Shown: positions 1 through 64,000 of the stretch, piece after piece | Layout: each line of letters starts with the position of its first letter | How positions within the stretch are numbered: position 1 is the stretch's first letter | Source: Eledone cirrhosa | Lineage: Eukaryota | Assembly (NCBI GenBank): GCA_964016885.1 | Contig: OZ024742.1 | Coordinates: forward strand, 91,326,001-91,390,000 | Length of the DNA stretch: 64,000 bases | Direction of reading: 5' to 3' | The notes under the pieces: model-generated | What the model was told of the DNA's origin: nothing | The model's input: only the letters and a program-made list of their open reading frames with translations | Database searches by the model: none | Made by a program: the position numbers and the translations under genes

Positions 1-565
1 CGTAAGGATGAAAGGCAAAGTTAACCTCAGCCGGATTTGAACTCAGAATGGCAAGGGTCGTAACTCTATGCGTCAAAGCATGGCATCCGACCCTTTACCG
101 ATACTGCCAATCCACCACCCTCCATAAAATTCCATAAAATAATTATTTCTTATATAGGCACAAGGCCAGCAATTTTGGGAGAGGGGAAAGTCGATTAAAT
201 CGACCCAGTGCGTGACTGGTACTTTATTTTATCGACCCCGTAAGGATGAAAGGCATAGTTAACCTCGGCGGGATTTGAACTCAGATCATAAAAGTCCGTA
301 ACTCTTTGCGTCAAAGCATGGCGTCCGACCCTCTACCGATACTGCCAATCAATCCACCACCCACCATAAAATTCTATAAAATAATTGTTTCTACTTTTGG
401 CACAAGGCCAGCAAATACCCAGTGTATTCCTGGTACTTTATTTTATCGACCCCATAAGGATGAAAGGCAAAGTTAACCTCGGCGGGATTTGAACTCAGAA
501 TGGCAAGGGCCGTAACTCTATGCGTCAAAGCATGGCGTCCGACCCTCTACCGATACTGCCAATCC
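1..565 (-). mobile_element. Three tandem copies of tRNA-derived SINE family A (Nin/Deu-domain-like core)
   Basis: Copies at about 1-121, 140-364 and 380-565. Minus strand shows A-box TGGCAGTATCGG, B-box GAGTTCAAATCC and core CCTTTCATCCTTACGGGGTCGATAAAATAAAGTACCAG. Confidence 0.85.
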
Positions 566-1139
566 AAAGAGACTGTGTACATATTCTAGAAATGGCAACT
601 AGATTTCCTTCAAATGATACCTTAATACCTTGAGAAGAAAAAGACATTATATAATTTAACAATTGAATTACTGCCTTGCTTACCGTCATTTGAACAAATT
701 TCTTTGATTTTCTGACAAGTTGTCTCTATACCACATCCCGTATAAACAACAATCCTTTTAATACAGGATGAAAACCTTTCGGAATCAGGGATTGAAGGCT
801 GAATATAGTGTTACCACAATTTGCAGTGAAAACACTTGAATTTTGATTTCCGCTTGTGTGTTATGTTATGGATACACATGTGAGTGGAAAACTCAGCTGC
901 TTACGTTATAATTCAATGAATAGTCTGTTGACTAAGCTTCTGTAATACATATCGTCGAAACCGTTATCTAGTCTATAAAGTTCTGATGAAGCTAACAGCG
1001 ATATCCCTCTTTATCAAACTACTTCATCTCAATCCAACATGTTAAAAGCATTTACGTGTTATGACTCTACACATCTGTGTTTACACACTAAAACACGTAA
1101 AGAAACATGAAGCACATCTACACCCACGCACACATAAAA

Positions 1140-1226
<87 letters not shown>

Positions 1227-1658
1227 GAGAGAGGGGGGGGGCTATAAATATATATATATATACTTGTGTGTGTGTGTGTAGATATGTATGTACATACTTT
1301 TAAGTATGCATATATTTCTGTGTATAACTGCGTGTTTGTTTTTATATATATATATACGTATAGTTTATGTATTAGCATGGATTTGTGGATATGTCTGTTT
1401 AAGTCAAATATAATACAGCCCCAACGTGTTCCTGCTTCGTGTGAATCCAAAACGGTGAGCGTCAATATGTATATATGCATCTAATTATAAGTATATATAT
1501 GAATGTGTATGTAAAACTATGTATATATTTCTATATTTGTGTCTATGCATGCTTCTATATGTATGGTTGTATAAATATTTAAATGCATATATCTATTCAA
1601 TCATCAATTCTACGCTCTCTATCATTCTATACTCCGCCCTCACATATATGTACACCCA

Positions 1659-1739
<81 letters not shown>

Positions 1740-2500
1740 TATATTAAATATATATGTGTGCATGAATATTATATTAAATATTCATGTATATCTATGCACA
1801 CACACACACACATATATATATAAATATATACATATATACAAACGCATACATACACATATATATATACATATATAAATAAATAACTATATATATATATACA
1901 TATATATATATATAAATATGCATATCTATATATACATATCTATATATGTATGTGTGTGTATGTCTATACGTATGTATGCATGTGTGTTTGTACATACGTA
2001 TGTATGTATAAAAGTGTCATTGCTCATATTTTGTTTTTATATTTATTTGGTTTTTCTTAGACTTAACCGTTAAATAGAGAAAGATTAAACACACCTATGC
2101 ATACACATACGCACGCGTGTGCACACCCATATACAAACAAATATACACGAACACATACACAAGTATACACGTTTTCATACATACACTCATACATATAAAC
2201 ATACACACACTGATACACTCATATAAGGACATATGCCCAAATATATACATCAATGCCCAAATATATACATCGATAGACGTACACATACATACATACATAC
2301 ATACATACATACATACATACATACATACATACATACATACATACATACATACATACACCGCTATGGTTTTTGTACAGTTTATCTGTTGTAGATAGCCTCA
2401 GACTATTTGGTTTCGATTTCCGAGTTCTGTTTACATAACAACCCTTTCAAAGTGTTGTTTTTGTAAGCTTGTTCTTTATGAGAACATCCTAATCATTATC

Positions 2501-2542
<42 letters not shown>

Positions 2543-2804
2543 GCCTTGTTCCTATATAAGAAACCATTATATATATATATATATATATAATACTTAAAGA
2601 CAAAAGAAACAACTGAATGGACAAGATAAAACATATAGTTCATAGTTTGTTGTTTCTCGCTGTTACATCTAATTAGCAAACTAAAACAATACCTTAATTC
2701 TGTATATTTAAATTCATATAGGCAGACATTATATGTGTGTTCATAATTTATATCCAAGCTACTGTTTTAACGGTAGTAAGAGATATATCTATACTCTGAA
2801 CTAA

Positions 2805-2984
2805 ATAATTGTTTCTATATTTGGCACAAGGCCAACAAATACCCAGTGCATTACTGGTACTTTATTTTATCGACCCCGTAAGGATGAAAGGCAAAGTTAA
2901 CCTCGACGGGATTTGAACCCAGACCGCAAAGGGACATAACTATGCTGGAAAGCATGGCGTCCGACCCCCTACCGATACTGCCAA
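2805..2984 (-). mobile_element. SINE family A copy
   Basis: Same sequence as the copies at 1-565. Confidence 0.85.
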
Positions 2985-3804
2985 CTAAATAATATATTTG
3001 CCTTGCTCATTGAATCAATTATCAATTATTTATACATGGCATATTTCTTGTTATCCGTAGAAATTTAAATCCTACTGCTAGAACAAGGCGTGTATCAAAC
3101 CTGATACCTTACTGTCCACCTATTTCTATATAAATATGCGAAACCAAACTGCTATTTGAACTATGCAATAATTGCTGTCTTCTTCACATATACATGCATC
3201 TATATGTGACTATGTGCATCAGTATATATTTGCACATTTATTAACATATTTATATTTTTTGAATGCATGTATATTTTTTTAGCTATTTATGTATATACAT
3301 CTGCATTTCTGTGGGGTTTTTTGGGGGTGGGGGGCCACACACACTGTGTATGTCAGCATGAATCCATATCTTTATATGTGTATGCATATATTTGAACATC
3401 TATACATGCCTGAAAACAAGTCATTGTTTCTATCTTACTTATTATCTCATTTATTTTATCCCTCATACCTCTACTTAAAATTCTCCTTACCTCTACCCCA
3501 TCTTCCTATTTAATCATTAGGTTAAATTTAACTTATCCTGGCTGTCTTCAATTACAAGTGATAGTAGATATTTACTACCATAATATTCTCCATATTCAAA
3601 CGTCCAACCCTCTTTCTAAATGGTATTCGTCATAATCGTTTGGAAAATCATGTTTATAAATATCCAGGAAAATTCCTTTAAAAAAAATATATATATATAT
3701 GGCCTCAGTCGGATGGCTGGAACAGGTAAAAGAGTAAAAGAGAAGATATATAATGGCGGTGCCACAGCATGGCCACATTCTGTCGGTTGGAACACGTAAT
3801 AGAG

Positions 3805-3851
<47 letters not shown>

Positions 3852-3953
3852 ATATAATTTAAGTGTCGAAAAACTTGCTTGTGTGGGGTTTCTTCTCTAA
3901 AGACCTTCTCCTGAGAGTTTCTTACTGCCCTATATATATATATATATATATAT

Positions 3954-4154
3954 ATAGGAACCAGTAAGACCCCGACAGCTGAGCTCAAGCCGTTTCGACG
4001 GCTAATTCTGGACTCTGAGTCCAGAATTAGCCGTCGAAACGGCTTGAGCTCAGCTGTCGGGGTCTTACTGGTTCCTATTACCCACTCTACTACCTCAAGT
4101 ATTGAGTACTTTGGTGCGTTATGGTCCACCTGGTTCCTTACCACATTTCCTTCG

Positions 4155-4155
<1 letters not shown>
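3954..4155 (+). mobile_element. Fold-back mini-element (62-bp perfect palindrome arms plus tail) with 3' half of a hammerhead motif, PLE pseudo-LTR-like
   Basis: Arms 3954-4015 and 4017-4078 with a 1-nt loop. GAAA-helix III-GTC at 4036-4058. Flanked by (TA)n. Homologous to 17351-17565. Confidence 0.7.
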
Positions 4156-4192
<37 letters not shown>

Positions 4193-4314
4193 GAGAGACG
4201 GAGCCAGTAACAGCATCGAGTACTCCGACCAGCGTCGCCGCTAGTAACTACGAGTTACTCACATAATTAATAACTTACGGATTGGACACTACCGTAAACT
4301 CTTGGTAGATTTAT

Positions 4315-4343
<29 letters not shown>

Positions 4344-4361
<18 letters not shown>

Positions 4362-4676
4362 TTTTTTTCGAAACAGCGAGTGGGTTTGAAATTATTAGAA
4401 ATGTAAGCTATCGCCGTATTTTGACTAAAGAAATTAAAGAAATTATTTAGCCTGATAGTGGGGTTAAGAACCCTCGGAGAAATGGAAAAAGATGAGTATT
4501 GACGTACATGGGAGTCGAACCCACATTTTTGGTTATCCGGACCACTGTGCTACGATTTACACTAACACATCATTTACACCAACATTTCTCCGAGGGTTCT
4601 TAACCCCACTATCAGGCTAAATAATTTATTTAATTTCTTTAGTCAAAATACGGCGATAGCTTACATTTCTAATAAT
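4344..4676 (-). mobile_element. Fold-back element with tRNA-like head and poly(A) tail
   Basis: 94-bp inverted arms 4391-4484 and 4583-4676 (1 mismatch), tRNA-like sequence in the loop, T25 on plus at 4344-4368, flanked by (TA)n. Confidence 0.7.
4500..4571 (-). tRNA. tRNA-like cloverleaf (nominal anticodon GGA; probably SINE head or pseudo-tRNA)
   Basis: GATGTGT-TA-GTGT-AAATCGTA-GCAC-A-GTGGT-CCGGATA-ACCAA-AAAT-GTGGG-TTCGACT-CCCAT-GTACGTC-A, with TTTTT about 10 nt downstream. Lacks U33, the D-loop GG and the long Ser variable arm. Confidence 0.5.
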
Positions 4677-5055
4677 AATATATATATATATGTTTTGCAA
4701 TCTTTTTTTATATGAAATCGAGGGTCATATTGTTATAATATTGCCAGAAATAATAATAAAACACACTCAGTTTGGTTTGGATTGGTTTTCGCTTCTGTAT
4801 ATTTTATGTCCCTATAGTTAATTTAGCTAGCAATCAATTGTTTATCATTGTTTGACCAACAGTTAAAAATATATATATAAATATATATATATAGTCTATC
4901 AAAGTTTTTTCATCACACACCTGTGACATCATCAGTGGTACTATTGTTTCCTCCCTTTGTATTGTAATGTAAAATCCTGACTGTGGCGCCAAGAGGTTTC
5001 GGCTTATGTGTTCAGCAAACCTTTGTAGTACACATTTGAAAACGCTTTCCGAATA

Positions 5056-5140
<85 letters not shown>

Positions 5141-5172
5141 CTCTCTCTCTCTCTTTGTATACACACACACGC

Positions 5173-5212
<40 letters not shown>

Positions 5213-5272
5213 TAAAGAGTTAAACAAGATTCAATGAGTACATCAAAGAATGAGTATGTCATGTATCATTAT

Positions 5273-5325
5273 ATTTTGTCTGATGAGGACGTACTGTTGT
5301 ACCTCTGAAATATGTATAATAAAAT
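5273..5325 (+). ncRNA. Type I hammerhead ribozyme motif
   Basis: attttgt-CTGATGA-ggacgtac(tgtt)gtacctct-GAAA-tatgta-TA-ataaaat. Confidence 0.6.
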
Positions 5326-5365
5326 TTAATTGATCAAAAGAACATCTATTTTATTAATATTTGTA

Positions 5366-5403
<38 letters not shown>

Positions 5404-5404
5404 T

Positions 5405-5995
5405 AAAGTTAGTCCTTCATCAGTGATCTTCCAGCCATCATTGGTATTTCATCGCTTTAAAGACCATATACCTCCGGTTGGTGCGAGCAACGGCTAAAAA
5501 GAGTCGTTGGGACACGTAAATAAAGGGGACATGAGAGTGTAAACAAACAAAGATGGTGAAGCAACGAAAAGTGAGGAAGAAGGAGTCAAGTCCCAAATTT
5601 CCATGAATATAAGTTCGGTGAAATTGTGAACGAGAGAGAATAAAGACCATCAAACCTGGTTGGAATGTGAGCAAGGAAGGAATTCCGTAAAGGTCTAGGA
5701 ATTCTGTACTAGTCTGTGAATTCGGTGAACGTAAGTTCTGTGAAATCGTAGACGAGAGAGAGAAAAAAAAGCGACCTGCCTGACCAAGGGTGCGAAAGAA
5801 AAGAATTACGCACAGGTCAAACGGGAAGGAGGAGGAGGAGAGGTAGTAACAGAGAGTGAGTGAGTGAAGGGTGAGGAAGAGGCTAACAGAGAGAGTGACT
5901 GTTAGAGAGGGTAAAGATACAGAGAAAGAGGAAACAGTAAGAACGAAATAGACGGGTCACAGCGGGGGAAAAAAATATATGTAAATATGAGAATA
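5405..5995. repeat. Diverged copy of the 0.7-kb purine-rich element at 19467-20266
   Basis: Co-linear similarity (gtccttcatcagtga..., aagaccatcaaacctggtt..., gaaaagaattac...). Confidence 0.75.
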
Positions 5996-6386
5996 AACGT
6001 GCTGACACCATGCATTAACTAGGTTAAGTTGGGGACATGCAACTTGGCACCTGAACATGCAAGTCCATGATGACTGCGGTTTGATTCGCTGGGTCAATGG
6101 TCCTGTTATGATGCTGGAGGTATGGTTCACGAGAGACCTCTAGGTAAATACGAATTACAGTTGAAGTTATGTGCATTGTAGCAAGTCTCATCAAGAAATA
6201 GGATTAGTGGAAGCTGTTTTGGGGTCTGTGAGATTCCTAGATTGGCCCTATAATATTACTTCATTTTTTTTACCCCCTCAGATTTGTATGTAAACCCCCA
6301 CCGTTTATGCAATCAACATTTCTTTGTAATGTCCCCTTGATCCAACACTCCTGTGACAAATAAAACAAACAACTATTATTATAAAC

Positions 6387-6810
6387 AATAATTGTTTCTA
6401 CTTTTGGCACAACGCCAGGAATTATATCCTTGCATTACTGCTACTTTATTGTATCGACTCCGTAAGGATGAAAGGCAAGGTTAACCTCGGTGGGATTTGA
6501 ACTCAGACCATAAAGGAGCGTAACTCTATGCTGTAAAGCATGGTGTCCGATCCTCTACTGATACTGCCATTCACCATCTTCAATAATAATAATTATTATT
6601 ATTGTTATTATTATTGTAGGGCGGTGGATTGGCAGTATCGGTAGAGGGTCGGATGCCATGCTTGACGCTTTGAGTTACGGCCTTTGCCATTCTGAGTTCA
6701 AATCCCGCCGAGGTTAACTTTGCCTTTCATCCTTACGGGGTCGATAAAATAAAGTACCAGTAATACACTTGGTTATTGCTGGCCTTGTGCCAAAAGTAGA
6801 AACAATTATT
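6387..6810. mobile_element. Two SINE family A copies, head-to-head and inverted
   Basis: About 6387-6576 (minus) and 6619-6810 (plus), separated by an (AAT)n/(ATT)n spacer. Confidence 0.85.
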
Positions 6811-7483
6811 GTTATGGTAGTTCAGCCCCCTCGACAATAAATCTATAATCGTAATTCCTTTTGTTAGATAAACAGATAACTACAGACAGTACAAGCACAA
6901 ACAAGACGGAAATCTAGACTAAGTTGACTATCTTATCTAAAGCAAAGATCCTATGTCTACCAGACTGTAAAAAAATGTCTTCTATCTGGGAAGTGGAGTA
7001 TTCTAAAAGAGCGAATGTATCTGTGAACGTTGCAAATGGTATTTGTATATTTATACCAACACTCTGCTGAGTCTGCATGCATATGTGAGTTACTACAATT
7101 TTTCATAAATCTGTATGTGTATGTGTGCGAGTGTGTGTGCGTGTATGCGCGTGTGCTTCTGTGTGTGCGTGTCTGTGTGTGTGCGTGCGTGCATGTGTGA
7201 GAGAAAGTGTGTGTGTGTGAGAGAGTGAGAGTATGTGTGTGAGTGTGTGTGCGTGCGCGCGTGTGTGTGTGCGTGCGTGCGTGAGTGTGTGAGTGTGTGT
7301 ACGCGCGCGCCTTCACTGTTTGTGTGATTTAAAAAAATGGATATTGGTTTATTGTCCCGAGATAGTCTACTGTATTGTAAAAGCTCTGCAATAAAATATG
7401 CATGTGGCGGCGTTATATGTGCATTTGTGCGTGTCAGTTTTTGTGTATGTTCGTGACGGTACATATGCACTTTTACGTATATA

Positions 7484-7652
7484 CAAGATTCGACTGAAAG
7501 TTCATAGGCTGACCAAGTTACTCTCATGAATTTACCAAATGAGGTTTATTTTTCAACATAGTCCTTGAAAAGAGAAACAATCCAGATATTAATGAGAAGA
7601 TTTGAAATTATCTCCTTCATAGTCAGCCTATGAACTTTTCAGCTGACCCTTG
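7484..7652. mobile_element. Mariner-like MITE
   Basis: TA flanks. Imperfect TIR ctgaaagttcataggctgac/gtcagcctatgaacttttcag. Same family as 41088-41277. Confidence 0.65.
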
Positions 7653-8299
7653 TATAAAATGCCGCATCATACAACTGGCTACCAGAATAGATATTCTACT
7701 GCAGTACAATATATTAGTTTTTAATATTTCATTTTATATTGAATAAATTTATGTATAATGAAAATAATCTATATTATCTATTAAATTATGTATAAATAAT
7801 TATATGTGAATAATGATAGATAACTGGGAAATATTTATTTTCTAGTTTTCTTACCGTCAACATGCTGCCCATAAGACGTATGAGGTATTGCTAAGCTCAT
7901 GTATTGAAGATGATAAAGTATGCTGTTGAAGGTGGTAAAAGAAACTGCGACGCTTCGTTGTGAATGAATATAACATTAGATCGTGAGGCCAAGCTGATAA
8001 TAAAGTTGAAGTTTTACCGAAGTTCACAATAAGCAAATAATGAGGAAACAGCATGTTTCCCATTTGTAGAAAAGGATATATTGAAATTAGTAAACGGCAG
8101 AAGGATATGTCGACTGGGGGCTGGATACCCTGATGAAAAAGAAGTTTTATACAGTAAATGGGGATTTAGATGAAAAACAATGGATGTATATTTTACTAAA
8201 ACTAGAAGCCCGTGAAATAAAACAATTAATATATATATGTATATATATATCAAGTAAGTATGTTTTGAAACAGTGAGCAGGTTTGAAATTAGAAAATAG

Positions 8300-8492
8300 A
8301 ATAGCTTTCACCGCCGACAAGACGGCAAAAGTATTCCTCCGGATGATGGCCAGGGACACCCGCTGCAACAGCCACCCTACCCCGCGGCGCTCCCTCCTCA
8401 GACGGGCCGCCGACGCTCCGATCTTGCGGAGGAGCTCGGCAGTACGGGGTCCAAGTACGCCCGAGGTCTCGACGGCGACCAGTGCGTAGTCA
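8300..8492 (-). mobile_element. 3' fragment of a restriction-like-endonuclease non-LTR retrotransposon (CRE-like)
   Basis: GC-rich island encoding VAVETSGVLG..AELLRKIG...WLLQRVSLAIIRRN, resembling the C-terminal ET.G..G / QR.S.AI.R.N motif of CRE-type elements. Confidence 0.6.
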
Positions 8493-8730
8493 ATATTATC
8501 ATTAGAATTTGAGGAGTTGTTGATATACTCGATAGAGGTGGAGGAGGGAGTTACTATTATCAGTGCTAATAGAAGTGGGAGCATTACTGTTAGTATGTTC
8601 AAAAGAAGTTTAGGAGTTGTCAATAGAAGTGAAGGACATAGGATCACTGTGATCAATGGAATAGAGTAATTATTGTAGGCAATATTGTCAATAGAAGTTG
8701 AGGAATTATTTTGATCAGTAATGTCAGAAG

Positions 8731-11040
8731 TGAAGTTGTTATTGTCAGTATGTTCAAAAGTGAAGTTGTTATTGTCAATATGTTCAAAAATGAAGTTGTT
8801 ATTGTCAATATGTTCAAAAATGAAGTTGTTATTGTCAATATCTTCAAAAATGAAGTTGTTATTGTCAATATGTTCAAAAATGAAGTTGTTATTGTCAATA
8901 TGTTCAAAAATGAAGTTGTTATTGTCAATATGTTCAAAAATGAAGTTGTTATTGTCAATATGTTCAAAAATGAATTTGTTATTGTCAATATGTTCAAAAG
9001 TGAAGTTGTTATTGTCAATATGTTCAAAAATGAAGTTGTTATTGTCAATAAGCTCAAAAATGAAGTTGTTATTGTCAATATGCTCAAAAATGAAGTTGTT
9101 ATTGGCAATAAGCTCAAAAATGAAGTTGTTATTGTCAATATGCTCAAAAATGAAGTTGTTATTGTCAATATGTTCAAAAATGAAGTTGTTATTGTCAATA
9201 TGTTCAAAAATGAAGCTGTTATTGTCAATATGTACAAAAATGAATTTGTTATTGTCAATATGTTCAAAAGTGAAGTTGTTATTGTCAATATGTTCAAACG
9301 TGAAGCTGTTATTGTCAATATGTTCAAAAGTGAAGTTGTTATTGTCAATATGTTCAAAAGTGAAGTTGTTATTGTCAATATGTTCAAATATGAAGTTGTT
9401 ATTGTCAATATGTTCAAACGTGAAGTTGTTATTGTCAATATGTTCAAACGTGAAGTTGTTATTGTCAATATGTTCAAAAGTGAACTTGTTATTGTCAATA
9501 TGTTCAAAAGTGAAGTTGTTATTGTCAATATGTTCAAACGTGAAGTTGTTATTGTCAATATGTTCAAACGTGAAGTTGTTATTGTCAATATGTTCAAAAA
9601 TGAAGTTGTTATTGTCAATATGTTCAAACGTGAAGTTGTTATTGTCAATATGTTCAAACGTGAAGTTGTTATTGTCAATATGTTCAAAAATGAAGTTGTT
9701 ATTGTCAATATGTTCAAACGTGAAGTTGTTATTGTCAATATGTTCAAACGTGAAGTTGTTATTGTCAATATGCTCAAAAATGAAGTTGTTATTGGCAATA
9801 AGCTCAAAAATGAAGTTGTTATTGTCAATATGCTCAAAAATGAAGTTGTTATTGTCAATATGTTCAAAAATGAAGTTGTTATTGTCAATATGTTCAAAAA
9901 TGAAGTTGTTATTGTCAATATGTACAAAAATGAAGTTGTTATTGTCAATATGTTCAAAAGTGAAGTTGTTATTGTCAATATGTTCAAACGTGAAGCTGTT
10001 ATTGTCAATATGTTCAAAAGTGAAGTTGTTATTGTCAATATGTTCAAAAGTGAAGTTGTTATTGTCAATATGTTCAAAAATGAAGTTGTTATTGTCAATA
10101 TGTTCAAACGTGAAGTTGTTATTGTCAATATGTTCAAACGTGAAGTTGTTATTGTCAATATGTTCAAACGTGAAGTTGTTATTGTCAATATGTTCAAACG
10201 TGAAGTTGTTATTGTCAATATGTTCAAAAATGAAGTTGTTATTGTCAATATGTTCAAACGTGAAGTTGTTATTGTCAATATGTTCAAACGTGAAGTTGTT
10301 ATTGTCAATATGTTCAAAAATGAAGTTGTTATTGTCAATATGTTCAAACGTGAAGTTGTTATTGTCAATATGTTCAAACGTGAAGTTGTTATTGTCAATA
10401 TGTTCAAAAGTGAAGTTGTTATTGTCAATATGTTCAAAAGTGAAGTTGTTATTGTCAATATGTTCAAAGGTGAAGTTGTTATTGTCAATATGTTCAAAGG
10501 TGAAGTTGTTATTGTCAATATGTTCAAAAGTGAAGTTGTTATTGTTAATATGTTCAAAAGTGAAGTTGTTATTGTCAATATGTTCAAACGTGAAGTTGTT
10601 ATTGTCAATATGTTCAAACGTGAAGTTGTTATTGTCAATATGTTCAAAAGTGAAGTTGTTATTGTCAATATGTTCAAACGTGAAGTTGTTATTGTCAATA
10701 TGTTCAAACGTGAAGTTGTTATTGTCAATATGTTCAAACGTGAAGTTGTTATTGTCAATATGTTCAAACGTGAAGTTGTTATTGTCAATATGTTCAAACG
10801 TGAAGTTGTTATTGTCAATATCTTCAAAAGTGAAGTTGTTATTGTCAATATGTTCAAACGTGAAGTTGTTATTGTCAATATGTTCAAACGTGAAGTTGTT
10901 ATTGTCAATATGTTCAAACGTGAAGTTGTTATTGTCAATATGTTCAAAAGTGAAGTTGTTATTGTCAATATGTTCAAACGTGAAGTTGTTATTGTCAATA
11001 TGTTCAAAGGTGAAGTTGTTATTGTCAATATGTTCAAAAT
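8731..11040. repeat. 30-bp minisatellite, about 77 copies (TGAAGTTGTTATTGTCAATATGTTCAAANN)
   Basis: Directly visible 30-bp period. Degenerate ATTGTCAATA-containing flanks run from about 8490 to 11800. Confidence 0.97.
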
Positions 11041-11227
11041 AATTTGTGGAATTATTGTGGCCAATGTTTTAATAGAAATAGAGTTATTCTTGATGATGAT
11101 GAATAGAAGTGTAGGAGTTAATGTTGTCAATATTGGTCATATAGATGAAATTATCGTTTATTTTTGTGAAATTGTCAAGAAAGATGCGATTATCAATTTC
11201 CATATTCCATATTGTGTAGGGCATTAT

Positions 11228-11437
11228 ATTGGCAATATCGGCAGCGAGTCGGACAACATGCTTGGCTACATAGAGTTACGGTCCTTTACGTTCTCAGTTC
11301 AAATCCCACCGAGGTTAGCTTTGCCTTTCATCCTTACGGGGTTGATAAAATAAGTACCAGTCATACACTGGGGTCGATTTAATCAACTGTCTCCTCCCCC
11401 AAAATTGCGGCCTTGTGCCTAAATCAGAAACCATTAT
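11228..11437 (+). mobile_element. SINE family A copy (older)
   Basis: B-box and core motif. Confidence 0.75.
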
Positions 11438-12255
11438 TTTCCATATTGTCATCATTTTCAATTGTGGCACAGCTATTGTCAATATATATGAAGTTACTGC
11501 TGAGAATTCTGTCAATAGTGTTCAATAGATTGGAGTCTATATTTTCAAGTAGAATTATTGGCAGTGAACATCATCTGTAGAGTTGGAGTTGTTATTGTCA
11601 ATATTGATAATAGGTATTAATTTAGTCAAGATTGTCAGAGTGTATCTTGTTAATGCTTTCAATAGACGTGGATTTATTATTATTGTCATGAGAGGTGAAA
11701 ATTTCTTTGACACCATTGTCAATAGACGTGTAATTATTGTTAAATATATTAGATTTCTTATTGTCCAAACGTGGATTTACCAATGTAGATATTACTGACC
11801 AACTGCAGATTTTCTTTTCTTACAATATGTAGACCATTTTCGAATCTATTTTTTCTTAAATGTGAATCGTTGCCCCGAAGAGGAATTTTCCGGGTGAAAA
11901 ACCCATGGGCATTCGTCACCGAAGAGGATCATTATACATATATGTGTGTGCATGTGTGTGTGTGTGTCTGTCTGTCTGTATGTGTGTGTGTGTGTGTGTG
12001 TTTACTAGCTCTAATGTCGGAGTGTAGAATATAAAGATTATATTTTTTCGGAAAATGACTTAAATTAAAGCAAGTTTTTTTATAATGTTCTTCACATACC
12101 GATTAAGATGCATATACTTACGGTCTTGGTAATACACTTACACACAAACATTCATACAGAGATAGAGAGGCAGATAGATGGGTGGATAGAGATAGGTAGA
12201 CGGGGATGGACAGATAGATAGACATACGTATATGTGCTCAGACTTACATGCTTTT

Positions 12256-12444
12256 ATAATAATTGTTTCTACGGTTGGCACAAGGCCAGCAATTACCCAG
12301 TGCATTACTGGTACTTTATTTTATCGACCCTGTAAGGATGAAAAGCAAAGTTAACCTCGGCGGGATTTGAACTCAGAATAGCAAGGGCCGTAACTCTATA
12401 CGTCAAAGCATGGCGTCCGACCCTCTACCGATACTGCCAATCCA
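12256..12444 (-). mobile_element. SINE family A copy
   Basis: Near-identical to 380-565, including the flanking CCAAAAGAC-like sequence. Confidence 0.85.
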
Positions 12445-12591
12445 AAAGACCTACACAATCACATATAAATACAGAAACACACTCACGATGTGTGAAGCTT
12501 TGAACTGTTTAATTCTCACAGTAAAAGTAAATCTTTTCAAACGTAAACTGGTATCTCTTTCGCAGAGTTGTATGCAATGCACTTTAATTAC

Positions 12592-12695
<104 letters not shown>

Positions 12696-12799
12696 ATATA
12701 ATTGCAAATATACAAATACTGTATATAGATGAATACATGTTTAAATATAGATATGCCTAAACACACACATATACAATTACGCACAAACATACGAAAACA

Positions 12800-12865
<66 letters not shown>

Positions 12866-12868
<3 letters not shown>

Positions 12869-13665
12869 GAAAAGAATGAAACGAAATTTCATTTCTCACT
12901 CTTAGTACGGCTGATACCTAAATATAAGTATGTATACGTACACACATATATGTGTACAGACACTCAGTAGTATATATATATATATATATATATATACATA
13001 CATGCACACACACATATATATATATGTACGTATGGGTTTACCGAACATTTATTATAATGCTCGGTGTGTTTGTAAACAAACAGCCCGAATTACGCCGTAC
13101 AGTGCTCGGCAACCATCCTCGCCCTTTTCTTCAACACTGACACAGGAACGATGTACTAGTTTCAAGCTTATTAGCTATCGTCAGCATCGTATACCTTTCT
13201 GTCAGATGATTGAACGTCTGAAAGTATATACTTTTCTTATGCATATTAACGGCTGGGCAGCCTAATTTGCATATCGAGTGAGTTAGTCGGCCGGGCATAC
13301 CGAAAACGATAAATGGAAAAGAATGAAACGAAATTTCATTTCTCACTCCTAGTACGGCTGTTACTTAAATATAAATATGTATACGTACATACATATATGT
13401 ATACAGACGTACAGTAGTATGTATATATATATACATACATGCACACATATATATATGTACGTATGGGTTTACCGAACATTTATTATAATGTTCGGTTTGT
13501 TTGTACGTATACATGAGTTCCAGCAATAGCTGGAATAAATGTTCGGTAAACACATACGTACATATATATATGTGTGCATATATGTATATATATACATACT
13601 ACTGTGCGTCTGTACACATATATGTATGTACGTATACATACTTATATTTAGGTATCAGCCGTCTA
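12866..13665 (-). repeat. Pseudo-LTR complex (partial tandem plus inverted copies) at the 3' end of the PLE
   Basis: Direct repeats at about 12866-13075 and 13314-13505, inverted copy at about 13533-13662, hammerhead motif inside. Confidence 0.7.
13148..13190 (-). ncRNA. Minimal type I hammerhead ribozyme
   Basis: Minus strand acgatg-CTGACGA-tagctaataagctt-GAAA-ctag-TA-catcgt: 6-bp stem I, palindromic ACTAGT helix III, intact core. Confidence 0.8.
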
Positions 13666-13699
13666 ACAGGCCGAGTACCGTTTGTAAGTGCGCAAACGA

Positions 13700-16477
13700 T
13701 CTTAGCTGTCTAACTACCTGAGTGTGTGATTGTCTGTTTTTTGCTAATTGAGAGAACTCTATGGCTAAGGTAGAGAGGGAGGAGTTAGTGGTAGGTTAAT
13801 TTCCAAAAATCCTGCGGAAGGTTTTCAAGGTTCTATGTTGGCAGTTGCTGAAAAAAATCCGCTCTCCTATTGATTAATAAGGGGCCGCCTCTAATAATAT
13901 TAAAGGTTTCAGCTATACATAAATTACAGACGCCAGTGCTGCCGTTATATGGCTGGGCTGAGCAAATTATGGACCAGGATAAGGGGTGCTCTATATTCTG
14001 TTGTTTAAGCTTCCAGATTAATTCAGAAAGCGCCGTGATATTTTTTTATCTAATCTATTAAAGGTATGGCGGTGATTATACCATCTATCATTAAATTCAG
14101 TGGCAGTTGCCCCAACATACCTGAAGGTTCTATCTAAAGTGGAGACCTTACAGTCGTAAACTATGTTTTTGGTGAGGCATTTCCCAGCCATGGGGCAAGT
14201 GGCGGTGTTCCTGCAATTACATTTTCTGTTATCGACCTGGGTAGTTCCAGAGCAACCACGGTACCTCTGGGGTCGAGTCTCAGTTCTTGTCTGCTCTACG
14301 GGTAAGTTCCCAGGGGTTGGGGTGACCCGACTCGCCTCACGTGTATGAGTCCGTTCATCCATAGAGCTGCCATTAGTTCTGCCATGTCTCATCCCGCCTA
14401 GTCTACTATAATTCATCTTAGCTATATTCTGAGCTATGTTACTGGTTGTGGAGTAGGACAGCTTGATGGTATTCCTATTTATAGTATCTGTGTGATCTAG
14501 GGAAGCATTTGTCTAAGGCCCTAAAGAAAAGCTTAGCTATACTAGTGGTCAGGCCAGTGGAGTAGGGGGGGGGGTGTTATACCACAGGATTTTTCTGCTC
14601 CGATGCCTCTTGTTCTTACTATTTATACTAGAGTTACCTGTCTCCTTAGTTGCTACTGGTCTATTATAACTGAAAACTGCCTGTGGGTCGATGGCGTCCT
14701 GGGCTGTCCCGATTGTGTTCGGAATCGTCCCAAGTCTCCGGTGCTGCTATTGGGACTACCCTCGATAGCCGGGGTTATATCCATTATGCGCCTGCTACAT
14801 TTATCCCTATTCCCTCTACCCGACCCTCGTTCCATTTTACGTTCAACGGTTGTTTTATCAGTTCTACAATTAAGGTTGCAATTAGAGTTTCCGCTGGCAT
14901 TACGGTGCTCAGACCCCGTTTTTGTACCTGGGTGATTGTTTCCATTGGTACCATCGACATTGGGACTAGGAGGCAATACAACATGAAGTCTATATTGATC
15001 CTTCCTGCATCCCGCCTGCTGTTAACTAAAGTGTCACTATTTTGGCCTAAGCTATCGCAGGCAATAATATGCTACTACTATTTAATGGACTGAGATTCCC
15101 TCGCTATGCCCCGCGCGTTCCAGGGCGCTATTATAGTAATTTGAGATCCTATCAAAGGTATCTTCATTGGAAGATAGTCCTGAAATTCTACTAGAGACGC
15201 TTTTGGTAATACCGTTAGTGACTATTCTAGGGTGGTTCGATTTTGCGTTGACATAATTTAAATTCTCGTTGGGTTTGTGGTAGGGTTGGAAGAATCCTGA
15301 ATTGAGGTTAAGTGTAACATCTAGAAAATTAACTATCTTCAGGTTTTTCTTCAAACACTATACTTAGGTCTATGTTGTTGAAGAATTTGCTTAGTTTTTT
15401 CCTCACACTGTCTACCATACTATTATTATGGAACGACACAGTAAACAAAACGTCATCACGGTAAGCGCCACCTACCAAGTGGGGCATTTCCGAGACAGTT
15501 GAGGAAGTAAAGGTCCACCAGATCCGTCACCTGGGCCGAGTCGGTGGATCCCATGGTGATGTCGAAATTATCCGGCCAATCTTTCCTGGTCCACAAGTCA
15601 CCGCTGAACTCAATTAAGGTTTTCCTAGCTAGGAGAATAATGTTAATTTCTTCAGATGTAAGGTCGGTGTGTAAGCTAGCAAAGTTTAGGGCCTTACCTA
15701 GAAGAGTTGGAGAGATCGAAGAGTAGTAGTTAGAGATATCGAACTGTATATACTTAGTGCTATTCTTATTCTGCGATTTCTCAAACCAGTTAATTACCTC
15801 ACTAGTTCCTGACCATAATTTAAACTTCGATCTCCTAACTAGAGTGGGGATTATTTTATCAAGGATGTTTTTACTCACGATTCCTATGTCCGACTTCGAA
15901 GGGGATATCAGCCTGACAGGTCTTGATGATTCAAAGTTTAATTTGTGGTCTTTCAATAAAATCCTCGGAATTCTAGGATGGAAGGGTTCGGTTTTATCTT
16001 CAATACCCAGTTTAGTCATGACGCTATTGGCCTCCGTGTTGATTAAATCCAGGTTGGCCCGTGTAGGTTTTTTTGTAGCTTTTTCTAAGTTTTCTGATTA
16101 TCAAGTCGTCATAGGTTACTCTATCCATATCGTACAGGTTGTTAGTTTTATCTGCGTGCACCAGGATGTCGGTCGAGTTCCTTAGTTTTCCTAGATCACC
16201 GTTCAGTCGTCTTAAGTAGCTTTTTCCCCTGAGTGGGTTTTTCCTAAACTTAAGGTTGGACACTATGTTAGACATTTCAGTCTCGAATTCCTCCAGGTAC
16301 TTATTGTGCGGTGGGTTTCTTCTGGATTTGAATTTTCCCTCGATGCCGCACGTTCCCTCTCTGGGGTGGTTTGTTGATGTTCCTCTGTCGAAGTGGAAGG
16401 CCTTCCAACGCATTATACGGACAAAGGAGTCCGATTTACCTATGCCCAACCTAGTGAATTCGTTCATGCTATATATA

Positions 16478-16482
<5 letters not shown>
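13700..16482 (-). mobile_element. Near full-length decayed Penelope-like retroelement (RT plus C-terminal GIY-YIG endonuclease)
   Basis: Frameshifted ORFs with RIMRWKA, ADKTNNLY, KDHK..RLISPSKS, FDISNYYSSI, FDITMGS, YRDD (about 15450-15465), VNFLDV, SNHP, WYN(PP), CNC..CP...CL..IVY..YVGAT..R..NH. Confidence 0.9.
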
Positions 16483-16534
<52 letters not shown>

Positions 16535-16540
<6 letters not shown>

Positions 16541-16929
16541 GATATTAATAAATGGAAAATATATTTATAAAACCATTTTTATTTCATTATACATATTTCA
16601 AGGATACCAAGTTAAACCATGGTATGCCTTCATCAGACAAAATACAATATATAACAGTTTTATAAATAGACATTGACGTACCCTTTCAAAAAGTGACGCT
16701 TGCTTTTGGAGGCCATCATTTTGGAGGCCATTGTATTTTGTCTGATGAAGGCATACCATGGTTTAACTTGGTATCCTTGAAATATGTATAATGAAATAAA
16801 TATGGTTTTATAAATATAGTTTCCATTTATTAATATCGTATATCTACTCCAAATATTTGTCGAGTGCTTTATATCAGTTATAAAAATATTTGCTTGTTGT
16901 ATCCCAACAATTTAAATAGAACTTTTGCA

Positions 16930-16930
<1 letters not shown>
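16535..16930 (+). mobile_element. Fold-back mini-element with two opposing complete hammerhead motifs
   Basis: 114-bp inverted arms 16535-16648 and 16730-16843, unique tail to about 16930, flanked by (TA)n. Confidence 0.75.
16734..16798 (+). ncRNA. Type I hammerhead ribozyme motif (mirror copy at 16580-16644, minus strand)
   Basis: tattttgt-CTGATGA-aggcatacca...tggtatcctt-GAAA-tatgta-TA-atgaaata. Confidence 0.7.
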
Positions 16931-18208
<1,278 letters not shown>

Positions 18209-18710
18209 ATTTGCCACGCACCTTACACTCAATTTACAGACTTTATATGTACAGTATATCATTTATATTTATATAATTTATTTGTTGTTCCTTTGATTTC
18301 AGATCATTGACTACATTGTTGTAACCTAATGTGCCATACAGGGAAATTTCGTTCCCAATTAAGTCAACCATGGTGTGAGCGGTATCATAGAGTCACTCTC
18401 ATAACTTTCTCATACACCCAACAAACTTCAATTTCAGCTACCACTGTTTAGATCCAACGCTTATCGGGCGCCATACTTTTTCTATGTTTTGTTTGTTACA
18501 TTTTAACCTTCGTTGTGACTTGTTTCTCTTTCTTTTACACTGCGTAATAAGAATGGTGCTTTCATAAAACAATGTCATATATATCCTTATAAAATATATA
18601 TTCTTCATTTTATACACACATACATGCACATACATATACTTAATGCGTATATATATGAGTCTGTGTGTGGGAAATGAAGTCGATGGTGGAGGCGTATCTC
18701 TCTTTCTCTG

Positions 18711-18745
<35 letters not shown>

Positions 18746-19268
18746 AAGTGTTAAAACGATCAAACTTTAGTTTAGAACATTTATTAGCTGACAATTGTTT
18801 CTTCCAGGGGGAAGTCTGGAATCATCGGAGCATAAGGAGTGTCGAAAACGTGTAACTAGAATCCTAGTCATTTAGGGCACATAGTTGTTATTAGTGTCAA
18901 AGGCATCATGTGGAGATTCAGGAGTTAAAAAGATGTTCCGCTTGAAATAACACAATTACAGGGAGCACTGGTTGGAAGTGTAATAGGTATAAGTAAAAGT
19001 AAAAAGCACAAACAAAAAAACACAGGGAAAGAAGTTATAAGCAAGGACAATTGGTGTACAATGCAGGAGTCAATACAGTCAATAATGCATGTATGAGGAA
19101 AGAGTTATAATGCAGTTGAAATAAATATATTTTGTGTGGGGTGTTAAAGCATGTTATATTTGTTATAAACGTTTAAGATAGTGTGCAATTTGTTAGAGAG
19201 GCATGTGGTGATAATGTAGGTATTTTTATGTAAGGTGTAATGTAAAGCACTAGATAGAGTTCGGTATA

Positions 19269-19329
<61 letters not shown>

Positions 19330-19466
19330 ATGTATAGAAGGAGCTTCTACAGGACTAGTACTGTTTCATTCAGATGAAATCTTCAGGAAGCGCCATGTAT
19401 TGAGTACCTTACTTACTGTGGTTATCCCCGACTCAACCCGGGACCTACGTATATATATATATATAT

Positions 19467-20266
19467 ATGATAATAATGATGGCTGCGCGTTGCAAATGGT
19501 GGTGCATATGAAAAAGTAAGTCCTTCATCAGTGACCCTCCAACCGTCCCAGGCATTTCATCGCTTTAAGGGCCATATACCTCAGGTTGGTGCGAACAACG
19601 GCTAAAAAAAGTCGTTGGGACACGTAAATAAATGGGACGTTAGGGTAACAAACAAAATGGTTTAAGCAACGGAAAGTGAGAAGAAATAGACAAGTCCCAG
19701 ATCTCTATGAATATAAACTCGGTGAAATCGTGAACAAGAGACAAAAGACCATCAAACCTGGTTGAAATGTGAGCAAGGAAGGAATTTCGCACAAGTCTAA
19801 CGGGGGGAAGAAGAAGAAGAAGAAGAAGAAGAAGAAGAAGAAGAAGAAGAAGAAGAAGAAGAAGAAGAAGAAGAAGAAGGGGTCTGGTCTACGAATTCGG
19901 TAAACATAAGTTTTGTGAAGTCGCAGACGAAAGAGAGAGAGAGAAAAAAATTTCATACCGGCTTGACCAAGAACGCGCGAGAAAAGAATTACACACAGGT
20001 CAAACTTGAAGGAAGAGGAGGAAAGAGGAGGAGGAGAGGTAGTGACAGAGAATGAGTGAGTGAAAGTTGAGGAGGAGGCTAACAGAGAGAGAGACTGCTA
20101 GAAAGGGTAAAAGGTACAAAGAACGAAACAGACGGGTAGCAGAAGAAGAAAAATTATGTGTAAATATGATAATAATGATGGCTGCGCGTTGCAAATGGTG
20201 GTGCATATGAAAAAGTAAGTCCTTCATCAGTGACCCTCCAACCGTCCCAGGCATTTCATCACTTTA
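19467..20266. mobile_element. Non-coding 0.8-kb element with 101-bp direct terminal repeats, inserted in (TA)n
   Basis: 19467-19567 equals 20166-20266 with 1 mismatch. Internal (GAA)n at about 19808-19878. Confidence 0.7.
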
Positions 20267-20299
20267 TATATATATATATATATATCAATGATGCGAAAG

Positions 20300-20760
20300 C
20301 CGAGCCACTCAACTTCTAAAGGAAGCCTGCACAGTGCACTCTACATGTAAATGAAGTTCCATTGAAGCAAGTAGAGTAGTTCAAGTATCTCAGGGCTGTG
20401 TTCACGAGTGGTGGAAGGTAGGACGTTGAATTAAATGAAGATCAGAGAGTCACTCCAGGTAAAGCCGCTACTTTTCTAAATTGAGATATCACAGCTCCGA
20501 TACTATGGGCATGTGCTTAGAATGTCTCAGGAAAGAACCGCTGGACTGGTTTTACGAGCAAAACCAACAGGTCAGGCAAAAGACCCAGCGGTAGCCCCCG
20601 AGCAAGATGGTAGGATAATATCTATGGGCTTGGCTGATCTCGCTTGGGGATCCAACCGGATAAGTTGGAAACGATTGCTTCTAACAGGACCCGCTGGAAG
20701 GAGTGTTTGAGGACTCTGATCCCACGACCCTCTCAGTAATATGTGGGCGACGAATAAGAT
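20300..20760 (+). mobile_element. Decayed RTE-type LINE 3' fragment
   Basis: Encodes LKQVE*FKYLRAVF, GHVLRMSQER and KPTG..RP-like motifs. Confidence 0.55.
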
Positions 20761-22249
20761 ATATCTCTTCTCTCACTTTTGCTTTTGTTCGATGGTACTG
20801 GGTTCATCCTAGATCAGCGAACCAGAGGCGTAAAACTGACCAGGTACACTAGTGCCCTCACTCGCTGGCGTTCTTATGCCAGCCCATTTGCATTCTTCGT
20901 GGGGTGAGGTCTGCCGTGGGGACTTTTCCAGCTTGCGTGTGTGTGTGTTTGCAAGCGCGCAAGCACCCACATGTTTGAATGCATTTTTAACGATAGTGAT
21001 GTTCTAAAATTCAAACGTCGGTATTCACTATAAATTCAACAAATTTTAATTTGTTACACTGCCTATTCTAATTATCCCCCAAATGATGTTTGATCTGCTC
21101 GATAGAATAGTCAGATTTCCGCTAACAAATTCTCCACTGTATATCCTATCTTCATTGTAAATAACATTTCGCTTTCTTAATAGATTGATGATATATAATT
21201 TCAATATGCAATGGAATTCTTAAGCATTGGGTATCCTTTAATTAGCTGGCATTTTCTTTTCTCCGTTTAATGGCGCAAATCTATTCTGGGATAGGACCTT
21301 CATTAATATCACGGAATATACTCAGATTTAAAACTGCTTGTTGAATTGAGTCAATATGTAATGGAGTGTGAGTCACATAGCTCACTAGGTCTTTTGAACA
21401 CAGGGGAAAAGATTTTGACTTCATATAGCGTTTGTGTGCGGTGCAGCTCTGTCGATCTCGACAGTGAATTTACTAGCTGTTTGAACAGCGCAACACCTGG
21501 TTTGTGAAAACGTGCACGTGATTGGCCATTCCACATACACGTGCATCATTAACGTGATTGTCATGGAGATTCAAAGTGACACAGTGTTTGATATGATTGG
21601 CTTTTGAATTACAGAAAGAACTCATTATTGCCAGATGTGTAGACTGGATCAACGCAAAATAAAGTGCCTTGCCCAAAGACAATTCGCAGTCATTACCTTC
21701 GATCGTGAACCGCACACTCTAACCATTTAGCCACTGCCTTCACTAACGACACATCTCGCTTCAACCAACATTAACTTAACTGCGATGACTATCGTCATCA
21801 CCTCGGCCACAACATCTCATACAAATAATTTACTCAGGTAATTTTATGGGGATCTATTTGTAACTTACGATCTATAAGTGAATATGAAATTTACGTTTAT
21901 CACAAGTTTATTTTCCAATCAACGCTGAATACCTGTCTAAGACATTAAAAAGTGAAACACGTTAGAGATTAACGCAGTAAAATGATGAAGCAGTAACATG
22001 GTAATACTGCATACTAAATAGTTATTACTTTACACAAATACCTTGACCAATTGGTATAATCAAGAACTTGACTAGCGAAAAAATGCAAAAGCTAATATAC
22101 AAATTTCTCCTGCGCAGATATTAGCTATAAGTTAATCGGATCAACAAAGGAATCTGTTTCTCTATAAATGTTCTAATTGCTAGGTTTTAAGTCTGTCTCG
22201 ATCTCGGGGTATCATCACTTGTACCAATCATCACTTGTACCAATTTCCA

Positions 22250-22460
22250 TGGCGTTAAACAACAGAGCATAAGACAGCATGCCAGTTCATCGCCGGATTA
22301 AACGCCCAGCTATTGCTGGAACTCATTTTAAGAATATACTGGAGCAATTTGAAATGAAGTGTTTTGCTCAAGAACACAACACACAATCCAGTCAAGGAAT
22401 CGAAACAACGGCGTTATTATCGTAAGTCCAACACACTCACCTCTAGGCCATGCGCCGCCA
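22250..22460 (-). mobile_element. Older tRNA-derived SINE (family B-like)
   Basis: Minus strand GGCGCATGGCCTAG..TTCGATTCC..TGTGTTCTTGAGCAAAACACTT. Confidence 0.6.
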
Positions 22461-22699
22461 CCTAACTATATATGTATAAGGAAAATGATAAAAAGAAGGG
22501 TTCAAAAAGCGCACCTGATATATAGATAAAAAGGATCTTTATAACTGATTTTCGACCACATTGTTTTCCAATGTGGTCAAAATTCAGCATGCAGGAGTTT
22601 TAACGAAAAACAATTTAACCTAATACCAAATGTTTTGAAGATCCAAAATGGAAAATCAGGTTTTGTTAACATCAAACTTTATACACGTTATAAAGATAC

Positions 22700-22760
<61 letters not shown>

Positions 22761-22903
22761 GTACCAGGTGCGCTTTCGATCCCTTTTTAAAATAATTTTC
22801 CTTATATATAGAGAACGTTTTCTAACGTACACAATTTTTTACCTACATATATATGCATATATATATATATATATATATGACAAGTAAGTATGTTTTGAAA
22901 TGC

Positions 22904-22940
<37 letters not shown>

Positions 22941-23861
22941 CATACATACACGTATATACACGTATATACACGACATACACGTATATACATACAAATATGC
23001 ACACACATATATTCATACATATACATACACATATATACATACATATATATATATATGTCCTCGGGAAATTATAAATAAATAATGTTTTAGTATTTGAACC
23101 CGACCAATTAATACGCTAATTTCCGCATGTGCGACATATACTTTTTATATATTATTTCTATTTTTATATAATATATCTCTACATAAAACGCTAACCACCA
23201 GATTTCCAAATTCCATTCACAAGGTATTAGATAACCCAAATCTATAGTAGAAGGCATTTGCTCAAATTGCTGCACAGTAGAACTGAACCCAGAACCCTTT
23301 GGTTCTCAGTTCAGTTTCTCTGACTTTCTTAATGCTTGTGTGTATGTGAGTGAAAACCTATCCATATGCGTATCCTACTTGCTTAAATGTGTATATATCT
23401 GTTAGACATGTTTGAAATAAGCAAAACATTACAATATTAGTTATTACTGATAAAATGTAACTTTTTAAAAAATCTTTAATAAATACCAATTTTCTTTCAA
23501 ATTATCTTTTCTACATTTCTGCCGAATAGTCAAATTTTGATACAAAAAAATCTTGAGAAAAATCCTTTCAAAACATTCAAAGAGAAGGCAAGTTAAATGT
23601 TATACTTAAACCTGAAGCATTAAAAAACTAACTAGAAAAATATTAAAGAATAATATTTTTCAATGACTAGTATTGATTGCATCTGAAATATAAGAAAAGA
23701 ATCGACTGAATAAAGCAAACAACACTGAAATAAACCTTGCATTGGTTGATACTGTCAACTGATTAATCTGAAAATATAAAAATAAACAACGAGAAGAAAA
23801 GTAGACGATACACATTTAAAACTTGAAAGATTCTAATTAGTTTTTAAGATTGCATCTGTTC

Positions 23862-23898
<37 letters not shown>

Positions 23899-23964
23899 TA
23901 AATGTATATATATATATATGTGTGTGTGTGTCTCTGTGTGTGTATATATATATATATATATACA

Positions 23965-25410
23965 CACAGAAACAAAAGAAATTGCTCATTAAAGGGAAAT
24001 TGTCTTATTAATAACATAGTCTATAAATGTAAAGTTAGCACTAAGGACGCCACTTATTCATATATAGGAGCTACGTCTAACCAATTTAAAGTAAGATTTA
24101 ATACCCACAAACAGTTTTTAAAATGCCGCATTAGCTAATACAACATCATTGGCTGAAACAATTAATAATTATAGAAAAAAGAATATCGATTACAACCTGA
24201 CCTGGAGTGTGCTCAAAAGGGCCACCCCTTATCAAAATAACAGATATGTAGATTATGTTCCCAGGAACTTTTTGAAATAATGAAATCTAAGGATATCCTA
24301 TTAAATAACCGACAAGAATTAATTATATCTTGCAATCATAGAATTAGAAGAACCTTCAAATATTATAAACCTAATTAATATACACCTTACACTTATATTT
24401 TACATATTATTATAATTAGTTTTTTTTATTTAGTTAACCTATAATTAGTACTTTACTACAGAGAACTTCATAATTTTATTTCCCTCTTACAGCTCTCTTT
24501 TCCTAAAATTAATACCTAAAATTATACATATAAATTAATTTAATTTCCTGTTATGAATCTAGATTCCTTGTAGTTTATATAAGATTGGTATTTCTCACTA
24601 CTACCCTTATCCCAAAATTTAATTTTCCTTCGTTTTTAACAACATTCTTTAATAACATCTAATTCTTATTTATCACATCCATATGAATTAATATAAATTT
24701 ATCCCTATAAGTATACCTATCAATTAATTTATTTTCTTGTTATAGATCTAAATTCCTTGTGGTTTAAATAAGATTGGCATTTCTCACTAATACCCTTACC
24801 CTAAAATTTAACTCTCCTTCGTTTTTAACATTATTCTTTAATAACATCAAATTTTTGTGTACTCTTCACCGGCTTGACCTCTTTTCATCCCAAAGTATTA
24901 TTTTCATTCAAAGTATTCTTTCCATTCAAAACATAAGTCTGCATTCCTCTACCCCTAAATTAAATTTCTACTACTACTATTCTATCAACTTGACCTCTTA
25001 CTACTTTTATATTGGTCAATTCAAAACCTGTTCCCAAACAGACCTATTATATTAAATCTTTGTTGGGTTTTTTTCAATAAACAAATCTCATCATTTCTGA
25101 AGACAGCATATATATGTGAAGGTATGTGTATTTCCTCTGATAGTTTGGTAATATTTTTACATAGATATATATGATATACATACCAACACATATATATCCT
25201 AGAAACGATCGAAAATGATGAATTTTTTAATATAAGGAACTTGTTCTTTTTTTTATTCATTGTTTTTATTAATTTATCTTCACTCTGTTTTTCCTATGAT
25301 TTTCATCGAAACTTTTTGAATGCATCTTCTCTTTTCATGATATTTGGATTACATTGAGTTCTTCATACGGATTGGACACTACCGTATATTTTGGTAGATT
25401 TATCTATCTA
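23965..25410 (+). mobile_element. 3' part of a PLE: GIY-YIG endonuclease remnant plus 3' UTR/pseudo-LTR
   Basis: CSLKGNCLINNIVYKCKV..YIGATSNQFKVRFNTH, an internal ~100-bp duplication (about 24560/24750), a hammerhead-like motif at 25089-25220, and terminus TACGGATTGGACACTACCGTA also seen at about 4276-4296. Confidence 0.75.
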
Positions 25411-25496
25411 TCTATATATATGTGAGTCTGTTTATGTCTTTATACGCGTGCACACACTCACACACGCACACACACACACATATAAATTAATAATAA

Positions 25497-25683
25497 TAAT
25501 AATTGTTTCTACTTTTGGCACAAGGCCAGCAATTATTCCAGTACATTACTGGTACTTTATTTTATCGACCCTGTAAGGATGAAAGGCAAAGTTAACCTCA
25601 GCTGGATTTGAACTCAGATCGTAAAGGGACGTAACTATGCTGGAAAGCATGTCCGACCCTCTACCGATACTGCCAATTCACCG
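25497..25683 (-). mobile_element. SINE family A copy
   Basis: Family motifs present. Confidence 0.85.
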
Positions 25684-25697
25684 AATAATAATAATGA

Positions 25698-26663
25698 TTT
25701 CATTTATTAGCCACAAGGGCCGACATGTAGGGGACAATATAAAGACAGGAACAGTGGGGGTTTACAATAAGGTCGAGTAAAAGTGCACAATGGCAAGACT
25801 AATTTAACAATGTAGATATAAAAAATATAAAATAAACCATGCATAAATATGACAAAATAAATTCGCCGAAAGGGGGTGGACGACCCTAGGGTGACTCAGT
25901 TACCCCACCAATCCTAAACCACCCTGCGCTTCTAGGGCACCCAGGGAGAGCACCCTTCCTCAAGTTAGCTAGCCTATAGGCGCATGTAGGCGCATTCACA
26001 CGGGCCATTCTCGCCACATTCATCCACCTTTTAGCAAATGTACTGGGGGGCAGCACTTCTCTCTCAACCGTCACCTTCTTTTCCAGGTGAAACTTGAAGA
26101 AGTTGATGAGGAATTGGCCGAAGAGAAAAGTGTCTGTCTTTAGTCCTTTTAATCTGGTCCACCATTATAACCACTTTCGCAACCACCAGACAGAGGAAAA
26201 TTTCCTGCTCTTCCTGGCCTAAGGAAAGCGGCGGGTCGATCTTCATTATGGACTCGGCTGATAGCCGGATTCGTTCCACACGCGACAGTAGCTGTTCGAC
26301 ATAACTCCACAAGTCAGTAATGCACGGACATTGGACAAGTGCGTGCAGAATGGTTTCGTCGCTTTGTGCGCATCTTGGGCAGGTCCGTCTGACAGCACTT
26401 GCGTGCCTCTAGAGTTTATCCCGAACCGGCAGTGCCCCCGGTAGCACTGCGAAGCCAGGGATTTCTGGAAATTGTCCATCGTCCCCGGCTCGAAAGTCCC
26501 CCGGTACAGACTGGTCAGTTCGACTTCGTCGAGGCCCAAAGCTTCTCCGAGTGCGTCATCGCACTTGCCCACCACTAATCCTCTATAGAACTCGAGAGTG
26601 GAAGTTCCACTGATCGCATTGCCCGCTTGGTAGAGGGCAGTGAGTGCCTGGCAACATTCCAGG
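25698..26663 (-). mobile_element. 3' fragment of an L1/Tx1-like LINE ORF2
   Basis: GC-richer broken ORFs with MWSYVEQLL.., FLCLV..AK and F.KRW C-terminal motifs. 3' end CCCTTGTGGCTAATAAA is shared with 38010-38490. Confidence 0.6.
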
Positions 26664-26869
26664 TAATAATAATAATAAAAAGGACGATTTGTTGTCTTCT
26701 TTACGTTTATTGAATAGTGACGCGCGTTTCGCTATTGATCAGCTAAAGTTTCGATCTGTATTGATCTAGCCCGATTCTGGAATCGAAATCTCGTCGGACT
26801 TCTGTTGTGGTAATGACAGAATGAAGCTCTGAGGGCTTTGAAATAGTATATAACGATTCACATTCATTT

Positions 26870-28310
26870 ATTCACATTCCATCTAGCAAAACCACCAATC
26901 AAAACGAACTGAAATTGACCACCAAGCAATGTTTTAGCAATAGGTATTTTCTCTTCAAAATTTAACAAAAGCAGTGAGAGTTGTGTCTGGCAGAGACTCA
27001 GCCATCAATTGTACATTTTCTTCAGTGCCACATGGACCATGTATGATTTGTTTGGAGATAGTGTCAAATAGTTCTGGGTCTTCTTCGGGATTAGGCAATT
27101 CGCTGCTTATGATTTTATCAATTTCATTTGAGTTAATATGGTTTGTACACCAAATTAGTGTGTGGAAATGAAGAAGACCTCTTTTCTGTCAATCAATAGT
27201 GTAAAGCTAGCAGCTTAGTTCGCCAAAGGTTTGTCCATCTTTTACCAGCCCCATCAGGATCTTCAGTTTTTCATTGAGAACACCTGGAATAATGTCATGT
27301 CTCTTTTGCGTCTCGGTGTGCAACCAGTTCATTTTGAATTTCAGGCCACATAGGATTGCACGTAAATGTAATGAAAGATCTGAACAACCAAGGTTTTTTT
27401 ACATATGTCATGTCATCTTGTGTGCGCTTAGCCATACAGCGTGGACTGCCTGTGAAGCTAGATGGCAGAAACACTGGCTGACCAACACTGGAATAATTCA
27501 TTCCATCAGTTACAATGGCGTCTCTCAAGTGGATGTACTCCTCTAAGTTTCGATTGGTTGTTGTTAATGAATACTAACCGATCAGCTTCAATTTTGGCAT
27601 AAATACCAACCATTAATTGACTTGCAAGTCTTTTCATTCCCAGAATATGCTTAAAGTAATCTCTTACCATGAAATGGAATGAATAAAAGTCTTTTTAACT
27701 GACCGATTTATTAGTTTCCTCGCCAGTACAGAGGTGTACTTGTTTTAAGTTGAAATATTATCCATCCTGATCTCTCCAAAACAAAATCATGCTTCTATGT
27801 ACCTTGTGGCCTCATTCCATATGATCACGGAGAATTTCTCTTATGCTCTGCATGTCTCCGTAATTCTTCGTAAATGGCCAGATCTCTCCTGTACAATTAT
27901 ATCTTTGCATGCATGTTGTTCGTTGACCGTCAGTACAGCCACTTCGTCTTCCAGTGGTTTGTTATAACGCCTTTTGTGCACTTTTGCTGGTTTTTCCTCG
28001 GGTCTAAAAATAATTTGAAGTATGGGGTTTGCATTCCTTTTTTCTATGGCAAATTTGAAGTCTTAAGTAATGATGTTTTTCATGAAGCAAATTTTGCAGG
28101 CTGCTAATAACTTGCAGCTGAAGAACACCGGAAAAATTACTGCATCGTTGAGTAGCTTCTTCTTCGTTGTTGCCCAAAAAGTAAACTTGAATAAATGTTG
28201 GCTCCTCGTTAGACTGGAGTAAACTGCCGATTAAAACGTAACAATGTCCTTGGATTTTAAATGTTACAGTGGGTTGATGTTTCTCGAAAGAATGATGGAA
28301 ATTCCTCATT
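26870..28310 (-). mobile_element. Decayed Helitron Rep fragment
   Basis: FKIQG..Y..IGSL, LPSSFTGSPR, FITFTCNP (motif 1), YTID*QKRGLLHFH (HUH motif 2), HGPCG; many stops and frameshifts. Confidence 0.88.
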
Positions 28311-28321
28311 TATATTATATA

Positions 28322-29068
28322 CTAGACCACCCATGACCCGTTGGGTCACGTTCACTTAAAAATATTTTTCAATAATTAAAATATACAGTCATGTATATAA
28401 TGTAAGAGGAAATTGGAAGGCCCATATATATATGTATATGTGTGTGTATATATATATATGTGTGTGTGTGTGTGTCTGTGTGTATATGTGTGTGTGTATA
28501 TATATATATGTGGGGGGGTCTGTGACCTATATACACTGGTCACAGACACACACACACATACATACACACACATACACACACACACTTAGAAACCATTCCT
28601 GTTTAGCAACAAATATTCGCTACACACATCCTGTCCTAACACAAGTTACACGATACATATGACTTAATATTCAGTCACCAAATTCGACATAGATACAGTA
28701 ATGCTATATTCGATTCTTTGAAGTCACCTGTTATAATTTCATTCATCAACACCACCAGCTCTCTCTCTTTCATTTTTCTTCTCTTTCTCTCGCTCTCTCT
28801 CCCACCACACACACTCTCTCTCTCTTTCAATCTACACTCTCACAACAACTATCTTTTTCTCTCTATCTTTCTTTATGTATGAAGGTACCCGGAAAACCCC
28901 GTATCTCAGGAACCCTCGATTTACGCGAAACCTGTTTTATTCCATATGTATTCCCATTTCAGGGGCAACTTCCTTTCAAAGCATTTTCCCATCATGCACC
29001 GTTTTGGCTGTATTAAATTAGAGACAATCACACAATCACAAAGTTTTAGTTGTATATAGATAGATAGA
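28322..29068 (-). mobile_element. Non-autonomous Helitron
   Basis: Minus strand starts A|TCTATCTATCTATATAC and ends with hairpin TGACCC-AAC-GGGTCA ... CTAG|T, with internal microsatellites. Confidence 0.6.
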
Positions 29069-30379
29069 TAATTATATATAAATGCGTGTGTGTGCATGTA
29101 TATATGTATGTGTATGTGTGTGCATGTGTATGTTTGTGTGTAAACCAGCGTTCGAATCCATGGAGACAGTTTCCTTGTAAAATCACATATGCTCACACAC
29201 ATATATATATATATATATACCGTTGAAAGTAAATATTTATATGCATAAAAACAGGATTTTACTCACAGAACAATGTGTTATCGTTAATGATACTGTTGTC
29301 TTTTAGACCCAGGTCATTTCAAATACCAGAAACATTTCATCAGAGAACCGTAATTTTAATTTTCGTATTACATGCGGAATTTTGTTCTATCAGGATCACT
29401 TATAGAATAAATTGTTTGCAGGTGGGTTAACGTTAAGGACATCACATGTTAATTATTCATACATTTTATATAATTTGTCTGTGTGTGCCCGCATACATAT
29501 TCACATACATACACATATGAAAAGCTCTACATTCATGTTCTAAGAAGACCATCACTGACTATTAAACAGTTTTCGACATTTACTCTTTAACCCTCCTACG
29601 CTCTACGTGACTTTTGGAAGACTATACAAAGCTGCATATGCATATGTGCACTTCAGTACGTACATGTGTATTTTGATGTATAGTCGTGTCTTTTTAACCC
29701 ACCAATAAATTTATAGACATTCCAACAAGAACTGTATAGTGCGTAATCTATTCTTGTGGACTTACTCTAATTAATTTATTATTTATTTGGTTTTATGAAT
29801 TCACTAGAGGCTACTATATGACCACAACTACCAGTAATCAAGTTTACCCGCAACTAATTCACAAACTGTGCATTTTCGTGTAACTCGCGTAAATTCTGTA
29901 TGGGAGATGTACTTTTTCAAAATTTCCTACACCATCCTTTATTCATTTACTCTACTAGTGGCGACGCAAAGCATTTCTTTCCTAGTTGTCCTCGCGTAGT
30001 TCGAATGCTTTCTTATAAGACTTTAAATAGCACTTAAATCGTAGATGTCGTTTAGGCAGAACGTCCAGTTGTGTTAGTACTCACTGCAGAAGGTCTTGGC
30101 ATTCTTTGCCGACTAGCTGATATAAGCTGAAGATACGGCATCCTCAAAGGTCTTTCGGAAAAAAGGTCAGTGAAGAATTTGTTTATGAAGAAAGCGTTCT
30201 CTCAGCTTGTATCCTTAACATTGCTTCATTCCCAAATAAACTGTATACCAAGAATTGATCCATATGATAAAACTGTAGTTATATATATATATGTAAAAAG
30301 TAAACAGAAATAGCAACAGAATCGGTACAGTATATGGAAGGAATATATTAGGTTAACGCTTGAAATAGTAGGAAGAGGG

Positions 30380-30417
30380 TCTTAACGTTTCGGACGCGCT
30401 AGTCTTTCATCAGAAGA
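30380..30417 (-). ncRNA. Minimal type I hammerhead motif
   Basis: tctt-CTGATGA-aagac(tagcgc)gtcc-GAAA-cg-TT-aaga, palindromic AACGTT helix III. Confidence 0.55.
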
Positions 30418-30522
30418 AAGAATGAGAAATAAGATAGATTGAAGCGACGCGCGGGTCGGATTTGGAAAAATGTCTTTAGATAAAAATAACAGGTCCATTC
30501 ATGTTGACACACACACACACAC

Positions 30523-30584
<62 letters not shown>

Positions 30585-30637
30585 CGTTTCTGAATTTGTT
30601 TAGCAAGAGTTTTTATCTGAAAACGTGTGTTGAAACC

Positions 30638-32717
30638 GATATTGTTATACTTTGGGAGGCTCATGTTGCCAATAAGAAACACACGCACCAGTTGCTTTCA
30701 CTGGATGTAGTTTGACAGACTGTCAACCGACATTCTGCCAGACTTGTCTGTTGGAAAGCATACAATTGTATACAAACGTGAGCGCTGCATGAACCTACGC
30801 AAGCCATTTTCAGATTTTTCTCCCAGTTGCTGGGCCTCCATTCTATTTTGCTTCTTGCTATACTGTTCTATAATATTTCTAAGTTTAGATCTAGTTATAC
30901 TAAATTGTGCTTCTGTTTTTTCATCGACCTGCGACGGCAATTGCGTGCGTTTGTTAAAAGCTAAAGTCGTGGCGTGGACTCGTCGTAGGTCGAAGGACAT
31001 ATCGAAAACCACGAAAACTAAAGAAAATGATTGTACATGCGGTGGGGGCCAGTATAAAACTAACCCTTAAGGAACATATGTTCAAATTTAATGGAAAAAC
31101 ATATGCCCAAGAGGGGGGAGCAGCCTATTCATGGGACAATAGCTAACCTATTCGTGGGACAATAAACTTAAAGAACAATTAGAAGACAGCAACCTCTTAA
31201 CCCTGATAATGTACTCTCGCTACGTTGATGATATAAACATCGTAGTAAAAACAGCCCCACTAGAGAACAGTCATGAATTAGAGAAAAACACCATGGAGAG
31301 CATCCAGCAAATAGCTAACTCCATCCACCAGAGTATTAGAGCTTCTATAGACTACCCAAGCAAACGCCCCAACCATCGATTATCTGTACTAGACACAGAG
31401 CTCTGGTTATAAACCATTAATAACAAAAAACAAATCCTCCATTCCCATTATGCCAAACCCATGACTTCCAAACATCTGATCCACCGAAACTCAGCTGTTT
31501 CGGATCACACCAAAATCAACATACTGATTGCGGATTTAGTACGGGTGATGAGAAACGTGTCCCACATGTGCAACCCCAAAGAACTAGAGAGACACATACA
31601 ACACTTCATCCACCGTATGCAGTTCTCTGGTTACAATCAGAGAGATAAAATCAGAGTATATAGAGGAGCCAGAACCAAATGGGGAAAAATGGTAAATAAT
31701 GCCCCTTGTATAGGAGCAAATTTTGGAATAGAATAGAAAGAACTAGTAATAAGGTTAATAGAATAAACTCATGGTACGATAGCAATAAATACGAGAGAGT
31801 AATGTTCATCAATACAGCCCCTAAAGGTGAATTAGCTTACAAATTTAGAAGGGCCCTAGATAAACTTAAACTTAATATTAAGATAGTAGAAAGACAAGGT
31901 ACCTCCATAAAAACACTTATTAGTAATACATACCATTTTCAAAGACCACCCTGTATAGATAAGAAATGCATAATCTGTAAACTAAGACCCATATTAACTG
32001 TAAAACTAGAAACATAGTATATAGCATAAGATGTACTAAAGGACAATGTAAAGATAAGAATATAGTGTACATAGGTGAGACAGCTCGTAGTATAGGAGCA
32101 CGGTTAAATAAACACTGGCGAGAGCTTCAAGATAGAAAAGAATCATCAGTACTCCACCAACATACTAAAATAGAACATAAGGGCAAATTAGAGAACATAG
32201 AAATAAAAATAAAATCTACACACAGAAAAGACGCAATGTTTAGACAAATACAGGGGCAATAAACATAAATGAACTCCAAACAAAATTAAATAGAAAACAT
32301 GAATGGAATAGCAACATCACAACTTACAATTAAGGACAAAATGAAAACACACACACATAGAACAAACAACCAACCAGTAAAATGTAAATAAACAAATAAA
32401 AACACACACAGACACCCGGATGTAACACATGCGCAAACTAAGCACACAACACACACAAAAAGAAGATGGCGTAGGACAGGACAAAGGAGAGGCACAAAAC
32501 AAAGAAAAGAATACCCAGTCACTGAAAAGGTCACAGAATGTGTGACGAAAGAACTTTGACAATATATGAACAATCGTCCGGTTGTGGAACCAACCAACCA
32601 ACCAACCGGAAATTTATTTTTAAAAAAAATTTTATTTTTTCAATTTATAATAAATTGGAGTGAAAGCACTGGTGCGTGTGTTTCTTATTGGCAACATGAC
32701 CCTCCCAAAGTATAACA

Positions 32718-32720
<3 letters not shown>
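30638..32720 (+). mobile_element. Decayed Penelope-like element (second family) with inverted 5' segment and ~65-bp inverted termini
   Basis: Plus strand: FKFNGKTY.Q, YVDDI, LSVLDTELW, HYAKPM, RMQFSGY, CxxxxCxxC, YIGETARS. Minus 30698-31012 encodes PTDKSGR. Inverted repeat 30638-30703 vs 32660-32720. Confidence 0.85.
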
Positions 32721-32788
<68 letters not shown>

Positions 32789-34038
32789 AATTATCTATGC
32801 ATAAACAGATGTACTTGAATACCAGAAGTTAACTGCTCTATCGATTATGCCAATCAGTGTTTTTCAAATTCACGAGGTAACAGTGACTTATAAAAAATAG
32901 CAGCCATGTTCTGTGTAAATATATATGGTTTTACGAAAAATATATATTAGTTATCAATATCAATAAAATGTTATAAAATGCTTTAATAAATACCCATTTT
33001 CTTTCGAAGAATTTCTTTCAATTTCTGCCAAATTGTCACATTTTGTTATAAAAAATATTGATAAAAAATCTCATAACGTTCAAAATGAGATTGCATAAGA
33101 GGCAAGCCAAGTGTCAGACTTCACTAGAATACAACGCTGATTGGTTAATATTTTCACGTAGAACTACCTTCCCCAATCAGAAAATACTTATTTAAAAGTT
33201 GTCAAACTCTGATTAACTCTTACGATGTCACATGATATTCCATTAGCACATATTTTGGATGAAGAAACCAGTCACATAACCAGCTCATAATTGACAAGCA
33301 CTTATTTTATCAAACCACTAGTTGGATGTTTGGCAAAATCTACCTCAATGGGATTTGATCTCATAAACAGGTGTACTTAATCCATAAGACATTTAGTTAA
33401 AAACACTGCCAATCAGTGCTTTTCGAACCAACGAGGTAGTCGTGACCTGCTAAAAATAGCCGCCAAATTTGCCTCCGAGCACAATATAAAAGAAAATAGG
33501 AACATTAGACAATATAGTCAGAAATTTACACACAGATGTGATAGTAATGTCTGGGATGCTTTTGACCATTGGTCCACTAGATTCTAGCTGGCGTGGAATG
33601 AAACTAAAACAATCTATGTCCTTCATTGCTAATATTATTTAACTGTACATAACTCTCGAACTTTAAAAAGGAAAAGTACCAAAGTATTTATGATACGGTG
33701 CGCAAACAAATTTGTAGAACCACGTATTTGCGTGACACTAGACTGTTACTACACATTGTCAGTGTTTCATCTTTCGAGCACGCACACGCGCACAGAGGAG
33801 AGAGTGAGAGAGAAAAGAATTAATTCGCCTTAATAAAAATTAATCTCAAGCAGGGCAAATGTGGGAAGCCCTGAAAATTCAATAGACCAAAAATTAAATA
33901 TATAAATGGTCGGGAAGTGCGTTCTAGCTTCAGTAGTTCCGGTCATATTTCTGTGTATAGTCCACTAACAAATGCCAAGGCATTAGAAACATTAATAGAT
34001 ATAGTAGTTTGTGTAAAACACTGGTTAGGCAATTTAAT

Positions 34039-34258
34039 ATAATTGTTTCTAGTATAGGCACAAGGCCAGTAATTTGGGGGGAGAGGAAAGTCGATTAAAT
34101 CGACCTCAGTACGTTACTGGTGCTTTATTTTATCGACTCCGTAATGATGAAAGACAAAGTTAACCTCGGCGGGATTTGAACTCAGACCGTAAAATGCCAT
34201 AACTCTATGCTGCAAAGCATGGTGTCCGACTCTCTACCGATACTGCGAATCCCCCACC
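34039..34258 (-). mobile_element. SINE family A copy
   Basis: Family motifs present. Confidence 0.85.
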
Positions 34259-37071
34259 TTTAAGCAATTTAATATAATGACATTTGATAATTCCAAATGT
34301 GACTCCTACATGAAAAACAGTTATGCGCTGTTGATTATACTTTAAGTGACTTGGTGGAGATAAGTTTTAATCAGTTGAAATTATAATGGTCATTTATGCG
34401 AGTGAAATTTAATCCCAAGAGAGGTAAAAGAGAACAATTTTAAAATGTCAATCGACCAAATATTAACTAGACATGTAAGGCAGTCTAGGTCTGATATTTG
34501 GCAGCTACAGAGACAACTCTAGATATGTGTCGGTTTTATCAAACCTTTATAAGGAAGCATAGTTCCTCAACAACTACCAATGCCTTAGAACGACTAGTAG
34601 ATTGTGACAAGGGTTTGCATGTACAACCAGTGGTGTCAGATTGGGCTATGATCAGTGATTAAGGGAGCCCCGCAAGTAGGAATGGCTATTTCAACGCATC
34701 TCTCTCATTATCTTCCCGGGTAACATTTCACCACTCACTCGGCTGGGACCACGATCAGCTTGCACAGGCGGTCATGTACGACAGAGAGCGTTTTGCCATG
34801 CTGTCCGGACTCGAATTATTGGAGTATCGATTATTGAGTGTCCTTTCTCATGTTTTTTTTTTGTTTTGTTTTATTTTCAATGACATTTTCTCATCAGTTA
34901 ACTAATAATAGTTTACCCACTGAATATAGAAATATAATACAAAATATTCAACAAATAAATATACAACATATAGTAGCGATTTATGCTATTTTTACAGACT
35001 ACACCAGGAGTGTGCAATATATTCCATTGGCGGGCCACTTTTGAATATTGCAACAACTATTAGGGTCATTAATATTTATTAAACACTATTCCAAAGATTC
35101 ACCACAACTTCTTTCCATAAAATGGAACTGGGAAATTATAACACACATAACCCTATCAACTAAGAGAACATTGTATTACGGTTACGAAAAAAATTCTAAA
35201 TAAGGCTACAAGGTAAAAATAAAAATAAAACGATCACCGCAGGCCACTCTGACTGGTCTGGCGGGCTGGATTGTGGCCCGCGGGCCGCCTGTTGCATGTC
35301 CATTGACTACACGTATTTAAATTTGTTTGTTTTTTTATTTTGAGTAACTCCTATTTCAAAATTCAAAATTTTAAAGGTAAGAATCCTATTGAATTTTATT
35401 GCATGAAGTTTAATTTTCCTTCTATTTCACATACCACTGAAAGCAACATTCCATATTCAGTGAGTGTCATGAGACTTGATGATTTTGTTATACATATTAC
35501 TCAAGATCCAGTGATTACAATCTAAAAATACCAGTGATTACAATCTAAAAATACTTTGTAACGTTTACTTCGCTGACTCTCCTGTTTTGTGTACACTATG
35601 CATTGATTGTTTTTCCAATAATAATGAACCTGATATCACTTTACCTAATGTATATTATTGTGGCATAGTTAGAGAAATAAGGGCAACGCCCATGACACTT
35701 TTCAGGTCCCCAAAGCTGTTTTAATCATGACTGGATGATTAGTTGTCGGCATCGGCGAAACTAGGAACAACCTGTGTATGTATGTCAGGTCACTCTCGAG
35801 TGCTACTGGTAACATGTAACCCAGTGCAACCTGTCTCAAGGTCAGGTCGTCGGTGACTAAACCAGCAACCCCACCAATCTTGCTTGGTGAGGAGGGTGAT
35901 ATTTGGACACCCTGCAGGATGAAATACAAGACCCGGAAAAGGGTGGAGGAACTCGGCAAAGTCAATGGCCATCGAAATAGTACTTTTCTTCTATTTCTTT
36001 TCACCTGGGCGTGTCACAACACCTTTATAAGAGAGGGAAACTCGGAAAAAAACCTGCGGCTTCAGAAGTATCCGATGATGTTGACCAGTTCTCCTTTTCG
36101 GATAGTGTTTTCGATGCTCAGAGAGTGGGATTGGTCGAGTGCAAGGCCTTTCCCCACTTAAAAAACCTTCAAGGCACAGGCATTGCTTGTTCAGGATATG
36201 TTAGAGGTTCGTGAGGCTGGCCGTAGCCTAAAAGTGCACCATTTTCTGTAATCTGACAAGCGATTGCAATACTCTTAGCAAAGTTTGCAGTCATCATGTA
36301 TATATATATATACAGTGGCGGACTGGCCAGGTTGTCAGGTTGCCCAATGGCAGGTGGGCCCCACGCGGACCCAAGGTAGCATTTCAGGGCTCACTGTAGT
36401 GTTTTAGGGGCCAATGCTTTCCTTTAAAAAAATACCTGAAATCTAAGAGAAAGAATAACATTATAAAAAAAATAAATAAAACAATTAAGCAAAGCATTTG
36501 GTCAACCAATTCCCCAGGGAATTAATAGAAACCAAAATATACGATAGTGCAAATAGCTGGAATCAGTGGTTGTATACACACACACATATATATATATATA
36601 CTCACACACACACATATATATATATACATATACACATATATATATAAACATATATGCATACATACATACACTTACATACGCATATACATACAATACACTC
36701 ACATACATATATACACACATATACATATATACACGTACATACACGTGCATACGCGTATACGCACACCATACACATACACACACCATACACATACACACAC
36801 ACGTGCACACGTACATATACCTACATGCATATATATACGCATATAGACGCACACGTGCATGCATATACGCCTAAGAACACATACAAATATGTATATATAT
36901 ATATATATATAATATATATATATATACATATATATATATACACACATATGTACATACATACGTACATATACATATGTACATATGACACACATACACATAC
37001 ATACATACATCCATATATATATATATATGTGTGTGTGTAAGTATATAAATATGTATATATATATATATATA

Positions 37072-37206
37072 CTAGCAAAGGTACCCGGCGTTGGTCGGGT
37101 ATTAAATAGCAGTCGTGTGTATATATATATGTATATATATATATGTATGTGTATACGTGTATAAATGCGTGTATGTGTATATATATATATGTGTGTATAT
37201 ATATAT

Positions 37207-37237
<31 letters not shown>

Positions 37238-37342
37238 CACATACACGCATATATCTACATATACACATACATATATATATATATATATATACATATACAC
37301 GACTGCTATTAATACCCGAGCAACGCCGGGTACCTCTGCTAG
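37072..37342. mobile_element. Two outward-facing Helitron-type 3' ends joined by microsatellite
   Basis: Hairpin ACCCGAGCAACGCCGGGT plus CTAG|T ending at 37342 (plus), mirror copy ending at 37072 (minus). Confidence 0.6.
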
Positions 37343-37452
37343 TATATATATATATATTTATATACTTACACACGAACTACTGATCAAATAATATTTGGTG
37401 CCGATGTGTTAAAGATATCTGTCAAATCAATTAGTAGTGAAGGTGGTGTATG

Positions 37453-37486
<34 letters not shown>

Positions 37487-37534
37487 CATATATATATATG
37501 TATATATGTACATATATGTATATATATATATGGC

Positions 37535-37995
<461 letters not shown>

Positions 37996-38009
37996 GAGAG
38001 AGAGAGAAA

Positions 38010-38490
38010 TTTCTTTATTAGCCACAAGGGCACAAAAGAAAACAAATAACAATTGAAATCCCCAATAGGGGGGAGGCGTTACACAGGGGTTGTACACACC
38101 CCGAAAAAATGTACAACCCTCATCTCCAGGAGCACCAAGAGTGAGTACTCCCTTCCTCTCTTTCTCTTTTTCCTCAACCTACAGGCATATAGAGAGAGAA
38201 GGCCCAACCACTCGGGCCATCTTTGCCACATTCACCCACATTTTATAAAATTTGCTGGGGTACAGCACCTCTCTCTCCATCCTGATTCTTCTTCCAAAAT
38301 GATATTTGAAAAAACGAATTAGTTGTTCGCCGGAGAGAAAGAGGTCTGACCTCAGCCCTTTTAACCTCGTCCACCATATAACTTCTTTCACCATAGCCAT
38401 AACACATAGAAAAACCACCTCTCCCTCGTTTTTGAAGGAGAGTGGCGGTTTGATCAATCTTTTGATAAGCGAAACCGTCGGTAACAGCAA
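38010..38490 (-). mobile_element. L1/Tx1-like LINE 3' fragment
   Basis: FLCVMAMVKEVIWWTR..FFKYH..F.KMW, related to 25698-26663. Confidence 0.6.
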
Positions 38491-38668
38491 TAGAACAGGT
38501 GAATATTTAAATCGTATTTTAATTTATTTAAAAGATTGTTTAATGTTTACTTGTCCCGCTCATTTTTATAGTTCTGGTATCTCAAATTAGTACCATTGAA
38601 CAACAATTATTATAGACTCCATATATATTTCCATAGGTACTTAGTACTTGTTGGAATATTTATATCAT

Positions 38669-38703
<35 letters not shown>

Positions 38704-38757
38704 TATATAATATATATATATACTATGTAATTACTTAATAAACAACACAATATAATT

Positions 38758-38829
38758 ATTCCGTTACCAAAGGTTTCAAGAAACTAGACGATCTTTACAG
38801 AAACGTCCAGTCCGTTCATCAGATGAAAT
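38758..38829 (-). ncRNA. Type I hammerhead motif
   Basis: atttcat-CTGATGA-acggactggacg...cgtctagtttctt-GAAA-cc(ttt)gg-TA-acggaat. Confidence 0.6.
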
Positions 38830-38834
38830 GGTTA

Positions 38835-38881
<47 letters not shown>

Positions 38882-39162
38882 AAGAAATTAAGAAATAAAT
38901 GTAAATACACCTATAATAGAGCTGTAAAAGCTTTGGAAACTGGGTAAAATGCCCTTATGAACGGGAAGAAGAGGACAGCTGCCACTACGAAGAATCGAGC
39001 CATATCTTCCAATACTGGCTGACTGCTAAAAACATTAAGTTTAAACGACCTCTGATAACAACCCCCTTCTAAATTAGAAAGCTAACTTGTATAGCTTTTA
39101 AATGTACATATAACTTTATGATAGTGAAACACTTGAAGCTTGCTTGTCGGGCAGTAGAACCT

Positions 39163-39290
<128 letters not shown>

Positions 39291-40285
39291 GTAAACACAA
39301 CAGAAATAGTGAAAAGGTATAATTAGAAAGTTGTTTAAATTACCGAACACTCATGTAACCGGCGTCAGGAGAAAAAAAAATTACTTAGTAATTTCAATAT
39401 AGGTGTTCCGCACAGTTAGTTACACAAGATATAAGAATTTTAAAATTTGCTACGCAATAAATTTGACACACCTAAACCACAATTAAATACGAGCTTGATG
39501 ATGGGGTGAACAAGTCGATACTTAAGGAATTACAAATATCAAATTATTTTTAATAGAGAATTGCAAAAATATATAATGTGTTTGTCCTTTACTACCAGGC
39601 CAGCCCTGGTAGAGGTGAACTATGATGAAAGGAATTCTACACGTAATCACTCAGTATTTTTAAGGACTAATTTTCCGGCATATCTTTTTATCCGGATTTA
39701 CGCTTTCATGATATCATATTTAAGAGTAAGGAAGAGTGTTTCTGACTTCGTAAAATGTTTCTGTTGAATTATATTATATTGTTAATCAAAATAGATAATC
39801 CAGCACCCCCTGGAATTAAGTGCAGCGGAAAATCCGTGTTGTGCGTTTGTCTTGAACCGTCTTTGTCTTAAAGTATCTCAGTGTTCTTTAAGATGATAGT
39901 GTGATTTTTTAGGTAGGTTTTGCTGCTAATTCTAGCATGTCAAGTGACTCTGTACAATCTCACTTGTTTTTGTTCTTTAGCATCATTTAATGTCAGCGCA
40001 AACCACGACCTATATTATACTCATGATAAAATTCTGTGTTTATGTAATATATTCCCCCATCTCTTTTGTCATGATTTTCAGGGAGTTTCGGCTATTATTT
40101 CTCATAAATCAAGCGTCCACATAGTATTTTTCGTTGACATATGAAGCTTACATCGCTGATTCTGCTGTCGTGCAGTCCCAGGTCAGCACAAACTCAGTAG
40201 ACCTATTTATTATCAAAGACGTTTATGCTGTGGCCATTTTTCTTTCTATTTTTTTTTTTTCATTCTTATATATATTATATCTTAA

Positions 40286-40625
40286 TTGGCAGTATCGGTA
40301 GAGGGTCAGACGCCATGCTTTGCAGCAAAGAGTTACGGCCCTTTATGGTCTGAGTTCAAAATCCCACCGAGGTCAACTTTGCCTTTCATCCTTACGAGGT
40401 CGATAAAATAAAGTACCAGTAATACACTGGGATAATTGCTGGCCTTATGCCAAAAGTAGAAACAATTATATCTTACGGCGAATTAGCAGAGTCGTTAGGT
40501 CAGATAGAATGCTTTGTAGTAGTCGTTCCGGCTTTTCGCTCTCAAATCCCGTCGAGGTCAACTTTGTCTTTCATCCTTTCGAATTCGATAAAAAAAAAAG
40601 TACCGGTCTAATATTGGTTCGATTT
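40286..40625 (+). mobile_element. SINE family A copy followed by an older related SINE
   Basis: 40286-40468 young copy; about 40476-40625 diverged copy with the same core. Confidence 0.8.
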
Positions 40626-41087
40626 TTTGACTATATTTCTTTCTCCCTTTCTATCCTTCTCTGGAAGAAATCTGTTGTGTTCAGACATGGAGATGAGATG
40701 GGCTGCGCCATGCTTAAATGAATCCAAGAAACACCATATGTCATTACAGCGCTTCGTACGTCTCCTTCATGAGGTGAGGAACCATACAATACAAATGTAT
40801 TATATCTAAGACTACATTATGGTAAGGTCTAACTTTGAGGAAGATTTGGTTGAAATTTCCAGCAGGCCGTACAATTGCATAAGAAGCTGTTTCCTGGGCT
40901 TGTTATATATGATATTGTAGAAAATCATAATTAAATACCGCAAAGCTTTATCAATCCTACCAGTCCACCACCTTTAGTATAGTAATCTTGTGTAGTTAGA
41001 TGTATAAGTAATGTTTACCAAAGACGCAAAATAGACACAAACAAGGGTGGTGTTGGAAATCAAAGAACTTGCGTCTCTTAACTATCA

Positions 41088-41277
41088 CGAGGGTGGGCTG
41101 AAAAGTTCTGACTATGAAGGAGGGGTGTTAGAACTGTGAAATATTGCATGCATTAATATCAACTATACTTAAGAACTGCATTGTTTCTTTCCTGGGACTA
41201 TGTTGAAAATTAAAACCTCGTGTGGTCATTCCATTAGAATAGCTTGGTCAGCCTATGAACCTTTCAGCCGACCCTCG
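41088..41277. mobile_element. Mariner-like MITE
   Basis: TIR CGAGGGTGGGCTGAAAAGTT / AACCTTTCAGCCGACCCTCG followed by TA. Confidence 0.7.
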
Positions 41278-43231
41278 TACAAGTCATCAAATAATCTATG
41301 AACATAATTAAATCCCTCAATAGAACCACTACATGATGGCTTGACCAGCTAGAAACAGCACCCAAATCTTGCTCAAATTACCAACCAATTGTCTTGAAAA
41401 GATAGTGTCATATTGGTTAATGTAGTGATGTATATACAATACCCACATCATAACAGGATGGTGATGACTGGAACACGTTTCATCATAGATCTGCTGGATC
41501 AGGGTTGGTCCAAGGAAAAATCAGAGATCACGGGTTTGCAAAGCAAACTTCTTGAACAGACTGCCATTTCGTCATCATCATTTTCATGTTTTTTTTTCTA
41601 AGCCTGTATGAGTTATATAGGTCTTTCCACTTTTTATATCCTTCTGAGATGAACCCACCAATTCTTCCTTAACCTAGTTCTGATGCAAGTTACAAATAGA
41701 TCACTAAGTATTTTTTTTTTGTCCAGTTATCATCCTTCATATACCTATGCCCACGTCAGCACACTCTATAGCTTGTTCCTTAACTCTCTTCTACTGTCAT
41801 TCATCCATGCTAACATAAGACATCCACCAGAAAATACCCAGCCCATTTCACTCTGACTATAACTGCAATCAATGCCAACGTCTCACTATTGTGCAACATT
41901 GCACTCCCCTTCACTCAAATAAAATGTCTTTGCTGACAACCAAGATAGTTGCCTGAACCTTTTCCAGTCCTTACTAACATGGAAAACAGGATTCAGAATA
42001 CATCACCCAGAATATGTCGTTAAAGTATTCCTGTCAAATTATAGCAACACCTTGTCAGTGAAATTTCCTATATGGAAATTGTATGAAAGCTTATTGGATA
42101 TATGTGTAGAGCGGAGAGTTAAACAAAATCAATTTGTCAAATGTTTATTCGCGTTATTTAGTTCCATTCAAAGTTATGTCCCTTTACGTAAAGTCATTTG
42201 ACTTTCATCCGTTACAAATCGATAAAAATAAATACCAAAATAAAGGAGTCGATATAATCGACTAAAACCCCTTACTGACATTGCCCCCAGCACGTCAGCC
42301 TTCTAATGACAAAAACACAAAAGTATTAGATAAATAAATATATAAATAATAGATTTCAAAAAGCCTTATACAAAATCATTGAACGATTTTCTCCTCCCTC
42401 CCCCACCACAGTTCTAAGTTCAAATACCACCAGTATCGACTTTTATTGCATCCCATTGATAATGTAAAATAAGTACGAGTAAAACTCTGGGTCACTTCAA
42501 GTAATTACATTCCTCCCATCAAAATTAGTCCAGGGAAGAAATCAATATAATAAAGCCAAAGTTTATAATATAGGGTGGTATTTTATTTAGGTACAAATCA
42601 TATTCTTGACCCTTCGCTGTAAATATGTGTCTGTAGAAATGCTAAGCATTCCCTCATGATGTTGGTTGACAATAAGTTTAGATTCATGTTCCCTAATGTC
42701 ATCTGCCTCTTGGTCCCACCCAACAGGATGAAGGAGACATTGCCCCCGAGGACGACAAGGAAGATGCATTGGTACAGCCATTCCACCTTGGCATAGAACT
42801 ATGGTTCAATAAATCATTATAATATTTTTCATATAACTTAGTGAACAAGAAGAGGTGTCATGCCTATTACATTTGCAGGCTTTTCCAGATTAATGTGACT
42901 TGTTAATCCAGCCCTGATCAGTTGAACAAACAAGGAAAGGCATTTAGGGTACAAATATTTTTAGATAATCTATATAGGTCTACATTATTCTGTATGATTA
43001 GTCATTTTTTTTTTAAAGACTGCTTTCAATGAAATTTGTCTGCTACCACCGGCAAATCAAACAACCACGAAGAAGTTTCCTTGTTGACTAGTGATTGATA
43101 AGGTGGTACCTGTAGGCAATAGTGTAGAAAGGGAGGGAATTTCAGAAGAGTGTTATGCAAAATTGATTGTGGTGAAATTTGAACTCAGAACTGTGTGTGA
43201 AGAAATTAAATAGCATTATTTGTATAATAAT

Positions 43232-43506
43232 AAATAAAGTACCAGTAATGCACTGGGTAATTGCTGGCCTTATGCCTAAAGTAGAAACAATTATTTGTAT
43301 AACAGGGCGGTGGATTGGCAGTATCGGTAGAGGGTCGGACGCCATGCTTTCCAGCATAGTTACGTCCCTTTACGATCTGAGTTCAAATCCCACCGAGGTT
43401 GACTTTGCCTTTCATCCTTACGGGGGTTGATAAAATAAAGTACCAGTAATGCACTGAGTAATTGCTGGCCTTGTGCCTAAAGTAGAAACAATTATTTGTA
43501 TAACAG
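43232..43506 (+). mobile_element. SINE family A copy preceded by a duplicate of its own 3' end
   Basis: 43232-43304 repeats 43434-43506. Confidence 0.85.
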
Positions 43507-44172
43507 TTTACTATTTCACATATCTACACTCTTCAGAACTTTCATTTTACAGCCCCAGCTCCCATCAATTCTTCCCCAACCTGGCCAAGGACACAATGAG
43601 CACCATAGTCTTGTAATGGGTAGTGTTGATGTCACAATAAAATGCACCAAGCCCTCTCTGTAAAGTGATAGTGCTAGTGTCACAATAAAAAGCACTCAGT
43701 CTGCATACAAGGCAGTGGTGCTGGTGCTCCAACAAAAGCACTCAGGGCACCTTGTAAGGTGGTAGCACAGGGGTCATGAGACATTGGCAGTGAGAAGGGC
43801 ATCCAGACATAGAAACCTAACCCAAAACAGAGCATATGAGTAAGAGAGTCTCTTGACCAGTCAAAACCTGAGTATATGCTAGCCCATCTAACACATGCAA
43901 GCATGGAAAATAGGTACGGAATGGTGATGAAGATGAGTGTATTTATATTGACATTAGCCAATGTCTCTTGTAATACAAGAGAAACTGGCTCCTATTTCTA
44001 GCAGTCAAGTCTCTACATATTCTTCTTAGCCTTGTAAACAGTGTGATAAAAATGTACATACAAAAATACAAAGGATAAAACAAATTTAGAAAGTAGATGC
44101 TGAACGAAAATATATATGTAAAAAAAAAAAAAAAAAAAAGTGAATCATTGAAAAACAAATGAAAAAAACAAT

Positions 44173-44178
44173 TTTATT
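44173..44178 (-). terminator. Candidate polyadenylation signal (AATAAA) of MRPS6
   Basis: About 255 nt after the stop on the minus strand, followed by T-rich sequence. Confidence 0.35.
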
Positions 44179-44432
44179 TCTTGATATAACTGATTGGTTA
44201 AAATAATTGTCTAAAAAAACTTAAAACCAGCTCCTTCAGCAATATATATCATATACAAAGATGTGTAGTGCTATCTTTAGTACAAACCAGTTCTTTCAGA
44301 GATACTTCTTATATACAAAAATGTACAGAGTTATCTCTTCTGTACAGAAATTCCTTCAGGTGTTACAGTACTGTTCACAAAACAGCAAACCAAGGACTCA
44401 TAGAATCCATAATATAAACAAGTTTCATAATT

Positions 44433-44688
44433 TCAATTTCTATTTGTAGATGGTTCAATCCTGTCTCTTGGAATTTTCATACGTTTTAAAACTCTTGTTC
44501 GCCAGACTCGTTTTTCATGATCAGGACTTTTCAGTTCCCCAAATACACATGGGCCAAACTCACATGGGCGTAATGTTTCCTCTTTTCTGAGAACTATTCC
44601 TGGTTTAATGATATCAACATCTCGTAATAGGTACTCGTTTAAGTCAACAATTTTGTCTGTTGGGCTGTCAAAATTGACCAGAAAATAC
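44433..44688 (-). CDS. MRPS6: MRPS6 coding exon 3 (ends in TGA)
   Basis: Acceptor TTCATTCCAG, encodes YFLVNFDSP..LLRDVDIIK..PCEFGPC..TNRN*. Confidence 0.93.
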
Positions 44689-47600
44689 CTGGAATGAAGA
44701 AAAGTGACATATAAATATAAGAAACGAGTTATCTAATTTGAATAATAAAAAATTACAGACACTGATTTTAGCTTTTTCTATAACATGCAGCATAAACACT
44801 CATACCTACATATATAACTTGAATAAGCATATTATACACATGCATAACAATGGACACTATTTGATTTCCACAGATGAATGTTGCAGTTGTTCAATCCACA
44901 CAATGGGATATTCAATGACCTTATAATGTATTTCAAAGACACTTGTACCCTAAAAAATCCTCAGGCAAAATCATTGACAAGATTAGGCCTTCAAATTAAA
45001 CGTACAGTTCATTGAATGTGCTTTAAACAAACTAATTTCACTCACAAGACTTGGATCAACCCAGAACTATAGTAGAAGACACTTCCCTAGAACAATGTAA
45101 TTGGGAAACAAACATCTTAACTCATAACCATGAGTCCAAAATATTATATACACATAGAAAACACACAATTTTGAAAATAACCAAGAATTTGCAAGGATTT
45201 AGTAATATAACTATTTTTTATTGTTAAGATTTTTCAAACATAACCTTATAGAATGTTAGGATGTGCTGGACGGAGTGTTTGAAGACTCTTCCCCCATGAC
45301 CCTCTCAGGAATAAGTAGGCGAAAAAGAAGGTTTTTAGATATGAACATTTTAAAGTAGGAAGTTTTATATAAGAACCAGATGCAGTATCAGACAAGTTCG
45401 CATCAAAAACGTTTTTAAAAAAGAAACATTAGCTGATGTAGTCTGTCATATACAAAAAGATGCGACATGGTTGGAATACATTCAATCATGTCTGCTGGAT
45501 CAGTGCTACACAGCATTGAAGTTTCTTTTTAACAGAATAATTTACAAGGTTTGAATAATTTTTAAACATTTATGTTTTCATACAGACATATCTAAAATAT
45601 GTATAACACAATCATCAATTCTTAGTGACTAGTGTGTGTTTATTATGGAGTTAGTGATGTGAAATACCACTGGGTGGTACATGGAGCAAGTCTCTTCTAG
45701 AATTAGTTTCGATTGACAAAATCCTTGTGAAAAATTTGGTAGACAGAAATTGTGGAAGTTCATCAGATGTGGATATACATGTGTCTGAATTAATGGAATT
45801 TTGAGTCAAAAGTCTTTACGGTATTTAGTTTTGTCTCAGTTATTGATAGGATAAGTACCAGAGGTGAACGAAGGCACTTAAATGTGGTTCCCTAACAAAT
45901 TAGTAACAAAAACCAGAAAAAGATAAGCATAATATATTCGATATTTGAAGGATGAGGGTGGGGAGTTGGACATTTATATCACTATTTGCATTTATCAAAA
46001 GAAATAAAAATATTTTCTTTTCCAATATTGAAAAAATATTTAAGACAGTATATAGAGCTTCATGCTTAGTAAACCAACGAACATTAAAGAAATGGTGTTA
46101 AGATTTTTTTAATTTCGCAAAATAAAGTTTAAATGCGTCATATTATATATACATTTTAATTATTTTGTTAATTAATTAAATTATTTCGAGAATAAATTAG
46201 GTTATCATTTTTCACACTAAAAAACAAGGTATATAATTCTTCTAGCTTGCTTGTGGATTACCTCCCTTGTCAGTTTAATATTTATTCTTTTTTGTAGAGA
46301 TAAATGTTCAGCCCCACGTTAGGATTGATCCGGCAGACCTATAAGTAAAAGGCATGTTAACTCAGATCATCCAATTATCTATTTATCTATTATATATATA
46401 TATATATATATATTATTTTTTTTTTTTTTTGTGGTGGGTATATATCAGGAACTACATCATCCAATGTAATGAATGTATCTATTATTTTAAATTAGTGTAA
46501 TTTAAAGACGATTTGACTGCTATATCTAGCATGCTAAGTGATTACAATGAGTGTCTTATGTTAACTGTACTTACTGCTTTTATGTTTGTCTCTCAGAGAT
46601 TAGACAGATCTGCAATACAGTATCTTTCTATACATGACAATAAATTATACAAGCAATTTGATGGCAGTACATGGCTTAGTGGTTAGAGCATTGGGCTTGT
46701 AATCGAAAGGTTGTGAGTTCAATTCTCAGACTGGGTGATGTGTTGTTTCCTTGAGCAAGACACTTTATTTCACATTGCTCCAGTTTACTCAGCTGTAGAA
46801 ATGAGATGATAGGACTGGGGTCCCTATCATTCCACTGCAAAGTGGATGTGGAGGTGCCACAGAAAAAAGGCACCCAGCACTCACTGTAAATGAGGTTGGT
46901 GTTAGGAAGGGCATCTAGCTGTAGAAATCAAGCCAGAATCAGTTCCTGTCCCACCCTTGCAAGCAGGGAAAAGCGGACGTAAAATGATGATGATGAATCG
47001 GAGTGAACAAATGTAACATATATTTCTTTTTCTTATCTATTACTTATTTAGATAAATAATCTAAATCAGGATCCTAATATTATTCTAGAAGTGAAAATAA
47101 GGTTAACCCTTTTGATACAACCCCACCCAAAACAGGGATGCCTGTTTAAATGAAATTAAAAACATTTTTATAAAAGAACCCTATGTATCCCGGTTTTTAG
47201 AATATGTACACAGTATCCCTGTGTATCATTAGAAGCGACTAAAAGGGTTTGCATCAGGAAGGGCATCCAGCTATAAAACACTGTTCCAACCCATCCAATT
47301 CAAATACATCAGTGTGAATCAGTAAGACATAAAAATAATGATAATGATGATGATGAACCCTCTGTTAAGTTACTGCCTTAGTAATGAAATCATCAAAATG
47401 AAGGATAGATTGTATGATGTGTATACAAACAGAAAAGTTGCATGGGAGTGAGACCTGGCACTGTATACAGAGGACTTACGAAGATTGGAAAGAATCCGAT
47501 GGATGTGTAATAATAATATACATGAACATGGAGGCACATGGCTTAATAGTTAGAGCATTGGCCTTGCAATCGAAAGGTTGTGAGTTCAATTCTCAGATGG

Positions 47601-50600
47601 GGTCATGTGTTGTTTCCTTGAGCAAGACACTTTATTTCACATTGCTCCAGTTTACTCAGCTGTAGAAATGAGATGATAGAGACTGGTGTCCATATCATTC
47701 CACTGCAAAGTGGTCGTGGAGGTGCCACGGCAAAAAAGCACCCAGTACCCACTGTAAATGAGGTTGGTGTTAGGAAGGGCATCCAGCTGTAGAAATCAAG
47801 CCAGAATCAGTTCCCGTCCCACCCTTGCAAGCAGGGAAAAGCGGATGTATGATGATGATGATGATGATGAACAGCAAAGTGTAAATGAACTGAGAGATAA
47901 ACTGGGCATAAAAGGGAGGAGATGCAGTGTGCAAGAGAGATTGCGATGGTATGACATATGATGCATATGAAGGATGACAGCTGTATAGAAAGGTGTAGGG
48001 CACTCAAAGTTGATGGAAGCTATGAAAGAGAAAGACCTAGGAAGGCTTGGGATGAGGTGATAAAAGATAACTGCACAATTACACCTCACAAAGGCAAAAA
48101 GACAGGATCGAGATCTCTGGCACTATGCAATAGTGCAGAAGACCCTCCTTCCCATGTGCATGGATCAAGTGATTTCTTGTATGCACCACCTTTCCCCTCT
48201 GCCCCTTCCATACACTCCACCCTATACCACCAACATACATGCACCATCCCCACTGTATTGGTGCCAAAACAAAAAGCACCCAGACAACACTGTAAAGAGG
48301 TTATGTTAGTGACACAACAAAAAATGCCCATTCTACACTGTAAAGTGGTCGTGTTAGTGTCATAGCCCCCAGTTCCCACTGTAAATGTGGTTGCCGTTAG
48401 GAAGCCATAGAAACCAAGTCAGAAACAGTTCTGAATGAGCAAGACACAGCCATCTGACTTGTCTCACATTGGGACAACTCGTCTAACCCATGCTAGCGTG
48501 GAAAATGGATGTTAAACGGGGATGATGATTGCATTCAATAAGGAGAGTATTTAACAATGAAAATTATTTCATAATTTGGTATGCTAATATCCTATAACTC
48601 CAATATTTTTTAAGAGTTCCTGATGCTGAATTAGGAATTTTTTATGAAGTATTGAGTACAGGTGCTCGTAGATTGTGAAGTTGTGAACACAAGCAGAGTT
48701 ACCTATGGATAAAGTGGAGAAGGTTTAAGCTTGGATTTTCATCAAAAGCTAAATTAAGTTCATATATTGATGTGAGAGCCATAGATTATTTTAAGGTCTT
48801 AGGCATGAAAATGTACATTAAAGTATTCTTGTGGATGGATTTATAAGGCTAAATTAATAGATTAAAAGGTCACTTTGTTCATCATTGATAAACCCTTCTG
48901 CCATCTCCTAGCACATCATCTTTTAATATTCAGTCATGTCAAGGACGACAGTATCTGATGTATTTGGTGACCTGCACGATAAATGTACCCCATACATGCT
49001 GCAAACATGGTGATAGGAAAGGCAGACAGCCCTAGAAAAATTGCCAAACAAATGGCTGGGAGTACCCCTCAGTCATATCAAGAACATGACGGCCTCCCAA
49101 GTGTTAGTGATCTACACGATAACCGCATGTAGTACACGCTAGGAGGACCCTCAGTTGTATCAAAGACATGATAAGCTCTCCTGTGCACTTGACAGAATGT
49201 GCGACCATATATAAGCGAGACAACAGATCCCTGGCCTGTCTGGAAGATCAGTAACACCGCTGCAGACAGGCCGGAGGTTCACACCTCTCATACATACAGG
49301 TCCATATTCTAACAAATGCATTTTATCATAGCACTAGAAAGGTTGTCATGTCTTACCTTACTGTGTATTTATCTAATTTCCAAAACCTATTCCCATCATT
49401 GTTATTCAAGTGCGATTCATATTGATGGATTGCTCACATTTCTAGGATGACTTGGCTGCTATACGCTCAAATATTTTAAACTGTACTTCAAGAAAGTCCA
49501 CCAGGATGACTTGCTATAATGCACTACAACCATTAGCTCAGAGAGATGCTATTTCTTCTTACTTCAAAAACCTTCCAGTAAACACTTGCCCCATACATTT
49601 TTCTGCAAAGCTGCAACTTTCTGGAATCCTCTTCCTGCAAACATTTTCCTACAGGCGGCAACCTGAACATCAACCGTATTAACCTCTGCCATCACCCCAC
49701 ATGATTCAGGAAGGGCCTATAATTAACTAATAGAAAAGAATCTGATTCATATAAATAAAGAAACATGAAAAGCAACTTACTTTCCTTCCCGGTGAATATA
49801 TTGGTGTCTGCGTATTATAAAAGGAAGAGACTGCTGTCCCATGTTCTCTAGTGACCTGATGATTCCTTTTCTTTCAGTTATAGCTTCACAGCTCCTACGT
49901 ATGGTAGAATGGAGTTGTACCTGTGAAGTAAGGAAACAAGTCAGCAATTATTAAGTTCATCAAATTTCAAAAATAATTTCAGACATTTTGTCTGCTACTT
50001 TACCAATTCTGACATTCTTGATTTCTAACATAGGATAAAGGTCACAATCATCATCCTCATCATCAGTGTTTTAACATCTGCTTTCCCAGCTTGTAAGGAT
50101 TGGATGGGTCTACGTAGACCAAGTCAGTACTGAAGTGGAGCCACTGATCTCCCAGATAGGCTAGAGATCTGTGTCTCACTTATATATGGTCTCAATGTTA
50201 AAAAAAAAAGGTAAAGACTTTCCTAAGCCTGAAGGCTCATCAGGCCGGTGCTTATCCCAGTTTCATCAGTGTTAAGCAACTGATGGCACAAGCCTTTCCC
50301 CTGGATAGGCTGCCAGTCCACCTCAAAGTTAATTCCCAGCTACTACTGGTACTCATTTTCAGCAGAGTGTACTGGAGCATTGCATAATTACTGTATTTCC
50401 CAGCGTTGTTTTCCTAAAATAATTTCAAATTTTTGGTTGTCAAAATTAGGGTGCGTCCTTGATTGCGTCTTCGGCGCCGGGAAATACGGTAAGTGTTTTG
50501 CTTAAGAACAAAATCCAAGAATCAAACCCAAGACATTATGACCTAACCACAAGGCCATGTGCCATCACAATGTAGGGATGGGTACAGTTGGTTATATCTA

Positions 50601-51855
50601 CCAGCACTTAACTGATTGACCTTGAAATCAGAATGTAACAAGCCAAAAATTTAGAGGCAGGGGTTAGTTGATTTAAATAAGTGCAATGCTTAACATATGG
50701 TTTATTTTAACAACCTTGACAGGATTTGAACTCTGAACATACACATACAGAAAATTATTTTGTTCGATGCTCTAACAATTGTGCCAAACCTAACTCAAGT
50801 ACAAAACCACAATTTTAGGGGAATGGTGCAGTCGATTGAATATTGTTAGCTGAAAATGAGTATCAGCAGTAGTTGGGAGTTAACCTTTCGGTGGACTGGC
50901 GTCATGTCCTGGGGAGAATTTTGTACTCTTAGTCATTTAACACTGAGGAAACTGAGATAAGCAATGCTTAATGAGCCTCTGTGTTTGGGGTAGACTTTTT
51001 TAAATTGTTGTTTAACTCCAAATCAGCTATGTTTTAGCAGACACATGATCAAAAAATTTCATATTCAGTTGTAGTATATCTAGGACAACAATAAATAATT
51101 TGTTCCTCTTGTTTTGTTTCTTTCTTGTGTTTAAAAATTGCAGGGTATGATTTCAAAGGGACTTGGCTGTTTATTGAAGATGAGTATGTCTTTCTTAGTA
51201 CACAAATTAATAGGAATTTGTTTTCAGTGAAAATTGACCACTATATTAGTGTTTTCCTGTTTGTGTCGTGAAATTGTCCGAGGTCAGAATATGTTTGGTT
51301 TTTTACATAAAAATAAACATTGGATTACCTATTTTGATTGTACCTGCATACTCTGATATGGAAATTCGAATAAGGTTTAATGAACGGCTGGAATACGATG
51401 CATAATGTCCTCTCTTTTTTCAAGGTGGTAGGGAATCGAATGACTGTGTACAGGCACCCTTGCTGGATCTTTTCGTTTTTAGTGAAACAAAAAAATGTCG
51501 CCTAACTTAAAAAAATTATAATCACGATATTGAGTGGTGAACGATTAATGTATTTTATTTATTTAATCAATTTAAACACCCGTACAGCCATGACAAATTA
51601 TGAGCGATATCTAATACCCCTAACAATTAAGAAACAAAAACGAGAGAAATGAAAAGAATGGGAAGGAAAACAGTAGGCAAAAGAGGCATAAATAAGAGAA
51701 AAGGTGAAAAACAAGGACATGGTTCATTATGAGAACCGCTACTTCATAACGATATCTCACTGAATGGTATACTTAATGAGGAAACGTAACGTAAAGATAA
51801 TACTCACTCTATTTAATGCAGACCTTATTATTAAAAACAGTTGATAACCAGGCAT
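44433..51855 (-). CDS. MRPS6: Mitochondrial ribosomal protein S6 (bS6m), 3 coding exons, 147 aa
   Basis: Manual splicing of exons 51855-51808, 49920-49781 and 44688-44433, all GT..AG and in frame (444 nt). Protein MPGYQLFLIIRSALNR/VQLHSTIRRSCEAITERKGIIRSLENMGQQSLPFIIRRHQYIHREGK/YFLVNFDSPTDKIVDLNEYLLRDVDIIKPGIV... matches the bS6m pattern (MPxYxLxLI, GxIRxLENxG, YFLVxF, LxRDxDxI). Confidence 0.95.
46662..46995 (+). mobile_element. SINE family B (tRNA head, CCTTGAGCAAGACACT core, LINE-like tail, (GAT)n end)
   Basis: TGGCTTAGTGG A-box, GAGTTCAATTC B-box, near-identical copies at 47530 and 61188. Confidence 0.85.
47530..47870 (+). mobile_element. SINE family B inserted into an RTE LINE fragment (about 47410-48170)
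   Basis: RTE motifs LHGSETW before and ELRDKLGI..RLRWY..GS..R.RP.K.W after the SINE. Confidence 0.8.
49781..49920 (-). CDS. MRPS6: MRPS6 coding exon 2 (140 nt)
   Basis: Acceptor ..TTCACAG, donor GTAAGT, encodes GIIRSLENMG..LPF. Confidence 0.95.
50391..50489. mobile_element. 99-bp Tc1/pogo-type MITE nested in an older SINE
   Basis: TA|CTGTATTTCCC...GGGAAATACGG|TA. Confidence 0.65.
51808..51855 (-). CDS. MRPS6: MRPS6 coding exon 1 (MPGYQLFLIIRSALNR)
   Basis: ATG at 51855, donor GTGAGT follows on the minus strand. Confidence 0.92.
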
Positions 51856-52894
51856 GATTGTTATTCTAACTTGTCGATCTGATGGCTATACAAGCACATG
51901 TAAAATATGGTAGCATAAACGTACTATAAACTGATTCAATTTCTTGCAGTATGAAGTTAATTGAAACCCGATTATGTGGATTGGCAGTATCGGTAGAGGG
52001 TCAGACGCCATGCTTTGCAGCAAAGAGTTACGGCCTTTTATGGTCTGAGTTCAAATCCCGCCGAGGTTAACTTTGCCTTACGGGGTCGATAAAATAAAGT
52101 ACCAGTAATATACTGTTATATTTGTTGGCCTTGTGCCAAAAATAGAAACAATTATATAGTCAACTGGCAAGTGCTAGGGGTATATCAGTCATAATTGTAT
52201 TGTGCTGTTTATTACATAATTAAATATGTATATATATATATGTGTGTGTGTGTGTGTATGCGTTACGACAAAAAGCACCCAGCACACACTATCGATGTAG
52301 TTGGCGTTACGAAGGGCATTCAATCGTAGAAAACCACCCAGAAACACTCCTAAGTGAGCGAGACACGATCACCCGACCCAAATTGCTTCTAAATGGGACA
52401 AACCCGTCTAACCCATGCTAGCGTGGATGATTAATCTATGATGATGATGATGTGTGTGTATATATAAAGAGTGGTGTGCTCATTAGCGGTGATGTTATTT
52501 ATAGCATCTCCGTGTATGAGCACACCACTATTTATATTAACTTTATCCCCTCAACGCTTCGGTGAAGTATACGCTTCGCTAATGAGGTCATGACAAGGCA
52601 TAGGTATTTCCGAAGTTGTCTCCCATACTTTCCGAAATAATTGAAATATTTGTCATTGATTAATATTATTATTGTTTTTTTTTCCCTTTGCATAGTTGTT
52701 TCTATGATCACCATATTAAATATTAGCGAAATATATTAGAATGATCATTTCTCACATTGGAATAAAGCCGTACATTTTCGACAAGGGTATAGTCGATTAT
52801 ATAGACCAGGCATGGACAACCTTTACATAATTAAATAGCTCTGCACTATACATAGAGCACTCTTCTTTCTTTTACTTTTTCCACGGAAATACTT

Positions 52895-52951
<57 letters not shown>

Positions 52952-53117
52952 GTGTGTAATAAAAATAAGTAATATAATCCACAACAGCAACTGATCTCAC
53001 AAACCGGTAACTAAAAATTATAACACTATCGTGTTTCCATATATTTCCTAACATTTAGTTTGTTATCTTCAATTCGTAGAGAACTACAGACTTCCTGTCA
53101 CTCTCCTTCAACACACC
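51856..53117. promoter_or_regulatory. Divergent (probably bidirectional) promoter region of MRPS6 and ATP5PO
   Basis: 1262 bp between opposing ATGs. ETS-like ACTTCCTG and a pyrimidine-rich stretch lie just upstream of the ATP5PO ATG. Contains SINE insertions. Confidence 0.6.
51977..52154 (+). mobile_element. SINE family A copy within the divergent promoter
   Basis: Family motifs with a small core deletion. Confidence 0.85.
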
Positions 53118-53144
53118 ATGTCGTCTCTGAAACTTACCCAATCG
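53118..53144 (+). CDS. ATP5PO: ATP5PO exon 1 (MSSLKLTQS, start of targeting peptide)
   Basis: ACCATG start context, GTAAAA donor, phase 0 joins exon 2. Confidence 0.75.
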
Positions 53145-56100
53145 GTAAAAATTACATTTCTTTTCATTTCTTTATAATATATATATTTCTTCAGACTATT
53201 ATTTAACCTCAGTGGATAATCTTATTGTTGACGAAAATATACTTCTTTCTTTATATGTCGATTTTTTAAGAATCATTTCTTTCGTTCGAACTGAACGTAC
53301 TTACGAATATGTCCTCTAAATTAATCCGGTCACTTATTATAGACATCTATTTTGAAAATATTTTACTCGTATCACTTTTACCTGCTCAAAATACCGTTCT
53401 TTTATCAGTGTTACATAATGTCTTTTTCAATATCTTTTTATCCATTAAAATTACTTAGTCACCTCCCAGTACTGACCTAATCTCCGAATGAAGTAATAGA
53501 GGTCACATTATATCAGCTTCACATAACCACCCATTGCTTATGTTAACAATTATAAACCAGTATAATAAATATGTATGTATACATATTCAGCAGATTGTAT
53601 GTTCCATTAATTTCAATCTTACACTTGTAGTTTTGTTTGTTATAATTCATTTCATACTTAATGGTTATGCACCCTACATCCTCCGAGAATAGATTGATCT
53701 TTTCATCTCTAGATTGATAAAACTGGTAAATATAAACCAGAATCCGAGGAAAGGATTAATAGATCCTCTATAACGAAGAGCTTCGCTCGAAACGTTAGTT
53801 TTGCCCTCCACTATAGTTCTTTGTATATAGAACGGTGTATCTCTATACTTAATAAAAATGTTCCTTCTAAATCACCTATGCACAACCTTATTCAGAAGTA
53901 GTCAACAAAGTTCACGAAGAAAACTTCAGAGGCCACCAGATTTCAAATCGATTCAGAAGTTCCGCTTTGTATAGGCAATACAGGGTGTCAACATGGTTGG
54001 GCTGAGTAATCTAGTACATCCCCAAACACTTTTTGTTTCCATCCTTATATAATTCCGTGGATTGTTGATTATGCATCAGAATTATGTCTAATTTTTATCT
54101 CCTATTAGTACTTGACAAAAAGGTTTCTTGCAAGCAGATTAACAGGAAAGAAAGACTTTGTACGTAATAGATGTTCAGGGAAATTTGATAAGAATGTCAC
54201 TGTTATGAACTTTTTACAGTCCCATGAAGGATCCATAGAAGTGGTTGAGAGCTTCTGCTACCTAGGCGATCAAATTAGTAGTGTGTGTGTGTGTGTGTTG
54301 TGGGGGGGGGGGGGGGGGGCAGTGCTCCAGGAGCGTAGCTGGAATAAGAATGGGATGGTAGAAGTTTAGAGAGCTACAACCCCTGTTGACAACAATGTTT
54401 CTCACTACAAAACAAATGGCCAGCTATATGATGCTTGGTTCTGAAACATGGGCAATGACTGTAGAGGACATGTGAAGGCTGGAGAGAAATGAGAGCAAGC
54501 TTCAATGGGTGTGTAATGTTAATGTACATGAAAGACAATGCATGGATGAACTAAGTATAAGAGAAATCAGATGTCTGTAGGAGAGAAGACTGTGCTAGTA
54601 TAGACATGTAATACACATGAATGATGATTGCTGGGTTAAGAAATCCCAGTGGAAGGAAGCCACAGTAAAGGATGACCAAGAAAAGTGAGAGCTGATCTCA
54701 AATCGCTGAAGCTCGTGATAGAGATGACAAAGGATCGCGACGAGTAGACAGATGCTGTGCTGAAAAGGACCTGTCCAACCCATATAAGTGTGGAAAAGTA
54801 GACATGAAATGACATTAGATATTAGGATTTGGGTTTATTTAATTTGAAATAAGTCTTACAAATGTTTCTAATATTTATTTAAAAATCTTTTTTGCAGGTG
54901 AGGCAGTTTGCAACTTCTTCCTTGAGACACAAACTTGTAAAGGTACTTATTTCATATTATTACTGTTATTACTATTACTTCTTTATATGTTGTTGTTTAT
55001 CTCAGTCAGTGTATCTAATCCTACATTACTTAGTGTTTTGGGGTTTTTTTTTTTAGCTAGTATTGTTTGAGGAAGATTTCTTTGCTGTGTATAGCAGGTT
55101 CATATAAATTTTGCAGAGTGGTGAATAGAATCCCAATTAGATCAGAATTCTAAATTGTAGATAGGAGATTAATATAATTTACTTTCCATATCATTATCTT
55201 TAAAAAAAACTTGAATGACTCTTAACTAAAATATTTTCCCCTTAAATAAAATCCCAACCTTTGCTGGCTCTCGCTAAATATTTGCATGGAAAATAGGCAA
55301 ACATTTACTATAGGCAATCTTTATTGAACAGGGTGCCATGTTGAGCCTTCAATTTCCTCTGCAGCCATCACCTCTGATGCCCAAGAACTGGCTGAAAGAT
55401 CATTTGTAATATGTATAAGTATGATGTGTCAAACTAATAGTTTATTTGCTTTGTTGTTTTGTTTTTTTTTTGTTTTATGTTCCTGTTTTTTAATGTGGAG
55501 TCTGTAATTACAATTTTCTCTATTTTATTATTTTATAGCCACCTATACAAGTATTTGGTGTTGAAGGTCGATATGCTACAGCTCTCTACTCTGCTGCCAC
55601 AAAAGAGAAAAAGCTTGACCTTGTACAGAAAGATCTCACATCCCTCAAGGTGAGTACTGAATGTCATGAGATATATACTGAAACAATCAATTTTATTTTT
55701 GTTACTCCATTATAGTTTCATTAGCTTCGGCTGTGGCATTGTTTGGGTACTGTCATATGTTAATTTTCTAAGTTATTTTCTGCCTCTTTTCATAGAATTT
55801 TTTCTGAAGACAGTATTATATATGGGTGACAGAATCAACAGTGGTAGAGGGTGCTCTGAAAGTACAGTAGCCAGAGTTAGAACAGGATGGAAAAGGTTCA
55901 GAGCTAATAGTGCTGTTGGCCACAAAAGGTTTCTCTCTAAAAATGAAAGGCAGATTGTATGATGCTTGTATATGAATAGCAATGTTACATGGCAGTGAGA
56001 CATGGGCATTGTGTGCAGAGGATATGCGCAGATTGGAAAGGAACGAAGCATGCATACTCCGTTGGATATGTAATAGTAATATACACAAACGGCAAAACAT

Positions 56101-59100
56101 AGACGAACAAAGTGAGAAATTAGGAATAAGAGGGATCAGATACTGTTTACTTGAGAAGATTATGTTGGTATGGTCATGTGATGCACGTGAAAGACGACAG
56201 CTGTATAATAAAGTGTAGGGCGATTAAAATTGATGGAAGCTACAGAGTAGGTAGACCCAGAAAAATCTGGGATGACATGATAAAATCCGACCTTGCACAT
56301 TTACACCTCTCTAAGACAATGTCACTGGGTCGAGACCTTTGGCGCCATGCAGTAATACAGAAGACCCACCTTCCCTATGTACAAAGTTAAACCTACAGTC
56401 AGTAGGCACCTCTTAACCAAATATACACCTCAACCCACTACCCCTACTCCATCCTCCGATTCCCATCAACACCACCCTTTCTCTGTAAAGTTATGTTGGT
56501 ACCACAGAACATCCAGTCCAAACTAAAGAGGTTGTGTAGGTGTCATGACAAAAAAAGCACAGTGTCTGTGCTGTAAAGTGGTCGTATAGGACTGTATCTT
56601 CTTTAAATTTACTTGAAGTTTCCTTTGAGTTTAAAAGTAAGCTTGCCCAAATTTCTGTATGTGTAGTTAGTCGTAATTAACGCAGGGTGTTAATTTAGAG
56701 AAAAATATTATGTGATCTCTATTATATAAAGTTGTTAATGTAGTAAATGTTAGATTTCCTTGTCTTTCCTATGTAACCATGTTAATAATACTGTGTGATG
56801 TTTATAATCTCTGCTATTAAGTAATTTCTATCATTGTCCATTTGCAGGCTTTAATGTCAAAGGATGCGGCTTTCAATCAGTTCATTCAAAATCCTTCATT
56901 GAAACGTCAAGACAAACAGGGTGAGTAATCATAATTGTAATTTCTAATGTTTATTGTTTAATAGGTGTTTGATCTAAAACCCTTCTAGGGCACTAGACAT
57001 ACTTCTTCACCTGTCTATAACATGCCCACATAGTCCTTGGCTGCTTTTAGTGGACCCTACTCTGTTGCAGACATTTGGACCAAGTCTCCAGTCCAAGGAT
57101 AACTTCTGATTCTCCCACCAATGCAATAAGCCATATATGTTGCTCTTTCTCTTTGCCTTAAAATATAAATCATTATTTCCTGTCTGTAATATGTAATGGA
57201 CAACATATTTTTTTAAATATGACAAGAACATCTTAAATTATTAGTGGGTATGTTTTAGAAGCTGCTACAATGCAGGCAGCGTTGTAAATATTGAGGGATA
57301 AAATAAGATGAGAAAGGAGAGAGAGATGTGAGAGTGAATGTAAAGAAGGAAGAAAAAAAAAGATACCAGAGATTATCTTCATAATATTCATTAATCCCTA
57401 CATATTTTGGATATACTATCCAATTTCAAGAGATCTGTTGAGAACTTTGGAGTGGACCTTTTTAGGCTTCTGTACGTATACGAGATTCAGGCGGGTCTAT
57501 TTTGGTTATGGTGGTTGGTGTCATCAATAGGTAGGTAATAATTGTTTCTATTTTTGGCAGAAGGCCAGCAATTATCCCAGTGTATTACTGGTACTTTATT
57601 TTATCGACCCCGTAAGGATGAAAGGCAAAGTTAACCTCGGCGAGATTTGAACTCATACCATAAAGGGCCGTAACTCTTTACTGATACTGCCAATCGTTTG
57701 TTCTGTTGGGGTGGTGGTGTCGGAGTCAAACACTATTGTAGAGTGGAAAGATAACTGAATAACAGGTTTTGACTAATCACAATAGATAGTATTTAAAGAA
57801 GAAAGAAAGACTTCTTGATTGTAATAGATTAAAATTTGTTTTACACCATATAGTTTTGAGTTTCTGTTCAATACCAGCTTAGTAGAGGTAAAATATCTAA
57901 TGGATAAGTATTGTTTATATTTGCTAGTTAGCTCTTTATCGATACATTTCATTGTCGTTGGTTGGAAATAGTTCTCATTTCACTGAACAACATTCTTTCG
58001 AATGCCTTATTTTTATCGTTCACCTAATACGGTCATACATTCAACTCTGTCATCACCATCATTATTTTACATCCATTTTCTATACTGCTGCATGTGTGTG
58101 TCAGTTCTTGTTTGGAGATACTGCTCTTCTAGGTGGGTCGAGGACCATGTCTTGGTTTAGATGCCACAAGCTTTCAGCTGCTCACAGCAGCATTTAACAT
58201 AATACAATAATAATCTGCTTTGTTAACTGGTCATATGATTGTGATTATAGGCAGGCATAAACTCTGAACCATAGAATAATGTTACTGTGATAATTGATAT
58301 TCCTGTTCTGCAGTCCACATTTAAAAAACATTCCTTCCTCCTTCCCTAATTGTTAATGTAATAATTACTATCATTTAGTTAAAGATGTTTATTTCAAAGT
58401 GAAAAGACCATATAACTTAGGTCCTTCTATATATGAAACATAACTTACTTTCTACATTATCCTATTTCAGCTGCCTTGGTTGGTGTTGCTGGGAAGATGA
58501 AATACAACCCTCTTATAGTGAACCTCCTTGGTGAGTAAATCAATAATATTTGTTGTATTTGAATGTCCAAAGGGAGATCTACTGCATCCCTCTCCTAGAA
58601 ATCTCTTTTCTTACCTATGTGTTCTTTTTTTTTTTTTTAGTTTTTTTTTAAAATTCCAATTTGAATATTGCTGCTTATATATTAAAAATTTGGAAGAAAA
58701 AATTGTATTTTTTGTGAGTTGTTTGATAAATCTAAGATAAATATAATATAGAGCTGTGCAGTTTGGTGTAAAATAGCTATTGCAGATTGTATCTGTGTGT
58801 TTAGTCTCAGACTTTGAAATCTTTTGTCCCTACCATTCACTTTGATGTAAACAACAAAATCTTCCAGTTATTCAGGCTTAATATCTCTCTTCTCCATTTC
58901 TCCAAATGCATTTACTATTTCTACTACAGTTAACTTTTGGGATTGATGGCATATGTCTCATCTTATCATCTTATCTCTCTTGGAACATATCAAATTATTT
59001 GGTATCCTGTATTTTCTATACTTGCTTTCTATCTGTATCATTGACTAACATCTCAACTCTCTAAAAATTCCTGATCACTTATCTCCAAACCAAACCTCTA

Positions 59101-60879
59101 TCCTGTCATCATTCTTTCTGCCCCATCTAGTTCATTTAATCACTTCATGATCAATATCTCATTTCATATTTTCAGACTGTACAAACCCTCCCGCCTTATA
59201 CCCTCTGGTAATTCCAGACACTCTAACTCAGAGGTTCTCAAACTGCCCTCCCCCCTTCCCCTCCATTCCAGATAGACTTGTCTACATGCAAATTGTAAAT
59301 GTGACGGGGTATAAAAATAAATTTGTACTGAAAAATTCTTTATAACGGGATCAACCCAACACATCGAGCGTGTGGCTGGGGATTGAAAAATAATTTGTTA
59401 TTGAAAAATTTGTTATAATGGTATTCGTTATAACGGAATTTTACCTGTAATATATAATAAATAATATAATATATACTTTGTATAGATAAATATTCTATAT
59501 TTTTTATTTTACTATATTTATATATATGTATCATTTGATATTTAATATACTATTATATTATCTCTACTGCCCCCTTAGGCCCAGCTCCCCCTGGACCTTC
59601 TCAACGCCCCCCCGGAGCAGTAGTGCCCACTTTGAGAACTTCTGCTCTAACTGGTCAGAGTCTATGTTTATGTATATATATTTACATGTATGTGTGAATA
59701 TATGAATATTTAAACTCTGATCTAATTTCCTGTTTCAATATAACTAAGATTTTTTAGGATCGAAATACTGTGTAAAAAGAAAATTCCATTTTTTTTTTTT
59801 TTTTTATTTGCATTGTTGCAGGTTCTTTTATTAAAACTTGTTTTAATAAGAGCAAAATATTATTTTACTATATCATCATGTGGTATGTTGTTAATTTCCA
59901 GGAGCACTCTCTGAAAATGGACGTATCCAGAAGCTGTCTGGTGTTATTAGTGCATTTGACACCATTATGAGTTCTCACAGAGGGGAAGTATCCTGCGTTG
60001 TTACCACAGCTAAGGTATGTGAATAGTAAGAGTAATTGATATATTGCTGTAATTACCTCAGATGTGCCTCTTTAATGAATAAACTACTCAGGTTGCAAGT
60101 GGGCATCTCCTCTATTTCATAAGTTGCTAATATTTTGTTGTTTAGCTCCTGAAGAAGCAGACCAATGGCTTGTGTTTCTGCATACACAAACATCTTGGAC
60201 TACCACAACAAAAAGAAAGCCATTTGGCTTATTAGCAATAGTTCACTTACTACACATGCAACCACTGACTTACTGATATGCTGTTTCTTGTTTTTTTTAT
60301 TCAATGAACACAAAAAACAATCATTCTCTCTCTGAACCAGTAGGGTTGGGTTTTAGGGAAGAAGTTTATGAAAAGCTAAGGTAATATGAGCTGGATACAG
60401 TTTTCATACTGTCTTAACCCTTAAAGTCCTGTAGTACAGAAAACCACATTAATAAGATATTCTTGAAATGTACAAAACGGTACTGACTGCTTCACAATAA
60501 CATTTTTTAAGTCTTTGCTTTAGCTTAATGCAAATTGTCACAATGATCTGTCTACTAGTAAAGGCACTATTAACATTTGAATTAACAAACCCATTTTTAG
60601 ATATTTCCTGATAAATCTTTACAGCATGTTAAGAGTTAAAAAAAGAACACATTGTATAATGTCATCTTAGAAACTTTGTTTAGAGATTAAAATATCTGGA
60701 TGGTGAGGGCTTATCTGAGGCTAATAACAACAACCAACAACAAGGTTTTAACCCTGCTAGAAATAGCTGCCAAAATCTTCCTACTGTTTTAAATCAGGAA
60801 AAACACATTATATAATATAAGGGATCTTCATGGCTGGAAATATTTGGTATTTGCTCATTCAGGGTTAAACAACACTGGC

Positions 60880-60912
<33 letters not shown>

Positions 60913-61988
60913 ATGATTAAATTTTAGCTTCTTTGCTCTTACTTTAACCTGATAAAATCTGTTTTTTCCAATCACTACCAGGAACTTGATGCTGCCTCTC
61001 TGAAGGAACTTAAAGCAGCTTTAGAGTTGTTTCTCACAAAAAAGGAGACACTTCTTTTGGAAACAAAGGTTAGTTCAACCTCCTTTACTCGCATCTCTTT
61101 TTCTTTGCTTCCTTGTATTTCTCCAATAAATTTTAAATAATTTTGATCGTAATCAAAAATTTTATGGAATTTAGTAATATAACTTATGGAGGCATGTGGC
61201 TTAGTGGTTAGAGCATTGGCCTTGCAATCGAAAGGTTGTGAGTTCAATTCTCAAACCGGGTGATGTGTTGTTTCCTTGAGCAAGAGACTTTATTTCACAT
61301 TGCTCCAGTTTACTCAGCTGTAGAAATGAGATGATAAGGACTGGGGTCTCTATCATTCCACTGCAAAGTGGTCGTGGAGGTGCCACGGCAAAAAAGCACC
61401 CAGCACTCACTGTAAATGAGGTTGGTGTTAGGAAGGGCATCCAGCTGTAGAAATCAAGCCAGAATCAGTTCCCGTCCCACTCTTGCAAGCAGGGAAAAGC
61501 GGACGTAAAATGAAATGATGATGATGATGAACTAACTTTTTCATTAAGATTGTGTTTGGAACAATGATTTTTACATAAATTATTATGGGAAGTTTTAAAA
61601 TGATTATAAACAATTTTGTATCAGATGGGTTGAAAATGGATTCATTATAAATGCATCATTGAATGGTAGACAAAGTCTGTCATCTGCTTAATGCCACCAC
61701 TTAACCCATAAGTGCCTTTAGTGGAGTTGACTTGTTTGTTAGCATCTAGTTTAGGGATAACCTTTTATGATAAAGCACCCCCTCAAAAGCATGTGTTCCA
61801 TTCAGTTTAAGATACTTTCAACAATTAATATTAGACTAGTCTATCATGTTTCTCATTTGTCTTTGTCTTTCCAGGTGGATCCAAACATCATCGGAGGAAT
61901 GTTGGTGAATATAGGGGACAGATTTGTTGACATGTCTATGGCTACCAAAATTAGGACTTATACAAACTTAATCAAGCAAGCAGTATAA
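53118..61988 (+). CDS. ATP5PO: ATP synthase peripheral stalk subunit OSCP (subunit O), 8 coding exons, 209 aa
   Basis: Exons 53118-53144, 54898-54942, 55539-55649, 56848-56920, 58471-58530, 59902-60014, 60982-61068 and 61875-61988, all GT..AG, 630 nt in frame. OSCP motifs present: [62 protein letters not shown]. Confidence 0.97.
54120..54810 (+). mobile_element. RTE-type LINE remnant (ATP5PO intron 1)
   Basis: [14 protein letters not shown] and GSETWA motifs. Confidence 0.7.
54898..54942 (+). CDS. ATP5PO: ATP5PO exon 2 ([15 protein letters not shown])
   Basis: TTTTGCAG acceptor, GT donor, RxFxTS presequence motif. Confidence 0.9.
55539..55649 (+). CDS. ATP5PO: ATP5PO exon 3
   Basis: [43 protein letters not shown] donor. 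Confidence 0.97.
55820..56390 (+). mobile_element. RTE-type LINE remnant (ATP5PO intron 3)
   Basis: [33 protein letters not shown]. Confidence 0.8.
56848..56920 (+). CDS. ATP5PO: ATP5PO exon 4
   Basis: [31 protein letters not shown] acceptor and GTGAGT donor. Confidence 0.93.
57537..57694 (-). mobile_element. SINE family A copy (internally deleted)
   Basis: Family motifs present. Confidence 0.8.
58471..58530 (+). CDS. ATP5PO: ATP5PO exon 5
   Basis: [26 protein letters not shown] acceptor and GTGAGT donor, phase 1/1. Confidence 0.9.
59229..59644. mobile_element. hAT-type MITE with 8-bp target-site duplication
   Basis: TSD CTCTAACT at 59221-59228 and 59645-59652; TIR CAGAGGTTCTCAAA / TTTGAGAACTTCTG. 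Confidence 0.8.
59902..60014 (+). CDS. ATP5PO: ATP5PO exon 6
   Basis: [38 protein letters not shown]. Confidence 0.96.
60418..60635. mobile_element. piggyBac-like MITE
   Basis: TTAA|CCCTTAA...TTAAGAG|TTAA with imperfect TIR. Confidence 0.45.
60982..61068 (+). CDS. ATP5PO: ATP5PO exon 7
   Basis: [29 protein letters not shown]. Confidence 0.93.
61188..61530 (+). mobile_element. SINE family B copy (ATP5PO intron 7)
   Basis: Near-identical to 46662-46995. Confidence 0.85.
61875..61988 (+). CDS. ATP5PO: ATP5PO exon 8 (ends in TAA)
   Basis: [37 protein letters not shown]. Confidence 0.97.
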   Translation: MDPNIIGGMLVNIGDRFVDMSMATKIRTYTNLIKQAV

Positions 61989-62095
61989 TCTTTGAATACA
62001 AACCTTTGCCTTCTCAACATTTGTTGCTCTTTCTCTCAGCGCTGTGTCGTTTCGTAGGGTTTTTATTCTTATGAACCTGTAAACAACTCATTAGA

Positions 62096-62101
62096 ATTAA
62101 A
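62096..62101 (+). terminator. Candidate polyadenylation signal (ATTAAA) of ATP5PO
   Basis: About 108 nt after the stop, followed by T-rich sequence. Confidence 0.4.
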
Positions 62102-64000
62102 GTTTTAAACTGAAAAATCTTGTCATTTTTCTATCTTTTTCCTCCAAAAATTCTGGTGATCCATCTCCAAACATGATATACAGTAACTAAATGTTAAAAC
62201 TTGCTCAACCATAGTTTTGCTGTATAGAAATATGAAAATGGAGACGAGAAAAACAAAATACAGCATAGCTTAGGCATACTGTATTTCTACTTTTATTGAT
62301 TTGTTAAGCCAAATGTATTATCTGTTGAATGTGCAATATGAAATTACATGACAGGCAGGGTGCACTTGTTTAAAATGGTGAAAATGTATTATTTGAGGGA
62401 GATTTGGCTGCTATTTTTAATTGGTTACATTCTCTGTAAAGACAAGCCACTCCTTTAATTATGTGTAGAGGAGTGGGACCTAGGTGTTGTCATGATCTGA
62501 AGAGTGTATTGGCAGAGGTGATGAGAGCTGACCTTGAATTACTGAAACTCAGACGAGTTGAAGGAATGCAGCAAGTGGAAAGATGCTGTGCTGAGAAGGA
62601 CCTGTCCAACCCATGCAAGCATGTAATGCGGATGTAAAAATGATAATGATATTTAATTCTTCAGATTTATCGGAAAATAGAATGTATTTTTCAAGGTATT
62701 AAGAAATATAAAAGAAACAATAGGTGCAGAAGGTAAATTCATGATGGTAATTTTATTCCCAAACTTGGAGTATAATTGTATTCTCCCAAAATGTTAGCAT
62801 TACATAAATAATGCAGCATACAATCTAGATGTCTGTCCATAAAGGACCAATTTGGACATGACAAAAAGTACCCAGTCCACACTAAGGTGGTTGTGCTAGT
62901 GATATGACAAAAAGCACCCAATACACACTGGTTGGTGTTAGAAAGAGCATTCATCTGTAGAAACCAAGCCAAAATACAGATCTGCATGAGCAAGATGTGT
63001 TCTCTGGATGTGACTTGTCTCATAACATGACAACCTGCCTAACCTATGCAAGTGTGGAAAATGGACGTTAAACAATGATGATGATGATTCACAACAAGCT
63101 GATAATAAAGTAGCATCAATGATAATAAATATGCTTTGAGCTTGAAGAGTGAGGAGTATAAATAATAAAAATGTGTTTTGTTGAAAAGTTTGATGAGCAT
63201 CAATACAAGAATGAGGTGATATTGATGGTGATAAATGCAGAGCAGTACTAGGGAATTACAGGAGAGGTAGACAAAAGCAAAACATGATCCATCAAGGATT
63301 TAGAAAGTAGAAAAAACGATTGATCTACAGAAGACGGTTTATGCTGTGGTCCTTATCACAATCAAATAAGTTACTACATTCACCAATAAAAAATACAAAA
63401 TAAAATATCAACAATATATGGAAATAGTTTTTAAAAAAAAAAGGAGAGAACACTAGAGTCTATATTAGTTATCCTCCAACAGCAGTTAAAGGGTCTCAGT
63501 GAAACTATCCGCCGGGGCCAGAGCGTAGGCCCTCATTTGCTCATAGTAGTGAAAGATAGGGAAAATGAGACAGAGGCATTGACAGTGGGAGTTTGGTTCC
63601 TTTGCGTTCAGACCTGTTGTATATATATGTTTCACGGACACACATGAAAGTTATATTTCATGGCCCAAAATTTCAGTTAACTTTTCTCCTTTCCCTTAGC
63701 TTAGGAAATGTGTTGTATTGCATGTCAGATGTTCTATTAGAGAGAGTAGGAGCAACTCAACATTAAATCTGTTAACAAAAAGTTCTGGTTGTTTATTAGA
63801 TTTAATTGAAACCAATCAGCAGTTTTCAGAGATATTGTAAGTCAATAAATGTTAAAGAAGTTCCTTCTCAAGAAGATAGGGATTCATTCTGGAGAAAAAC
63901 CTGGAATGAAAAAAAAAGGTGTTTAACTATGATGCGATGTAGCTTGAGAAAATTTGAATAAAGTATTGCTTCTGCATACATCATCAAAAGCAGTATCTTT

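What the first reader, a model, noticed from the sequence alone, without database searches (positions are those of the whole stretch)
4344..4676. tRNA-headed, poly(A)-tailed element with a Penelope-style inverted arm: candidate PLE-mobilised SINE
Seen: on the minus strand the order is (TA)n, a 94-bp inverted copy of the body, a 72-nt tRNA-like cloverleaf with B-box GGTTCGACTCC, TTTTT, the 94-bp body, a 22-nt unique end, A25, then (TA)n. This is the same inverted copy / direct copy / unique tail layout within (TA)n as the hammerhead modules at 3954, 16535 and 17351. Known: PLE insertions often carry inverted partial pseudo-LTRs and favour microsatellites, whereas described SINEs depend on LINEs. 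Inference: a Pol III-driven non-autonomous element copied by PLE machinery. The arms could also fold into a 94-bp dsRNA with the tRNA-like part as loop.
Basis: partly seen in the sequence, partly recalled or inferred. Interest (0 to 1): 0.75.

Follow-up and report, generated by a model that had tools for sequence, protein, structure and literature searches.

The report
tRNA-promoter passenger of Penelope retrotransposons
This is one copy of a young 271-base non-coding repeat that carries a tRNA look-alike, has no ribozyme and normally no poly(A) tail, and sits back-to-back in TA microsatellites; it is likely copied by Penelope-type retrotransposons, and where its copies break off likely records where its RNA starts and where the host methylates it like a tRNA.

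Summary
The A25 tail occurs once in the genome, against 1578 normal ends, and the tRNA sits inside a 271-nt unit that runs round in tandem. A body 23-mer has 2127 exact matches. In 80 unselected loci, 48 are head-to-head pairs; 40 of these have one long and one short fixed end a median 40 nt apart. 117 of 125 outer ends touch (TA)n, and none has poly(A) or a non-TA TSD. This is the Penelope tail signature, also seen on RT+GIY-YIG elements here. No hammerhead core, and no sequence-matched partner, was found. Inner ends pile up just 3' of tRNA A58 (51 of 86 arms) and at the tRNA start (9 of 25), which suggests a Pol III RNA treated as tRNA; no RNA was available to test this. The scan noted 256-260-nt units of this kind, and an A58 break, on other DNA of this genome. 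Precedents: schistosome Sm-alpha (Pol III plus hammerhead) and Cassandra/Helenus. Verdict: a new variant of non-autonomous PLE, not a classical SINE.

The parts
4319..4343 (.). (TA)n target microsatellite, long-arm side
   Evidence: 117 of 125 outer ends of unselected copies have (TA)3+ within 25 nt against 9% of random window 25-mers
4344..4368 (-). A25: the family's A4 extended by 21 A, private to this copy (slippage, oligo-adenylated template or assembly error; not resolved)
   Evidence: 1 match; 1578 matches
4369..4390 (-). PLE-type tail, monomer positions 182-203; present on the long arm only; in other copies it runs to 215-223
4391..4484 (-). Body of the long arm, monomer positions 88-181
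4485..4499 (-). Trailer with the monomer's only run of 4 or more T (T5, 4486-4490); complementary to the leader that precedes the tRNA in tandem copies (18-bp stalk)
4500..4571 (-). tRNA-like cloverleaf, monomer positions 1-72: A box 4553-4564, B box 4511-4521, A58 at 4515; non-decoding anticodon arm; this copy differs from the family majority at positions 9, 18 and 45
4572..4582 (-). Junction insert: templated repeat of tRNA positions 7-17 with microhomology on both sides; keeps the family base at position 9
4583..4676 (+). Short (inverted) arm, monomer positions 88-181, ending at the family's second fixed end
4677..4691 (.). (TA)n target microsatellite, short-arm side

Best explanation
It is a two-armed insertion of a 271-nt non-coding tandem unit that holds a tRNA-like module and no hammerhead core, and it is likely a non-autonomous passenger of Penelope-like retrotransposons (PLEs), likely transcribed by Pol III from the tRNA's internal promoter. 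Shown: the unit, its copy number, the (TA)n target, the two fixed outer ends about 40 nt apart, the head-to-head arms, and inner ends piling up just 3' of A58 and at the tRNA start. Inferred mechanism: (1) Pol III starts about 4 nt before the tRNA in a source locus with more than one unit, reads through the first T5 and stops at the next, giving an RNA of about 360 nt with about 90 nt repeated at both ends, as Cassandra does. (2) A PLE RT/GIY-YIG protein cuts both strands of (TA)n and starts two cDNAs on the same template sequence at two internal sites (about 181 and about 216-223). (3) Most cDNAs stall at the folded T-loop, probably at a host m1A58 mark; some reach the RNA 5' end; some continue into the next unit by strand transfer through the repeated ends. 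(4) The two cDNA ends, or one cDNA end and the TA run, are trimmed and joined by microhomology, leaving inserts such as 4572-4582.
For: Architecture in 80 unselected loci (first 100 of 2127 pattern matches): 48 two-armed, 29 one-armed, 3 complex. 40 of 48 pair one end at 205-225 with one at 160-190, offsets 27-60 nt, median 40.5. 117 of 125 outer ends abut (TA)n; 0 of 125 have A8; 0 of 77 loci have a non-TA direct repeat of 8 nt or more. This fits the published PLE layout (inverted 5'-truncated copy, partial tandems, 30-40 bp tail at one end, (TA)n bias; PMC8557442) and the two internal RT start sites and two-strand cutting of a PLE in vitro (PMC11167929). GIY-YIG search: 10,595 candidates, 150 scored, all over the cut-off. 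RT plus C-terminal GIY-YIG ORFs confirmed, with the same short-end/long-end/(TA)n layout in L126, L130, L136 and L140. Arms and successive laps of one insertion share 34.5% and 33.8% of variant calls against 4.5% between loci. Inner ends: 51 of 86 arms at risk end at 59-68, about 7 times the per-base rate of the three bins before; 12 of 20 one-armed copies do too; 9 of 25 end at -3..+8. Of 44 ends near the tRNA start in 137 loci, 33 lie at -4..+2 and 7 at the first G of the leader's GGG. Genome-wide 20-mer counts fall 5239, 1635, 477 across the T-arm and the tRNA start. In five sister units the tRNA and trailer are mostly better kept than the body (e.g. L202 tRNA 63/71 and trailer 20/20 against body 63/89; L203, a near-271 variant, is the exception). 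The T5 is kept in 20 of 23 aligned heads while its pairing partner varies A/G.
Against: No autonomous PLE shares the 3' region: best BLAST E 0.94-3.3; the recurring 18-nt hit lies inside a PLE 3' UTR, not at its end; six PLE ends gave p 0.21-0.98 against shuffles. Only 49 loci picked from 150 scored GIY-YIG hits were looked at. The T5 ten bases after the tRNA should stop Pol III before the RT start sites, so read-through has to be assumed. The pile-up lies 2-11 nt 3' of A58 and coincides with three overlapping 4-nt palindromes, which favour head-to-head joins and shift apparent ends; 6 of 35 arms end at 54-57, just past A58. A58 substitution is not clearly raised: 3 of 117 in the family sample; 46 genome-wide (23 T, 16 G, 7 C), with a spectrum not different from background (p 0.095), although A>T at A58 was the only A>T change above 1% in DNA contigs (3.2%, about 80 contigs). 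The 5' edge is not absolute (ends at -6 in L068 and L257). No covariation above shuffles for cloverleaf or stalk. The pattern counts mix subfamilies to different degrees.
Confidence: 0.62

Rival explanations
1. A ribozyme-free retrozyme: the tRNA fold is a processing signal. RNase P cuts a multimeric transcript at tRNA +1 into 271-nt monomers, which are ligated into circles and copied round by a PLE RT.
For: Arms exceed one unit (up to 611 nt, L069) and start at any phase. Laps share variants (23 of 38 concordant at common sites). Unit size and tandem layout match animal retrozymes (PMC7229834; preprint). 20 of 44 ends near the start lie at -1..+2.
Against: 13 of 44 ends lie at -4..-2, upstream of the RNase P site, on G bases that TA microhomology does not explain in most cases. 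An 18-bp leader/trailer stalk extends the acceptor stem, and one subfamily has an altered acceptor end. The circular fold is not unusually stable (z -1.4). Lap concordance is 61%, not near 100%.
Confidence: 0.2
2. PLE-mobilised, but the tRNA part is inert cargo: the RNA comes from Pol II read-through of host or PLE promoters, and the breakpoints reflect only palindromes and hairpins.
For: The T5 blocks a simple Pol III reading. The 59-68 peak overlies overlapping palindromes. A58 misincorporation is not significant. No covariation.
Against: One-armed copies, which need no palindrome, stop at the same place (12 of 20). A second peak sits at the expected Pol III start. The tRNA and trailer are better kept than the body across subfamilies.
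Confidence: 0.1
3. An ordinary tRNA SINE moved by a LINE, with 5' inversions from twin priming and a poly(A) tail.
For: tRNA-like part with A and B boxes; A25 in this copy; a LINE lies in one fetched region (L137).
Against: Poly(A) in 1 copy against 1578. No non-TA TSD in 77 loci. Two fixed 3' ends and arms that repeat the same sequence head-to-head. Sequence continues round the unit past the tRNA start.
Confidence: 0.04
4. A DNA element (MITE or Helitron-like) whose arms are terminal inverted repeats.
For: Inverted arms; TA target.
Against: Arm length and inner breakpoints differ from copy to copy. 29 of 80 loci have one arm only. One arm carries an extra tail, and partial tandems occur.
Confidence: 0.03

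Closest known systems
Animal non-LTR retrozymes as non-autonomous PLE derivatives (PMC7229834, passages; bioRxiv 10.64898/2026.07.22.740005, parts 1-2 of 5)
   Same: Non-coding unit of about 300 nt, low GC, monomers and partial tandems, likely PLE-dependent.
   Different: No hammerhead core on either strand and no ribozyme family in Rfam at E 1; a tRNA-like module instead; circular RNA not shown.
Schistosome Sm-alpha / Sj-alpha SINE-like repeats (PMC2770079 and PMC6765202, passages; the primary paper PMC108972 is not held)
   Same: Tandem repeat with a Pol III promoter; Sm-alpha is reported as tRNA-Gln-like, and this head is nearest a host tRNA-Gln among the few tRNAs compared (44-46 matches to L235 against 35-44 for others; weak).
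   Different: Sm-alpha carries a hammerhead that frees the unit; this family has none. The passages read do not describe PLE-type tails or (TA)n targeting for Sm-alpha.
Non-autonomous Chlamys PLEs such as MRC1 (PMC8557442, passages)
   Same: Non-coding, head-to-tail and pLTR-forming insertions.
   Different: Those generally resemble an autonomous family at the 3' end; no such match was found here. No tRNA module is described in the passages read.
TRIMp3 elements Cassandra, Helenus, Ajax (PMC10886601, passages)
   Same: Non-autonomous retroelement with a small-RNA-derived Pol III promoter inside a repeated unit; Cassandra starts in one copy and stops in the next, leaving a terminal duplication.
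   Different: These are LTR elements with PBS, PPT and TSD, moved by LTR retrotransposons; here the layout is of PLE type.
tRNA-derived SINEs (SINE2)
   Same: tRNA-derived A and B boxes; high copy number; young.
   Different: No family poly(A), no TSD, no LINE-like tail found; the tRNA is internal to a permuted unit; most copies lack the tRNA.

Membership tests
Non-autonomous PLE | Inverted 5'-truncated copy next to the 5' end | tested here: met
   48 of 80 unselected loci are two-armed head-to-head
Non-autonomous PLE | 30-40 bp tail on one end only (two RT start sites) | tested here: met
   40 of 48; offsets 27-60 nt, median 40.5
Non-autonomous PLE | Partial tandems (pLTR-like) and 5' truncation | tested here: met
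   Arms up to 611 nt; 16 of 25 arms pass the tRNA start
Non-autonomous PLE | (TA)n or AT-rich target, no ordinary TSD | tested here: met
   117 of 125 ends; 0 of 77 loci with a non-TA repeat of 8 nt or more; a TSD made of TA alone cannot be seen
Non-autonomous PLE | Autonomous RT+GIY-YIG elements in the genome with the same layout | tested here: met
Non-autonomous PLE | 3'-end similarity to an autonomous partner | tested here: inconclusive
   None among 49 GIY-YIG-selected loci; 10,595 candidates exist
Non-autonomous PLE | Mobilisation by a PLE protein | not testable with these tools
   Needs an in vitro or cell assay
Non-LTR retrozyme | Type I hammerhead in each unit | tested here: not met
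   No CTGAnGA core on either strand of the dimer; Rfam finds only tRNA
Non-LTR retrozyme | Expressed as circular RNA | not testable with these tools
   Needs RNA data
tRNA SINE | tRNA-derived A and B boxes | tested here: met
tRNA SINE | tRNA head at a fixed 5' end | tested here: not met
   25 of 113 arms reach it and 16 of those run past it
tRNA SINE | Poly(A) or simple-repeat tail and TSD from a LINE partner | tested here: not met
tRNA SINE | Pol III transcription | not testable with these tools
   Indirect support only; T5 argues against a simple transcript
Functional tRNA gene | U33 and a stable anticodon | tested here: not met
   C33 majority; loop varies among subfamilies; Ser-GGA, Ser-TGA and Phe-GAA calls with a short variable loop
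MITE / DNA transposon | Fixed terminal inverted repeats | tested here: not met
   Variable arms; 29 of 80 loci one-armed

The most novel reading that the evidence does not exclude
A third kind of Pol III retroposon, beside SINEs (LINE-borne) and TRIMp3 (LTR-borne): a PLE-borne, ribozyme-free tRNA mimic whose RNA is methylated by host tRNA enzymes. The m1A58 mark and terminal redundancy drive RT pausing and strand transfer, so thousands of genomic copies record an RNA start site and an RNA modification in DNA.
Probability: 0.3. Interest if true: 0.8.

Novelty: new variant of a known kind. Interest (0 to 1): 0.58.

Why it matters
How PLEs pick and insert their RNA is open, and their link to small non-coding passengers rests mostly on shared hammerheads. 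A short, young (mostly 95-99% identical), high-copy passenger with no ribozyme shows that the hammerhead is not needed for PLE-type insertion. It also offers a minimal template with two mapped start sites for in vitro tests. If the T-loop and -4 pile-ups are what they seem, Pol III retroposons can ride PLEs as well as LINEs and LTR elements, and genome assemblies can reveal RNA modifications. Repeat pipelines would file such families as unclassified SINEs.

Tried and rejected
RNA test: no RNA holder listed; this says nothing about expression. Both read-laying runs used contigs of runs of unrecorded kind; organism B gave 5 short contigs, too few to use. Partner search: BLAST of the monomer against 50 loci (49 GIY-YIG-selected plus one mistyped region, L137, a LINE, set aside) gave only chance hits. 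The 18-nt match at the family's end looked promising but lies inside a PLE 3' UTR. Local alignments to six PLE ends and three small elements did not beat shuffles. ARAGORN found no tRNA in the 20 fetched 10-kb regions. Covariation: none above shuffles. A58 misincorporation: not significant; 19 of 20 sibling tRNA copies keep A, which post-insertion mutation also predicts. tRNA origin: the tRNA family search scored only 63 candidates, so the Gln assignment is weak. The hairpin z-score of -25.6 follows from the inverted repeat and was not counted as evidence. Search of earlier findings by sequence returned nothing, so identity with the earlier 256-260-nt families is judged from unit length and description only. 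The host was not determined; 'octopus' was a guess used only as a search term. Literature searches listed no paper describing a tRNA-bearing, ribozyme-free PLE passenger; most subscription journals, Repbase and Dfam were not searchable, and no supplements were read (repeat libraries in supplements, e.g. of PMC13282606 and PMC8557442, may hold this family).

Full report
Observation. The window lies in G000, a 3.0-Gb genome; its host was not determined.

The family. A DNA search gave 1423 candidates; the 40 best places were 97-100% identical. A body 23-mer has 2127 exact matches and the reversed control none. Mapping 90 loci showed that the true unit is 271 nt and runs on in tandem; arms start at any phase and reach 611 nt. 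I number it from the first base of the tRNA. Sister units of 259-271 nt with the same layout and homologous end sites turned up in 20 further regions chosen for tandem or paired hits, including an array of at least 16 diverged units (L204). The scan's earlier notes describe 256-260-nt tRNA-bearing units in this genome; they are probably these sisters, though a look-up by sequence returned nothing.

The poly(A) is private. The 20-mer ending in A9 occurs once in the genome, here; the normal continuation occurs 1578 times. None of 125 outer ends of unselected copies has A8. Whether the extra 21 A come from slippage, an adenylated template or assembly error is open.

Insertion layout. To avoid selecting for full-length copies I took the first 100 of the 2127 matches, which collapse to 80 loci. 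48 are two arms head-to-head, 29 are one arm, and 3 complex loci were left out of the end counts. In 40 of 48 pairs one arm ends at 205-225 and the other at 160-190; the offset is 27-60 nt, median 40.5. 117 of 125 outer ends have (TA)3+ within 25 nt against 9% of random window 25-mers, and 0 of 77 loci have a non-TA direct repeat of 8 nt or more. Craig et al. describe this layout for PLEs: partial tandems, an adjacent inverted truncated copy, a 30-40 bp tail on one end and a (TA)n bias (PMC8557442, passages). Frangieh et al. show that a PLE protein cuts both strands of AT-rich DNA and starts RT at two internal sites whose spacing is the tail, and that hammerhead cleavage is not needed in vitro (PMC11167929, parts 1-2 of 4). 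The genome is rich in PLEs (10,595 GIY-YIG candidates, 150 scored; of five ORFs scanned, four PLE-type ORFs hit RT, two also GIY-YIG at E 0.001, and the fifth was the mistyped LINE), and L126, L130, L136 and L140 show the same short end, long end and (TA)n. Arms and laps of one insertion share about 34% of their variant calls against 4.5% between loci, so both come from one template sequence. Against: no PLE examined shares the 3' region, so the partner is unnamed.

No ribozyme. The dimer has no CTGAnGA core on either strand (the core motif is recalled), and Rfam finds only tRNA at E 1. The family therefore fails the defining test for retrozymes (PMC7229834, passages; preprint 10.64898/2026.07.22.740005, parts 1-2 of 5) while being laid out like them.

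What the tRNA part does. It is not a decoding tRNA: C33 is the majority and the loop differs among subfamilies. It is nearest a host tRNA-Gln among the few compared (weak). It and its trailer are better kept than the body in four of five sister units. Leader and trailer can pair over 18 bp; changes are one-sided A/G against the T5, with no covariation above shuffles. Inner ends are far from random. Of 86 arms that reach position 68, 51 end at 59-68, just 3' of A58 (position 57), against 8-10 per ten bases before; 12 of 20 one-armed copies do the same. Of 25 arms that reach position 8, 9 end by -3 and 16 run on. Across 137 loci, 33 of 44 ends near the start lie at -4..+2, 7 at the G at -4; a purine after a pyrimidine 11 nt before the A box fits a Pol III start (recalled knowledge). 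In 30 further loci, 5 ended at -6..-1 and 14 ran on (read by eye). Genome-wide 20-mer counts fall from 5239 (70-89) to 1635 (34-53) to 477 (247-266), but these mix subfamilies. Against it: three overlapping palindromes lie at 62-70 and shift apparent ends; 6 of 35 arms end at 54-57; A58 substitution is 3 of 117 locally and its genome-wide spectrum (23 T, 16 G, 7 C) does not differ from background (p 0.095), although A>T at A58 was the only A>T change above 1% in contigs of two runs of one sample. A stall at the folded T-loop is therefore well supported as a pattern; the methyl mark is inference.

The terminator problem. The unit's only run of four or more T lies ten bases after the tRNA and is kept in 20 of 23 aligned heads. 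A Pol III RNA must read through it to include the RT start sites. In a source with more than one unit it would then stop at the next T5, giving about 360 nt with 90 nt repeated at both ends. Cassandra is described as working this way (PMC10886601, passages). Strand transfer through the repeat would give the multi-unit arms without a circle. DNA alone cannot separate this from a circular template; ends upstream of +1 argue against RNase P making the 5' end.

This copy. The long arm reached the tRNA start; the short arm stopped at 88; they are joined through a templated repeat of positions 7-17 that keeps the family base at position 9, so the change at 9 in the cloverleaf came later. With G18 changed as well, this copy is likely inactive. 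The 94-bp hairpin would form only in a read-through transcript from outside.

Comparison and novelty. Tandem Pol III repeats with a tRNA-like part are known in schistosomes, but with a hammerhead (PMC2770079, passages; PMC6765202, passages; the primary paper is not held). Non-autonomous PLEs are known (MRC1). Nine searches listed no paper on a ribozyme-free, tRNA-bearing PLE passenger; repeat databases and supplements were not seen. I rate it a new variant of a known kind, interest 0.58: real and testable, with PLE dependence and Pol III transcription still inferred.

Noticed in passing
window 3954-4146 and 17351-17570; copies in many loci: Abundant (TA)n family with the same arm/tail layout but no CTGAnGA core in the window copies or just upstream of any of 66 BLAST hits; its arms nearly all begin at one point, which may be an RNA 5' end or an unrecognised cleavage site. 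Longer copies (L012, L051, L149, L014) continue upstream.
   Followed up: partly
window 16532-16846 and 5268-5400: Related small elements with a clear CTGATGA...GAAA hammerhead core; the first is two-armed with a tail.
   Followed up: partly
window 46670-46733, with a homologue at 22332-22460: A second tRNA-like head (Rfam 33.3 bits) followed by a repeated body; looks like an ordinary SINE and does not match this family.
   Followed up: partly
window 8523-11047: Long minisatellite, period about 30 nt from self-match offsets, with stop-free frames of 775-973 codons.
   Followed up: no
window 1-573, 2800-2997, 6375-6815, 11211-11440, 12255-12459, 25486-25699, 34035-34258, 40270-40625, 43232-43510, 51971-52160, 57536-57683: A very abundant dispersed repeat of about 200 nt, 80-94% identical, sometimes tandem or inverted.
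   Followed up: no
L204 (G000:C1:131460700-131464900): Satellite-like array of at least 16 diverged sister units of about 240-270 nt, heads 82-94% identical to the family.
   Followed up: no
monomer position 22 (window 4550): G22 in the D stem varies to T, A and C in 18 of 114 arms without linkage to subfamily markers; two insertions carry the change in both arms. Unexplained.
   Followed up: partly
monomer positions 42, 163 and 171: Minor recurrent outer ends besides the two main ones, possibly further RT start sites.
   Followed up: no
L236-L244 (G000:C1:168.21-168.28 Mb); L220, L222: Clusters of tRNA-Gln-type genes (22 pattern matches within about 65 kb) and arrays of tRNA-Thr-like genes.
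   Followed up: no
L121, L122, L126, L129, L130, L132: A PLE family whose 3' UTR begins with a degenerate 69-nt repeat of the ORF's end and shows no hammerhead core near it.
   Followed up: no
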